Positions 1-64,000 of a stretch of DNA of 64,000 bases are shown here, one piece after another. This stretch comes from an uncultured beta proteobacterium (lineage in GTDB: Bacteria; Pseudomonadota; Gammaproteobacteria; Burkholderiales; Casimicrobiaceae). A program made the position numbers and the translations under genes. The DNA lies in contig CAWHNE010000029.1 in assembly GCA_963830485.1 (NCBI GenBank), forward strand, positions 437,903-501,902, in the 5' to 3' direction. The first letter of the stretch is position 1. Every line of letters starts with the position of its first letter. Below the pieces are notes generated by a model. The model was not told the origin of the DNA. It searched no databases and saw nothing but the letters and a program-made list of their open reading frames with translations.

Positions 1-20
1 ATCCGTTGTGCGAGGTTTCC

Positions 21-446
21 ATGGCCATCCGCTCCGTCCGCTCCGTCGTCGCGAACCAGACCCCGCTCATGGCGGCCAAAACCACGACGGTGCTCGAAGC
101 CGCGCACCAGATGAAGGCGCACGGCAAGGGGGCCATGCTCGTGGTCGAAGGCTCGCAGCTGATCGGCATCTTCACCGAGCGCGACGCGCTGTTCCGCGTC
201 ATCGCCGGCGGCCGCGACCCTGCGACGACTGCGATCGCAGACGTGATGACACCGCAGCCGCAGACGATTCACCCGGACGAGCCGTTCCTGAACGCAATGC
301 GGATCATGCATCGCGGCGGCTTCCGCCACCTCCCGGTCGCGGAGCATGGCCGCCCGCTCGGCATGGTCTCGGCGCGCGACGCTCTCGACGACGATCTCTA
401 CGAGCTCTCCGTCAACCTGGAGCAGCGCGAGCACATGCTCGAGTAG
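21..446 (+). CDS. CBS-domain pair (Bateman module) protein
   Basis: ORF 6..446, first ATG at 21. Two CBS-like repeats ending ...LIGIFTERDAL... and ...PLGMVSARDAL... Stop TAG 444-446. Confidence 0.8.
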   Translation: MAIRSVRSVVANQTPLMAAKTTTVLEAAHQMKAHGKGAMLVVEGSQLIGIFTERDALFRVIAGGRDPATTAIADVMTPQPQTIHPDEPFLNAMRIMHRGGFRHLPVAEHGRPLGMVSARDALDDDLYELSVNLEQREHMLE

Positions 447-803
447 CTATTGCGTGGCGATGCCCGCCGCCTTCACTAGCGGGCGCCGGAAATCGACGAG
501 CGCCGCGAGCGCGTTCTCGCCGCCGACGCGCACGAGTCCGGCGTCGATGTCGATGCCGAGCGCGCTCCGCGCCCGGAATCGCGTGACGGCGCGGACCGCG
601 ATGCGCCCGTCGCCCGATCCCAGATCGATCAGGTGATCGCCGGGGCCGGTCTCCGCGAGCTCGAGCATCGAGTCGACGAGCGCGTCGGGCGTCGCGACGT
701 ACGGCGCACGCGGCTCTTCCACAGCCCGCTCGGTGACAGGCGCCGCCAGGATCACTGCAGCGATGAGCGCGCGCGCTAGCCGCAGCTGGGAGCGACCTCT
801 CAT
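447..803 (-). CDS. short class I SAM-methyltransferase-like protein (possibly a truncated remnant)
   Basis: 118-aa ORF. Hydrophobic N-terminus (LARALIAAVILAAP), SAM motif I DLGSGDGRI, then GIDID. The ORF ends just after motif II, and its stop abuts the stop of the convergent CBS gene (446/447). Confidence 0.5.
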   Translation of the reverse strand: MRGRSQLRLARALIAAVILAAPVTERAVEEPRAPYVATPDALVDSMLELAETGPGDHLIDLGSGDGRIAVRAVTRFRARSALGIDIDAGLVRVGGENALAALVDFRRPLVKAAGIATQ

Positions 804-926
804 TCGGGGCGAGCGCGCACAGGGATGGATGGCGGAACGTCGGTCGGCATAGCAGTGCTGCAGGCCGCGCTCGACGGCGGCATCGGGCGCGTATCATGGC
901 ACCCGGTCCGATCACCGGAACGATGC

Positions 927-2795
927 ATGACGCATTCCCCACGCCGGCACCTGCTGCTCCCGCTCGCTGCGCTCATGCTCGCCTGCGCCGCGCATGCGGC
1001 CGATCCCGCGAAAGTGCTGCGGCTCGCCTCGCCCGACATCGACACGCTCGACGCCCAGGCGTACGCCGATGACCCGTCGTTCCAGGTGCTGATGGCGATC
1101 TTCGAGCCGCTCTACGAATGGGACTATCTCGCGTCGCCGCCGAAGCTGACGCCACTCACCGCCGCGGCGCCGCCGGAGATCACCGACGGCGGCAAGACGT
1201 GGACGATCCGGATGAAGAAGGGCATCCGGTTCACCGACGACCCGGCATTCCGCGGCAAGCCGCGCGAGCTCACGGCCGAGGACTATGTCTACTCGTACAA
1301 GCGGTGGATGGATCCCAACGGCCGCCGCGGCGGCTCGCCGATCATCACCGACCTTCTGATCGGCGCGCGGCCCGTCGTCGATGCCGCGCGGACGTCAGGC
1401 AAGTTCGACTTCGACCGGCCGATCGAGGGGCTCAAGGCGCTAGACCGCTACACGCTGCAGCTCCGGCTTACCGACGTCAACTATCCGAACGTGGAGGACG
1501 TGCTGGGCTTCGTTCCGGCGTCCGCGCGCGAGGTCGTCGAAGCGGCGGGGCGCGACATCCGCATTCGCGCGGTCGGCACCGGCCCGTTCAAGCTCAAGGA
1601 ATGGCAGCGCGGGTCGCGCATAGTACTCGAAGCGAATCCGCAGTATCGGGAGGCGCACTTCCCGGCGAGCGACAACCCCGCGCACGCGGCGCTGGTGCGG
1701 AGCATGAAGGGCAAGGCGATCCCGCAGATCGGGAAGGTCGAGATCGCGATCATCGACGAGGATCTGCCCCGCCTGCTGCAGTTCGAGCGCGGCGCGCTCG
1801 ACGTCATCGTGCTGCGCGGCGAGGTGGCGGGACGGATGCTCGCCGACGGCAAGCTCAAGCCCGAGTACGCGGCGCGTGGCATCGTCCGCCACGTGTTTCC
1901 GGAGCCGTTCACGTTTTTGTTCTACTTCAACATGGCGGATCCGGTCATCGGCGGGATGGGCCGCGAGCGAATCGCGCTGCGCCGCGCGATGGCGCTCGCG
2001 GTCGACGTCGACGCGCTGATCCGCGTCGTCTACGCCGGACAGGGCCTTCCCGCTTCGCAGTTCGTGCCGCCCGGGGTCGGCGGGCATGACCCGACGCTCA
2101 TGGCGAAGCCGCTCTACGATCCGGCCGCCGCGAACGCGCTCCTCGACCGCTTCGGCTACCAGGCGCGCGATCCGGAGGGCTTCCGCAAGACGCCCGACGG
2201 CAAGCCGCTCACCATTACGATGACGCTGCGCTCGGGCGCGGTGATGCGCGAGGTGCAGACGCTATGGAAGAAGAACCTCGCGGCGGTCGGGCTGCGCACC
2301 GACTTCCACGTGACGCCGTTCCAGGATGCGATCAAGGAGCTCGAGCAGGGCAAGTTCCAGTCGTACTTCGGCGGCTTCGGCGGCTCGCCCTCGGGCTACA
2401 ACGAGCTCTCGCAGATGCACAGCCGGCAGCCGCAGCGGGTCAACATCACGCAGTTCAAGGACGCCGAGTTCGACCGGGCCGCCGATGCGTTCGTCCGGAG
2501 CGGGGACGCCGCGGCGCAGATCGCGGCCGCACGACGGATGACCGATATCGCCTACACCTACATGCCGGAGCTGCCCGCGTTGTTCCGACTCGAGAGCAAC
2601 GTCGTGCAGCCGTGGGTGCAGGGCTTCGCGCCGCCGATCTTCACGAGTTACTGGAAGTACCTCGACATCGATCCCGCGAAGCGCGCGAGCGGGCTTGAGA
2701 ACGGCAACGGCAACGGCAGACGGGAAGTAGCGGCCGCGGTCGCCCGCGGCGAGCAGGGCACGCGTGGGGTGCGAAACTACCACCTAAGCTACTGA
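927..2795 (+). CDS. ABC transporter substrate-binding protein, family 5 (peptide/nickel type)
   Basis: Inside ORF 825..2795. ATG at 927 gives signal peptide MTHSPRRHLLLPLAALMLACAAHA. The body is typical of family-5 binding proteins. There is a ~35-aa low-complexity C-tail (ENGNGNGRRE...). Confidence 0.85.
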   Translation: MTHSPRRHLLLPLAALMLACAAHAADPAKVLRLASPDIDTLDAQAYADDPSFQVLMAIFEPLYEWDYLASPPKLTPLTAAAPPEITDGGKTWTIRMKKGIRFTDDPAFRGKPRELTAEDYVYSYKRWMDPNGRRGGSPIITDLLIGARPVVDAARTSGKFDFDRPIEGLKALDRYTLQLRLTDVNYPNVEDVLGFVPASAREVVEAAGRDIRIRAVGTGPFKLKEWQRGSRIVLEANPQYREAHFPASDNPAHAALVRSMKGKAIPQIGKVEIAIIDEDLPRLLQFERGALDVIVLRGEVAGRMLADGKLKPEYAARGIVRHVFPEPFTFLFYFNMADPVIGGMGRERIALRRAMALAVDVDALIRVVYAGQGLPASQFVPPGVGGHDPTLMAKPLYDPAAANALLDRFGYQARDPEGFRKTPDGKPLTITMTLRSGAVMREVQTLWKKNLAAVGLRTDFHVTPFQDAIKELEQGKFQSYFGGFGGSPSGYNELSQMHSRQPQRVNITQFKDAEFDRAADAFVRSGDAAAQIAAARRMTDIAYTYMPELPALFRLESNVVQPWVQGFAPPIFTSYWKYLDIDPAKRASGLENGNGNGRREVAAAVARGEQGTRGVRNYHLSY

Positions 2796-2798
2796 TTT

Positions 2799-2820
2799 AA
2801 TATGCAAACATTTGCATATT
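2799..2820. repeat. AT-rich perfect inverted repeat AATATGCAAA-CA-TTTGCATATT between convergent genes
   Basis: Read directly from the sequence. It has 10-bp arms and is the only AT-rich patch in a very GC-rich neighbourhood. It sits between the stops at 2795 (+) and 2837 (-). Confidence 0.9.
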
Positions 2821-2836
2821 TGCCTTCGCGGCGAGC

Positions 2837-4501
2837 CTACGGCGGGGTCCAAGGCCCCGTTGGCGCACTCAAGGGGGAAGTTACGCGGTAGACCGGGACA
2901 ACGCGCTCGGTCTCGCGGGGCCCGGGGTAGGCGAGCACGTAATTGGCGGCGTAGCTCGACGGCGCGTCGGGCTCGAGCGCGGCGACGATCACGTTGCCGA
3001 GCGGCTGGTCGAGCGGCACGTAGAGGTCGCCGGCTTTGACCGGCAAGCTCACGCGCTCGACGGCGACCTCGAGGTTCACGACGCGGATCGACGGCTCCTC
3101 GTCGTTGCCGCGGTCGCTCTTCGGCGCGACCGCGGCGCGGACGATCCGGTAGCGCTCGACCTCGACCGCCGCGTCGGTCTCGACGCGCTTCACGGCGACG
3201 CCGAGATTCGCGAGCCGCGCCGCGGCCGTGAGTTGCGAGGCGGGTAGCAGATAACCGTACGGCCGCGCGCGGACGCGAACCGGGCGGATCTCGAGCGCCG
3301 AAACCCAGTCGACGTGGACCGTCTTGTCGGCACCGGTTCCCGGATCGAGCATGACGAGCGAGTGTCGCCCCGGCGTCGCCGCGCCGGCCACGACGACCTC
3401 GCCCTTCCCCGCGGTGGCAGCGACGTCGTCGCGGGCGCGCTGCACGATCGCCTTGATCTCGTCGGCGTGGCGCGCCGCCGCATCGAGGATCGCGTTCGTC
3501 GCGACGAGGTGCGTCTCGACGCGGCGTCGCAGATGCGCGCGGGCGATGCCGACCCCGCGTGACTCGACCAGGAGGCTGATTGACCCGCGCAGTCCCGCGA
3601 CGTTGCGGCCGGTGTCCGGCACGACGCCGCCCATCGACACCTTCAGGTCGCTCATGTCGTAGGACGTCGTGTAGTACGACGACTGCGCGAAGCCCGCGGA
3701 CTCGAGCGCCTGCGCGAGCGGCGCGCGGAACATCGTCTCGCACGCCGTTGCGACGGCCGGCACGAGGTTCGGCACCGTCGCGCACTGGATCATCACGTCG
3801 TAGCGCTGCAGCGCGCCGAACTTCTCGAACCAGCGGAGCTTGACGCCGAACTCGTGGCTGTCGACGACGACCGCGGGCTGGTACTCGGCGAAGATGTGCC
3901 CGAGGGTGCGACCCTCGGGCGAGGACTGCAGCAGGTGGTCGCGGTCGACGTCGCCGCCGTTGACGAGTCCGCGCTTCCAGTGGAACGCGCCGTCGGGATT
4001 CGCCCGGGGCACGATCAGCACGTTGATCCGTTCGAGCACGGCGCGCCGCTCCCCCGCGAGCTGCTGCGCGAGCGCCAGCGCGGCTTCGCCGCCGGCCGGT
4101 TCGTTGCCGTGCTGGAGCGCGATCACGAGCACCGTTGGCTTGCCGTTCGCCGCGAGCGCCGCGCCGTTCGCCGCTGGCGGGCGCGCAAAAACGACGAGCG
4201 GAATCGCGCGGTCCTCGATCGACCGGCCCGCGACCACCACCCGCATGTCGGGCGTGCGCTTCGCGAGGTCGTCGAGGAACTTCCCCATCTCCGGCTGCGA
4301 GGTGAAGTCGACCCGCTGCGCCTTGAAGCCGGGCGTCGCGATCGGCGCCGGCGGATCGGGGAACCGCGCGGCGACCGCCGGCGTCTCCGTGTACTCGAGC
4401 GCCACCTCGTAGTACGCGAGGGGCGCGCCGGCCGCCGCACAGGCGAGGGCGGCCGCGGCCGCGATGCGCGTGACGCGCCGGCCACTCACGGCCAGCCCCA
4501 T
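2837..4501 (-). CDS. secreted M14-family zinc carboxypeptidase
   Basis: Last 554 codons of ORF 2837..6643. ATG (cat 4499-4501) gives MGLAVSGRRVTRIAAAAALACAAAG. Zinc motif LQHGNEPAG, later DSHEFG. The upstream part of the long ORF is R/A/G-rich antisense read-through. Confidence 0.85.
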   Translation of the reverse strand: MGLAVSGRRVTRIAAAAALACAAAGAPLAYYEVALEYTETPAVAARFPDPPAPIATPGFKAQRVDFTSQPEMGKFLDDLAKRTPDMRVVVAGRSIEDRAIPLVVFARPPAANGAALAANGKPTVLVIALQHGNEPAGGEAALALAQQLAGERRAVLERINVLIVPRANPDGAFHWKRGLVNGGDVDRDHLLQSSPEGRTLGHIFAEYQPAVVVDSHEFGVKLRWFEKFGALQRYDVMIQCATVPNLVPAVATACETMFRAPLAQALESAGFAQSSYYTTSYDMSDLKVSMGGVVPDTGRNVAGLRGSISLLVESRGVGIARAHLRRRVETHLVATNAILDAAARHADEIKAIVQRARDDVAATAGKGEVVVAGAATPGRHSLVMLDPGTGADKTVHVDWVSALEIRPVRVRARPYGYLLPASQLTAAARLANLGVAVKRVETDAAVEVERYRIVRAAVAPKSDRGNDEEPSIRVVNLEVAVERVSLPVKAGDLYVPLDQPLGNVIVAALEPDAPSSYAANYVLAYPGPRETERVVPVYRVTSPLSAPTGPWTPP

Positions 4502-5409
4502 GCGCGCATCGCGATGCCGGCCAGGATCGCGAGAGTGTAAGCGACGAACACGGCCGAGATGCCGGCCATCGCCGCCGCCTTGTTCACCGCCGAATAACCG
4601 CGGCGGTGCATCCGCGCGAGCGTGCGCGCGCCGAAGACGCCAGCGAGCGCGATCGGCGCGGCGGCGCTCACGGGCAGGACATCGAAGGGGATCAGCGCCA
4701 GCGCGAGCGCGAGCGTCAGCGCGGCCTGCACGATGATCGCGCGGGCGGCGCCGGTCGGGCCGAGCACGATCCCGAGCGTCCGCCGCCCGGCGCGCGCGTC
4801 GCCTTCGCGGTCGCATGCGTTGTTGACCGAGAGGATCGTCGCGATCAGCGTCGACGAGGGGAGCCCGAGCCAGACGACGCCCGCGTCGAGACCCAGCCCC
4901 TGCACGTAGGCCGACAGCGCGATGAGCACGAGCCCCAGGAGTCCGCCGGCGAAAGCCTCGCCGACCGGGAGCCGCGCGATCGCGAGCGGACCCGCGCTGT
5001 ACAGGAGCCCGACCGCCATGCAGGCGGCGCCCACACCGACGACGCGCCAGTCGACGAGCGCGCCCAGGGCGAGACCGAGCATCGCGGCGAGACCGAACAT
5101 CGTCCACGCGATGACGAGCGCGACGCGCGGCGCGATCCCGTGCTGGACGAGCGCCTTCCATTGCTCGACGTCGGTTTCCCGCGTGTCGACGCCGTGGATG
5201 AAATCGTAATAGCTGTTGAAGCCGGTCGTTCCCAGGTCGACGCACAGCGTGGCCGCGAGCATCAGCGCGAAGGCAACCGGCGCGAATTCGTGCCGTTGGG
5301 CGACGGCGAACGCGGTGCCGATCGCGAGCGACGACAGGCTCACGACCTTCGTGCGGATGTCGACGATCTGGAGCACGTCGACGAACGTGACGCGGTGGGC
5401 GGAAGCCAT
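4486..5409 (-). CDS. UbiA-superfamily prenyltransferase (MenA-like)
   Basis: Inside ORF 4486..5598, ATG at 5409 (MASAHRVTF...). Multi-pass membrane protein. Asp-rich motifs NSYYDFIHGVD and NNACDREGD. Its 3' end overlaps the peptidase start by 16 nt. Confidence 0.8.
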   Translation of the reverse strand: MASAHRVTFVDVLQIVDIRTKVVSLSSLAIGTAFAVAQRHEFAPVAFALMLAATLCVDLGTTGFNSYYDFIHGVDTRETDVEQWKALVQHGIAPRVALVIAWTMFGLAAMLGLALGALVDWRVVGVGAACMAVGLLYSAGPLAIARLPVGEAFAGGLLGLVLIALSAYVQGLGLDAGVVWLGLPSSTLIATILSVNNACDREGDARAGRRTLGIVLGPTGAARAIIVQAALTLALALALIPFDVLPVSAAAPIALAGVFGARTLARMHRRGYSAVNKAAAMAGISAVFVAYTLAILAGIAMRAWGWP

Positions 5410-5506
5410 GGCGGTGGCAGGGAGACGGCGGGAGCGTACCATTTCGCCATCGACGCGCCGCGGGCCGTTGTCCGGCGGCCGCAACGGCGCGAGAATGAGC
5501 CGCATC

Positions 5507-6565
5507 ATGACCTTCGAGACGCCGCAGGCGTTGTGGCTGTTGCTCGCGCTGCCGATCCTGGCCGCGCTGTACGTGCTGATCCAGCGCCGGCGCGTCAAGG
5601 CGGCCGTCCGTTACGCGAGCCTCGACGTCGTACGCGCCGCGCTCGGCAGCGGCCAGCGCTTCCGCCGGCACCTGCCGCCGCTGCTCCTTGGAACCGCCCT
5701 CGCAGTGTTGATCGTCGCCGTCGCACGGCCGAGTGCCGTGATCACGCTGCCGTCCGAGCAGCGGACGATCATCCTCGCGATCGACGTGTCGCTGTCGATG
5801 CGCGCGACCGACGTCGAGCCGTCGCGGCTCGCCGCGGCGCGCGAGGCGGCGAAGGCGTTCATCGCCGAGCAGCCGGCCGACGTGCGCATCGGCATCGTGG
5901 CCTTCGCCGGCTCGGCGTCGATCGTGCAAAAGCCGACGTCGGACCGCCGCGACCTCGTCGAGGCGATCGACCGGCTGCAGCTCCAGCTCCACACGGCCAT
6001 CGGCAGCGGTATCATCGTCTCGCTCGCAGCGCTGTTCCCGGACGACGCGGCCGAGCTCGAGGCCGCGAACACGAGCGCCCGGCCGGCGCGCGACAGCCCG
6101 CGGAGCACGCCGATCGACCGGCCACGCCCCGAGGCGAAGAAAGAGTTCAAGCCGGTGCCGCCGGGCTCGAACCGGAACGGCGCGATCATCCTGCTCACCG
6201 ACGGCCGCCGGACGACAGGCCCCGATCCCCTCGATGCGGCCAAGCTCGCGGCCGACCGCGGCATCAAGGTCTACACGGTGGGCTTCGGAAGCGCGCAGGG
6301 CGGCGTGGCGCAACTCGACGGGATGTCGATCTACATGCGCTTCGACGAGGAGGCGCTCCGCGCGATCGCACAGGCGACGGCGGCCGAATACTTCCACGCG
6401 AGCAACGGCGCGGACCTGAAGAAGGTCTACGAAACGCTCAACGCCCGCTACGTGCTCGAGAAGAAGGAGACCGAGATCTCGGCGCTGTTCGCTGCCGCGG
6501 CGGCGGCGATCACCGTGCTCGCCGCGGGCTTGTCGCTGCTGTGGTTCGGTCGCGTCGGCCGCTAG
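5507..6565 (+). CDS. VWA-domain membrane protein (BatA-like)
   Basis: Inside ORF 5216..6565. ATG 5507 (alternative 5495) gives MTFETPQALWLLLALPILAALYVL. MIDAS-type DVSLSM. C-terminal TM segment ALFAAAAAAITVLAAGLSLLWF. Confidence 0.8.
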   Translation: MTFETPQALWLLLALPILAALYVLIQRRRVKAAVRYASLDVVRAALGSGQRFRRHLPPLLLGTALAVLIVAVARPSAVITLPSEQRTIILAIDVSLSMRATDVEPSRLAAAREAAKAFIAEQPADVRIGIVAFAGSASIVQKPTSDRRDLVEAIDRLQLQLHTAIGSGIIVSLAALFPDDAAELEAANTSARPARDSPRSTPIDRPRPEAKKEFKPVPPGSNRNGAIILLTDGRRTTGPDPLDAAKLAADRGIKVYTVGFGSAQGGVAQLDGMSIYMRFDEEALRAIAQATAAEYFHASNGADLKKVYETLNARYVLEKKETEISALFAAAAAAITVLAAGLSLLWFGRVGR

Positions 6566-6591
6566 GAACCTTGGGGGAGGAGGGGGTTGCG

Positions 6592-7551
6592 ATGCTGCGA
6601 ATCTTGCTGACTTTGGCGGCGCTCGCCGCCGCACTCGTCTCATGGCCGGCGTCGGCGCAGTATCCGAACAAGCCTATCCGGCTCGTCGTGCCGTTTCCGC
6701 CGGCGGGGGCGGCCGACCTGACGGCGCGCGCGATCGCGCAGCCGCTGTCGCAGGCGCTCGGGCAGTCGGTCGTCGTCGAGAACCGGCCCGGTGCCGACGG
6801 CGCGATCGCCGCGGACCTCGTCGTGAAGGCCGCACCCGATGGCTACACGCTGTTCTTCGGGACCAACACGGCGATGTGCGGCGTGCCGGCGATGCGCAAG
6901 GCGCCGCCGTACAACCCGCTCACCGATTTCACGCCGATCTCGCTCGTCGGCACCTTCGGCTTCTTCCTGTTCTCGAGTCCGACGGTGCCCGCGCAGACGC
7001 TGCGCGAGCTCGTCGATTATGCGCGCGCGAACCCGGGGAAGCTCAACTACGCGACGGGCAACAGCACGAGCGTCCTCGCGAGCGCGCGGCTCAAGTCGCA
7101 GGAGAAGATCGACATCGTCGAGATTCCGTACAAAGGTGACGCACCCGCCACCGCTGACCTGGTAGCAGGCCGCGTGCAGCTGATGATCGCGACGCCCGGC
7201 ACCGCGGTGCCGTTCGTGAAGGAGGGCCGGCTGCGCGCGCTCGTCACGCTCGCGCCGACCCGAAGTCCGCTCCTGCCCGATGTGCCGACGAATGCGGAGG
7301 CCGGGATGTCGCCGCTCTCGATCACGCCTTGGGCGGCGCTGTTCGGGCCGGCGAAGCTGCCGCGCGAGATCGTCGACCGTCTCGCCAAGGAGATCGCGGC
7401 CGTCGTGGCGCGGCCCGAGGTGCGCGAGCAGCTCGAGCGGCACGCGTTCGATGCGCGGAGCTCGACGCCGGAGGAGATGGCGGCCTACCTCAAGGAGCAG
7501 GTCGACGTGTGGATCCGGACCGCACGCGAGGTCGGCATCGTTCCGGACTGA
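6592..7551 (+). CDS. Bug/TctC-family tripartite tricarboxylate transporter substrate-binding protein
   Basis: Last 319 codons of ORF 4606..7551. ATG 6592 is preceded by GGGGGAGGAGGGGG. Signal MLRILLTLAALAAALVSWPASA, then the hallmark QYPNKPIRLVVPFPPAGAADL. Confidence 0.9.
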   Translation: MLRILLTLAALAAALVSWPASAQYPNKPIRLVVPFPPAGAADLTARAIAQPLSQALGQSVVVENRPGADGAIAADLVVKAAPDGYTLFFGTNTAMCGVPAMRKAPPYNPLTDFTPISLVGTFGFFLFSSPTVPAQTLRELVDYARANPGKLNYATGNSTSVLASARLKSQEKIDIVEIPYKGDAPATADLVAGRVQLMIATPGTAVPFVKEGRLRALVTLAPTRSPLLPDVPTNAEAGMSPLSITPWAALFGPAKLPREIVDRLAKEIAAVVARPEVREQLERHAFDARSSTPEEMAAYLKEQVDVWIRTAREVGIVPD

Positions 7552-7554
7552 CGC

Positions 7555-7866
7555 TCAGCGCGGCGCCGCGCCGCCCGCGCCGAACTTCTTCGCGGTGAGC
7601 CGCTCGACCAGGAGCCGCTCGCAGACCTTGAACAGCAGGTAGAAAACGATGCTCAGGATCGCCGAACCGATCAGGTCGACGAGCTGCTCGAGCGCGCCGT
7701 CGGCGATCACCATGGCCCCGTACTCGATGAACAGGTCGATGTTCATCTTGAGCAGCACGAACAGGTTGACCGACGTAATGCCGAAGAGCACGAAGAACCC
7801 CACCATCAACCCGAACGTGAGCCAGGGGTGGACGTAGAGGAAGTCGAGCCAGCGCTTTGGAATCAT
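7555..7866 (-). CDS. small hypothetical membrane protein
   Basis: 103-aa ORF with 2-3 hydrophobic spans. Codon usage is less GC-biased than in neighbouring genes. No family recognised. Confidence 0.5.
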   Translation of the reverse strand: MIPKRWLDFLYVHPWLTFGLMVGFFVLFGITSVNLFVLLKMNIDLFIEYGAMVIADGALEQLVDLIGSAILSIVFYLLFKVCERLLVERLTAKKFGAGGAAPR

Positions 7867-7899
7867 GGAGGAGTGGTGGCCGTGGGCGCCGATTGTAGG

Positions 7900-8481
7900 C
7901 TAGCTGCCGCGGCGGCCGAGCTCGGTCAGGCGCACGAGCCAGCGCTCGCGCGTTGCCTGGTCACGGCTCTCGACCATCCCGAGGAGTGTTTCGTGGATCG
8001 GGCCGATGCCGACGAAGTCGAGCACGTTGCGCTCGAAGCTCCTGATCCCGTGCGCGCGGAAATACCATTTGTAGAGGAACGACGGCATCCCCATCGTCAC
8101 GATGATGCGCGCCGAGCGCCCGATGAGCTTCTTCTCCCAGCGGCCCGGGCCCTTCTCGTCGACCGCGAAGCCGGGTCGCAACACCTGCTCGAAGAAGGCC
8201 TTCAGCAGCGCCGGCATGGTCCCGAGCCACAGCGGAAAGACGATCACGAGATGCTCGGCCCAAGCGATCGCCTCCTGCGGCACGCGCAGCGTGTCGGCGA
8301 TCGGCGCCTCCCATTCCTGCCGGGTCTTGAGCGAGCTGAAGTCGAGCCGCGCGACGTCGATCACGGCGACGTCGTGCCCCGCCTCGGTCGCGCCGGCGTG
8401 ATAGGCCTCGGCGAGCGCGCGACAGAGCCGCTCCGGTCGCGGGTCCGGGTGGCCGAGGAGGATCAGGATGCGCTTGCCCAT
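7900..8481 (-). CDS. flavodoxin-like-fold NAD(P)H oxidoreductase (quinone reductase type)
   Basis: 193 aa. MGKRILILLGHPDP... N-terminus and ...LVIVFPLWLGTMPALLKAFFEQV... are typical of the NAD(P)H dehydrogenase (quinone)/Flavodoxin_2 family. Confidence 0.8.
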   Translation of the reverse strand: MGKRILILLGHPDPRPERLCRALAEAYHAGATEAGHDVAVIDVARLDFSSLKTRQEWEAPIADTLRVPQEAIAWAEHLVIVFPLWLGTMPALLKAFFEQVLRPGFAVDEKGPGRWEKKLIGRSARIIVTMGMPSFLYKWYFRAHGIRSFERNVLDFVGIGPIHETLLGMVESRDQATRERWLVRLTELGRRGS

Positions 8482-8551
8482 GGCGTTGGAAAGGCCGCGG
8501 CGAGGGCCGGCGTCAGGTTACCATTGCGCTCGCCGTCCGTGCCACGCTGCC

Positions 8552-9250
8552 ATGAACCGGTCGACGTCTCCGCATCCCCTCGACACCCCCATCTGGAGCG
8601 CGCTCACGACGCGCCATGCGCCGCTCGCACAGGGCGGGGCGCTCGCGCGAAGGTATCCGGCCCAAATCTCGCCGCTCGCCGCGCTCGCGGCGGCGGAGCC
8701 CGCGAACCTCGCGGCGCTGGCAGCGCTCGTCGAGCAGGACGACGAGGTCGGGGTCTTCCAACCAAGAGAGCTCGTGCTGCCTGGAGAGTGGGAGATGCTG
8801 CGGGCGGCGCGGATCACGCAGATGGTCCACGACGGGCGCGCGCCGCTCCCCGAAGGCGATGTAGACGCGCGGCCGCTCGGCGCGGCCGACGTGGCCGACA
8901 TGCTCGCACTGGTCGAGCTCACGCAGCCAGGACCGTTCCGTACCCGCACGATCGAGCTGGGGCGCTTCGTCGGTATCCGCGACCGGGGACGGCTGGTAGC
9001 GATGGCGGGCGAACGGATGTGGGTCGACGGCTACCGTGAAGTTAGCGGCATCTGCACACACCCGGACGTGCGCGGCCGCGGCCATGCCCGCGCGCTCACT
9101 GCCCGCGTCGTCAACCGGATGTTCGCCGCGGGCGAGACGCCGTTCCTGCACGTGCTGAGCGCCAACGAGCGCGCGATCGAACTCTATCGAGCGCTCGGAT
9201 TCGTCCAGCGCACCGAATTCTTCCTGCTCCACGCGAGGCGCGCCGTGTAG
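8552..9250 (+). CDS. GNAT-family N-acetyltransferase
   Basis: Inside ORF 8468..9250, ATG 8552. C-terminal acetyl-CoA-binding region ...ICTHPDVRGRGHARAL...ELYRALGF. Confidence 0.75.
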   Translation: MNRSTSPHPLDTPIWSALTTRHAPLAQGGALARRYPAQISPLAALAAAEPANLAALAALVEQDDEVGVFQPRELVLPGEWEMLRAARITQMVHDGRAPLPEGDVDARPLGAADVADMLALVELTQPGPFRTRTIELGRFVGIRDRGRLVAMAGERMWVDGYREVSGICTHPDVRGRGHARALTARVVNRMFAAGETPFLHVLSANERAIELYRALGFVQRTEFFLLHARRAV

Positions 9251-9281
9251 GCGCGCGTCCCAACGCAGGACACACTCGCCG

Positions 9282-9988
9282 ATGACCTGGTCCCTCCTCG
9301 CACGCGATGTCGACGGCACGTTGGGGATCGCGATCGCGAGCCGGTTCTTTGCAGTCGGCGCGCTGTGCCCGCACGTGAGATGTGGGATCGGTGCGCTCGC
9401 GACGCAGGCCCTCGTCAACCCGCTCTATGCCGCGCCCGGCCTCGCTCTGCTCGCCCAGGGCACGCCGCCGGCCGAAGTGATCCGCTTGTTGACCGAGGCC
9501 GATGCCGGCCGCGATCACCGGCAGCTGCACGTGATCGACGCGCGCGGTCGCGTCGCGGCGCACACGGGGCCCGCGTGCATCGACTGGTGCGGACATCGCG
9601 CGGGGGAGGGCTACTCGGTCGCGGGCAACATGCTCGCGGGACCGCAGGTGCTCGCGGACACGGCGACGGCCTACGAGCGCACCGCGGGATCGCCGCTTGC
9701 TGAACGGCTCCTGGCGGCGCTCGACGCGGGTGATGCGGCGGGCGGCGACAAGCGTGGCCGGCAGTCCGCGGCGCTCGTGATTGCAACGACCGAGCCCTAC
9801 CCGAGCCTCGACTTGCGCGTCGACGACCACGAGCAGCCGTTCCTGGAGCTGCGGCGGCTCTATGCGAAGAGCCTCGAGCGCTTCCAGCCGTTCGTCGCCT
9901 GCCTGCCCACGCGCGCGGATCCGGTTGGGATCACCGACCGTGCGGTGATCGAGGAGCGCATCGCGCGCTTCCAGGCGCTGCGCCCGCG

Positions 9989-9992
<4 letters not shown>
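9282..9992 (+). CDS. DUF1028-family (Ntn-hydrolase-like) protein
   Basis: 236 aa with MTWSLLARD... N-terminus, ...SVAGNML... and ...[12 protein letters not shown]... Its stop overlaps the next start (ATGA 9989-9992). Confidence 0.7.
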
Positions 9993-11001
<1,009 letters not shown>

Positions 11002-11005
<4 letters not shown>

Positions 11006-12081
11006 GTCGGCGGGAGAGCGGGCAGGCGCCTCTGCTGCGGGTCGAAGGTCTCGTCAAGCATTTTCCGGTGCGGCGCGGGCTGTTCGGTCAGGCAACGGAC
11101 GTCGTGCGCGCCGTCGACGGTGTCGACTTCGAGCTCGCGGTCGGCGAGACGCTCGCGCTCGTCGGCGAGTCGGGCTGCGGCAAGTCGACGACCGGGCGGC
11201 TCGTGCTGCGACTGCTCGAGCCCACCGCGGGCACGATCCGCTTCGACGGCGTCGACCTGACCGCACTCGGCGAAAGTGCGCTGCGGCCCTACCGGCGCGC
11301 GCTGCAGATCATCTTCCAGGACCCGTTCGCCTCGCTCAATCCGCGGATGACGGTCGGGCAGGCGCTCGCCGAGCCGCTCGCGCTGCACGGCCTCGCGGAC
11401 GGCCACCGCTCCGAGCGCGTCGCGGAGATCCTGCAGCAGGTGGGGCTCGCGCCGACGCACGCGCGCCGCTACCCGCACGAATTCTCGGGCGGTCAGCGGC
11501 AGCGGATCGGCATCGCGCGCGCGCTCGCCGTCGAGCCGCGGCTCATCGTTTGCGACGAGCCGGTCTCGGCGCTCGACGTCTCGATCCAGGCGCAGGTGAT
11601 CAATCTCTTGCGCGACCTGCAGGCGCGGCTCGGGCTCGCGTACATCTTCATCGCGCACGATCTCGCGGTCGTCCGCGTCATCGCCACCCGGATCGCGGTG
11701 ATGTATCTCGGACGGATCGTCGAGCACGCCGAGGCGCGTGCGCTCTTCGCGGCGCCGCGCCATCCGTACACGCAGGCGCTCCTGTCCGCGATCCCCATTC
11801 CCGAGCCGGCGCTGCGGCGCGAGCGGATGCTGCTCGCGGGAGACGTCCCGAACCCGATCGATCCGCCGTCGGGCTGTCGCTTCCGGACGCGCTGCCCGCA
11901 CGCGCAGCCGCGCTGCGCCGAGGAAACCCCACTCCTCGAGTTCGACGCGGGGCACGGCGTCGCCTGCCACTTCTGGCGCGCGATCCCGCGTCCGGCGTCA
12001 CTCGTGCCGGATGCCGCCGCGCTGCCGCCCAATCCGCGGCTCGAGCGGCTGCAGGCGGCGTTCCGCACCGTCGTGGCGTGA
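11002..12081 (+). CDS. ABC transporter ATP-binding protein (DppF/OppF-like)
   Basis: ATG 11002 overlaps the previous stop (ATGA). [37 protein letters not shown]. The first part of ORF 10525..12081 is spurious. Confidence 0.9.
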
Positions 12082-12166
12082 CCTGCGCGACGGCGCCGCC
12101 AGTGGTGCTATCCTGACCCGCACGGCGGTCGCGAACGCGCTCGCCCATCGCACAACGGAGACCACG

Positions 12167-13693
12167 ATGCCCCGCCTTCAAAGCCGTGCTCCCTTCGTCG
12201 CCGCGGCCCTCCTCGCCGCCGCGCTCGCCGTCCCCGCTGCCGCGCAGACGTTGCGCATCGGCCTGGCCGAAGATCCCGACGTGCTCGATCCGACGCTCGC
12301 GCGGACGTTCGTCGGCCGCATCGTCTTCTCCGCGCTCTGCGACAAGCTCTTCGATATCGACGAGAAGCTCGCGATCGTCCCGCAGCTCGCGACCAAGTAT
12401 GAATGGGCGCCGGACGGCAAAGCGCTGACGATTCAACTGCGGCCCGGCGTCACGTTCCACGACGGCGAGAAGCTCGACGCGGCCGCGGTCAAGTACAGCC
12501 TCGAGCGGCACAAGACGATGGCGGGCAGCAACCGCAAGGGCGAGCTCGCGCCGGTGACGACGATCGACGTCGTCGACTCGATGACGGTGCGGCTCAACCT
12601 GTCGGCGCCGTTCTCGCCGCTCCTGGCTGCGCTCGCCGATCGCGCGGGCATGATGGTGTCGCCGAAAGCCGCGCAGGCAGCCGGCGACAAGTTCGGCGCC
12701 AATCCGGTGTGCACAGGACCCTTCAAGTTCGTCGAGCGCGTCGCGCAGGACCGGATTGTCCTCGAGCGCTACCCGAACTACTGGAACAAGGGCGAGATCC
12801 ATCTCGACAAGATCGTCTACCTGCCGATCGTCGACTCGACGGTGCGTCTTGCGAACCTCAAGTCGGGCCAGCTCGACTTCATCGAGCGGCTCGCGCCGTC
12901 GGACGTGCCGGCGGTCAAGGCGGATGCGCGGTTCAAGATCTCGAAGATCACGGAGATCGGCTACCAGGGGATCACAATCAACACGGGCAAGAGCGACCTC
13001 GCGCAGAAGAACCCGCTCGGCAAGGACCCGCGCGTGCGCGAGGCCTTCGAGCTCGCGCTCGACCGCGACGGCATCGTCCAGGTCGTGATGGAAGGCGAGG
13101 CCGACGTCGGCAACCAGTGGGTGGCACCGACCAACGCCTACTACGCGAAGAACATGCCGATCCCGAAGCGCGATGTCGCCAAGGCGAAGAAGCTGCTGCA
13201 GGAGGCCGGCGTGCCCAACCCGAGCTTCACGCTGATGGCGCCGACGACCGCTGACGGGCAGAAGCTCGCGCAGGTCGTGCAGGCGATGGTCAAGGAGGCG
13301 GGCTTCGACGTGAAGATCCAGGCGACCGAGTTCGCGACCTCGCTCGACATGGCCGACAAGGGCCAGTTCGACGCGTACGTGCTCGGGTGGAGCGGCCGGG
13401 CGGATCCCGACGGCAACATCTTCAGCTTCTACGGATGCAAGCAGCCGCTCAACTATTCCGGCTATTGCAAGCAGGAGGTCGACGACCTCCTCGTGCGCTC
13501 GCGCACCGCCGGTGACCCGGCCGAGCGGAGGAAGGCGTACGATCAGATCGCCGCGATCGTGCTCAAGGATCGTCCGGTTGTGTACGTCTACCACCGGCAC
13601 TGGCTGTGGGCGTACACGAACAAGCTCACGGGCTTGCGCACGGTGCCCGACGGCATGGTGCGCGTGCAGGGGCTCAGGTACAACAACAGCTGA
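12167..13693 (+). CDS. ABC transporter substrate-binding protein, family 5 (DppA-like)
   Basis: ATG 12167 gives signal MPRLQSRAPFVAAALLAAALAVPAAA. It continues in the frame of ORF 11738..13693. Confidence 0.9.
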   Translation: MPRLQSRAPFVAAALLAAALAVPAAAQTLRIGLAEDPDVLDPTLARTFVGRIVFSALCDKLFDIDEKLAIVPQLATKYEWAPDGKALTIQLRPGVTFHDGEKLDAAAVKYSLERHKTMAGSNRKGELAPVTTIDVVDSMTVRLNLSAPFSPLLAALADRAGMMVSPKAAQAAGDKFGANPVCTGPFKFVERVAQDRIVLERYPNYWNKGEIHLDKIVYLPIVDSTVRLANLKSGQLDFIERLAPSDVPAVKADARFKISKITEIGYQGITINTGKSDLAQKNPLGKDPRVREAFELALDRDGIVQVVMEGEADVGNQWVAPTNAYYAKNMPIPKRDVAKAKKLLQEAGVPNPSFTLMAPTTADGQKLAQVVQAMVKEAGFDVKIQATEFATSLDMADKGQFDAYVLGWSGRADPDGNIFSFYGCKQPLNYSGYCKQEVDDLLVRSRTAGDPAERRKAYDQIAAIVLKDRPVVYVYHRHWLWAYTNKLTGLRTVPDGMVRVQGLRYNNS

Positions 13694-13700
13694 CAGGTCC

Positions 13701-14642
<942 letters not shown>

Positions 14643-14671
14643 GGCCTGCTCCATAGCGTGAACGGGCCCTG

Positions 14672-15546
14672 ATGGCGACGCTCGCGATCGACGTCCTGCC
14701 GCGCGAGGTGAGCCCCGGACGCCGGGCGCTCGCACGGCTCTTCCGGCGGCCCTCGGCCGTCGTCGGCCTCGCCGTGGTCGTCGCGTTCGTGGTCGTCGCG
14801 ATCGCCGCGCCGCTGGTCGCGCCCTACGACCCGCTGGCGACGAGCTGGAGCGCCGTGCGCAAGGCGCCGTCGGTCGCGCATCTCTTCGGGACCGACGAGC
14901 TCGGGCGCGACGTGCTCGCGCGCGTCGTGTATCGGCGCGCGGGCCTCGCTGCTCGCGGGCGTCGTGTCGGTGCTGATCGCTCTTTCGCTGGGCGTTCCGC
15001 TCGGACTCCTCGCGGGCTACGCCGGCCGCTTCTCCGACGCGCTGATCTCGCGCGTCACCGACGCGATGCTCGCCACGCCGTTCCTGATCCTCGCGATCGC
15101 GCTCGCCGCGTTCCTCGGGCCCAGCCTCGAGAACGCGATGATCGCGATCGGCATCTCGGCGACGCCGGTCTTCATCCGGCTCACGCGCGGCCAGGTGCTC
15201 GCGGTGAAGGTCGAGGACTACGTCGAGGCCGCGCGCGCGCTCGGCAATCCCCGGTGGCGGATCGCGCTCCGGCACATCCTTCCCAACATCGTGCCGCCGC
15301 TGATCGTGCAGGCGACGCTCGCGATCGCCGCCGCGGTCATCGCCGAGGCGAGCCTGTCGTTCCTGGGCCTGGGCCAGCAGCCGCCCGCACCGAGCTGGGG
15401 CAGCATGCTCAACACCGCGAAGAACTACGTCGAGCAGGCGCCGTGGATGGCCGTGTGGCCGGGGCTCTCGATCTTCGCGCTCGTGCTGTCGTTCAACCTG
15501 CTGGGCGACGGCCTGCGCGACGCGCTCGATCCGCGGGACGCGCTGA
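14672..15546 (+). pseudogene. ABC transporter permease (DppC-like), frameshifted
   Basis: Codons 1-87 are in the frame of ORF 14672.. (...GTDELGRDVLARVVY). The protein continues as ...SVLIALSLGVPLGLLAGY... in frame +1 (ORF 14964..), with an extra C at ~14933. That frame has no stop until 16901. TGA 15544-15546 is reached only if one base of CGGG (15534-15537) is removed, giving ...DALDPRTR*. The 3' end is therefore inferred. Confidence 0.75.
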
Positions 15547-15564
15547 GACCGTCTGGCTCAGCGC
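15540..15564. terminator. GC-rich hairpin GCGCTGAG-N9-CTCAGCGC at the junction of convergent genes
   Basis: Perfect 8-bp stem read from the sequence. It contains the stop of the minus-strand gene (tca 15558-15560) and the inferred TGA of the permease. There is no U-tract. Confidence 0.45.
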
Positions 15565-17365
15565 GCTGCGAACGCGACGCCCCAGCGAGCCCCAGCGTGT
15601 GGATTCGCTCGGGTCCGATGAGGTCGCGTAAGATACGCGGGCCGCTCGGGCGCCGGCAACGCGCGCTCGAAGATGTCCGGCGCCGCGGCCAACGCGGCGC
15701 GCGTGTCCGGATCGGCGGCGGCGATCGCCAGGGAAGCGGGATCGACCCATGCGGTCTCTCCCGATTCGATCTGTGCGTAGATGCGACCCGTCGCCTGGTT
15801 GACGAAGTTGACGCGACGAAAGCGTCGAATGCACTCGATCACGAACGCCGTATTGCGCTCGGCGGCGAGGATCGACGGATCCGGATACAACTGCGCGGCG
15901 GAGGTGGCATTGATGTTCATCTGCCGATAGCGTTCCACGTCGAGCAGGCAGCCGACGTCGAGCACGTTGAGCGTGTCGTTCCAGCCGAAGGCAACGGTCC
16001 GCGGCCGCTCGCCCTGCGCGACGCTGTTGTCCAGGAACTCGAAGTGCACGCGCTTGTCGGTGCGGTTCGCCCAGGTGAAGAAGAGCCCCGGCATGCCGGC
16101 GTACGCCTCGACCGCGTGCGCGAGGATGTCGTCGACCGCCTTGTAGCGTCCGACGTCGAGGCCGCGTTGCCACGCGCGCTCGACGAGCGAGGCGGGCGGC
16201 GTGATCATCAGGAAGAGATAGACGAGCTCGCCGAAGCGCGTCAGCAGATTGCTGCCGGCTTCGTTGGAATCCGGCGCGAAGCTGTCGAAGCGGAACCGGT
16301 CGATCAGGAGATGCGTCATCCTGCCGGCCTGCGCCTTCGTGGCCATGTAGCGGTCAAGCTTGTGGTCGATCAGCGCCACTTCCTCGCCGGTGAACGCGCC
16401 CGCGTACTTGTACGCGTCGCCGAGGCTTCCGTAGTCGAGCAGCTGCTTGCGCCAGATGTCGGGGCTGATCAGCGCGAATTCGGCCCAGTCGACGCCTATC
16501 CGCGCCGCGAGCCCGCGCTGCAGCGGCCGCAGCGTACTCTTGCCCGACGCCGATGCCCCTTTCGTGTTCATCACGACCGGGCGATCCTGGCGTGGCAGGA
16601 CGCGGAAGCCTTCACGGCGCGCAGCCTCCTCCAGCATCGGCTCGAGCGCGGCGCCGATGCAATCGCCGGCGGCGTCGTTGCACGCGAGGCCCGTGGCGAG
16701 CCGCGCGATCATCTCGCGCGTTCCCCACGGACCGCCGTGCCGATTCAGGAGCGCCGTGACGATGCGGGCGAGCGCGCGGCACGCGGCGCGCTCGAGCGGA
16801 TCGCCGTCCGCGTGCGCTCGCGCCTCCCACTGCGCGATCACGCCCGCATCCCAGGCCGGTCCCGTCGGGTCGATGGGCGCCGCCGGAGGAGGGCCGCGTA
16901 GCAGCGCAGAGAGCCACGACCGCGGCGCCGGCGCGGCGGTCGCGACCGGCGCGGGCGCGAGGCGCGCAAGCTCGGCGTCGACATGCGCCGCGATGCGCGA
17001 TCGCGCTGCGTCGTACGCGGCGACGAGCGTGTCCATGCGCGGCTCGGCATATTCCTTGAGGATCGTCCGCACGATTGCGCGGAAGTTGATGCCAAGGTCC
17101 TCGATCTTCTGCCCGTCCGGCACGGAGAAGTCTGCCATCACGCGCACGAGGAGCTCGTGCAGCGCGAGGCGCTCGGGCCGGAACACGACGAGCGCGGCCG
17201 GCTCGAGACCGGTCAAGTCGGCGAGCTCGGAGGCCTCGGCCGGTGTCGTGAACACGCTCTCGGGACGGAAGATCGTCGCCAGGTGCGCGAGCGCCGCGGG
17301 GATCTGCGAGGAGAGTCCCGGATTCCAGGGACCGACCGCGACGGCGCGGTCGACGACGGTGGAGC

Positions 17366-17369
<4 letters not shown>
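15558..17369 (-). CDS. 603-aa protein with an unknown N-terminal half and a zeta-toxin-like P-loop kinase C-terminal half
   Basis: In frame with ORF 15558..18443. A GTG start at 17369 overlaps the upstream stop (GTGA). Walker A in ...VVMNTKGASASGKSTL..., followed by ...LLIDRFRFDSF... and ...LFLMITPPASLVERAWQRG..., resembling zeta-toxin/AAA_33 kinases. Confidence 0.7.
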
Positions 17370-18391
<1,022 letters not shown>

Positions 18392-18528
18392 GGGCGGGTC
18401 CCGGCGGTAAGGGCGTGCATGGAGCGCGTGGCGGCGCCCGCATACCCCATCTTACCGCGCGGCGGCGGCGCGGCCTTTAGCAGCCCGGCACGCCGCGGCG
18501 CGGCCATGACGGGTCTTGCATCGGGCCG

Positions 18529-19020
18529 CTAGTGCGGCGGCAGGCGGGGCCGGGCCGGCACTGCGCGCGAGTGCTGGCGGCGCCGGTCCGTACGTGTGTC
18601 CGGTGGACGCTTGCGCTCGGGGGTCCAGACGCCGCCGTAGCCATAACCGTAGGCGTACGGGTAGTAGTCCGGCGCCTCGGGGTACGCGGGGCCTTCCTGG
18701 ACCACGTACGCGGTGCCGGGATCGTAGTAGCGCCGCTCCAGCGTCGAACGCCGCTCGTCGGCGATGCGCTGCGCCGCGCTGCGGTCGAGCGCGTCGCGCT
18801 CGCGGTCGAGGCGTGCGATCGCGGCCGGGTCGGCGTCGCCGGCGCGCACGTCGAGGCGCTCGCCGTCCTTGCAGGGAATGTCGGTGTAGCTGATGCCCAG
18901 ATTGCGGTCGACGCATTTGTAGATGGGCGCGGACGCGCCCCACGCGTGCGTTGCTACGGGCACGACGAGGGCCGCCGCCAGTGCGGCGGCAAGGTGCTTG
19001 CCGAGGCCTCGTGCGGTCAT
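18529..19020 (-). CDS. DUF4124-domain secreted protein with Tyr/Gly/Pro-rich tail
   Basis: Inside ORF 18529..19068, ATG at 19020 (MTARGLGKHLAAALAAALVVPVATHA). DUF4124-like IYKCVDRNLGISYTDIPC. Tail ...PDYYPYAYGYGYGGVW... Confidence 0.7.
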   Translation of the reverse strand: MTARGLGKHLAAALAAALVVPVATHAWGASAPIYKCVDRNLGISYTDIPCKDGERLDVRAGDADPAAIARLDRERDALDRSAAQRIADERRSTLERRYYDPGTAYVVQEGPAYPEAPDYYPYAYGYGYGGVWTPERKRPPDTRTDRRRQHSRAVPARPRLPPH

Positions 19021-19099
19021 CGCGGTTGCGTCCGTGCGATCGATTCTACGCCGATCGTACCGATGCAAACAGGCGGTCCGCGCGTCCTGTTCCCCGCGC

Positions 19100-19852
19100 T
19101 CAGCGCTTGACGAACCGCAACGCGAACTTGTCGGTCGGATCCTTCGGGTCGTTCGACGACTCGGTGCGCGAATCGGACGGATTGCGGAGGAACGTGCCTT
19201 CGGCCTCGAGCACGAACCCCGCCTGCACGAGCTCGCTGCGCACGACGGTCTCGTCGATCCGGTGCAGCGTCCTGCCTTCGCTCACGCCGGTACCGGGCCT
19301 CCCGGAATGATCGACGACGACGAGGCGCCCACCCGACTTGAGCGCAGCGTACAGGCGTGCGTTCATCTTCGCGCGGTCGACCGGCAGATAGGTGATGTCG
19401 TGGTAGTTGTTCACGATCGTGATCAAATCGAGCGGCGGCGCGTCGGGCGGTACCGGATCCTCGAAGGGCCGCTCGACGATGATCAGGTTCGCCTGCGGGT
19501 GATCGGCGAGGCGCTTCTGAAGCGCCGGTCCCGGGCGCTGCGACTGCGCCCACAGCTTGCCGGTCGGCGCGACCGCGAGCGCGATCAGCTGCGATGTGTA
19601 GCCCGCGCCCGCGGAGACGTCGAGCGCCATCATCCCCGGCTTTGCCTGCGTGAACGGAAGGAACTCGGCGGGATGGCGCGAAGCATCCATCCGGCGATCC
19701 TGGTCGGTGCGGATCGGGTTCGCGATCACGCTCTGGTAGCGCGTGGCGGCGGCGCGTCCATCGTCCGCCGGCGCCGTCGCGCAGCCCGCCGCGAGTGCCA
19801 CGGCGCAGGCGATGGCGCCGGCGAGCCCCGTTCGCGCGGTCAGGATCGTCAT
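19100..19852 (-). CDS. lipoprotein-type class I SAM-dependent methyltransferase
   Basis: Last 250 codons of ORF 19100..20278. ATG at 19852. Lipobox LAAGC. SAM motif ALDVSAGAGYTS. C-terminal ...GGRLVVVDH... Confidence 0.75.
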   Translation of the reverse strand: MTILTARTGLAGAIACAVALAAGCATAPADDGRAAATRYQSVIANPIRTDQDRRMDASRHPAEFLPFTQAKPGMMALDVSAGAGYTSQLIALAVAPTGKLWAQSQRPGPALQKRLADHPQANLIIVERPFEDPVPPDAPPLDLITIVNNYHDITYLPVDRAKMNARLYAALKSGGRLVVVDHSGRPGTGVSEGRTLHRIDETVVRSELVQAGFVLEAEGTFLRNPSDSRTESSNDPKDPTDKFALRFVKR

Positions 19853-19863
19853 AGCACGGGCCT

Positions 19864-20352
19864 TCACTTGTAGGGGGATGCCGTTCCCGGCGAGGGCGGC
19901 GGAGCCGCCGGCTTCCTCGTCGGCGCGCACAGCCGGCCGAGCATCGCGTCGCCCAGCGTGTTCGCCTTGATCGGGCGAAGCTCGAGCTCCTTCGGCGGAA
20001 TCTCGAACCGGGCGACCGTCGCCTGCTTGTCGTCGCGGTAGATCATTGCGGAAGCGCCCATCGTTCGCTTTGCGCAGTCGGCGACGTTGAACGCGAGCAT
20101 GTCCGTGTATTGCCGCGGCGCGCCGTTCTCGTCGTTGATCGGCTGCGGCGCCTTCGGCACCGTGCGGAACCAGCCCTGGCGGCGGCCATCCGCGCCGGTG
20201 GTCGGTGGCGAGGCCTGAACGTAGATTTCGACGCCGTCGGGCTGGGCGCCCAGGTAGACGAACTTCTCGGTAGCGCAAAGCGCGGGCATCGACGCGACCG
20301 CCGCGGCGATCGCGATCGCGCCGCAGCGAGCGATGCGGAAGGTCCCTCGCAT
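19864..20352 (-). CDS. hypothetical secreted protein
   Basis: ATG at 20352 (MRGTFRIARCGAIAIAAAVASMPALCA), 3 nt after the upstream stop at 20355. 162 aa with two Cys. No family assigned. Confidence 0.6.
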   Translation of the reverse strand: MRGTFRIARCGAIAIAAAVASMPALCATEKFVYLGAQPDGVEIYVQASPPTTGADGRRQGWFRTVPKAPQPINDENGAPRQYTDMLAFNVADCAKRTMGASAMIYRDDKQATVARFEIPPKELELRPIKANTLGDAMLGRLCAPTRKPAAPPPSPGTASPYK

Positions 20353-20354
20353 CG

Positions 20355-22349
20355 TCAGCCGCCGAACCCGAGCTTCTGCACGAACGGCTTCCAGCGCGGG
20401 TCGCCGTGCAGCGGCTCGAGGAGCCCGTCCACGGCCGTGTACACGACGCCCGGATCGCGCTGGACGTACGCCTTCTCGAGCCATTCGAACGCCTTGTCCG
20501 CGTCGTGCCGGTCGGCGTGGGCCTCAGCGACCTGGTACGCAGCCGTCCACCCGAATTCAGTCTCCAGCGTCCGCAGCGCCGCGTCCGCCTCGGTCTGCCG
20601 CCCGAGCGCGCGCTGAATCATCGCGAGTGCCAGGTTGCGGAAGACGGCGTGCGGCTCCGCCTCCGCCAGCGCCAACCCCTCCTGCGCGCGGCCCTGCAGC
20701 AGGCGCGTGATCGCGAGAAAGGCGTGACCGAGACCCGCGGTCGGATTCAGGTCGAGCGCGAGCTGGAACGCCGCCGCCGTGTCGTCGAGCCGATTCGACA
20801 TCAGATAGATCATCGCGGCCTGGCGATGCGTGGGGGCCGACAGCGGATCGAGCGCGATGGCCTTGCGCACCAGCTCGAGCGCCTCGTCGCGCCGCCCGAG
20901 AATCCGCGCCAGACTCGCGGCCGACCGCAAGGCGTGGGCGTCGCCCGGCGCGAGCTCCAGGGCGCGCCGGAACGACGCTTCCGCCGCCGGCCAGTTCCAG
21001 TCGTGGGCTTCCTGAATGTGGCCGAGCTCGATGTGGCCCTCGGCCAGATCCGGCGCGAGGGAGAGCGCGCGCTGCGCGGCCTCGCGGCCGCGCTCGTAGC
21101 CTTCGCCGATCGGCGCAAAGCCGTAACCCGCCTGGATTTGATGGATTCGCGACAGACCCGCCCACGCGAGCGCGAAGTTCGGATCGATGGCGAGCGCGCG
21201 CCGAAACAGCTCGATCGCCTTGTCGGTGTCTGCCTGCGTGGTCCGCTCACCGAAGAACTTGCCCTGGAGGTAGAGCTGGAAGGCTTCGGGATTGTCGCCG
21301 CGCCCGGCGGCGGCGCGGCGCACTTCGGCCGCCGCTGCGGTGCCTGCCGCGGTTTCGGCCGGCTCGCCCATCAGCGCGGCGCGAAGCTCCTTGACCACCG
21401 ACTGAGCGATGTCGTCCTGCACGGCGAAGATGTCGTCGAGCTCGCGGTCGTAGGTTTCCGACCACAGGTGCGAATCCGACTCGACCTCGATCAGCTGCGC
21501 GGTGATGCGCACGCGCTTGCCGGACTTGCGGACGCTGCCTTCGAGCACCGTGGCCACGTTGAGCTTCTGCGCGACGGTCGGGATGTCGACGTCCTTGCCC
21601 TTGAACGAGAACGCCGAGGTGCGCGACGCGACGCGCAGGCCGCGAATCTTCGCGAGCACGTTCAGGAGCTCTTCCGACAACCCATCGGCGAAATATTCGT
21701 TTTCTTCGTCGCGGCTCATGTTGACGAACGGCAGCACGGCGATGGATGGCGTTTCCTTGTCCGCCGGCGCGAGCTGCGACTTGAGCGGCGGGAAGCTCTG
21801 CTGCAGGTCGGGATGGCAGACCTGGAACACCGCTTCCGGCCGCCCGAGATCCTTGAGGCCATGTGACCCCAGCGCCTTGACGCTCGCGAGCGGCGGCAGG
21901 TGATCGCGGCAGAGGTCGTGCGTCGCTTCGGAGAGGAGCGTCTGCCCGCCGTGACCCGCCGCGAGCAGCCGCGCCACGCGGTTGAGCGGAGCACCGAAGT
22001 AGTCACCGTCCCGGACCTCGACCGCGCCCGAATGCAGCGCCATGCGCACGCGCAGCTTGGCCCCTTCGGGCCAGGGCTCGCGCGAGAGCGCCCGCTGCGC
22101 GTCGAGCGCCGCGGCGAGCGCGTCGGAGGCGGTGTGGAACGCGGCGCAAAAGGCGTCGCCTCCGGTCTTGAAGACGTGCCCGTCGTGATCGTCGATGCAG
22201 TCACGCAAGAGCGCATCGTGACGTGCGAGAGCGGCGCGCATCGCCGCCGCGTGCGTTTCCCACAGCCGCGTGCTGCCCTCGATGTCGGTGAAGAGGAACG
22301 TCACCGTGCCGGTCGGCAGCGAGGTTGTGGCGGCGCTTTGCGGGGTCAT
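20355..22349 (-). CDS. class III adenylate/guanylate cyclase fused to TolB-N-like and TPR domains
   Basis: Inside ORF 20355..22421, ATG 22349. Cyclase motifs VTFLFTDIEGSTRLWE, KTGGDAFCAAF, GAPLNRVARL. Then IAVLPFVNMS...YFADGLSEEL (TolB-N-like) and multiple TPR repeats. Confidence 0.9.
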   Translation of the reverse strand: MTPQSAATTSLPTGTVTFLFTDIEGSTRLWETHAAAMRAALARHDALLRDCIDDHDGHVFKTGGDAFCAAFHTASDALAAALDAQRALSREPWPEGAKLRVRMALHSGAVEVRDGDYFGAPLNRVARLLAAGHGGQTLLSEATHDLCRDHLPPLASVKALGSHGLKDLGRPEAVFQVCHPDLQQSFPPLKSQLAPADKETPSIAVLPFVNMSRDEENEYFADGLSEELLNVLAKIRGLRVASRTSAFSFKGKDVDIPTVAQKLNVATVLEGSVRKSGKRVRITAQLIEVESDSHLWSETYDRELDDIFAVQDDIAQSVVKELRAALMGEPAETAAGTAAAAEVRRAAAGRGDNPEAFQLYLQGKFFGERTTQADTDKAIELFRRALAIDPNFALAWAGLSRIHQIQAGYGFAPIGEGYERGREAAQRALSLAPDLAEGHIELGHIQEAHDWNWPAAEASFRRALELAPGDAHALRSAASLARILGRRDEALELVRKAIALDPLSAPTHRQAAMIYLMSNRLDDTAAAFQLALDLNPTAGLGHAFLAITRLLQGRAQEGLALAEAEPHAVFRNLALAMIQRALGRQTEADAALRTLETEFGWTAAYQVAEAHADRHDADKAFEWLEKAYVQRDPGVVYTAVDGLLEPLHGDPRWKPFVQKLGFGG

Positions 22350-22505
22350 GGGCGAACGCGGGGCTGCGACCGCCGGTCCGGCGTTCACGGCCGGCCGGCG
22401 AGGCGAGCCCGGACGCCGCATTATCGCCGGATTCGCGAGATTTCTCCCTGCCTGCGGTCGGGCAGGCGGGCGCGCAAGGCGAGGGCGGCGCCGCCGCCCG
22501 TCCCG

Positions 22506-23165
22506 TCAGCGCTTCGTGAAGAGCCCGGGCCACTCCTTCTGCAGGGCCGCAAGCTTGGGCAGGTCGTTGATGACGATATACGGCTGCGTCGGGTGCAACG
22601 CGAGATAGTTCTGGTGGTAGTCCTCGGCCGGCCAGAACGCGGGGAGCTTCGCCACCTGGGTGACGATCGGACCGCCGAACGTCTTCGCCTTGTCGAGCTG
22701 GTCGATGTACGCCTCGGCAACGCGCTTCTGCTCGTCGTTCACGTAGAAGATCGCGGAGCGGTACTGCGTGCCGACATCCGGCCCCTGCCGATCCTTCTGC
22801 GTCGGGTCGTGCGCGACCGAGAAGAAGACGGCGAGCAGCTGGCCGTAGGACACCTGCGCGGGATCGTAGGTGACCTCGACCGATTCGGCGTGCCCCGTCC
22901 GACCCGTGCCGACCTGCTCGTAGCTCGGCTTGACGATCATGCCGCCGGCGTAGCCCGAGACGGCACGCGTCACGCCCTTCACGTGCCGGAAGACGGCCTC
23001 CACCCCCCAGAAGCAGCCTCCTGCGAACACGGCGGTTTGCGGCGACTTGACCGACGCGGCCGGGATGTCGACGGCGGGGGCGGGCAGTGGGGCGGCTCCG
23101 GCGTACGCGGCAAGTACCGGCAGCGCCAGCGCCGCGATGAAGCGGCCGATCGATTTGGCGGTCAT
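22506..23165 (-). CDS. msrA: peptide-methionine (S)-S-oxide reductase, exported form
   Basis: Last 219 codons of ORF 22506..23690. ATG 23165 with signal MTAKSIGRFIAALALPVLAAYAGA. Catalytic GGCFWGVE motif. Confidence 0.9.
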   Translation of the reverse strand: MTAKSIGRFIAALALPVLAAYAGAAPLPAPAVDIPAASVKSPQTAVFAGGCFWGVEAVFRHVKGVTRAVSGYAGGMIVKPSYEQVGTGRTGHAESVEVTYDPAQVSYGQLLAVFFSVAHDPTQKDRQGPDVGTQYRSAIFYVNDEQKRVAEAYIDQLDKAKTFGGPIVTQVAKLPAFWPAEDYHQNYLALHPTQPYIVINDLPKLAALQKEWPGLFTKR

Positions 23166-23345
23166 GAACGTTCTCCCGTCTCGCGGCTCCCCGGTGTCTC
23201 CGGGGCCTGCACGCATTGGTCGGTCCGGCGCCGCAAACATTGCAGCGTCCGTTCGACCTCGGCCGCGGGTAGCGGTTCGCGCCGGCGGACGCTCACCCCC
23301 TGCTATGATCGGGGATATTCCGGCCGAGGTGTCCCTCGCCGCGCC

Positions 23346-23609
23346 ATGATCGCCCTGCGCCGTCCCCTCGTCATTGTCGCCGCCGCGTTCGGCGCGGCTT
23401 GCGCGTCGACCGAGGTACGCACGGCCGACGACTACGATCCGGGGAAGACGCCGCGGGACCAGTTTCTCAGGGAAGCCTCGCTCTGCGACAAGCAGGCCGA
23501 GACCGACCAGAAGAACCTCGGGAGCGGACCCTACGATCCCAGGCAGTCCACGTACAACCGTATGTTCGACGCCTGCATGCGCGCGAGCGGCTACGCGCGC
23601 AAGCCGTGA
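23346..23609 (+). CDS. small secreted/lipoprotein-like hypothetical protein
   Basis: Tail of ORF 21900..23609. ATG 23346: MIALRRPLVIVAAAFGAACAS... (lipobox-like GAAC). 87 aa. Confidence 0.55.
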   Translation: MIALRRPLVIVAAAFGAACASTEVRTADDYDPGKTPRDQFLREASLCDKQAETDQKNLGSGPYDPRQSTYNRMFDACMRASGYARKP

Positions 23610-23896
23610 CGAGGGGCCCGCTCGGTCGCCGGCTTCAGCGTTTCGAACGTCCGGAATCAGCGACGGGTTCACCGCGTGCATGTCGAACACGGCGCTGAGC
23701 GTGTAGCCGTCGGGTTTCCTTCGTGTGCACCGCGGTGCCGACGCGACGGATCTTCATGGGTCGGACGTTCCGCGGGTCAGGAACGTCGGCGTGCGGAGTA
23801 GCACTGCGATCGCGGACGCGGGGCGAGCGCTGCCGGAACGACTCGAGTCGGATACCATACCCCGTTCTTTGCACGTTTCGGCCCGAGGAGGTTTTC

Positions 23897-24904
23897 ATGC
23901 AGCCGCGCACGTACGTAGCGTCGAACGGTCTGGACACGAACGACGGAAGGCTCGCCACACCCTGCCGCTCGATCGGGGCCGCGCTCGCGCAGACCGATCC
24001 CGGCGGCGAGATCATCGTGCTCGACTCGGCAGGCTACGGCACAGTGGTCATCAACAAATCAGTGTCGGTCATCGCCCCGCCCGGCATCTACGCAGGGATC
24101 ACGGTGACGGCCGGCACCGGCATCGACGTCACCGCGGGCGTCGTGGCGCTGCGCGGACTCACCATCCGCGGGCCCGGCGGGATGGTCGGCATCCACGTGG
24201 GCAACGCGACGGTGCGCATCGACCGCTGCGTGATCTCGGGGCTGGGGCAGTATCGGCATCCATGCCGACACGCCGCCAGGCGAGGTCCACGTACGCGACA
24301 CGCAGGTCGCGCAGTGCGCCGAGGGCCTGCGGTTCGACGGCGCGATCCGGTTCTCGCTCGAACGCGTGCGCACCGAGGCGAACGGCAACGTCGGGCTGAA
24401 CGTGCTGAACGGCGCGTGGGGCAGCGCGCGCGACCTCGTGAGCGTGCGCAACGGCAACTACGGGGTCGGCGTCTCGACCAGCAGGGCCGGCGCCGCGTGC
24501 TACCTGGCGCTCGACGGCGGCGCGATCGCGGACAACGGCGCGGCTGGGATCAGCGCGGGCATTCCCGCGCCCGTCGCGGCCAGGCGTCCTCGTCACGGTG
24601 ACGCGAAGCATGATCACGGGGAACGGCGCCGACGGCATCGGCGTGTCGACGCAGGGCGCGGGGTCGGCGACCGCGGACGTCTCGGACTCGGTGATCGACG
24701 TCAACGCGCTGCGCGGCATCGTGGCCACGGGCGTGCGGCGCCGCCGCCGCCGTGTGCGGCAACCGGATCACGCGCAACGGCGGCTTCGGCCTCGCGCAAG
24801 TGGGTGGCGCGATGCTCAAGTCGGGGCAGGACAACATGGTCGAGGGCAACAACGCCGGCGGCGCGCAGACCAGCGGTGCGCTGACCGTGCTCGCGGCGGT
24901 GTGA
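23897..24904 (+). pseudogene. right-handed parallel beta-helix repeat protein, three frame breaks
   Basis: ATG 23897 after GAGGAGG: MQPRTYVASNGLDTNDG...CRSIGAALAQTDPGGEIIVLDSAGYG. The sensible reading hops +1 at ~24251, ~24583 and ~24733 (pieces in ORFs 23723.., 24366.., 24598..) and ends at TGA 24902-24904 (...SGALTVLAAV*). Confidence 0.75.
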
Positions 24905-25040
24905 GCCCGGCGATATACATCTCGTTCACATGGATATTGCCGGATAGCGGCTTGCATTTCGCCGTGCGCGGGCGCATTTTCCGCATTCGGCGGCAGCGCG
25001 AATCGCAGCGCGACCGCCGCAATTCCGAAGGAGGTATACC

Positions 25041-25697
25041 GTGGCACTCCGCATTGGTGACGAGGCACCCGATTTCACGGCCCAGACGACGCAGGGCTCC
25101 CTCAAATTCCACGACTGGATCGGCGACGGCTGGGCGATCCTGTTCTCGCATCCGAAGGACTTCACGCCGGTCTGCACGACGGAGCTGGGCTACATGGCCG
25201 GGCTCGCGCCGGAGTTCAAGAAGCGCAACTGCAAGATCGTCGGCCTGAGCGTCGACCCGGTCGACGACCACCAGCGGTGGCTCAAGGACATCGAGGAGAC
25301 GCAGGGCCACGCGGTCACCTATCCGCTGATCGGCGACCGCGACCTTACCGTCGCGAAGCTCTACGACATGATCCACCCGAACGCGAGCGCGACGCAGCCG
25401 CGCACCGCGGCGGACAATGCGACGATCCGCTCGGTGTTCCTGATCGGGCCCGACAAGAAGGTGAAGGCGATCCTGACCTATCCGATGAGCACCGGCCGCA
25501 ACTTCGACGAGGTGCTGCGGCTGCTCGACTCGATCCAGCTGACCGCGGCGCACAAGGTCGCGACGCCCGTCAACTGGAAGCACGGCGAGGATGTGATCAT
25601 CGTGCCGTCGGTGTCCGACGAGGAGGCGAAGCAGCGCTTTCCGCAGGGCTGGAGGTCGCCGAAACCGTACCTTCGGTACGTCCGCACGCCGAAGTAG
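25041..25697 (+). CDS. 1-Cys peroxiredoxin (Prx6-like)
   Basis: GTG start after GAAGGAGG. 218 aa with the active-site context FSHPKDFTPVCTTEL. Confidence 0.9.
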   Translation: MALRIGDEAPDFTAQTTQGSLKFHDWIGDGWAILFSHPKDFTPVCTTELGYMAGLAPEFKKRNCKIVGLSVDPVDDHQRWLKDIEETQGHAVTYPLIGDRDLTVAKLYDMIHPNASATQPRTAADNATIRSVFLIGPDKKVKAILTYPMSTGRNFDEVLRLLDSIQLTAAHKVATPVNWKHGEDVIIVPSVSDEEAKQRFPQGWRSPKPYLRYVRTPK

Positions 25698-25714
25698 CGG
25701 CGCCCGTCGTGTCC

Positions 25715-25752
25715 CAACTGCCGCTCGCGGCCCGGGCCGCGAGGGGCAGTTG
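25715..25752. terminator. 17-bp-stem hairpin (one mismatch) between convergent genes
   Basis: CAACTGCCGCTCGCGGC-CCGG-GCCGCGAGGGGCAGTTG read from the sequence. It lies between the stops at 25697 (+) and 25769 (-). No U-tract. Confidence 0.5.
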
Positions 25753-25768
25753 CCGCTACGCCTGAATC

Positions 25769-26794
25769 CTAGCCGCTATCGGGCCTGAAGCATTCGAGCA
25801 GGTTCGCGGCGTCCGCGTCCGGCAGGTCCCAGCCATAGGGCTCGCCGAACCACGTCCTGTTCCGCTCGAGGTGCGCACGGTACGATTCTTCGTCGAAGTC
25901 CGGCACCTGCGTCTTCCACGCCGCGCAGCGGTTGCGGACGTGGCCGCGGATGCGCTCGACGCTGAACACGTGGCGTGACGGGTTGTACGCCTCGTTCAGG
26001 TGCTCGGTGACGTATGGCCGCATGATGTCCGGGTCGTCGCGCGCCGGATCGATCACGTACTGGTCGCCGTCCCGGCGCACGATCGGGGCGACCGTCGCGT
26101 CGCCGATACGGATCTCGTGAAACAGGTTGCGGTAGAACTTGAATCCCGCATAGTTGCCCGCGAGATCGCCGTTCGAGTACACGCCGGTCAGCGCGATGCC
26201 GTAGATTCCCTTTTCGGTCAGCACGCCGTAGGCGACGGCTCGCGCGATCGCCGCTTTCTCGTCGGCGCCGCCCGCGCGCGCGTCCTCGTACATGTTGAAG
26301 TACTCGTAGCCCTGCTGAAAGATGTGCCCAGGCTTGTCGGTGCCGACGTAGACGCCGTAGAGCCGGATCGTCGGACAGTTGGTCGTGATGTGGGCGAGCG
26401 GATAGGGCGAGAAGGCGCCGGAGTAGATCGTGTCGAAGTACGAGGGCGTGAAGCGGACGTTGCGCGTGCCGTAGTTGCCGTAGCGAAGCACGCGCTCCAT
26501 CGTCGCCTCCGGCGCGCCGACGCCGGTGTCCTCGTAGATGCGTGTCGCGAGCAGCCGCTCGTCGCCAGGCTCGAGCCCCGCTTGCGGATTGCGCAATCGC
26601 CGCTCGGCGAGGCTCGCGTTGAGCTGCGCGACGGCCTCGTGGAGCGCGGCGACGACGATTGCGCCCATCTCGCGGCCGAGATCGTCCAGTGGCTTCGGCG
26701 GCAGCGTGAACTGGTCGGTCTCGGTGGCACGCGCTGCCGCCGGCACGAGCGCGATGCCGAGCGCGACGATCCACGCGGCGCGGCGGACCCTCAT
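25769..26794 (-). CDS. hypothetical secreted protein (341 aa)
   Basis: Inside ORF 25769..27373. ATG 26794 overlaps the GST stop (ATGA). Signal MRVRRAAWIVALGIALVPAAARA. No family recognised. Confidence 0.65.
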   Translation of the reverse strand: MRVRRAAWIVALGIALVPAAARATETDQFTLPPKPLDDLGREMGAIVVAALHEAVAQLNASLAERRLRNPQAGLEPGDERLLATRIYEDTGVGAPEATMERVLRYGNYGTRNVRFTPSYFDTIYSGAFSPYPLAHITTNCPTIRLYGVYVGTDKPGHIFQQGYEYFNMYEDARAGGADEKAAIARAVAYGVLTEKGIYGIALTGVYSNGDLAGNYAGFKFYRNLFHEIRIGDATVAPIVRRDGDQYVIDPARDDPDIMRPYVTEHLNEAYNPSRHVFSVERIRGHVRNRCAAWKTQVPDFDEESYRAHLERNRTWFGEPYGWDLPDADAANLLECFRPDSG

Positions 26795-27420
26795 GCGCCC
26801 ACCTTCGGGCCCGCGAGTGCCATCGCCGTCCGGTACGCGGGGCGTGCCTCGATGCGCGCGAGGTACGCGAGGATGTTCGCGTACGGCGCGAGATCGTACT
26901 CGAGAAAATGCCGCATCGTCGTGAACGCGAACGTCATCATCACATCGGCCGCGGTGAACTCCGAGCCCGCGAACCACGGCGTCGCGCCGAGCTCCGCGTC
27001 GACGAAGGAGAGCATTTGCTGCATCCGCGCGAGTACACGCGTGCCGGCGGGACTCGTGCGGCCGTCCGGCATCCGGGAGAGCACGAGCGCGACGATCATG
27101 AGCGTCATGAGGCTGCCCTCGGCGAAGTGCAGCCAGTAGAGATAGCGCGCGTAGCCCGGCGCCGACGGGGGCACCGCGAGCCGGCCGCCGGCGTGCCGGT
27201 TGACGAGGTACTCGACGATCGCGCCCGATTCCGCGAGCACCGTGTCGCCGTCGCGGATGATCGGCGCCTTGCCGAGCGGATGAATCGCCTTCAGCGCATC
27301 CGGCGCCGCGCCGTTCGCCTGGCGCCGCCAAGGCTCGATCCGGTACTCGAGGCCGAGTTCTTCCATCAGCCACACGATGCGCTCGGAGCGTGACGTGTCG
27401 AGGTGATGGATGGTGATCAT
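26791..27420 (-). CDS. glutathione S-transferase
   Basis: Inside ORF 26791..27618, ATG 27420: MITIHHLDTSRSERIVWLMEELGL... Thioredoxin-like N-domain with ...HPLGKAPII... and ...ESGAIVEYL... Confidence 0.85.
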   Translation of the reverse strand: MITIHHLDTSRSERIVWLMEELGLEYRIEPWRRQANGAAPDALKAIHPLGKAPIIRDGDTVLAESGAIVEYLVNRHAGGRLAVPPSAPGYARYLYWLHFAEGSLMTLMIVALVLSRMPDGRTSPAGTRVLARMQQMLSFVDAELGATPWFAGSEFTAADVMMTFAFTTMRHFLEYDLAPYANILAYLARIEARPAYRTAMALAGPKVGA

Positions 27421-27518
27421 GTCGTTCCGGAGGCCGAGATCACGGGAAATTTCGCATTTTACGTCCTTCTGCGGCGTTCCCTTATACTGTCCGCTCCGTT
27501 GGTCTCCCTCCGCCGCCG

Positions 27519-28413
27519 ATGAGTTCCGCCGGGCAAGCGATGGCCGTGCTGTTCGCCGATGTCTCGGGGAGCACGCGCCTCTACGAGCAGGTGGGCGATG
27601 CGAAGGCGCTCGCGACAATCGTCGCGTGCCTCGCGCTCGTGCAGGAGGCCTCGGCGGGCCACGGCGGGCGCCTCGTGAAGACGATCGGCGACGAGGCGAT
27701 GGTCGTGTTTCCCGGCGCCGATCAGGCGGTGACCGCCGCCGGCGAGATCCAGCTTCGGATGAGCGAGCTCGCGCGCGAGCTCAACTTGAGGATCGCGCTG
27801 CGCGTCGGCCTCCACTGCGGCGAGGCGATCGAGTCGCAGAACGACGTCTACGGCGACTGCGTGAACGTCGCCGCGCGCATGGTTTCGCTGGCGAAGGGTG
27901 GGCAGGTGATCCTGACCGCGGCGACCGCCGACGCGCTGTCGCCGGAGCTGCGCGGCAAGGTGCGCGAGGTCGACGTCCTGACCGTCAAGGGCAAGGAGAA
28001 GGACATCGTGATCATGGAGCTCGTTTGGCAGGACTCGTCCGAGCTCACGACGCTTACGACGCGCCCGAAGCTGCGCCCGGCGCGCCTCGAGCTCGTGCAC
28101 GGCACGCGCGCGATCGAGCTCGGCCTCGCCGTCATGGCGGTGGCGATCGGCCGCGATGCGCAGAACGACGTCGTGATCGCCGACCGGCTCGCCTCGCGGC
28201 ATGCACGCGCGGATCGAGCGCCGGCGCGACAAGTTCGTGCTGGTCGACCAGAGCTCGAACGGGACCTTCGTGACGGTCGACGGCGAGGGCGAGATCCAGC
28301 TCCGCCGCGAGGAGCTGATGCTGCGCGGGCGCGGCCACATCAGCTTCGGCCACCCGTACGCCGCCGACCCTTCCGAGATTCTGCGCTACGCCTTCATCGC
28401 GGGCGACGGGTAG
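27519..28413 (+). pseudogene. class III nucleotidyl cyclase - FHA domain protein, one frame break
   Basis: Cyclase motifs AVLFADVSGSTRLYE, KTIGDEAMVVF, GDCVNVAARM in ORF 27519... The FHA domain begins ...VAIGRDAQNDVVIADRLASR and continues as HARIERRRDKFVLVDQSSNGTFV... in frame +1 (ORF 28201..28413). There is an extra base at ~28200. Confidence 0.8.
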
Positions 28414-28440
28414 CTGCACAGGCGCGATCACGAAACTTGC

Positions 28441-28512
28441 CGTCGTTCCCGCGAAGCGGAAACCCAGCGTCCTTCGGCGAACGTCACTGGGCCCCGCCTG
28501 CGCGGGGATGAC
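28441..28512. repeat. REP-like intergenic hairpin pair
   Basis: GTTCCCGCGAAGCGGAAAC (28445-28463) and CCCCGC-CTGC-GCGGGG followed by ATGAC (28492-28512). The antisense translation reads ...VIPAQAGP..., the signature of the common proteobacterial REP class. Confidence 0.55.
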
Positions 28513-28523
28513 AGCAGGCCGGT

Positions 28524-30897
28524 TCAGGTCGTCAGCTTCTTGAACGTGCCCGGATCCTTGATCACGCTCTTCTGGCGCTCGGGCGGCGCGCCGTAGAGGC
28601 CGGCCGGCGGATTCGTCTCGAGCCGTGACAGAACGGCAGCGGCGGCGCACGCCTTGTCGAACGCGACGGCTACGTTGTCGCCGTTGACTGCGCCGAGCGC
28701 GAAGCACGGCTGGCCGAGCTTGGCGTTGAGCGGCCTCAGGATCGCGGCGGCGACGAGATCGCCCGCGGCGTCCGTGCCTGCGAGCTGGACGTCGTAGACA
28801 CGCGGCTTCGCGGCGGGGCGCGCGGACGCGGCGATGACCTGCGGCAGCCCGAGGAACTCGCGGCCGACCGCGTCCTCGGTCGCCGCGTCGGGCAAGCCGT
28901 CGATGGCGAGCGCGATCTTCTGGCTCGACACGCTCGCGTGCTGCAGGAAGAAGTCGCGCGAGAACTCGTCGGCGATCTTCGCGCCGATCGCCTTCAGCGC
29001 CTCCTCCTCGCTGTTCCAGCTGCCGACGCTCGTCGGCAGCGCCGTGTTGAAGTAGATCTCCTCGCCGGTCGCGAGGTCGACGCACTTCACCGTCCACGAC
29101 GTCAGCGTGTACTTGGTCACCGGGAAGTCCGGAGGCCTCGAGCCGTGCGGAGAGCTTCTTCACCTTCGCCTCGCCGCGCACCGCGAAGTCCGCGCCGGCC
29201 TTGCCTTCGGGCGCGCCCTCTGCCCACGTGCGGAAGCCGAACGTCTTGATGCGCTCCTTCAGGATGTTCTCGGCGACCGGCGAAGTCTGCGGCGGCGCGT
29301 CGGGCTGGTCGGAATCGCGCACGGTCACCTGCACCGAGACTTTCGGGTCGCCGTTCGCGCGGATGATCTCGACCCGCTCGTCGCGCGTCATCTGGTTCAG
29401 CGACTTCTGCAGCGCCTTCACGTTGACGACCGCCTCGGTGGTGACGGCCATGAGCCCGTCCTTGCCCACGCGCGGCTCGCTTTCGCGCACGACCGTCTCG
29501 ATGTACGCGCCGCTGTTCGACAGCAGCTTCGTCTTGAGCAGATCGTAGTGCTTCGCGAGCGACTTCGAGTCGAGGAGGAGCCCGAGCGCCTTCGCAACGA
29601 CCTGGCTCTTCGCGTCGGCGCGAGCGTCGTCCTGCTGCAGCGCCTTGTCGCCCTTGTAGCGGGGATCGGCGGGATCGACGAGGCCGACGGCCGAGATCGT
29701 GACCGTGCCGGGCGTGGCGACCGGCAGGGGCGCCGGCGCTTTGGCGGGCGCCGGAGGCGCGACCGGCGACGGCGGCGTCGCGGACGCGGGCGCCTGCGCG
29801 GTGTGCGTGATGTCGGGACCGAAGCGCTGCCAGGCGAACCATGCGCTGGCGCCGAGCGCGACCGCCACGGCCACGGCGACGATCGCGCCCGGCGGGACGC
29901 GCGAAGGTGTAGGAGGCGGACCGGCGGAGGTCGTCGTCAGCGGGGGCGGAGGCACCGGCCGCGGCGGGATCGTCGCGGTGCGCGTCGCAGTCGCGGTCGC
30001 CTCGGGGGTCGCCATGACGGTCGCGTCGGTGCTGCCGGCGCGCACGCCCGGCAGCGTCACGCCGGCGCCGCCGCCGGCCGCCTGCGCCGCCGCTTCGATC
30101 GCGTCGATGAATTCCTGCGCGGTCTGGTAGCGCTCGTCGGCGTGCTTCGCGAGCGCCTTGCGCACGACCGCGTCCATCACCGGCAGCACCTGCACGTTGA
30201 GCGACGACGGCGGCAGCGGGTCCTCCTTCAGCACCTTCTGCATCGTCGTCGTCGACGAGCCGGAAAACGGCCGTTCACCGGTCAGGAACTGGTAGAGGAT
30301 CACGCCCGCGGAAAAGAGATCGGAGCGCCCGTCAACGGGCAGCCCGAGGATCTGCTCGGGCGACATGTAGGACGGCGTTCCGAGCACGGTGCCGACCTGC
30401 GTGAGGTTCGACGCCTCGATGTGCGCGATGCCGAAGTCGCCGACTTTCACCGAGCCGTCGGTCAGGAGAAAGATGTTCGCGGGCTTCACGTCGCGGTGGA
30501 TCACGCCCTGCTTGTGCGAATAGTCGAGCGCGCCCAGGATCTGCTTCATGATCCGCACGATGTCCGGAATGCGGAAGCGCTCGTTCGCCTCGAAGCACGC
30601 CTTGAGCTCGCGCCCCTGGACGAACTCCATCGCGATGTACCAGATGCCGCCTTCCTCGCCGAAATCGTAGATCGACACGATGTTCGGGTGGTTGAGCCGG
30701 CCCGCCGCCTGCGCCTCGCGGCGGAAGCGGTTGATCATCTGCGCCGAATCCTCGTCGGTGAGCTGATCCCGGCGAATCGTCTTCAGCGCGACGACGCGCT
30801 TGATCATCGGATCGTATGCCTCGTAGACGACGCCCATCGCGCCGCGGCCGATCTCGCGCCGGATCTCGTACTTGCCGATGTGGTCGATTTCGGGCAT
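28524..30897 (-). pseudogene. transmembrane Ser/Thr protein kinase with large periplasmic domain, one frame break
   Basis: ATG 30897. Hanks motifs GRGAMGVVYEA, VALKTI, HRDVKPANIF, DFGIA, GTPSYMSPE. TM segment GAIVAVAVAVALGASAWFAW. The periplasmic part continues from ...KLSARLEASGLP into ORF 28524..29120 (...TKYTLTSWTVKCVDLATGEEIYF...) after a +1 break at ~29125. Confidence 0.85.
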
Positions 30898-30970
30898 GCG
30901 TGACTCCCTGCCTCAAGACGGCGACGCCGGCGGCAGGCCGGCGTCGCTTGGCGTGCGGTCAGCCGGCCGG

Positions 30971-31807
30971 CTACTTGTATTTCTGGTCGATTTCCCACAC
31001 GTTCTTCTGAACGAGCCGCTGCACCATCGTGTCGAGCGACACGCCGCCCTGCTGCGCCTGGTTGACGCCGAGGAAGCCCGACGATTTCGCGCCGATCTCC
31101 ATCTTCTCCTCGGTATAGCCCGTCGCGACCTGCTCGGTGGTCTCGGCGTTGATGATCTTGTAGCGCATGCCGATGACCCAGACGCTCGTCGCTTCCTCCG
31201 AGTGGGCCGAGCCTACGGCCGTGCCGCCGACGGCGCCCGCCTGCGCGCCGCCGCGCGACCCCGAGAACGCGCCCAGCAGGCCGGCCATCTGACCGAGCGT
31301 GCGACCGTCGAAGCCGGACTGCGCGGAGGCGACCTGCTCGGTCTTGAGGATGTCGAACTTGACCACGTATTTCGTCGCCTTGAGCTTGCCCATCTTCAGG
31401 AACTTGCGCGCCTGGTCGGGATCACCGAGGTTGTAGGCGAGCTCGAACTCCTTGAGCAACGGCCCCAGGTTCGAGCGCTCGAGCACCGTAAAGTTGGCGC
31501 TGGAGAGCTCGATCTCGCCGAAGTCCGCGATGTTGTTCGCGGTGAACTTCTGCAGGAACGTCGCATTGTTGCTCTTGATCTCGCCGGGAATCACCACCAG
31601 CGCCGGGCCCTTGCGGCTGGCGTTGGTGTAGGTCACCGGCTGGTAGATCGTCTGGTCCGCGGCGGCGTTGGCCTTTTGCGATGTTTCGCCGCCCGCCGTC
31701 GGCGAAGGGTTGCCCCAGGTCGGCTGCGCCGAAGCGGCGGTGGCGGCCGCGAGAAGGGCGGTCCCGAGCAGGATCTGCAGGGTGACGAGGCGTGCGCGTT
31801 GGCTCAT
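30971..31807 (-). CDS. CsgG/HfaB-like secreted protein
   Basis: 278 aa with signal ...LLAAATAASA. ...VVIPGEIKS..., ...FTVLERSNLGPLLKEFEL..., ...KYVVKFDILK..., a Gly-rich loop and ...VWVIGMRYKIINAETTEQVATG... follow the CsgG-family pattern as I recall it. Confidence 0.6.
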   Translation of the reverse strand: MSQRARLVTLQILLGTALLAAATAASAQPTWGNPSPTAGGETSQKANAAADQTIYQPVTYTNASRKGPALVVIPGEIKSNNATFLQKFTANNIADFGEIELSSANFTVLERSNLGPLLKEFELAYNLGDPDQARKFLKMGKLKATKYVVKFDILKTEQVASAQSGFDGRTLGQMAGLLGAFSGSRGGAQAGAVGGTAVGSAHSEEATSVWVIGMRYKIINAETTEQVATGYTEEKMEIGAKSSGFLGVNQAQQGGVSLDTMVQRLVQKNVWEIDQKYK

Positions 31808-31852
31808 GGCAGGGTCCTCCGAGTGCGTCGTCGATACGAACGCGTGATGGAA

Positions 31853-32539
31853 CTAGTTCTGCTTTCGGGGTGCAGCGCCCGCAATGCGGCAGTAATCCGA
31901 ATACAGCGTGGCGACCACCTCGTCCGCCTGCTCGTTGACGAGGGTGAGCGCCATCCGCGAGACGTCGGCGCCGGCGTACGATCCGGAATGCGCATCGGCC
32001 TCCGAGATGATCCGGCCGCCCCCGGTCAGCGTGAAATGCATGTTCACCATGACCTGGTTCACGTTCATCATCGGGTTGCGCGTCGCGTCGGCCGTGATCA
32101 GCCCCTTGAGGGCGAAGCTCGCGCCGAGCCGCTTGGCCGCGGAGAGCATCGCGTCCTGGTCGTTCTTGAAGTATGCGTCGATCTCGGCCTGCGCGATCTG
32201 GCGGCGGATCTCCTCGGGTGTGTACGTGCGGAGCCCCACGCTGCGGAGTCGGTTGTTGATCGCGTCGAACAGCGGACCGTAGTTCTGCTGCTCGGCGGCG
32301 ATGATGCCGTTCGACCGCCGCTCGCCGATCAGGACCACGATCTTCTTATCCTTGATCGAGGCGCGGCAGGGCGTGGAGAGCTGCGCCGCGATGCGGTTCT
32401 GTCGCGCCTCCTGCTCCTGCCGCTCCGAATCGTCCTGCTGCGAGAACTTGAAGCCCGGCTGCTGGGCGAGCGCGGGTCCGGACGCCAGCAGTGCGGCGAG
32501 CACGAGCGCGCAGGCGCGGGAATGGGACCGGGCGGGCAT
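31853..32539 (-). CDS. hypothetical periplasmic protein
   Basis: Inside ORF 31853..32566, ATG 32539 (MPARSHSRACALVLAALLASGPALA). 228 aa. First gene of the minus-strand unit that ends with the kinase. Confidence 0.6.
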   Translation of the reverse strand: MPARSHSRACALVLAALLASGPALAQQPGFKFSQQDDSERQEQEARQNRIAAQLSTPCRASIKDKKIVVLIGERRSNGIIAAEQQNYGPLFDAINNRLRSVGLRTYTPEEIRRQIAQAEIDAYFKNDQDAMLSAAKRLGASFALKGLITADATRNPMMNVNQVMVNMHFTLTGGGRIISEADAHSGSYAGADVSRMALTLVNEQADEVVATLYSDYCRIAGAAPRKQN

Positions 32540-32771
32540 CGCGGCGGGGGCGTGTAAATGTTGCAAAATGCGAGGTTAGCCGATCGGGGGCCGGAAATCC
32601 ATATGGAATATTCGGCATTCGCCGTTATTCCGTCGGCCGGCGTGGGGCACGGGTTGTGGCCGACAGGTGGGGGCGCCACACAACATGCACCGGCGCCGCG
32701 CGCGTCAACGCGGTGAACTCGCTCTGCGTTAGTGGGTCACATCGGCTGTGTAACGCACCGGGAGGCGAAAA

Positions 32772-33584
32772 ATGAGTGCAAATGTTGCAAGATCGTTCGC
32801 GGCGGCGCTGGGCGTCGCTTCCGCAATGTTCGCGGCGCAGGCCGCGGCGCAGTTGACGCTCTACGAAGGTGAAGGATTCCGCGGCCACTCGTTCACGGCG
32901 AACGGGCCGATCTCCAATCTCGACGGATCGGGGTTCAACGATCGCGCGTCGTCGGCCATCGTCGACCGCGGGCGGTGGGAACTCTGCGAGCACGCGGATT
33001 TCGGCGGCCGTTGCATCGTGCTGGAGAAGGGGCAGTATCCATCGCTCGCGTACGCGGGGTTCAACAACCAGGTCTCGTCGATGCGACGCGTCAGCGGTCG
33101 ACCGAACACGGGTTACGCCCCGCCGCCGCCGCCTCCGCCGCAACCGTATCCGTACTATCAGCGCTACGGGGAGACGCTCTATCAAGCCGATGTCGTCGCC
33201 GTCCGAGCGGTCGTCGGTCCGCCTGAGCAACGCTGCTGGGTCGAGCAGCAGCAGGTCCAGTCGGGCGGCGGGCCCAACGTCGGCGGCGCCATTATCGGCG
33301 GCATTCTGGGCGGCGTGCTCGGCCACCAGATCGGCAGCGGGCGCGGCAATGACGTGGCCACTGCCGTCGGCGCCGTCGCGGGTGCGGCCGTCGGGTCGAA
33401 CGTGAACCGCGGGAGCCCGCAGACCTACACGCAGAATGTCCAGCGCTGCGAGGCCGTTCCTTCGGCACAGCCGGCGTACTGGGACGTGACCTACGTGTTC
33501 CGCGGCAACACGCACCGCGCCCAGCTCGCATTCGCCCCGGGCTCGACCATCACGGTCAACGGACGCGGGGAGCCGCGCGTGTAG
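32772..33584 (+). CDS. beta/gamma-crystallin domain - Pro-rich linker - glycine-zipper (17-kDa-antigen-like) protein
   Basis: Signal MSANVARSFAAALGVASAMFAAQAAA. Crystallin-like LTLYEGEGFRGHSF...FNDRASSAIV...WELCEHADFGGRCIVLEKGQYPSL...NNQVSSMRRV. PPPPPPPQPYPYY linker. Glycine zipper GGAIIGGILGGVLGHQIGSGRGN...AVGAVAGAAVG. Confidence 0.8.
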   Translation: MSANVARSFAAALGVASAMFAAQAAAQLTLYEGEGFRGHSFTANGPISNLDGSGFNDRASSAIVDRGRWELCEHADFGGRCIVLEKGQYPSLAYAGFNNQVSSMRRVSGRPNTGYAPPPPPPPQPYPYYQRYGETLYQADVVAVRAVVGPPEQRCWVEQQQVQSGGGPNVGGAIIGGILGGVLGHQIGSGRGNDVATAVGAVAGAAVGSNVNRGSPQTYTQNVQRCEAVPSAQPAYWDVTYVFRGNTHRAQLAFAPGSTITVNGRGEPRV

Positions 33585-33640
33585 CGGGCATCGCCGTTTC
33601 GCCTTGCTTCGGCCGCGGTTCCGCCGCGGCCGAACGCACG

Positions 33641-34054
33641 TCACGCGCCGGAGATCACCATCCACCCGACGCCGAAGCGGTCGGCAACCATCCCGAACTT
33701 CGACGCGAAGAACGTCTTGCCGATCGGCATCTGCACCTTGCCGCCGTCGGCGAGCGCGGCGAACAGGCGGTCCGCTTCGGCGTCGCTCGCCGCCGTCACC
33801 GACAGCGACAATCCCTCGAAGCTGAGCTGGCCGCTGCAGCGTCCGTCGGACGCCATCACCGTCGTGTCGCCGATCTTGAAGCTCGAGTGCATCACCTTGT
33901 TCTCGCAGCCCGGAGGAAACGTACCGGGCGGCATCGGCTCGGGGCTGTCCTTGTAGCGCATGATCTCGACGTCCTTCGCGCCGAGCGCGCGCTGGTAGAA
34001 CTGCAGGGCCTCGTCGCAGCGGCCATTGAAGAAGAAGTAGGGCTCGACACGCAT
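33641..34054 (-). CDS. VOC-superfamily protein (PhnB/YjdN-like)
   Basis: Last 137 codons of ORF 33641..34624. ATG 34054: MRVEPYFFFNGRCDEALQFYQRALGA... Confidence 0.8.
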   Translation of the reverse strand: MRVEPYFFFNGRCDEALQFYQRALGAKDVEIMRYKDSPEPMPPGTFPPGCENKVMHSSFKIGDTTVMASDGRCSGQLSFEGLSLSVTAASDAEADRLFAALADGGKVQMPIGKTFFASKFGMVADRFGVGWMVISGA

Positions 34055-34083
34055 GGCGTCTCCTTCTCGCGTCAATTGAAACG

Positions 34084-35109
34084 TCAGCATCCGGCGACGC
34101 ATTTGGCGTCGCCGTCGAACTCCATCGTCTTGCCGCTCAGCGCCGGATAGACCGGCCGGCCCTTGACGAGTGTGACAAACGCCGCGGTGCGCGAGTTCGG
34201 CCGTAGCTTGCCGGCGGTCGTCGCGCCCTCGTTCACGTGCGTCGCGATGACCGCGTTGGGACGCACGAGCTCGTTCGCCGCATAGGCTGCCGAATAGCTC
34301 GTGACCGCCGTCGGGCCCATGTTCAGCAGCATCAGGTTGGCCTTGTGGAAGTCGGCGACGACAGACTTCATCTCGGCGTGCAAGCCGGTGTCGCCGGACA
34401 GGTACACGGTCAGACCGTTCGTGAAGCGGATCACATAACCGGTCGACGGCCCGAGCGTGAGGCTCACGTTGTCCGCCTCGAGGCTCTTGCGCGCCGATTC
34501 CGAGAGCAGGTCGCGCGGGACGGTGCTGTCGTGGGCGGCGGTCACGGTCGTGATCTCTACGGCACGCGCGGCGCCGGTGGTCTTCACGTTGCGCGTGCCG
34601 CCGATCTGCACGCCGACAAGGCACGGCGCCGCGAACGGGACGACAAGGTCGGGGCCGGTCTGCACGCAGGCCGCGGTCGGCTTGCCGCGAATGGTCTCGA
34701 CCTTGCGGCCGATGAAGTTCGCCATTGGCGTGCTCATGATCACGGCGGCGTTCTTCGCCGCAGCGATCTCCGCGGTCGTCGAGTTCGGCGCCGCGGAGAC
34801 GATCTCCGGTGTGTCGCAGGTGCCGGCCTCCGTCGCTTTGAGTCTCTGGTCGCCGATGTGATCGCCGTGGGCGTGGCTCAGCAGCACGACGTGCACGGCG
34901 CCGAGTCGCGCGTCGTCGCCGCCGGTCACCGAATGTCCGGCGTCATAGAGGATGCGCACGCCGGTCGGGTCCTCGAACAGCGTCGCGCGGTCGCGCGCGC
35001 AAAGCTCGCCCGCGTGCGAGCCGAGCGGCGTGATTTTCACGTTTTGCGCGAGCGCGGGCGTCGACGCCAGCGCAAGCAGGGCGGCGAGTCGGACAATCGT
35101 TCGGATCAT
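34084..35109 (-). CDS. secreted MBL-fold metallo-hydrolase
   Basis: 341 aa with signal MIRTIVRLAALLALASTPALA and metal motif LLSHAHGDHIGD. Confidence 0.85.
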   Translation of the reverse strand: MIRTIVRLAALLALASTPALAQNVKITPLGSHAGELCARDRATLFEDPTGVRILYDAGHSVTGGDDARLGAVHVVLLSHAHGDHIGDQRLKATEAGTCDTPEIVSAAPNSTTAEIAAAKNAAVIMSTPMANFIGRKVETIRGKPTAACVQTGPDLVVPFAAPCLVGVQIGGTRNVKTTGAARAVEITTVTAAHDSTVPRDLLSESARKSLEADNVSLTLGPSTGYVIRFTNGLTVYLSGDTGLHAEMKSVVADFHKANLMLLNMGPTAVTSYSAAYAANELVRPNAVIATHVNEGATTAGKLRPNSRTAAFVTLVKGRPVYPALSGKTMEFDGDAKCVAGC

Positions 35110-35225
35110 TTGCGGAGGGCTCCGTGAGGTGGCAACGGCGTTGCGCAGTCTATTCCAAGCGGTCGCGCTCGGCGTGATCCGCTAACATTGCGCCGGGAGC
35201 GAAATTCCACGAAGACGGAAAGGCC

Positions 35226-36176
35226 ATGGACAAGCGCAAGCTGGGCAGCACGGGGTTCGACGTCGCGCCGCTCGCCCTGGGCGGCAACGTATTCGGTTGG
35301 ACCGCCGACGAGCCGACGTCGTTCGCGCTCCTCGATCGCTTCGTCGGCGCGGGCTTCAACCTGGTCGACACGGCGGACTCGTACTCGCGCTGGGCGACCG
35401 GACACCAGGGAGGCGAGTCCGAGACGATCATCGGACGCTGGATCGCACGCCGCGGGCGCCACGACGACGTGATCGTCGCAACGAAGGTCGGCTCCGACAT
35501 GGGGCAGGGCCACAAGGTGCTGCGCAAGGACTACATCCTGCGGGCGGCCGAGGCATCGCTGCGCCGATTGCAGGTCGAGTGCATCGACCTCTACCAGTCG
35601 CATTGGGACGACGAGAACACGCCGTTCGAGGAGACGCTCGCCGCGTACGAGCAGCTCCTGCGACAGGGAAAAGTGAAGGCGATCGGCGCGTCGAACCTGA
35701 CCGCCGCGCGTCTCGCGCAGGCACTCGACACCGCGCGCGTGCATGGCCTGCCGCGCTACGCCACGCTGCAGCCTCACTACAACCTCTACGAACGCGCGAG
35801 CTTCGAAGGCGAGCTGCAGGCGCTCTGCGTGCGCGAGGGGATCGGCGTCATCACGTACTTCTCGCTCGCCGCGGGCTTCCTGACGGGCAAGTACCGCACA
35901 CCGGCCGACTTCGGCAAGAGCGCGCGCGGGGAGGGTATGAAAAAATTCCTGAACGAGCGCGGCCTGCGGATCGTCGACGCGCTTGTCGCGGTCGCGCAGC
36001 GCTCGGGTGCGACGCCGGCCCAGGTCGCGCTCGCGTGGCTCATGGCACGACCGGCGGTCACGGCGCCCATCGCGAGCGCGACGAGCGTCGGCCAGCTCGA
36101 CGAGATCCTGCGTGCGGCGACGCTCACACTCGATGCGGAGGCGATGCAGACACTCGACCGGGCGAGCGCGGCCTAG
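35226..36176 (+). CDS. aldo/keto reductase
   Basis: 316 aa. MDKRKLGSTGFDVAPLALGGNVFGW..., ...DTADSY..., ...IDLYQSHWDD... Confidence 0.9.
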   Translation: MDKRKLGSTGFDVAPLALGGNVFGWTADEPTSFALLDRFVGAGFNLVDTADSYSRWATGHQGGESETIIGRWIARRGRHDDVIVATKVGSDMGQGHKVLRKDYILRAAEASLRRLQVECIDLYQSHWDDENTPFEETLAAYEQLLRQGKVKAIGASNLTAARLAQALDTARVHGLPRYATLQPHYNLYERASFEGELQALCVREGIGVITYFSLAAGFLTGKYRTPADFGKSARGEGMKKFLNERGLRIVDALVAVAQRSGATPAQVALAWLMARPAVTAPIASATSVGQLDEILRAATLTLDAEAMQTLDRASAA

Positions 36177-36234
36177 CACCCATGGCGGCGTATGATGACG
36201 GCCGCCGCCAGGGAGACTTCGGACGCGACCCACG

Positions 36235-36648
36235 ATGACGCCGCAGGACACGGTCGAGAGCGCGCACAAGGGCAAGCGCGGCCTGCAGCGCATCGTCAAC
36301 GCGTGTTTGTATTCGTGGTCGGGGCTGCGGCTCGCCTATCGCCACGAGGACGCCTTCCGGCAGGAAGTCCTGCTTGCAGTGATCCTGCTGCCGATCGCCT
36401 GCCTCGTGACGGTGACGCCGGTGGAGCGGGTCCTGCTGATCGCCACGGTGCTGCTCGTCTTGATCGTCGAGCTCCTGAATTCGAGCCTCGAGGCAGCCGT
36501 CGACCGGATCGGGCTCGAGACGCACCCTCTGTCGAAACGGGCGAAGGACATCGGCAGCGCAGCCGTGTTCCTCTCGCTCGTCCTGCTCGCCGTCACGTGG
36601 TTCCTCGTGGCCGGACCTCTGCTCCTCGCGCTCCTGCCGCAGAAGTAG
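36235..36648 (+). CDS. dgkA: diacylglycerol kinase
   Basis: 137 aa with three TM segments. DgkA signature ...AFRQE... and ...VELLNSSLEAAVDRIG... Confidence 0.85.
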   Translation: MTPQDTVESAHKGKRGLQRIVNACLYSWSGLRLAYRHEDAFRQEVLLAVILLPIACLVTVTPVERVLLIATVLLVLIVELLNSSLEAAVDRIGLETHPLSKRAKDIGSAAVFLSLVLLAVTWFLVAGPLLLALLPQK

Positions 36649-36671
36649 GTCCGCCGCCGATACGGTTGTTA

Positions 36672-38441
36672 TTACGGTCGTCCTAGCAGCGCCTGCTGGA
36701 CCTCGGCGGGACAGGCCGCTTTGGCGTAATCGAGCATCGTCTGCCCGCCCATCCGCTGCTCCGGATCGGCGCCCAGCGCCATCAGTTGCGTGACGGCCGC
36801 CGCCACCTTGGCCGGCGTCACCTGCGGCAGCCCGCAGTGCTGCAGCACGCCGCCGATCGGCGTGAACGCGGTCGTGTTGCCATTCGGCATGACGAGCGGC
36901 AGGTTGACGTTGCCCGTGTTGACGAGACGGGCGATCGCCGCGCGATCGCCCTCGCGCAGCGCACCGTAGAACTTCATCATGTCGACGCCCTTGGCGCCCG
37001 GTTGTGGCGCCGCCGGCTTCGGCAGATTGCCGGCGGCCACCGCGGCTGCGCGCACGCCCGCCTCGCGCCACGAAGGCTTGATCGAGTCCAGTGCCCCGAT
37101 CGCCGCCTGCCGAACCTTGGGATCGCTGGAATTGGCGTAGGGGCGCAATTCGTCCGCGAGCGGGCCCGCCGCGCTGTGCGCCTGGCCGATGTAGTCGAGC
37201 AGTACCGCCTGTGCTCCCGGGTCGGGATTCTGCTTCAGCGCGTCCAGGTACATCGCCGCCGATTTGGCAAAGTCGCGCTCGGTGTAGCGCAGGCCGCGGC
37301 TCGCCTGCTCGAACGGAGGTCCGGGCCGCTCGCGGCCGAGCACCGTCCGGAAAGCCTGCAGCGCCGCGGGCTTCGACGCGGTCAGCACGGCCGGCGGCAG
37401 GTCGCGCGTGCCGTCGCTCGCGTCGGCGAGTGCGGAAAGCGCGGTCGCGCGCACATCCTCCGGCGCAGCGCCTTCGGCGAGTCGCGCGAGCTCGGGCATG
37501 CCGAGCGCGGTCTTGCCGGCCACGTTCCTGAGTGCGTGTGCGGCATGGGCCTGCCGGCGCGGATCGGAAAGTGCGCGCGCCGCGGGCGGCACCCATTCGT
37601 TGAGGTCGGCCGGTTCGACGAGCTTCGGCATCAGGTCGTAGGCGGCGGCGACCGTGTCGGCGCCGGGCGCGTCGGACTCCGCGACCAGCAGGCGTGCGAA
37701 GTTCTCCGGCGGCGGCGTCGCGGCGGCCATCGCACGCAGCACGTCGCCCGTCCCCGGCCGGTTCGAGTTGACCGCGCGCTCGAGCACGGCCAGCACGCCG
37801 CGATCACCGGTGCGCACCAGGCGGACCAGCGTCGCGTTGGCGATGACGATGTTGTCGCGCGCGCCGGAACTGTCGCTCGAATTCGCGCGCACGTGCTCGT
37901 CGTAGAGCCATTCGAGCACGAAGGTCGCGAGCACCGGCGCCGGATCGATTCCGATGAGGCCGCGCGCCGCGAGGAAGCGCTCGTAACTGTAGGGGCCCGT
38001 CGTGCGCAGCGCCTTGCGGCGGACCTCGCTCAGCGACGCGGGAGACTCGCCTAGCTGTTCGAGCGCGCCGGCGGCGTACATGGCGACCGAGAGGCTCGTG
38101 TCGTTGAGCGCGACCTGCAGTGCGGGGATCGCGGCGCGGGCGGTGGCGGCGAGTTCGGCATTGCTGTTCCGCGCGACGGTCCACAGTCCGCGCGCGGCCG
38201 CGCGCCGCACAGGCTCGCTCGGCTCGTTCAGCGCCTCGATCAGCAGCGGCACCGCGGCGCGCGGCTCGTAGCGCGCGAGCGAATCGGCGGCGTCGACGCG
38301 ATCCTTGGCGCTCATGCTGCGCGACTTGAGGATGCCCGCGCTCGCCCGGATGAATGCTTCGTCGCCCGCGGCTGGCGATCCCGAGAGCGAAAGGGTGCCC
38401 GCGACGATGGCGGCGAGCAATCTCCGAAACGTCGGCGACAT
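36672..38441 (-). CDS. exported HEAT-repeat protein
   Basis: Last 589 codons of ORF 36672..38834. ATG 38441 with signal MSPTFRRLLAAIVAGTLSLSGSPAAG. HEAT-like units (...AVPLLIEALNEPSEPVRRAAARGLW...). The C-terminus resembles an ankyrin-like unit (...LMALGADPEQ...). Confidence 0.7.
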   Translation of the reverse strand: MSPTFRRLLAAIVAGTLSLSGSPAAGDEAFIRASAGILKSRSMSAKDRVDAADSLARYEPRAAVPLLIEALNEPSEPVRRAAARGLWTVARNSNAELAATARAAIPALQVALNDTSLSVAMYAAGALEQLGESPASLSEVRRKALRTTGPYSYERFLAARGLIGIDPAPVLATFVLEWLYDEHVRANSSDSSGARDNIVIANATLVRLVRTGDRGVLAVLERAVNSNRPGTGDVLRAMAAATPPPENFARLLVAESDAPGADTVAAAYDLMPKLVEPADLNEWVPPAARALSDPRRQAHAAHALRNVAGKTALGMPELARLAEGAAPEDVRATALSALADASDGTRDLPPAVLTASKPAALQAFRTVLGRERPGPPFEQASRGLRYTERDFAKSAAMYLDALKQNPDPGAQAVLLDYIGQAHSAAGPLADELRPYANSSDPKVRQAAIGALDSIKPSWREAGVRAAAVAAGNLPKPAAPQPGAKGVDMMKFYGALREGDRAAIARLVNTGNVNLPLVMPNGNTTAFTPIGGVLQHCGLPQVTPAKVAAAVTQLMALGADPEQRMGGQTMLDYAKAACPAEVQQALLGRP

Positions 38442-38564
38442 GGGAGCAACGTGCGGGCTGCGCGGATGGGTCGAGTATAGCGAGGAAGGCCGCCGCGGCA
38501 TCGTATCGTGCCGGGCCGATCGCGCCACTTGACACCGTCCGCAGGTAGGCATAAAGTGAACTAA

Positions 38565-39002
38565 ATGGTTCACTATCAGACCGCCCCCCTCGACGTCGTC
38601 TTCGGCGCGCTGGCCGACCCGACTCGCCGCGCGGTCTTGGCGCGGCTCGAGCGCGGGGAACATACGGTCGGCGAGCTTGCCGAACCGTTCGGGATGTCGC
38701 TCACAGGCTTCATCAAGCATCTGGGCATCCTGGAGGACGCGGGACTCATCGCGCGGCAGAAGTCGGGTCGCGTGGTGAGTTGCCGCCTCAGGGAAGGCGC
38801 GCTCAAGGGCGCACGCGAGTGGCTCGAACGCCACGAGTCGTTCTGGAACGTGCGGCTCGACCGCCTCGAAGCATTCCTCGAGCGAAAGGAGCAGGAGCGA
38901 TGGAACACGCCACCGACGAAGACACCCGCCTCGCCCTCCGGCGAACCTTCCAGGCCCCGGTCGCGGCGGTCTACGCGGCGTGGACGGACTCGGAGCAGAT
39001 GA
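38565..39002 (+). CDS. ArsR/SmtB-family transcriptional regulator
   Basis: ...DVVFGALADPTRRAVLARLERGEHTVGELAEPFGMSLTGFIKHLGILEDAGLI... The ORF runs ~100 nt into the next gene with an R/S/P-rich tail, so the true 3' end is uncertain. Confidence 0.75.
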   Translation: MVHYQTAPLDVVFGALADPTRRAVLARLERGEHTVGELAEPFGMSLTGFIKHLGILEDAGLIARQKSGRVVSCRLREGALKGAREWLERHESFWNVRLDRLEAFLERKEQERWNTPPTKTPASPSGEPSRPRSRRSTRRGRTRSR

Positions 39003-39346
39003 AGCACTGGATGGGGCCGTCCGACGATTTCGGCCCGTCGGAGGTGACGGGCGAGGTGCGCGTCGGCGGCCGCTATCGGATCGTCATGCACGGGCCGGGC
39101 GGCGAGACGCATCGGGTCGGCGGCGTGTTCCGCGAGGTCGTGCCGAACCGCCGGCTCGTCTATACGTGGGCGTGGGAGAGCACGCCCGAGCGTGAATCGC
39201 TGGTCACCGTCGAGTTCCGCGCGAGCGGCGGCGGCACCGAGCTCGTGCTCACGCACGACCGCTTCGCCGATCGCGACGCGCGCGACCGGCATCAACAGGG
39301 CTGGGACGGTTGCCTCGACCGCCTGGGCCGCTATCTTTCGAATTGA
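38900..39346 (+). CDS. SRPBCC-superfamily (AHSA1/START-like) protein
   Basis: Inside ORF 38780..39346. ATG 38900 after AAGGAG. ...FQAPVAAVYAAWTDSEQMKHWMGP...RLVYTWAWE...GGTELVLTH... This is the typical partner of ArsR-type regulators. Confidence 0.8.
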   Translation: MEHATDEDTRLALRRTFQAPVAAVYAAWTDSEQMKHWMGPSDDFGPSEVTGEVRVGGRYRIVMHGPGGETHRVGGVFREVVPNRRLVYTWAWESTPERESLVTVEFRASGGGTELVLTHDRFADRDARDRHQQGWDGCLDRLGRYLSN

Positions 39347-39364
39347 TTCACCAAGGAGATCGAG

Positions 39365-39730
39365 ATGGGCAATCCTTTCGTGCACTGCGAGCTCGCCACC
39401 AGCGACGTCGGCAAGGCCAAGGGCTTCTACGGCAAGCTCTTCGATTGGAAGTTCGACGACATGCCGATGGAAGGCGGAACGTACTCGGTGATCGGCGTCG
39501 GCGAAGGCACCGGCGGGGGGCTCATGAAGAACCCGATGCCGAACACGCCGTCGATGTGGATGCCCTATGTCCTCGTTCCCGACATCAAGGCGGCGACGGC
39601 GAAGGCGCGCTCGCTCGGCGCCAACGTGATGAAGGACTCCCACGAGGTGAAGGACATGGGCTGGCTGTCGATCTTCGTCGACCCGACCGGCGCGATGCTC
39701 GGGTTGTGGCAGCCCAAGCAGAAGACGTAA
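39365..39730 (+). CDS. VOC-family (glyoxalase-like) protein
   Basis: 121 aa. MGNPFVHCELATSDVGKAKGFYGKLFDW... Confidence 0.8.
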   Translation: MGNPFVHCELATSDVGKAKGFYGKLFDWKFDDMPMEGGTYSVIGVGEGTGGGLMKNPMPNTPSMWMPYVLVPDIKAATAKARSLGANVMKDSHEVKDMGWLSIFVDPTGAMLGLWQPKQKT

Positions 39731-39802
39731 CAAGATGTAGCGCAGACTTTCCAACGGCCGCGCACCGGAATACCATGGTTGCCATCCTGTTGGCAGACAA
39801 CG

Positions 39803-40399
39803 ATGGGGCGTTTGCATATAGCGGTCGCGATGGCAGCGTGGGCCGGAACGTTCGGCGTCGCGCCGGCGTGCGCGGACGTCTACGTGTGGGTCGACGCGAC
39901 CGGGCGGATGAACGTCAGTAATCTCTCTCCGCCCGAGGACGCGCAGGTCACGAGCGTGATCAAAAGCCTTCCGAGGACCGCCGCGCAGGAAGAGGCCGCC
40001 CGCGACGCGGCCCGACGCGCCGAAATGCAGGTTTTGAGCGAGCGCGTCACTCGGCTACAGGACGAGCTCGAGCAGTCCCGGCGCGAGGCCGCATGGATGC
40101 CCGCGGCCTACGCCCCGCCTCCGGTCGTCTACGGGCCGCCCCCGCCGTATTCGAGCTGGGCTCCGCCCGCGGTGTCCTACGTCGCGGAGGCCCCAACCCC
40201 ACCGCCGGCTTTCGGCTGCGATTACCCCTGGAACAATTGCGGCAGCGGCTGGGGTGCGTGGCCCTACGCGCCGACAGTCGTCGTGGTCGGCGGAAAGGGT
40301 GCTCATCACCGAGGCGGCCCGAACCACGGCATACGCCCCGTCACGCCGCGGCCGTGGTCGGGGCCCATACGCCCGCTCGGGGTATCGCGCCGAGGTTGA
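39803..40399 (+). CDS. DUF4124-domain secreted protein with Pro-rich tail
   Basis: Inside ORF 39779..40399, ATG 39803 (MGRLHIAVAMAAWAGTFGVAPACA). DVYVWVDATGRMNVSN. A coiled-coil stretch, then PPPVVYGPPPPYSSWAPP... Confidence 0.65.
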   Translation: MGRLHIAVAMAAWAGTFGVAPACADVYVWVDATGRMNVSNLSPPEDAQVTSVIKSLPRTAAQEEAARDAARRAEMQVLSERVTRLQDELEQSRREAAWMPAAYAPPPVVYGPPPPYSSWAPPAVSYVAEAPTPPPAFGCDYPWNNCGSGWGAWPYAPTVVVVGGKGAHHRGGPNHGIRPVTPRPWSGPIRPLGVSRRG

Positions 40400-40964
40400 G
40401 CTGGAGCCGTCTCGCTCGCGCGCGGGCGTGTGGGCCGAAATCGCGCGTGCGTGTAGGTACCGCACGCATCTCGAAAACAACACCGTATTCGACCGGTCGA
40501 ACCAGGATCGGCGCTGCCAGATCCTCGGCCCGGGTGAATACCCGCAGTTGTCGGGCTCGCTGTTCACTGGCATTGCCTCCGCGCAGCAGGTGTACCGTCC
40601 GGAATACGGTGCGTTGAAAATCTACAGTCGCTAGGGGTGGTGATCCCGTTCTAGGGCGAATACCGCATGCTCGCTCCCCGGCGAGTAGCCGCGGTTTTCA
40701 GGCGTGCTCGCGACGGGGGGCCACACCTGCTGGGACGACGTTTCCCTGAACGTGATACGCGCTAGGGCCCGCGCTTGTTCGTCACCGCGTTCGCATGGCC
40801 CCCGGTTGCGTCAGCTGCCAGGCGTAGGGCATGACCCCAAGCGGGTCGATGTCTTCCCCGATCATGCCCCGTGCCGCTCAAGATGGGCCAAGTCGTGCGC
40901 GTTCGGGCATTGCCTGCGCCGCGAAGGCGCACTATCGTGTTGCCATGCTGGACGGAGCGCGCGC

Positions 40965-41312
40965 ATGAAGTATCAGGGAAGCTGCCATTGCGGCAGGATC
41001 GCCTTCGAGGTCGAGGGTGACCTCACGGGAGCGACGGCCTGCAACTGCTCGATCTGCTCGCGCAAGGGCGTCCTCATGTGGTTCGTTCCGCGCGATCGGT
41101 TGCGCCTGCTCACGCCCGAAGCCGACATGGCGACGTACACATTCAACAAGCACGTGATCAAGCATCACTTCTGTCCGACGTGCGGGATCCATCCATTCGG
41201 CGAGGGCGCCGATGCCAAGGGCGGTCGCATGGCCGCGGTGAACATCCGGTGCCTCCAGGGCCTCGACGTCGACGCCGTGCCCGTCACGCAATATGACGGG
41301 CGGTCGAAGTAG
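40965..41312 (+). CDS. GFA-family (CENP-V/glutathione-dependent formaldehyde-activating-like) zinc protein
   Basis: Tail of ORF 40704..41312. ATG 40965: MKYQGSCHCGRIAFEV...ACNCSICSRKG...HHFCPTCGIH. Confidence 0.85.
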   Translation: MKYQGSCHCGRIAFEVEGDLTGATACNCSICSRKGVLMWFVPRDRLRLLTPEADMATYTFNKHVIKHHFCPTCGIHPFGEGADAKGGRMAAVNIRCLQGLDVDAVPVTQYDGRSK

Positions 41313-41435
41313 CGGAGGGCCCGCGATGTTCTGGGGCGGATTCGAGACGATGGTGGAGTTGCCGGGGCGTTGACGCCAAGTCCGCCGCCTAGGCACCCCA
41401 GGCGACGACGGCCGATCGCGCTACAGCGCAAGACT

Positions 41436-41921
41436 CTACGGGAGCAGCGTGCCCTGGTCGGCGATCGATAGCCACTTGCCGCCCTCGTGAACGTAGGTCA
41501 CCGAGGTCAGCGCGCGCTGGTGGAACCCGATCGACGGGATGTCGTATGTGGCGTCGTAGAGAATGTATCCCGTCGAGCAGCCGTCGACGAATCGATAGAG
41601 CTCGATCCAGCTCCAGACGGCAGTCTTGTTGACGAAATGCGGATGGAGCGCGGCTGCGATCGCGTCGATGCCCTGGCGCCGCGCCCCGCTCGCGAAAATG
41701 GTGATGGCTTCCGGATGATGGCCGGCAAGCCAGGTCGCTTCGTCGAAATCCCTGAACGACTCCATATCGACGCGTTGTGCCTCCTCGAACTGACGGGCAC
41801 AGCCTTCAGCTTTCGCGAGTCCGTCGGCTGCGACCGTACCGGGGGCGGCAGCGGTCGCCGTGAAGAGCACGGCCGTCAGGGCAAGGGGAATCGAGGTCGT
41901 CTTCAGGGCTGACATGGGCAC
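41436..41921 (-). CDS. exported NTF2-like (SnoaL/DUF4440-type) protein
   Basis: 161 aa with signal ...LALTAVLFTATAAAPG. The fold assignment rests only on size and sequence pattern, so it is weaker. Confidence 0.55.
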   Translation of the reverse strand: MPMSALKTTSIPLALTAVLFTATAAAPGTVAADGLAKAEGCARQFEEAQRVDMESFRDFDEATWLAGHHPEAITIFASGARRQGIDAIAAALHPHFVNKTAVWSWIELYRFVDGCSTGYILYDATYDIPSIGFHQRALTSVTYVHEGGKWLSIADQGTLLP

Positions 41922-42034
41922 CTCCGCGTGAATTGGGCACTACGGCGATGACGATACGCAGGGAGGCGGACCAGTGGAATAGCCAATTTCTTTCAACTAG
42001 ACTAGACCAATAGGCTTGGATACCATCGTCGGCA

Positions 42035-43455
42035 ATGGAGCTCCACGTCAGCCTCGTCGGCCGCCATGACCTCGCCGGCGAAATCTACCGACAGCTGCGG
42101 GCCCTGATCCTCGACGGGAGGCTGCGCGAAGGCGAGCGTTTGCCGCCGAGTCGCGAGTTGGCGCGGGGGCTGAGCGTTTCGCGGACGACCGTCAACGTCG
42201 CGTACGACCGTTTGATGAGCGAGGGCTTCGTGACGCCTCGTGTCGGCGCGGGGACCTTCGTCAGCGGCCATTGCGAGCCTCGTCGCACCGATTTGAAGGG
42301 GCCAGCGGGCGTGTTGCGCCCGCGCCCGTTCTGGGACGAAGTGCCCCTTCCCACCCAACTCTGGTGGCCGGCGAGGTTCGACTTCCGCTCCGGGATTCCC
42401 GATGCGCGCTTGTTCCCCTACGAGACATGGCGTCGCCTGATGGCACGTGAGCTGCGCGCCTCGGCGGTCGGGCACGGGGAGTATTCGGACCCGGCGGGAC
42501 ACCGCGGGCTGCGCGAGGCGATCGCCCGGCACATCGGCGTCGCCCGCGGCGTCGTCGCGTCGGGCGACGACGTGATCGTCACGAACGGCACGCAGCAGGC
42601 GGTCGACATCGTGGCGCGTGCACTGGTGGCCCCCGGCGACCGCGTCGTCGTCGAAGATCCCGGCTACACACCGCCGCGACGACTGTTCGCGTCGCTGGGG
42701 GCGAGGGTGACCGGGGTACCCGTGGATGCGGAGGGCCTGGTCGTCGACGCGATCCCGCGCGACACGCGGCTGGTGCACGTCACGCCCTCGCACCATTTTC
42801 CCCTCGGTGTGTCGATGTCACTCGCGCGCCGCATCGCGCTGCTCGCGTGGGCGGAAAGCAACGACGCTGCCATCCTCGAGGATGACTACGACAGCGAGTT
42901 CCGTTTCGTCGGACGGCCGATCGAACCGCTCCAGACCCTCGACCGGGCCGGCCGGGTCGATCTACGTCGGCTCGTTCTCGAAGACGATGCTGGCGACGCT
43001 GCGCGTGGGGTTCGTGGTGGCGCCTGCCTCGGTCGCGCACGCCATCCAGGCCGCCAAGTACCTGACCGACTGGCACACCGCGCTGCCTACGCAGGCGGCG
43101 CTCGCGCGGTTCATCGAAGAGGGCTCGTTCGCGCGCCACGTTCGCCGGATGCGCGCGGTGTATCTGGCGCGTCACAAACGGATCGTCGCGACGCTGACGA
43201 CGATGTTCGCCGACGAGCTCGACGTCGTGGCTTCGTCGGTCGGGATGCACATCTGCGCGATTGCACGGCAGGGCGACGGTCGATCAGATCGCGAGGATCG
43301 TCGCTCGGGCGACGGACGCCGGCGTCGCGTGCCATCCGTTGTCGATGTTCGCCTTCGGCGGACCGCCGCGGGCCGGTCTCGTGCTCGGCTACGGGGGAAT
43401 CGCGACCGAAGACATCGACGAAGGGCTTGCGGCGCCTGCGTTCGTGTTTTCGTGA
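42035..43455 (+). pseudogene. MocR-type GntR/aminotransferase-fusion regulator, two frame breaks
   Basis: GntR wHTH ...LPPSRELARGLSVSRTTVNVAYDRLMSEGF..., then a class-I aminotransferase fold. The reading hops +1 at ~42959 (...LDRAGRV | IYVGSFSKTMLATLRVGF..., with the PLP-lysine motif SFSK) and at ~43260 (...HICAI | ...TVDQIARIVARATDAGV...). It ends at 43455. Confidence 0.8.
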
Positions 43456-43715
43456 CTCGCCGAGCGTGGCCACCTCGCCCGCGATGTCAGTGAAATGAAA
43501 CGGCGAACCGCGCTGATCACGATGTGTGCTATCGACACGGCGATCTGGGGCGTCGTTGTAATCGCGACCCTCATGTCAGGATCGGACGCAGGGCCTCGAC
43601 CAGGCCGCCGGTTCGTTGGTGTCGTCGCCTTCGCCTGAATCGGAATCGGTCCGTGAAGGGGCTTGACAGGGACTCCGCATCCGCCTATGGTACATACCAA
43701 CCAGTCGGTATATAC

Positions 43716-44360
43716 ATGGCGACGACGAGAACCCGGGACAGCACGGCCACGCGAGCGCGGCTCCTCGATGCGGCCCGCGACGTCATTCGCGCGCAGGGCT
43801 ACACGGCGACGACGGTCGACGACATCTGCGCCGCCGCCGGCGTGTCCAAGGGCAGCTTCTTCCATCACTTCCGGACCAAGGACGAGCTGGGCGTCGCGGC
43901 GATCGAGCAGTTCGACGCGATGGCCACCGCGCTCTTCGCCTCTGCGCCGTACACGAAGAAGCGCGACCCGCGCGAGCGCCTCCTGGGCTACGTCGATTTC
44001 CGCATCGCCATCCTGCAGGGCGACATCGCGCAGTTCACCTGCCTCATGGGCACGACGGTGCAGGAGGTCTATGCGACGCACCCGGACCTCCGAGCCGCCT
44101 GCGACCGCGGGATGTCGGGGCACATCGCAGTGCTCGTGAAGGACGTCGAGGCGGCCAAGCGACGCTACGCGCCCGACGCGCCGTGGAGCGCGGAGAGCGT
44201 CGGCTACTTCATGCAGTCCGTCCTCCAAGGGGCCTTCATCTACGCGAAGGTCAAGCAGGGCCCGCAGGTGGCGGTCGAGTGCCTTTTGCACCTCCGCCGT
44301 TACCTCGAAACGCTGTTCAACCCGCCGCGAGGCGACAACCGCAAGGAGAAGAGACGATGA
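43716..44360 (+). CDS. TetR-family transcriptional regulator
   Basis: Inside ORF 43524..44360. ATG 43716: MATTRTRDSTATRARLLDAARDVIRAQGYTATTVDDICAAAGVSKGSFFHHF. Confidence 0.85.
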   Translation: MATTRTRDSTATRARLLDAARDVIRAQGYTATTVDDICAAAGVSKGSFFHHFRTKDELGVAAIEQFDAMATALFASAPYTKKRDPRERLLGYVDFRIAILQGDIAQFTCLMGTTVQEVYATHPDLRAACDRGMSGHIAVLVKDVEAAKRRYAPDAPWSAESVGYFMQSVLQGAFIYAKVKQGPQVAVECLLHLRRYLETLFNPPRGDNRKEKRR

Positions 44361-44833
44361 GCCAGTCGCAAGCAACGACGATTCCGAACGGCATGCACTC
44401 GGTGACGCCCCACCTCGTCTGTGCCGGCGCGGCAGAGGCGATCGAGTTCTACAAGAAGGCCTTCGACGCCGTGGAAACCTCGCGGCTTCCGGGTCCCGCG
44501 GGCAAGCTCATGCATGCCTCGGTCCGGATCGGCGATTCCGCGGTCATGCTGGTGGACGAAGCTCCGGAATGGGGGATGTTCGGGCCGAAGTCGCTCAACG
44601 GCTCACCCGTGACGATCCACCTCTACGTTGACGCGGTCGATGCGGTCGTGGCGCGCGCGGTCGAGGCGGGCGCGAAGGTCACAATGCCAGTCGCCGACAT
44701 GTTCTGGGGCGATCGCTACGGCGTGCTGGAAGATCCGTTCGGTCACCACTGGTCGATCGCGACGCACCTGCGCGACGTCACGTCGGCGGAGATGCAGCAG
44801 GCGATGCAAAAAATGTGCACCGAGCAGAAGTGA
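44357..44833 (+). CDS. VOC-family protein (PhnB-like)
   Basis: ATG 44357 overlaps the TetR stop (ATGA). ...VTPHLVCAGAAEAIEFYKKAFDA...MFWGDRYGVLEDPFGHHWSIA... Confidence 0.8.
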   Translation: MSQSQATTIPNGMHSVTPHLVCAGAAEAIEFYKKAFDAVETSRLPGPAGKLMHASVRIGDSAVMLVDEAPEWGMFGPKSLNGSPVTIHLYVDAVDAVVARAVEAGAKVTMPVADMFWGDRYGVLEDPFGHHWSIATHLRDVTSAEMQQAMQKMCTEQK

Positions 44834-44866
44834 CGTCAGGGCATCCCATCCGACAGGAGCTGCAGC

Positions 44867-45340
44867 ATGCTGAAGATCACGCCGTTCCTCTGGTTCGACG
44901 GGCAGGCCGAGGAGGCCGCGAACCACTACATCTCCGTCTTCCCGAATTCCCGCATCGTGAGCGTCCTGCGCACGGGAGACGCCGGGCCCGGACCCAAGGG
45001 CTCGGTGCTGACCGTCGCCTTCGAGCTCGACGGCAACGAAATCACCGCGCTGAACGGCGGTCCGCAGTTCAAGTTCACCGAGGCGGTTTCGCTGGTCGTG
45101 CACTGCACGACGCAGGAGGAGGTCGACCACTACTGGGAAAAGCTGAGCTCCGACGGCCACAAGAGCCAGTGCGGATGGCTCAAGGACAAGTTCGGCCTGT
45201 CCTGGCAGATCACGCCGACGTTCCTGATTGAAGCACTTCTCGACCAGGATCCCAAGCGCTCGGCGCGCGTCATGCACGCGATGATGCAGATGACCAAGAT
45301 CGACATCGGCGCGCTCAGAAAGGCGCAGGCCGGACCGTAA
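44867..45340 (+). CDS. VOC-family protein (3-demethylubiquinone-9 methyltransferase-domain type)
   Basis: 157 aa. MLKITPFLWFDGQAEEAANHYISVFPNS...CGWLKDKFGLSWQI... Confidence 0.8.
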   Translation: MLKITPFLWFDGQAEEAANHYISVFPNSRIVSVLRTGDAGPGPKGSVLTVAFELDGNEITALNGGPQFKFTEAVSLVVHCTTQEEVDHYWEKLSSDGHKSQCGWLKDKFGLSWQITPTFLIEALLDQDPKRSARVMHAMMQMTKIDIGALRKAQAGP

Positions 45341-45372
45341 GGTTCGGCCGGACGCCCGCGCGTCGCACGACG

Positions 45373-46506
45373 TCAGAGGCCGAACCAGCGGGCGCGACGA
45401 CTGGAACCGAAGTGGTCCTTCTCCGCGCCGAGCGCGGCCGAGGGCTCGTGGAAGGTTCCGGTCGGTGAGGGGCCCGAAAAGAAGTCCACGTCGACGCGAC
45501 CGATGCGCCCAGCGCCGAACTCGATGTAGCACGAGCCGGCGCCCGTATAGGGTCCCGCAGGCGCGCCGTGCCGGATGCGCGCGATCAGCGCGTCGGCGAC
45601 CGCACGGGCGGCGCACTCGGCAAACACACCTGCTTTCGGTGTCCCGGTGTTCGCGATATCGCCGATGGCGTACACGCTCGGGAAGCGGGTCTCCAGGGTC
45701 TTTGGATTCACGGTGACCCAACCGCTCTCGGTCATGCCGCTGGTTTCGACGACCTTCGGTGCGTGGTGCTTGGGGACGCCTAGAAAAAGGTCGTAGGGCA
45801 ATTCGCCGCCGTCGTCGAGAACGGCGACCCGACGCCCCGGGTCAAGACGGGACACGCGACGACTCGGGACGAACTTGATGCCTCGCTCGGTGAAGGCCGC
45901 GACCAACGCCCGGGAAGTGTCGGGTGACGGCGGGACAGGAGTCCCGAACGGGATCACGACGGTGATGTCGCAGTGTCCGCGAACGCCCCGGGTTTCGAGG
46001 AAGTCGTGCAGCAGCAATGCGCATTCGCTCGGTGCGGGCGGGCACTTGAAGGGTGCCGCGCAGACGCCGACGACGGCGTGGCCCTTCGCGAACGCGGGCA
46101 GCATGCGGCGCAGCTGATCTGCGCCCGCCACCGAGTAGAACTCGTTGCCACCCTCGGTGAGCCCCGGCGTCGCGTCGAGGTCGTAGTCGGCGCCGAGCGC
46201 AACGATCAGAAAGTCGGCCTCGTGGATTCCGCCGTCGGTGATGACGCGAAGCCGCTCGGGGTCGATCGAGGTGACCGTCTGCCGAACGAAGCGCACGCCG
46301 GGCTTCACGTAGTTCGCGTACGGCAGGCGGACGGCGTCGAGCGTCTTCCGGCCGAACATCACGTCGAGCTTCGAGTACCCGAACATGAACGATTCGTCCT
46401 TGTCGATCAGCGTGACGTCGATGTCATCACCGAACGACTCCGACAACAAGGTACAAAGCTCGAGCCCTCCGAACCCTGCCCCAAGCACCACGACACGCGT
46501 CTTCAT
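45373..46506 (-). CDS. NAD(P)/FAD-dependent oxidoreductase (NDH-2 / sulfide:quinone reductase-like)
   Basis: 377 aa. N-terminal dinucleotide fold MKTRVVVLGAGFGGLE, second fold ...AVVGVCAAPFKCPPAP... Confidence 0.8.
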   Translation of the reverse strand: MKTRVVVLGAGFGGLELCTLLSESFGDDIDVTLIDKDESFMFGYSKLDVMFGRKTLDAVRLPYANYVKPGVRFVRQTVTSIDPERLRVITDGGIHEADFLIVALGADYDLDATPGLTEGGNEFYSVAGADQLRRMLPAFAKGHAVVGVCAAPFKCPPAPSECALLLHDFLETRGVRGHCDITVVIPFGTPVPPSPDTSRALVAAFTERGIKFVPSRRVSRLDPGRRVAVLDDGGELPYDLFLGVPKHHAPKVVETSGMTESGWVTVNPKTLETRFPSVYAIGDIANTGTPKAGVFAECAARAVADALIARIRHGAPAGPYTGAGSCYIEFGAGRIGRVDVDFFSGPSPTGTFHEPSAALGAEKDHFGSSRRARWFGL

Positions 46507-46611
46507 CCGGCTCGATCCTCGAGAAGTGGGACGGACACTTTTCTTTCGACCGTCGACGTACGATAACGCAGAAGAAGATGAAAGAGGGAGCCAGTTCTGG
46601 CCGGCCCCGGG

Positions 46612-47025
46612 CTACTCGACAAGCTTGGCGCGGGCGGCCTTGATCTGCCCGCGCTTCACCTTGCTGTCGACGCGCCGTCGCTGCGAGCTCTTCGTGGGCC
46701 GGGTGGGCTTGCGCGCCCGCGGCGCGTGGGCCGCCGCGTCGACGATCTCCTGCAGGCGGGCGAGCGCATCCGCGAGGTTGCGCTCCTGCGTCCGATGGCG
46801 CTGCGCCTTGATGACGACGACGCCCGCGGGTGTAATGCGCTGATCGCCGCAAGCGAGGAGGCGCGCCTTGACCGGCTCCGGCAACGACGACCCCCGCACG
46901 TCGAAGCGCAGGTGGATCGCGGAGGCGACCTTGTTCACGTTCTGCCCGCCCGCGCCTTGCGCACGGACGGCGGTCCAGACTGTTTCGCTTTCCGCGATCG
47001 TGCAGGTTCGTTCGCGCTCGGTCAC
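46612..47025 (-). CDS. arfB: alternative ribosome-rescue factor / peptidyl-tRNA hydrolase ArfB
   Basis: 137 aa. GGQ motif in ...RAQGAGGQNVNKV... plus a basic C-terminal tail (...RKPTRPTKSSQRRRVDSKVKRGQIKAARAK...). Confidence 0.85.
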   Translation of the reverse strand: MTERERTCTIAESETVWTAVRAQGAGGQNVNKVASAIHLRFDVRGSSLPEPVKARLLACGDQRITPAGVVVIKAQRHRTQERNLADALARLQEIVDAAAHAPRARKPTRPTKSSQRRRVDSKVKRGQIKAARAKLVE

Positions 47026-47073
47026 GGCACGATCCTTGCATCAGAGTGTCCTGGATATCTTCTCACGTCGGCA

Positions 47074-47697
47074 ATGAGCACCAAGCGAAGACTTCTCGAC
47101 CCCCGTGACCGGCCCCGGTTCGCGGTATCAGCGGACGTGCCGCTGGCACTTGTACTGGAATGGGCGATCCTCAAGGATGCGCTCCGGCGTCCGCTAACCG
47201 CGTCGGAACGGGAATGCGTCGCAGACCTCGTCGAATTGCATGCAACATTTGTCGCTCAAGCCCGCGCGTCGCACGTAACGTCGCGGGACATCAAGCGCAC
47301 GCTCGGGGCGCTCGCCCGGATGGCACCCGACGAAGCGGGCAAGGCGTATGCGACTGCGGACGGTTGGACGCAGGCTCATATCGCAGCCGCATTGCGTCGT
47401 GCCGGCATACGAGATGAGGAGACGCTCACGCACGCGAGCGGTGAACAAGTCGTGAGCGCCGCGAGGTCCGCGATTGGCAGCATCGCAGGGCGCGCCGGTC
47501 GTGGCCTCGACGATGCGGAGTTCTCACGCGCAGTCATCGCGCTCTGGCGGGAATTCGGTGGCGCGGAGTGGTCGCCGTCCGCGAAGGATGACTTCGGTAC
47601 GCCGATCGTCCGGTTCGCGGCGGCCATCTTCCGGGCCGCCGGTTTGCGTCCCTGCGACTTGCCCGCCGTTGCTGCGCGTCTTCGAGCCGCCTTCTGA
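47074..47697 (+). CDS. hypothetical protein (207 aa)
   Basis: Tail of ORF 46726..47697. ATG 47074 (MSTKRRLLDPRDRPRF...). Normal amino-acid composition. The 5' part is visibly less GC-rich than its surroundings. No family recognised. Confidence 0.5.
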   Translation: MSTKRRLLDPRDRPRFAVSADVPLALVLEWAILKDALRRPLTASERECVADLVELHATFVAQARASHVTSRDIKRTLGALARMAPDEAGKAYATADGWTQAHIAAALRRAGIRDEETLTHASGEQVVSAARSAIGSIAGRAGRGLDDAEFSRAVIALWREFGGAEWSPSAKDDFGTPIVRFAAAIFRAAGLRPCDLPAVAARLRAAF

Positions 47698-47795
47698 TCA
47701 CGCGCGGGCGGATGCGCGATGGCAGGGGGTAGTATATCTACCTCGCCTGACGCAGCCTGCAGACACGGCGACGAACGCGGTACCTCGGGACCGAC

Positions 47796-49331
47796 ATGAG
47801 CGCTGGCCCATCCAAAACGACCGGTCCCGACCTGACCCTCGGTGTAGCCACCGACACTCTCGCCGATGGAAAGATGCTGTCTGGGCATGTCGGCGAGGAT
47901 GCAGCCCTGCTGGCGCGTCGCGGCGACGAGTTCTTCGCGATCGGTGCCACCTGTACTCACTACGGGGGACCGCTCGCCGAAGGGCTGATGGTCGACGACA
48001 CCGTGCGCTGTCCCTGGCACCACGCATGCTTCAACCTGCGAACCGGGGAAGCGGTGCGCGCGCCCGCGCTCGGTCCGGTCGCATGCTGGTCGACCGAGCT
48101 GCGCGACGGCAAGGTGTTCGTGCGCGAGAAGACGGTGCCTGCCTCGCGTCCCCGCGCCGCACCGGCGCCGGGATCACCGCGGAAGATCGTCATCGTTGGC
48201 GCTGGCGCCGCGGGCTTCGCCGCAGCGGAGATGCTGCGTCGCCAGCATTATCAGGGTGGCATCGTGATGCTGAGCGACGACGACGCGCCACCCGTGGACA
48301 GACCCAACCTGTCCAAGGATTACCTGGCCGGCAACGCGCCGGAGGAGTGGGTTCCGCTGCGGGACGCGACTTTCTACACCGGCGCGGATATCGATCTGCG
48401 CCTGAAGACGACCGTCACTGACATCGACGTGCACGCGCGCGAGCTTGGGCTCGGCGATGGCAGCAGGACGGGCTATGACCGGCTGTTGCTTGCTACCGGC
48501 GCCGAGCCCGTGCGATTGCCGCTGCCGGGCATGGACCTGCCGCATGTACACACACTGCGAACCCTCGGCGATTGCCGTGCCATCATCGCGCGGGCGGTGA
48601 CGGCGCGGCGGGCCGTCGTACTGGGCGCGAGTTTCATCGGTCTCGAGGTCGCCGCTTCGCTCCGCGCGCGCAACATCGAAGTGCACGTCGTGGCGCCGGA
48701 GAAGCGGCCGATGGAGCGCGTGCTGGGCCCGCAGATGGGGGACTTCGTGCGCACGTTGCACGAAGAGCACGGCGTGATCTTCCACCTGGAAGACACGGCG
48801 ACCGCGATCGACGCGGGCGAAGTCACTCTGAAAACCGGCGGCAAGATCGCCGCGGACCTGGTGATCGCGGGCGTGGGTGTGCGGCCACGGCTCGCGCTTG
48901 CCGAGAAGGCCGGACTTGCGATCGACCGTGGCGTGACTGTCAACGAATATCTCGAGACGAGCGCACCGGGAATCTTTGCGGCGGGCGACATCGCCCGCTG
49001 GCCCGACCCCCACAGCGGCGCGGCGATTCGCGTCGAGCACTGGGTCGTCGCACAGCGCCAAGGGCAGACGGCCGCGCTCAACATGCTCGGTGGCCGCGAG
49101 AAGTTCGACGCCGTGCCGTTCTTCTGGAGCCAGCACTACGACGTCCCGATCAACTACCTCGGTCACGCCGAGACGTGGGATGAGCTCGAGATCGACGGTG
49201 ACATCGCAGCCCGCGATTGCCTGCTGCGATACAAGCGCAATGGCCGCGTGCTCGCCGTTGCAACGATCTATCGCGACGCGGCGAGCCTCATGGCTGAAGC
49301 GGCGATGGAGCGGGGGGCGGTGGCGGCGTGA
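47796..49331 (+). CDS. Rieske [2Fe-2S] domain fused to FAD-dependent pyridine nucleotide-disulfide oxidoreductase
   Basis: 511 aa. Rieske ligands CTHYGGPL...CPWHHACF, then KIVIVGAGAAGFAAAE and a ferredoxin-reductase-like body. Confidence 0.9.
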   Translation: MSAGPSKTTGPDLTLGVATDTLADGKMLSGHVGEDAALLARRGDEFFAIGATCTHYGGPLAEGLMVDDTVRCPWHHACFNLRTGEAVRAPALGPVACWSTELRDGKVFVREKTVPASRPRAAPAPGSPRKIVIVGAGAAGFAAAEMLRRQHYQGGIVMLSDDDAPPVDRPNLSKDYLAGNAPEEWVPLRDATFYTGADIDLRLKTTVTDIDVHARELGLGDGSRTGYDRLLLATGAEPVRLPLPGMDLPHVHTLRTLGDCRAIIARAVTARRAVVLGASFIGLEVAASLRARNIEVHVVAPEKRPMERVLGPQMGDFVRTLHEEHGVIFHLEDTATAIDAGEVTLKTGGKIAADLVIAGVGVRPRLALAEKAGLAIDRGVTVNEYLETSAPGIFAAGDIARWPDPHSGAAIRVEHWVVAQRQGQTAALNMLGGREKFDAVPFFWSQHYDVPINYLGHAETWDELEIDGDIAARDCLLRYKRNGRVLAVATIYRDAASLMAEAAMERGAVAA

Positions 49332-49378
49332 GGGGCGATCGCGGCACGTTGGTTGTCTCGATTCGGACGCGTGCCCGG

Positions 49379-49394
49379 TGGCAAAATGGCAGCA
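49379..49394 (+). promoter_or_regulatory. candidate sigma-54 (-24/-12) promoter upstream of hcp
   Basis: TGGCAAAATGGCAGCA. GG (49380-81) and GC (49392-93) have the canonical 12-nt register of TGGCAC-N5-TTGCW. The -12 flank is CAGCA rather than TTGCA. It lies ~70 nt upstream of the hcp ATG. Confidence 0.35.
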
Positions 49395-49464
49395 TCGACT
49401 TCGTAACGCGCCCGCAAATCGGCCGCAGCCGCTTCGCCAAACCCCCAATCGGACGGGAGTCGAC

Positions 49465-50001
49465 ATGCCCAATGCGTTGAAGGACATCGTTCTGAAGCTC
49501 GACGGCATCGACGGCGAGAGCACCGTCAAAGGGCACGAGAACGAAATCGACGTCTTCTCGTACGAGCAGGGGATCGACCTCACCGTCATCCACAGCGCGG
49601 GCGGAGGCGGAGCGTCCGCCGGAAGGGCGAACTTCTCCGGCGTTCGGTTCCGGAAGAACGTCGATGTGGCGTCCATCCCGATGTTGCTTGCGTGCGCCTC
49701 GGGCACGCACATCGCCGAAGCCCGATTCACGTTCCGCCGGGGCGCCGCGGGCTTCGAGTTCTACAAGGTCACGCTCGAGGACGCGCTCATCGCGCACATG
49801 TACCAGCGGGGAGGGACGCGTGCGCAATATCCATTGTCGTTCGACGCCCTGAACTCAGGGGCTGCGAGCGACGGGTTCCTCGACGAGGTGACGCTCGACT
49901 ATCGCCGGATCTGGTGGGAGTACGACACGCAGAGCCCCAAAGGCGGAACCGGCGCGACATTCAAGGGCGGGTGGGACGTGGGGGCGAACAAGAAGCTCTA
50001 G
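49465..50001 (+). CDS. hcp: type VI secretion tube protein Hcp (Hcp1 family), orphan copy
   Basis: Tail of ORF 48976..50001. ATG 49465: MPNALKDIVLKLDGIDGESTVKGHENEIDVFSYEQG...GGGGASAGRANFSGVRFRKNVDVASIPMLLACASGTHI... matches the Hcp pattern (GES..GH..EIDV.S, the GGGG loop, and F.K..D.AS..L..AC..G.HI). Confidence 0.85.
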   Translation: MPNALKDIVLKLDGIDGESTVKGHENEIDVFSYEQGIDLTVIHSAGGGGASAGRANFSGVRFRKNVDVASIPMLLACASGTHIAEARFTFRRGAAGFEFYKVTLEDALIAHMYQRGGTRAQYPLSFDALNSGAASDGFLDEVTLDYRRIWWEYDTQSPKGGTGATFKGGWDVGANKKL

Positions 50002-50073
50002 GGTGAAAGTCGGTCCGGATCGGTGTGCGTTCACGCGCCGCAAGTCGCGTCAACGAACGCAAAGGAGGTCTCA

Positions 50074-50445
50074 ATGTCGCATTACGTCGATGGTTATGTT
50101 CTCCCTCTCCCCAAGAACAAGCTCGAAGACTATCGCCGCATGGCGGAGCTCGCCGGCAAGGTCTGGATGGAGCACGGCGCGCTGCAATTCTGGGAATGCG
50201 TCGCCGACGACGTGAAGCCCGGGAAGGTGACGTCGTTCCCCCAGGCCGTCCAGCTGAAGGACGACGAGGTGGTCGTGTTCAGCTGGATCCTCTACAAGAC
50301 GCGCGAGGATCGCGATCGGGTCAATGAGAAGGCGATGGCGGATCCGCGGCTCAAGGACATGATGGATCCGAAGAAGGTGCCCTTCGACGGGATGCGCATG
50401 TTCTGGGGCGGGTTCAAGAGCATCGTGGAGATGCCGGCGCGCTGA
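50074..50445 (+). CDS. DUF1428-family protein
   Basis: Inside ORF 50023..50445. ATG 50074 after AAAGGAGG: MSHYVDGYVLPLPKNKLEDYRRMAE... Confidence 0.75.
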   Translation: MSHYVDGYVLPLPKNKLEDYRRMAELAGKVWMEHGALQFWECVADDVKPGKVTSFPQAVQLKDDEVVVFSWILYKTREDRDRVNEKAMADPRLKDMMDPKKVPFDGMRMFWGGFKSIVEMPAR

Positions 50446-51091
50446 GGCCCGGCAACAGCGCAAGCAGGGCGGCGACGGCGACGACGAGCGCCTGCGGACT
50501 CGCCATCGCCCACAGCGTCAGCGCGGTAGTCGCGCACCAGAGCAGCGGCACGACCAGCAGCAGCCACCGGATGCGCCCGCGCACCAGCGAGAGCGTGGCA
50601 GTGGTCGCGATCGCCGTCGGGTCGGGCGCCACGCCGAAGACCTCGGCGGTCGTCCACGGGCGTCCCACGAGCGGCGCCAGCAGCGGATAACCCAGGACTG
50701 CGAGTGCGAGCAGCGCGACGGCGATCCAGAATGCAACGCCGCCCGGAGGCCGCAATGCGATTCGTCCGGCGACGACGCCGACCGCGACGAGGAGCAACGC
50801 CTGCAACGCGAACGCTCCCGCGAACCACGGCGCCACCCAGTTGATCTGGGCGTAGCGCAGGTAGAGAAAGCCCCAGGCGACCCACAGCCAGCAGGCGGCG
50901 AGCAGACCGGCGACGATGCGGTCGCGGTGCCTGAGCTTCCCGCACAGCAAGGCGACGATCGCGAGACCGATCGTCGCACCGGCGAGCTGCAGGGGCCAGA
51001 TCGCCAGGTTGTAGAGCTCGAACTGGCGGTAGTAGGTCCGCGGCGAGAACAGCAGGAAGCTCGTGAGCCGGTACGTCCACCACTCCGACAT
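50414..51091 (-). CDS. hypothetical polytopic membrane protein
   Basis: Last 225 codons of ORF 50414..51613. ATG 51091 overlaps the upstream stop (TGATG). MSEWWTYRLTSFLLFSPRTYYRQFELYN..., then ~6 hydrophobic spans. Confidence 0.65.
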   Translation of the reverse strand: MSEWWTYRLTSFLLFSPRTYYRQFELYNLAIWPLQLAGATIGLAIVALLCGKLRHRDRIVAGLLAACWLWVAWGFLYLRYAQINWVAPWFAGAFALQALLLVAVGVVAGRIALRPPGGVAFWIAVALLALAVLGYPLLAPLVGRPWTTAEVFGVAPDPTAIATTATLSLVRGRIRWLLLVVPLLWCATTALTLWAMASPQALVVAVAALLALLPGLSAPASPRCS

Positions 51092-52008
51092 CAGGCCCGC
51101 TCCACCGCCCCGATCATCCGCTGGCGCAGCGCCGCGTCGGGCAGGCGGCCGGACGCCGCATTCAGGTTCTCGCGCACGTGGGCGACGCTGGTCGTCGCCG
51201 GGATCGCGCAGGTGACGTCCGGGTGCGAGACGATGAACTTCAGCACGAACTGCGCCCAGCTCGAAGCTTCGATCTCTGCCGCCCACGGCGGGAGCGGTTG
51301 ACGCGCGAGCGCGCGGAGCAACGTTCCCTCGCGAAACGGTCGGTTCACGATCACCGCGATCCCGCGATCGCGAGCGAGCGGCAGGATGCGTTCCTCGACC
51401 TCGCGATCGATCGGGTTGTAGGTGATCTGCACGAAGTCGATCGGCTGACTCCGCATCACCTGCTCCACCTCGCGATGGCGGCGTCCCTCCGACGTCGTGA
51501 CACCGACATAGCGAAGCTGTCCCGCCGCCTTCATCGCGAACAGCGTCGGCAGATGCTCCTGCCAGTTGAGCATGTTGTGGACCTGCAGGAGGTCGAATCG
51601 GCTCACCTGCCACTTGCGACGCGATCGCTCGATCTGCTCGCGTCCTTCCGCACCGGACGAGATCCAGACCTTGTCCGCGCAGAAGACGTGGCCCGTCAGC
51701 GCCGCCTTGCGCAGCCCGTAGCCGATCGTATCCTGCGACGAGCCGTACATCGGCGACGAGTCGATCATGCGGCCGCCTGCCTCGACGAAGTTGCGCATGA
51801 CGTCGGTGCAGGCGTCCCGCGCGACCGGGTCGCTGCCGACGTTGAAGGTGATCCAGGTGCCAAGCCCGACGACGGGCAGTGGCTCGCCTGTGGAGGGGAT
51901 CGGGCGGGTCAGGATTGCGCGCGGTTGTGATAGCGCCACTGACGGTCGAAGTGCGCCGGCGGCGCTTATCGCGGCCAGCGTGCCCAACAAGCGGCGGCGG
52001 GTCAACAT
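51091..52008 (-). CDS. aldo/keto reductase with twin-arginine signal peptide
   Basis: Inside ORF 51091..52065. ATG 52008 gives MLTRRRLLGTLAAISAAGALRPSVALSQP. AKR body ...VVGLGTW..., ...DSSPMYGSS..., ...LLQVHN... Confidence 0.8.
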   Translation of the reverse strand: MLTRRRLLGTLAAISAAGALRPSVALSQPRAILTRPIPSTGEPLPVVGLGTWITFNVGSDPVARDACTDVMRNFVEAGGRMIDSSPMYGSSQDTIGYGLRKAALTGHVFCADKVWISSGAEGREQIERSRRKWQVSRFDLLQVHNMLNWQEHLPTLFAMKAAGQLRYVGVTTSEGRRHREVEQVMRSQPIDFVQITYNPIDREVEERILPLARDRGIAVIVNRPFREGTLLRALARQPLPPWAAEIEASSWAQFVLKFIVSHPDVTCAIPATTSVAHVRENLNAASGRLPDAALRQRMIGAVERA

Positions 52009-52109
52009 GGTTCTGCTGTGCCCGTTGCCTCGAGGGGCGTGACCGCGGTTGCCGCTGTCGCTCATCGCTTACGCGAGGAGGGACGAGGCGCGGTGAACGT
52101 TGTGCAGCA

Positions 52110-54012
52110 CTAGCGCAGGGTTTCCCGCTTCACCGCGACATCGAAGCGCAGCGCGCTTTGCGCTTCGCCGCGGCCCGCTGTCTTGCTGCGACCTATCCAG
52201 AGCCAGCTGCGCCCGTCGCTGCTCCTCGCGTACTGGAACTTGCGTTGCAGCGTCGCACCGATGCGGGGCACCTCTTCCTCCTCGATGACGAGCGTGTCGT
52301 CGTCCGGCATCGGTGCAGCGGGTCGCGGCGCAGCATCCAGCCGCGCGGATAGAACACGTAGGCGCGCAAGCCGTCGCCGATCGCGATGCGCGTGATGAAG
52401 TCGTCCTGTGCATCGAGCAGCGCGAGGAAGTCGACGTAGGCCGGGTCGACTGCGCCGATCACGTCGACGCTCGCCTCCGGATAGAAGCGCTTCATGCCGG
52501 CGCGCGCGAGCCGGATGTTCAGCGGGTCCACGAAATTGATCGGCGTGTCGCGCACCGGCAGCAGCGGCGTCCAGTTGGCCGGGACCGGTGTCTGCAGCCG
52601 GTAGACCAGTTGCGGGCTGGCGACGCCGCCGTCGAAGTCGATGCGCTGCTGGAAGGCCAGTGCCTTCGCCTCGAGCTCGCGATCGAGCGGCTCGCCCGAC
52701 ACGCCCTGCACGGTGTGCTCGATCGCCCACGCGAGGTTGGCCATCTCGTCGCGCGCGAGCATCGTCTCCTCGAGCACGATGCCTTCCGCGACGCCGTCGA
52801 GACTGTCCGGCAGGAACAGCGCATGATCGAGGCGGCCCTGCAGGTTCGCGTCCGGCGTCACCGAGTACATCGTCCACTGCGCGCCCGCGGGGTTGCTGAT
52901 CGCGTTGGGTGACGACACGATGCCGAAGTTGTCGGTGATGACGAAGTCCGTCACGCGATGGATCCAGCCGACCGGCAGGCGCACCGGCACGAGGAACCAG
53001 TCGTTGCCGAAGGTCAGCGCGAACTCGGTCACGCTCATGCGCAAGAGGTCGGTGACGCCGGCCTCGGCGCCGGCGAAATTGACGTTGCCGTCCTCGAACT
53101 CCCAGAAGCGCTCGGCCGGCATGCCGGGGTAGCGGACCGGCGTCGGGTGGCGCGACGCGACCGCGAACGTCTGCCGCACCGGATCGCCCTGGGGCGCGAC
53201 CGCGGTCGCGCGGAAGTCGTCCCAGTCGACGTGGCCGTCGGTGTATTCGGCGGCATCGAGCCGCGTGTCGTCCGCCTTCAGCGCGAACGCGTATTCCATG
53301 CGATTGCGTTGCCACGATGCGGCTGGCCGCATCGCCCTCGTAGAGCAGGTCGTCCAGCCACGCGAGCCAGGTCGCGAGCATGGCCTTCGCGTCGTCGGCG
53401 TCGGCGCCGCCGAGCGCCAGGCGCGCCGGCAGGCCGGTGAGGTTGCCCCCGGCATCGACGAGCGGGCGCAACTCGTCGGCCAGTGCGATCGCGTCGATGG
53501 TTCGCGCGTTCAGCAGCGTCGACCACAGGAGCCCGGCGCGATCGGCGTCGGGATCGGTGGGCGCGGGCAGCGCCAGCGGATAGGCGGCGAGCAGCGCGGC
53601 GCGCACCGCCGGGGTCGCCATGCGCAGCGCATGCTGGCCCGCCTCGCCGCGCAGTCGCGCATGCGTGGACCACGCCGGCTCGGCCTCGACGCGCGTTTCG
53701 ATCGGCACGTCGTGATCGGTGATCGGCTGCCACGGCGCCGCCAGGTCGGCGCCTGCGCGAAACGCATCCACCTTCACGCCTTGCACCGCGAACTGCACGC
53801 GCAGCGGCGTGCCGGCGTCCTCGCCCTGGAACTCGTTGAACTGCCACTGCCGCGACAACAGCCACAGCGGGTCGGCCAGCGGCGCCGAAAGCCCGGCCTG
53901 CAGGCTGATCGCCGTCGGCTGCGTCTCGAGCCGCGTGATGCCGGTGATCGACGGCTGTCTTGACGCCGACCAGGGTCAACGAGGCGGCGGACTTCTTGAA
54001 TTCGATGCGCAC
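52110..54012 (-). pseudogene. giant-operon gene 4: ~634-aa conserved-looking hypothetical, three frame breaks
   Basis: ATG 54012 is 8 nt after GAGGAG. MRIEFKKSAASLTLVGVK | (+1 ~53958) ...DPLWLLSRQWQFNEFQGEDAGTP... | (+1 ~53322) ...PAERFWEFEDGNVNFAG...FGNDWFLVPV... | (-1 ~52320) ...PMPDDDTLVIEEEEVPRIG... Stop at 52110. The pieces lie in ORFs 53278..54012, 52110..53858 and 52193..53455. Confidence 0.75.
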
Positions 54013-54027
54013 GCTGTCTCCTCGCGA

Positions 54028-57000
54028 TCAGATCTTGCCGAGCGTGAACGTCGTGGCCGCCGAACTCACGGACGACAGAAGCCGCTTCCGCGCCTCGCGC
54101 GCCAGCTCGAGCATGCGCACGCTCGGCAGGTCGTCGGTGTAGGTGTGCGGCAGGTAGTTGCCGGGCAGCACGGCGCCCAGGCCGCCCGCCAGGTCGCGCG
54201 GACGCACGCCGCGCAGCCTGGCCAGGTCGAAGGCCTCGTGGATCACGTCGACCGCGTCGTCGAAGCTCCAGGCGTCCTGGCCCAGGCGCGGCGGCAGCGC
54301 GAGCAGGATCGACTGCGGCGGACGGGCGCCCGGCGCGTCGTAGTGGAATCCGATCCCCGCGGTCTGGAACGGATCGGGAACGAACTCGGGCCACTCGTCG
54401 CAGACGAAGGCCGCGATGGCGCTGTCGCCGGCGATTGCCGCCACGCCGGGCGCGTGCAACACGATGGCCAAGTCGGGCGCGACGCGGTTGATGTCGCGGT
54501 ACCGCGGCTCCGGCTTCGCCGCGAGATAGGCGCGCAATTCCTCGGGCACCTGCTTGGGATCGAACGGCGTGCCTTCGTCCTCGCGCCAGGCTTCGGGGAG
54601 GGCCGCCCAGGCGTGCCCCGACTGATGCGGGAACTGCACGACCTGAAGGTCGCCGAGTGCCAACGGTGCGCACAACGCTTCGTGCGCCGACACGGCCGCG
54701 GCAAAGCGATCCGCGCCTTCGCGCACGCGCGCCGCCTGGCACAGCCAGCCGTTGATGCGCCACGGATCGGCTGCGCAGAGCGCGGCCTGGTCGGCGAGCG
54801 ACGCATTGAATTCGGTCGCGTAGGGGCCGATGGTGAATTTCGGCAGCACCGGGAAATCCTTGCCGAGGAGGCGCTTGATCCGCTCGATCGCATGCTGGAC
54901 ACGTTGCGCGTCGGTCGGGCCGACCTGACCGGCGAGGAGCGGCGGATCGGCATGCACGTCGTCGTGCAGCGCATCGAGGATCGGCTGCAGCGCGACAATC
55001 GCTTCGGCCGCGCGGGCATTTCGGGTCGCGGGATCGGCGCCGGGCGCATCGATGGCGAACACCTGCGCCGGCCACGCCACTTCCGGCAGCAGGTCGGTGA
55101 ACGCCGAGAGGGCCGCCAGCAATCCATCGGCGTCGACGCTGGCGAGAAGCGCGGCGCGGGCCGCATCGAACTCGGCGACGAGCGCGTCGGCGCGCGCGAC
55201 GATCTCGGCGACGTCGACGCCGCGATATTCGCCCATCGGCGGCAGTGCCGCTTCGAGCTTGTCGTCGATGCGCACGACATCCTTGCGCGTCGCATGGCGC
55301 GCCTTGCCGATGAGCGCCTTCAGCGTCATCGCGATCGCTTCGAACTGGGCGAGTCCGAGCGAATCGGCCTCCTCGACGTCGTCGCCATGCGGCTCGATGT
55401 CGAGCAGCGACACGCTCGCGGCGTCGACCACCTTGGCGATCAGCGCCGTCGCCACCGCGCTGCGAAAGCCGGTCTCGGCCGGACCCGCGAGCCGCGCGGC
55501 GACGACGCCCTCGGCCAGCAGGACCGCCGACAGCGGCGACAGCCCAAGGTCGTCCCAGGTCGCGACGATCGGAAGGGCGTCGATCACGTCGTTGCCGTCG
55601 GCATCCCGCCGATGCACGCGCGCGACGAACCGGTAGCGGCCGGGGTCGCCCAGCATCGTCGCGATCCACGCATTGAGCGCGGGCTCGGCGCGCGAGCGGC
55701 GATCATCGGGCCAGCCGTCGACGGGATCCGGACACACGACGGCGATGCGCTGCGTGTAGCTTGCGCCGCCGCGCGGCGTGCGTCCGACCTGGTTCTCGAT
55801 CGGCAGCGTCTGCTTGTCGGCCACCGCCATCGCCGCCGCCGCGCGCGCGGGGTTGCCCTGGACGATCTGATGCGCGCCTTCGGCGAGCAGCAGGTCGCTG
55901 ACGCTGTCGGCCAGGTCCGCCGCATCCGCGATGATGTTCGCGATCGTCGGCTGTTCGCCAGGCAGTATCGCGGCCGGCGGAACCAGGCCCGCCAGCGAGG
56001 CGGCAAGTTTTGCGATGACGGTACCGGGCCCCTTTTCCCAATCGGCCAGCACGGCGACGCCGTCGACGACGTCGCGCGCACCGATCGCCTCCGTCGCATC
56101 GCCGGGCAATCCGCCGCCGACCGGACGCCACGGATACGCGAGCCGCAACGGCCAGATGAACTTGCCGAGCTGGGCGTCGCGCAGCCCGCGCTCGATGCGA
56201 TAGCCGTAGAGCGCCGCGAGCGGCTGGTCGCGCGTGAGTCCCTGCAGGATGTCGCTCGCGCGGCGCGTCCGCTTGGAGTCGAGCGCGATGTCGAAGGCGC
56301 CCTGCTCGTGATTCGCCATGAAGCCGCTGCGCAGGATCGCCGCCGTCGCCGCCTGCCCCTGCGACGGCGCGAGCAGGAAGCCCTCGCTGTCGGGACGGTC
56401 GTCGGCCTTCAGGTTCTCGCACCCAGGCGTAGCCGCCGACGTAGAGGCCGGTCGGCTTGCGCCGCGCGCATCTGCTCGAGCCGGCGATTGGCGCGCGCCG
56501 CGATCCAGGCGTCGAGGCGGTACGAGAACGCGTCGAGCGTGGAGCGGAATGCGATGTTGAGTTCGCCGACGGTGCGCGTGGACAGGAAGTCGAGGCTCAG
56601 CTTGACCGCACCCAGATTGCGCGTCTGCGGGAGCACATGGGCTACCGAGCTCGAAGAGCCCGTCGGACGCGCGCGAGGCCACGCTCTTGCCTTGCGGCTG
56701 CAACTGCGCGCTGAGCGTATTGGCGACGTGCTCGCCAAGCGTCGCGCGCCCGGTGACGGCCGGGATGGACACGCTCGCCAGTTCCTTCGGCGTCTGCACG
56801 GTGAACATCGCCTTCGTTTTCGGCGACGGCCTCGACGTAGGGCATCGTCGACGTTGCACGCGAGACGACCCGGCTCACCGCGCCGCTCACGTCGACGAAG
56901 CGGTCGACGGCGTCGCCCTGCTCCTTCTGCACCGAGTAGGCGGCGAGCGCCTGCAGCAGCGCGGGACCGGCCTGGCTCGCGTCGAGAACGGCTTGCCCGC

Positions 57001-58950
57001 TGCCGGCGTCTGGATCGCGGCTTGGGCGATGGCGTGGAGATAGTTGTTGGAGTCCACGAAGCTCGTGTCGTCGCGCGGCTTCCTTGGTCGGATCCTTGTC
57101 GTCGGCGAGCACCCACGGCACGCCGGCGAGATAGCCCGGCGAGTACGGCGGGTCGGGCAGGAAGTCGTTGCACACCCCGATGTGCGTTTCCCAGTAGTTG
57201 AACGGGCCCAGCGCCGAGATCACGCTCTGGATGAGCGGATTGCGACCGCTCGACTGCGCATCGGAGAACGGCGTCGGCATCATGCACATCGCCTTGGCGT
57301 CCTTGTCGCGGTAATACGCCGTCTGCGACCAGGCTCCGGTCTGCAGGATGTCCTTCGCCTTGTCGAGGTCGCCGTCCTCGAGCAGCGGAACACTGTTGCT
57401 CGCCAGCTCCCACATCGGGCGCAGCACGCCCAGCACCTTGCCGATCGCGGTCTCGACCTGCGAATCGCCCGGATCGGCAAAGCGCTTGCCGACGAGCGGC
57501 AGCATGCCGTACGGCTGTTCGTCCACGCGCAGGACCGGCAACGGGCCGGTCGGCCGCACGTACGACACGGCGTAGCGGCGCAACGCGTAGAGCCCTGACG
57601 TGCCGAGCACTTCCTTGCCGCCGACCATCGGATTCCACATCTGCATCACGTAGTCGCCGAACGTGCCGCGCCACAGCACGTTCATCATGTGCAGGCCGGT
57701 GCGCTGGTCCGTGAGATGCGGATTCTCGATGTTGTCGGCGGGAAGCGCCTCGGGCGCGATGCCGAACGCCCACTGCAGCAGCTGCAGCGCGTCCTGGTCC
57801 TCCTTGCTGGCGCCCGGGGCGGGAGGCGGAGGCAGATTGTTTCGAGCTCGGGCTGTAACCCGCCGGCGCGGCCTCCGTGTTGTTGGTCGGCGTGCCGAGC
57901 GCGGCGAATCCCAGGCCGCTCGAATCCCGATGCGCGGCGAGGAGGTCGGTGAAGTCGGCGGCGCTGTCCGCGGCGCTCTTCGTCCACTCGAAGCCGACGA
58001 CGACCAGCCGCTCCAGCGTGCCGGTGGCGAGATCGAAGCGGGTGCCAGGCGACGGCGCGATCCTGTCCTGCGTCACTTCGATGGCCATGCCGTTCTTGAG
58101 CGCCGCGTCGAAGTCGACCATCCACGCGCGGTCGCCACCGAGCAGGGCCTCGGGGTCGTCGGTCGCGAGCCAGTCCGGCGAGAGCACCAGTTCGTCGGGA
58201 ATCGTGTTGCCCCAGACGCGAAAGACCTCGCGCCGCCCCGCGGCATAGCCGATCGCGCACCAGCGCTCCGGCAACAGGACCGCGCGCGTGGTCTTGGCGA
58301 GCGCATCGATGGTGTCCGTCGGCGGAAACGCGGGCTCGGCTTCCGCGTCGGGCGCCGGCACCGGATTGCTCGGCGTGTGAACGCGCACGAGCCAGAGCGC
58401 GCGACCGCGGCCGTAGAACCGTCGTCAGGTCGCGCAGGATGCGCGCGGCCTCGTCGTCGTCGTGCGCGAAGCGCGCGCGCCAGTACCCCATCGCCGCCTG
58501 CTGCTCGTCGGCGGTGGGCGTGGGCTCGTGGTCGATGGTGTTGAGGTCGTCGGGATAGATCCGAATGCGCAACCGGATCGGCTGTCCCGGCACGCGGAAA
58601 TAGCGCGTCTCGATGCGCATCGGCAGCAGCGCGATCGGGATGTGTCCGTCGAGGGCGCCGACCAGCGTGGACGGGTCGCGGTTGCGCACCAGGCCGTCGG
58701 CCAGTTCGTCCATCCGATTCTGCAGCGTGCGACGTTCGGTGACGAGCGCGTTGCGCGCCGCCTGCGCGGAGGCCACGCGTGCGCTCAGCGCTTTCCGCTC
58801 GTCCGCGGAGGCGCCGGAGCGGACCGCCGCGTCGAGCGCGGTCTTCGCGGATGCGATCTTGGCCTCTGCGGTGCGTTGCCGCAGCGCCAGCCGATCGAGT
58901 TCGGTTCGCGTTCGCGTGAAGCCGCTCAAGTCGATGTCGATGCGGGGCAT
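54028..58950 (-). pseudogene. giant-operon gene 3: ~1640-aa hypothetical with N-terminal coiled coil, about eight frame breaks
   Basis: ATG 58950: MPRIDIDLSGF..., a ~90-aa heptad-like stretch, then ...LLPMRIETRYF... Breaks at ~58428, ~57845, ~57083, ~56990 (-1), ~56818, ~56645, ~56458 and ~56419. From 56400 to the stop at 54028 it is one clean 790-codon frame (ORF 54028..56859). The pieces lie in ORFs 57685..58950, 56409..58388 and 56642..57688. Confidence 0.75.
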
Positions 58951-58992
58951 GATCTGCGCTCGGTTACTTGTCAGAGGTGCTCCAGGCGGACC

Positions 58993-61900
58993 TCAACCGC
59001 CCGGCGTCTTCAGCGCATCGCCGCGCCAGTAGCCGCGGAACGGCCGCTGCAGGACCGCGTCGGCGACTGTGGCCGCATGCGGATCCACCCAGCGCGGTCC
59101 CTTCGCCGGCTGCCCTTTCCTGAGCGCCGTCAATCCGAAGTAGCTGCCGTTCGCCACCTGGATGTCGTCCCAGTCGACGTCCTGCCAGTTGCTGCTGTTC
59201 TGCCCGGCGCCGACCCGCTCGTCGAAGCCGAAGCGGGGTTCGGTCATGTGCTCCTCGACGATGAAGAAGTACTTGCTGATATCTGCCGGCGCGATCGGAA
59301 AGCCGATGTAGGTGATGTCCTTGAGCAGATGACCTTGCATCACCGGCACGATCTGCTTGTGCGGATCCATCTCGCTGTTGTCATTGGGGACCGGGGGACT
59401 GGCGCCTCCGGGCCGGGTCTCCTTGTCGACGATCTTGTAGGCGTAGATCGACAGGTTGGGGAAGCGCTCGATCAGCTGGCCGCGCACGAGCAGCACGAGC
59501 ATCTCCGTGCTCCCGGGCTGCGCGCCGAGGCGCAGTGCTTTCCACTGGTGGATGAATTCGATGTCGTTCTTGCCGTCGAGCCGCTGCCAGAAGCGCTGGA
59601 AGGGCGTGCCGCGCTGATCGGTGGGCAGTCCCTGCCACAGCATCTCGCGACCCATCTCGTGGTTGGCGCCGATCATCAGCGCCTCGACGAACCGCGGGTT
59701 GGTCTTCACGGCCATGATGAAGTCGTTGGGCAGCACGCCCACGCCGGGGAGAAACACGTCCGGCGCGAGGCTCTCGAGCTTGCGCGACAGCGGGAACAGC
59801 AGGTGCGGGAACGCCATCACGCGGTCGAACGCCTGCGGAATGACGTAGCGCAGCCGCTCGACGAGCGCGGCATCGAGGCTTGCGCTGATGAACGGGTTCG
59901 ACAGCACGCCGTTCACCCATCCCACGGCCTGTCCGCCGAGGCTCAAACTGCGTGGCGAGACGCGCCGGCACGGTCCGGTCGGCATCGACGCGCGACCGCG
60001 CCTGCGACGCGTTGGCCGCGGTCGCGAAGTCGACGGCCTCCAGAGTGACCAGCGAATCGGCCGGCGGAAACACGACGCGCGCATAGTCCTTGAACGCCTC
60101 CGAGTACCGCTGCAGCGTCGGGCGATCCTTCAACGCGGGCGGCAGCGTGATCGTCGGCACGACGTTCGGGTCCGGCGGCGGGACCTTGCCGAAATTGCCC
60201 GGGCCGCTCAGCTCGATCTTCACCTCCGCTCCGGTGCGGCCGAGCGTCGACGGCGGCAGCGTCGTGAACACCGCGGCACTGCCGTAGAGCGTGACCGCGG
60301 GGAGCGGAACGGACACGACAGCGGTCCCAGCTGGCCGGCCGCGCGCTGGCCTTGGCGCGCGTCGCGGTTATCGGCGCGCCGAGCGTCGTCAAGCGGCCGC
60401 TGCGTCCATCGATCTTCAGGCCCTGGCCCGTCACGACGCCGTCTTCCACCGACAGCAGCACGCCTTCGGCCCCTCGCTTGCTGGCTGAGCTGGATCAAAC
60501 GGCCGATGTCGAAAGAAAGCGGAACGCCGGCGACAGCCTGCAGCTCGGCGACGCGGATCGCGTGGGTCTCGGTGAGCAGTCCTTGATGCCGACACATCGC
60601 CCATGAGCGGCGCCGTCTTCTTCGTGCCCGAGGCGAGCTTGCGCGCCGCGGCGTTGGTGTCCTGGATGGCCTTGATCTCGTTGCCGGTCAGGCGCACGTC
60701 GAGCCCCGTGTACGGCATGAGGTCGACCGGCGTTTCGAGGTTGGCGGGCAGCGGGACGTTGTCGTACGAGCGGCTGCCGAGGATGCCGTCGGGCACGAAG
60801 CGATTGGGATCGATCACCGCGAGCCGGGTCGATGCATGCGCAAAGTTGTCGACCAGCGTGGCCATCTGCACGGTGACCGACGGCAGCGCCAGGTTCCGCT
60901 CGCGCCAACGCGCCATCTTCAACGTCCCGCGGCGCGGTGTCGCGAAGCGGCGCATCGCGCCGTCGAAGAGTTCCTGCGGCAGCGTCGCGCCCGCCATGCG
61001 CCCGTACAGCGACATGTTGGCGGCGATCGCGATGCGCGCGCGCGCCGGGGACATCACCGCCAGCACGCGATCGGGCGACAGCTTGGCGAGATGCCTCACT
61101 TCGATGCGCTTCAGGACGTCGCGCGCAAGGCGCGCCAGCGAGAATGCGCGCTCGGCCGCAAGCACGTCGCCCAGCTGCTCCCACGCCGCCTGCATGAACT
61201 CGTCCTGGTTCTGCCTGACCACTTCGGCGCCCCAGCCCGCCGCCAGCCGATAGCGCGGCTGCAGCGACAGGCCGTCGAGCCAATGCTGGTTGATCTTCGT
61301 GGTGGTGACGGTGTGCCGCTTCGCCGGGTACTCGCCGTAGATCGGCGGCGCGAGGGTCGGAACGTGCGCCGCCGGGTCGGTGCCGTCGGCCGCGCGCGAG
61401 GAGCCGCTGTTCAGGATCTCCTGGAGCTTGCCGGCGTAGACCGCGTTGCTCGCTTCCGGAGTGAACCCCAGCGACACCATCGCGCCTTCGAAGACGGTCT
61501 GGCCCGGCGTCGGCCCGTCGAACAGCAGGTGGTCGCCGTCGACATACACCGGACGTTCGCCGATGTGACGCAGTTGCGCGAGCAGCGCCGCGTCGCCGCC
61601 ATACTGCGAGGGCGTGCGCAGGCGTCGCGCCAGCGTCTCGATGTCGCCCACCGGACCGGTCGAGAATGTCCACGAGAAGTAAACGGGCAGCTCGATGTCG
61701 TTGGCGGCCTGCTTCGACCATGCGAGACCGAGAGTGTCGCCCGCGACCGGCTGACCCAGGCCGCGCAGGCGGCCGCCTTCGGTCGCCGGCACGACGCACG
61801 CGACATAGTCGGTGCGCGGCGTGAGGCGTCGCGGGCAGACGAGCCGCGAGATATTGCGCTCCGGCGCCTGGCGCATCTCGGTCGACAGCGTTTGCGCGGC

Positions 61901-62462
61901 GGCTGCCTGGTTCTCCGGCGTCGGCGGCGTGACGACGTCGACCGTCGACACGGCCTGCGAATGCGCCCACAGCCACGACTCCGCCAGATCCGGCAATTCG
62001 CTCTGGACCTGCGTGGCGGTGAGGCTGATCGACGGCAGCGGCCGGCCGGCGCGCAGCGTCGGCGGCGCGACCTTCTTGCGCTCGACGACCACGAGCACCA
62101 GCCACGGACGCAAGTGTCCGGTCGCGTTGGCGCGTGCCGGCGTCAGCAGCCACGGGAAGTCCGGCGGGTCGAAGTCGACGATCGCGAGGTAGTTGGGTTC
62201 GAAGTTGGTCGTGTTCGGGCGCGGGTCGGTGCGCACGATCAGGCGCTGGTCGATGCCGATCACGTCGGCGGGACCGTACAGCGTCAGGTCGATGTTGCCG
62301 GACACCGCGGTCGCCGCGTTCCCGTCCTGCTTGGCCTGCAGCGTGAGACCCACGGTGATGCGGGGACGCGTCGCCAGCGGCGCCGGCGGCGGTGTCGACA
62401 TTCGCATGCGCCCGCGCGAGGCCGCGGCGCGACCAGGGCGTGAAGCGGTAGGGGATCGTCAT
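58993..62462 (-). pseudogene. giant-operon gene 2: ~1155-aa hypothetical, about five frame breaks
   Basis: ATG 62462 overlaps the upstream stop (ATGA): MTIPYRFTPWSRRGLARAHANVDT | (+1 ~62395). The ORF 60431..62407 body follows (...PWLVLVVVERKK..., ...ESWLWAHSQ..., ...LPVYFSWTFSTGPVGD...), then +1 breaks at ~60592, ~60478, ~60335 and ~59960. It ends in ORF 58993..60084 (...NPRFVEALMIGANHEMGREMLW...). Confidence 0.75.

Positions 62463-64000: not shown

Follow-up and report, generated by a model that had tools for sequence, protein, structure and literature searches.

A conserved three-protein envelope module and the fusion of one subunit to a putative receptor kinase in Casimicrobiaceae

The window analysed here, a stretch of 64,000 nucleotides, comes from a soil MAG of Casimicrobiaceae (Burkholderiales). 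Three genes on its minus strand, encoding a small protein designated P1, a CsgG-like protein and a Ser/Thr kinase, follow one another with operon-like gaps of 45 and 73 nt, and a gene for a cyclase with an FHA domain converges on them from the plus strand (Table 1). All four genes were found where the initial annotation had placed them. Its description of the locus as an envelope signalling cluster also holds, as the kinase motifs, the phospho-threonine-binding residues of the FHA domain and the catalytic residues of the cyclase are all present.

The kinase gene (28524-30897, minus strand) encodes a Pkinase domain, one predicted transmembrane (TM) segment, a Pro/Ala linker and a folded C-terminal domain of ~395 residues, hereafter Ecto, in agreement with the earlier prediction of a single TM segment and a periplasmic domain of ~380 residues. 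The motifs VVALK (VAxK), HRDVKPAN, DFGIA and SYMSPE identify the catalytic domain as a Hanks-type kinase, and the one hydrophobic segment reads GAIVAVAVAVALGASAWFAW. In relatives, gene calls often break in the equivalent of the linker and TM region (29713..30084) through indels. The cyclase carries FADVSG, KTIGDE, NDVYGD and VNVAAR, typical of class III enzymes, in which we take the two metal-binding Asp residues, the Lys/Asp pair for adenine and the transition-state Asn/Arg to have their established class III roles. Its FHA domain scores 24.2 bits against PF00498 (cut-off 20.7) as the window fragment and retains the GR, SxxH and NG residues of phospho-threonine recognition (IGRD, SRMH and SNGT); for the intact orthologue, both FHA and Yop-YscD_cpl matches were recorded.

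Table 1 Features of the locus, with coordinates in the window
Feature	Position	Strand	Basis
P1, predicted exported 228-aa protein, LpoB-like; first gene of the three-gene core	31853..32539	-	ORF; weak Pfam LpoB match
CsgG-like protein, predicted exported, 278 aa	30971..31807	-	Pfam CsgG borderline; AF2/Foldseek fold
Hanks-type Ser/Thr kinase domain, predicted cytoplasmic	30085..30897	-	Pkinase PF00069 E=7e-54
Thr/Pro/Ala-rich juxtamembrane linker, predicted single TM (~29824-29892) and periplasmic Pro/Ala linker	29713..30084	-	Sequence
Ecto, ~395 aa, three predicted alpha/beta domains; carries the 29121 insertion	28524..29712	-	AF2, Foldseek, hmmsearch
Single-base insertion, breaks the kinase frame inside Ecto domain 2	29121	-	Absent from L001 and L002
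Intergenic spacer between the convergent genes, 110 nt	28414..28523	.	GC hairpin CCCCGC-ctgc-GCGGGG at 28493-28508
Single-base insertion, disrupts the cyclase-FHA frame immediately ahead of the SxxH motif of FHA	28200	+	Absent from L001 and L002
Class III adenylate cyclase domain with C-terminal FHA, 290 aa when intact	27519/27540..28413	+	Guanylate_cyc PF00211 E=1e-20

The spacer hairpin, a single 6-bp GC stem, had been labelled a REP element. The hairpin is present and its motif recurs eight times in the 92 loci that we fetched, seven of these in related Casimicrobiaceae-type loci, but the window holds only this one copy. Given this recurrence, the hairpin may plausibly be one of a dispersed set of REP-like elements, and a role as bidirectional terminator is possible. 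A promoter and terminator scan of the locus, whose DNA is high in GC, was uninformative. The second cyclase gene noted earlier is present at 20355-22421 (minus strand) and encodes a cyclase domain, a FlgO/TolB-N-like region and TPR repeats; beyond the closest relatives its place beside the unit is not conserved.

Both signalling genes are interrupted in the window, each by one frame break as first reported, an extra C/G at 29121 and 28200. For reference we used two contigs, L001 and L002, which are both 99.3% identical to the window and in which the genes are intact (kinase 790/791 aa, cyclase-FHA 290 aa). Broken genes were judged by direct comparison with these contigs, as a GC3-based frameshift script proved too crude for counts. 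If the breaks were true mutations, they would cost the kinase half of its ectodomain and the cyclase its FHA domain, leaving two pseudogenes in a decaying cluster with its relay switched off. We regard such decay as very unlikely. The breaks are indeed in the sequence, but relative to L001 and L002 the window has six private 1-nt insertions in 21 kb, one of them intergenic, and each comparator contig carries private indels of its own. Breaks of this type also interrupt further genes of the window, making assembly error the likeliest cause, and many of the relatives, being MAGs from long reads, show this indel artefact too. Both breaks are thus probably consensus errors of long-read assembly, and the organism itself probably has an intact system.

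P1 begins with a signal-peptide-like N-terminus (..GPALA/QQ) and has two invariant Cys residues. A weak but recurrent Pfam LpoB match was found for 24 of 40 orthologues, with a best E-value of 5e-4. The gene lies 5′ of the CsgG-like gene in 79 of 80 Casimicrobiaceae-type loci, the one exception being cut by a contig end.

The product of the second gene was initially described as CsgG/HfaB-like. Its fold bears this out, with CsgG as the top structural match, but its sequence falls just below the Pfam threshold (PF03783, 20.6 bits for residues 102-165 only, the gathering cut-off being 20.8) and has no lipobox. PF03783 is matched by 5 of 39 family members at E ≤ 0.01, and the protein has no NCBIfam match. 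In the AF2 model, the core (pLDDT > 80) has the alpha/beta fold of CsgG, and Foldseek returned CsgG first (4uv3/4uv2; E = 6e-8, TM-score 0.37-0.47, probability 1.0), with CsgG chains making up most of the top 35 matches. The order of secondary structure elements is that of Escherichia coli CsgG, and two insertions modelled with pLDDT < 50 (~aa 160-205 and ~aa 240-256) sit at the positions of the two membrane hairpins, TM1 and TM2, amphipathic beta-hairpins from which the CsgG nonamer builds its transmembrane barrel. The first is twice as long as in CsgG and rich in glycine-zipper (GxxxG) motifs; Pfam glycine-zipper models were matched by one member of the family. Profile comparison with E. coli CsgG by hhalign gave a weak similarity in the N-terminal half (E = 7.6e-4), in which beta1, the constriction-loop Phe and an LER..L..LL.E motif are aligned; the lipobox also aligns, but only because some members of the profile are lipoproteins. 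A lipid anchor is a defining feature of CsgG, and distant homologues of the protein are likewise lipoproteins, with an LxGC lipobox. In the window protein and its Casimicrobiaceae orthologues, however, the signal peptide ends in ..ASAQP without a Cys. The curli partners CsgE, CsgF, CsgA and CsgB were absent among the genes called within 10 kb on either side in L001 and L002. We place the protein as a remote member of the CsgG family with a putative channel function. Its sequence identity among relatives is 73-95%, and related proteins are encoded by more than 530 species genomes. A class of CsgG-like proteins of ~426-458 aa with an extra C-terminal domain was set aside, as their genes stand alone and have neither P1 nor Ecto nor a kinase close by.

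The AF2 model of Ecto (pLDDT 83, pTM 0.76) likewise points to a fold of outer-membrane assemblies. Foldseek placed FlgT first (8z5n chain 0, E = 5.9e-7, 370 aligned columns), followed by HpaA, LptE and PelC. FlgT, a protein of the Vibrio flagellar H-ring, is periplasmic and consists of several TolB-N-like alpha/beta domains; beneath the outer membrane it assembles with FlgO and FlgP. The TM-score of 0.25-0.28 nevertheless indicates a different domain arrangement, and Ecto has no sequence similarity to FlgT and no flagellar genes nearby. Neither P1 nor Ecto has a Pfam family of its own, and PDB sequence searches with single proteins and with profiles of all three families returned nothing meaningful. 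Pairwise hhalign comparisons of P1, Ecto and the CsgG-like protein yielded non-significant local matches at topologically equivalent strands, and we therefore do not claim common ancestry for the three. By their models, the CsgG-like protein and Ecto are predicted to have folds of the CsgG/LpoB/LptE/PelC/FlgT type, for which P1 shows the weak LpoB signal only. Such folds are typical of outer-membrane-associated proteins, several of which form rings.

These similarities leave room for a module that monitors peptidoglycan and does not form a channel, with the CsgG-like protein and P1 acting as LpoB-type adaptors between outer membrane and peptidoglycan and the kinase reading the state of the cell wall, as PASTA kinases of Gram-positives do. 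Distant members of the CsgG-like family carry C-terminal LysM, PG_binding_1 or SH3 domains, LpoB is the only sequence signal of P1, and the window protein lacks the lipid anchor of CsgG; Foldseek also returned HpaA, GNA1162 and PelC, members of the same fold that are not channels. The top structural match is nonetheless CsgG and not LpoB, the two insertions fall exactly at the CsgG hairpin positions, and no peptidoglycan-binding domain was found in the module proteins of Casimicrobiaceae. On balance we consider a cell-wall monitor unlikely.

We then turn to conservation, which carries the main result. The order P1 > CsgG-like > kinase catalytic domain > Ecto is kept in all 80 species-level loci wherever the contig allows, so that the synteny of CsgG-like and kinase genes on which the initial annotation had staked its reading extends to every relative examined. 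All 80 of these kinase-fused loci belong to one family-level lineage; their flanks are variable, and no extra gene cluster is conserved across them. Outside this lineage, in Desulfobacterota and Campylobacterota, we found the same proteins as a stand-alone trio in the order P1 > Ecto > CsgG-like lipoprotein, with no kinase. Examples with signal peptides come from Desulfuromonas thiophila, a Desulfobulbaceae MAG, Fundidesulfovibrio and a Sulfurospirillaceae MAG (HMM E = 1e-42 to 1e-127). P1 homologues open these trios (hmmsearch E = 6e-53 to 4e-69), and their secreted Ecto homologues match over the full length (E = 1e-105 to 1e-121), making the kinase ectodomain, on sequence, homologous from end to end with a stand-alone protein that is predicted to be secreted. 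A metagenome scan recovered 31 stand-alone trios that are complete, along with 17 loci in which the kinase is fused. Carriers of the trio operon belong to at least three phyla (Pseudomonadota, Desulfobacterota and Campylobacterota). A separate kinase, with a small ectodomain of another kind, is encoded 3 kb downstream of the trio in loci L127-L129, probably by coincidence.

P1, the CsgG-like protein and Ecto are thus three subunits of one conserved envelope module, all with predicted export signals. In Casimicrobiaceae, Ecto is joined through a Pro/Ala linker and one predicted TM helix to a Hanks kinase domain predicted to be cytoplasmic, with the genes now in the order P1 > CsgG-like > kinase-Ecto. 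Since Ecto exists as a trio subunit without any kinase, the kinase has captured a subunit of a pre-existing module. The coupling of kinase and CsgG-like protein that was singled out as unusual is accordingly real and conserved, but it is no loose neighbourhood, the ectodomain being the third subunit of the module itself. The kinase-free trios further imply that the primary job of the module is not signalling.

Alternatively, the 278-aa protein could share no more with CsgG than a common alpha/beta fold, and its adjacency to the kinase could reflect inheritance within one bacterial family. The sub-threshold Pfam score with few matching members, the modest TM-scores and the confinement of all 80 loci to one lineage fit such an explanation. 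It sits poorly with a trio that is conserved across phyla in a different gene order, with a core that stays constant while its flanks vary, and with the Rosetta-stone-type link provided by a kinase whose own ectodomain is a module subunit, and we hold it to be highly improbable.

The FHA-cyclase lies outside this core, and its association is lineage-restricted. It adjoins the core in 24 of 69 informative loci in two arrangements, convergent downstream in one clade and upstream in a second, and is missing within 8 kb in the other 45; class III cyclases are common in these genomes, at ~12 per Mb of fetched loci. No conserved phosphatase or other FHA protein was found near the core. The phospho-relay from kinase to cyclase, at first called obvious, therefore keeps its residues, all of which are present, but loses its generality, and we propose it for the clade of the window. 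One could also suppose that the kinase works in the opposite direction, controlling or anchoring assembly of the module from the cytoplasmic side without sensing anything, next to a cyclase that is an unrelated neighbour. PpkA-Fha1, which gates type VI secretion, offers a precedent; the FHA-cyclase is missing from most loci, and the stand-alone trios work without any kinase. Yet the kinase domain is predicted to be cytoplasmic and the module parts all periplasmic, so that the kinase could not phosphorylate the module directly, and FHA-cyclase orthologues are kept beside the core in two separate arrangements. Such inside-out control seems to us distinctly unlikely.

Our preferred account is that a kinase which captured a module subunit relays envelope state to cAMP. 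P1, Ecto and the CsgG-like protein would come together on the inner side of the outer membrane, where the glycine-zipper hairpin insertions, modelled at pLDDT < 50, may hold the CsgG-like protein in the membrane. With Ecto part of an outer-membrane complex, the kinase would be tethered to that complex from the inner membrane. How the complex is assembled, loaded or spaced could then affect oligomerisation and autophosphorylation of the kinase, the latter on its Thr-rich juxtamembrane linker, which includes the stretch TATATRTAT. In the clade of the window, the phospho-threonines of this linker would serve as docking sites for the FHA domain of the neighbouring adenylate cyclase, altering cyclase dimerisation and cAMP output. 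Taken as a whole, with the module, the kinase capture, the relay from envelope to cAMP and the assembly-error origin of the frame breaks, we give this account an even chance of being right.

Fusions to other enzymes widen the picture. One protein joins a TIR_2 domain through a TM segment to Ecto, and in Sulfuricystis and a Rhodocyclaceae MAG a periplasmic Peptidase_C14 (caspase-like) protein with a C-terminal P1 domain is encoded beside two CsgG-like paralogues. A bolder proposal, which we offer as a long shot, is that the three proteins form an undescribed outer-membrane ring or pore whose periplasmic subunits were repeatedly fused to immune-type heads (kinase, TIR, caspase-like peptidase), making it a receptor that responds to a breached envelope or to some other event at the surface, with cAMP as output in Casimicrobiaceae via a phospho-threonine-gated cyclase. 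The topology resembles that of Toll or receptor-kinase sensors. PADLOC anti-phage models gave generic matches only (kinase, cyclase, TIR and caspase) and none for P1 or the CsgG-like protein, leaving a defence-system reading without direct support.

A literature search on CsgG-like proteins with kinases and on FHA-cyclases found no directly relevant paper, and two described systems offer partial parallels. Non-curli csgG clusters, such as that of Acinetobacter baumannii UPAB1, encode CsgG and two lipoproteins, one of them GNA1162/TolB-like; in Acinetobacter the cluster has effects on surface matrix, pili and biofilm (bioRxiv 10.1101/2021.05.19.444899). Like the module described here, this type of cluster is a widespread three-gene envelope operon combining a CsgG relative with partners of TolB-N/LpoB fold. 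It differs in having a bona fide CsgG and no reported kinase fusion, and P1 and Ecto match no Pfam family of its partners (GNA1162/DUF799 or the second lipoprotein), even at E ≤ 1. The threonine-phosphorylation pathway TagQRST-PpkA-Fha1-PppA of the Pseudomonas H1-T6SS, as outlined partly in PMC5995506 and partly in general knowledge, follows the same logic from envelope to Hanks kinase to FHA, in that an outer-membrane lipoprotein and a periplasmic protein act on a single-pass Hanks kinase and phospho-threonine recruits an FHA protein. The PpkA ectodomain is of another type, and the FHA partner is a scaffold there and an adenylate cyclase enzyme here; neither T6SS core genes nor a PppA-type/PP2C phosphatase were found among the neighbours of the core.

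The module is widespread yet unstudied, and its three proteins are without a curated family. Rosetta-stone-type evidence for a physical link comes from the natural fusions of Ecto or P1 with kinase, TIR and caspase-like peptidase domains, which suggest that signalling enzymes read out the module or make use of it. Cultured organisms carry both the stand-alone trio (Desulfuromonas thiophila and Fundidesulfovibrio butyratiphilus) and the caspase-P1 variant (Sulfuricystis multivorans). The findings give testable hypotheses for the role of non-curli CsgG-like envelope complexes, and for a route by which a Gram-negative Hanks kinase may connect the outer membrane with cAMP.

The gene placement in the initial annotation was borne out by ORF listing and Pfam scans, confirming the cluster observed there. 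Gaps of 45 and 73 nt separate the genes for P1 (an exported protein), the CsgG-like protein and the kinase, a spacing consistent with an operon in this window of ~69% G+C. The CsgG-like protein scored 20.6 bits against Pfam CsgG (cut-off 20.8), with only residues 102-165 covered.

Features of the window discussed in the text
Feature	Position	Strand	Description
P1	31853-32539	minus	228 aa; signal-peptide-like N-terminus; weak LpoB match (Pfam, E=0.017)
CsgG-like gene	30971-31807	minus	278 aa; signal peptide, no lipobox
Kinase	28524-30897	minus	Pkinase (E=7e-54), Thr/Pro/Ala-rich linker, one hydrophobic segment, long C-terminal domain
Cyclase-FHA			Convergent with kinase across 110-nt spacer; class III cyclase domain (E=1e-20), then FHA domain
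Crystallin-type gene	32772-33584	plus	Divergent from P1; 270-aa exported protein with beta/gamma-crystallin domains
Second cyclase	20355-22421	minus	Class III cyclase, FlgO/TolB-N-like region, TPR
Hairpin motif	28490-28512		CCCGCNNNNGCGGGRATGA
Frame breaks	29121; 28200		One inserted base each
Beta-helix gene	23723-24900	plus	Further private 1-nt insertions, disrupting it at 24254 and 24736
Very large gene	54028-58950	minus	Further frame switches; split over at least three frames
Further private 1-nt insertions	25738; 22381

The single frame breaks reported in both signalling genes are present, but are probably artefacts. An exact-protein look-up retrieved two metagenome contigs, L001 and L002 (734 and 796 kb), with 99.3% identity to the window across 21 kb; both carry intact kinase (790/791 aa) and cyclase-FHA (290 aa) genes, and alignment to them located the two inserted bases. 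The window has six such private 1-nt insertions in those 21 kb, one intergenic and two in the beta-helix gene, while L001 has five of its own. Each of the six inserted bases compared is a G or a C within or adjoining a CG/CCG context, which may reflect a systematic long-read error. Many relatives come from long-read MAGs of soil, and their kinase genes are similarly broken in the gene calls. Because of these private insertions in both the window and L001, the other broken gene at 54-59 kb and the broken long-read relatives, consensus errors are the most likely source of both breaks.

Conservation of the unit was examined by scanning one genome per species, at least 530 of which encode a relative of the CsgG-like protein. 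The best 80 loci all come from a Casimicrobiaceae-type lineage, the homologues being annotated as Casimicrobiaceae or uncultured betaproteobacteria. By tblastn, the order P1, CsgG-like protein, kinase catalytic domain, ectodomain is kept in every one of the 80 loci where the contig allows, so that the possibility of a gene order conserved in no relative clearly falls away. Clustering of all flanking ORFs from these loci revealed no other conserved neighbours. Of the parts of the unit, the CsgG-like protein varies least (73-95% identity) and the ectodomain most (53-83%). The crystallin-type gene occurs a few kb from the trio in ~13 of the 80 loci, on either side, and is therefore linked to it only loosely.

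None of P1, the CsgG-like protein or the kinase ectodomain (Ecto) has a sequence-level match in the PDB, and profile comparisons among the three gave nothing significant. In the AlphaFold2 model of the CsgG-like protein the core is confident (pLDDT above 80) and two insertions are of low confidence, the first being a GxxxG glycine zipper; the crystallin-type protein also ends in a glycine-zipper (Rick_17kDa_Anti) segment. Foldseek ranked CsgG first in the PDB (E=6e-8, TM 0.37-0.47), followed by HpaA, FlgT, GNA1162 and PelC, which share its alpha/beta fold. Against E. coli CsgG the family profile gave a weak alignment (E=7.6e-4) that takes in the lipobox, strand 1, the constriction-loop Phe and the LER..L..LL.E motif. 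The CsgG-type identity originally proposed is favoured by the top structural match but weakened by the sub-threshold Pfam score and missing lipobox. Ecto was modelled as three alpha/beta domains (pLDDT 83, pTM 0.76), best matching FlgT of the Vibrio LPHT ring (E=5.9e-7), followed by HpaA, LptE and PelC. The weak LpoB match of P1 recurs in 24 of 40 orthologues.

With clustering at 50% identity, the relatives of the CsgG-like protein recovered by an exhaustive HMMER search amounted to only 256 clusters. The more distant ones are lipoproteins, and some of these carry LysM, PG_binding_1, SH3 or FGE-sulfatase extensions. Contig look-up in Desulfuromonas thiophila, a Desulfobulbaceae MAG, Fundidesulfovibrio butyratiphilus and a Sulfurospirillaceae MAG placed proteins of 215-236 and 440-479 aa, neither with a Pfam match, upstream of the CsgG-like lipoprotein. 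HMMs built from Casimicrobiaceae proteins showed the smaller to be homologous to P1 (E=3e-42 to 4e-69) and the larger to be homologous along its whole length to the kinase ectodomain (E=8e-105 to 2e-121); the larger carries a signal peptide of its own and lacks a kinase. With the ectodomain family as seed, a metagenome scan yielded 31 complete trios in the order P1, Ecto, CsgG-like, together with 17 kinase-fused loci on Ga-numbered contigs and 19 loci, some on short contigs, where Ecto was the only module gene found. The stand-alone trios therefore give a concrete origin for the kinase/CsgG-like coupling initially noted as unusual, which traces to Ecto, itself a module subunit, fused to the kinase. 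The kinase gained its sensor domain by taking over the third subunit of an envelope module that already existed, with rearrangement of the gene order.

Directly upstream of the Sulfurospirillaceae trio (L090, 4280-4984) lies a gene for a 234-aa exported protein of ~31-aa repeats (..NVQGAxNVAIGSKNTANMGSV..), resembling a beta-solenoid or curlin-like fibre subunit, with no Pfam match and only a weak pentapeptide-repeat NCBIfam match. It could be a substrate; the four other stand-alone-trio loci checked have no such protein. A ~220-aa TPR lipoprotein follows the trio in Fundidesulfovibrio (L088, 7801-8466) and on a metagenome contig (L127, 8357-9016), and in some lineages may be an additional, fourth component.

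Module subunits also occur in other fusions. The 686-aa protein P0235 (L092, 8001-10061) joins an N-terminal TIR_2 domain through one TM segment to an Ecto with 60% identity to the kinase ectodomain, a topology resembling a Toll-like receptor; its gene is solitary, flanked by ABC-transporter genes. Sulfuricystis multivorans and a Rhodocyclaceae MAG encode a Peptidase_C14 (caspase-like) protein with a signal peptide and, at its C-terminus, a P1 domain (E=2e-26). Its gene immediately precedes those of two CsgG-like paralogues, of which only one is a lipoprotein. At these loci (L083, 3565-7903; L091, 3575-7936) this protein is the second of two exported Peptidase_C14 proteins, and an autotransporter-type beta-barrel gene lies just upstream of the group. 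PADLOC returned generic domain matches only.

Orthologues of the cyclase-FHA gene lie convergent with and downstream of the core in 21 loci forming one clade, within which a sub-clade lacks the gene in what looks like secondary loss. A further three loci, from another clade, have the orthologue upstream of P1, and in 45 loci with enough flank there is none within 8 kb. A nearby cyclase alone is weak evidence, as non-FHA class III cyclases number ~12 per Mb in the fetched loci; that one and the same FHA-cyclase orthologue has been kept immediately next to the core, in two arrangements, does suggest that they are functionally linked in some of the family. The full set of residues for catalysis and phosphothreonine binding is present. 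The kinase to FHA-cyclase relay first envisaged is putative, with the FHA-adenylate cyclase as a likely but lineage-restricted output of the kinase unit. The second cyclase adjoins the unit in the closest relatives only, and its non-catalytic part may belong to the same fold class as the trio proteins. The hairpin motif, present in the window and in L010, L043, L082 and L092, occurs eight times in 92 fetched loci against a roughly estimated chance expectation of ~0.04, which suggests a dispersed REP-like element in the lineage.

The known systems compared are analogies, none being the same family. Structurally, the 278-aa protein comes closest to CsgG; it falls short on three defining features (profile cut-off, lipid anchor, curli partners), and its insertions at the barrel-hairpin positions are modelled with low confidence. 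The closest analogous system is a widespread non-curli csgG cluster encoding CsgG and two lipoproteins, one GNA1162-like, which affects the surface matrix in Acinetobacter (bioRxiv 10.1101/2021.05.19.444899); its partner families differ from P1 and Ecto. The T6SS TagQRST-PpkA-Fha1 pathway is closest in signalling logic to the kinase/FHA unit, and FlgT (with FlgO and FlgP) in architecture to the ectodomain. The initial interpretation of the cluster is partly supported: the unit amounts to a conserved envelope module, its periplasmic subunit joined in Casimicrobiaceae to a Hanks kinase. It varies on two known themes, CsgG-like lipoprotein clusters and the receptor Ser/Thr kinase that has an FHA partner, and three protein families without prior description underlie it.
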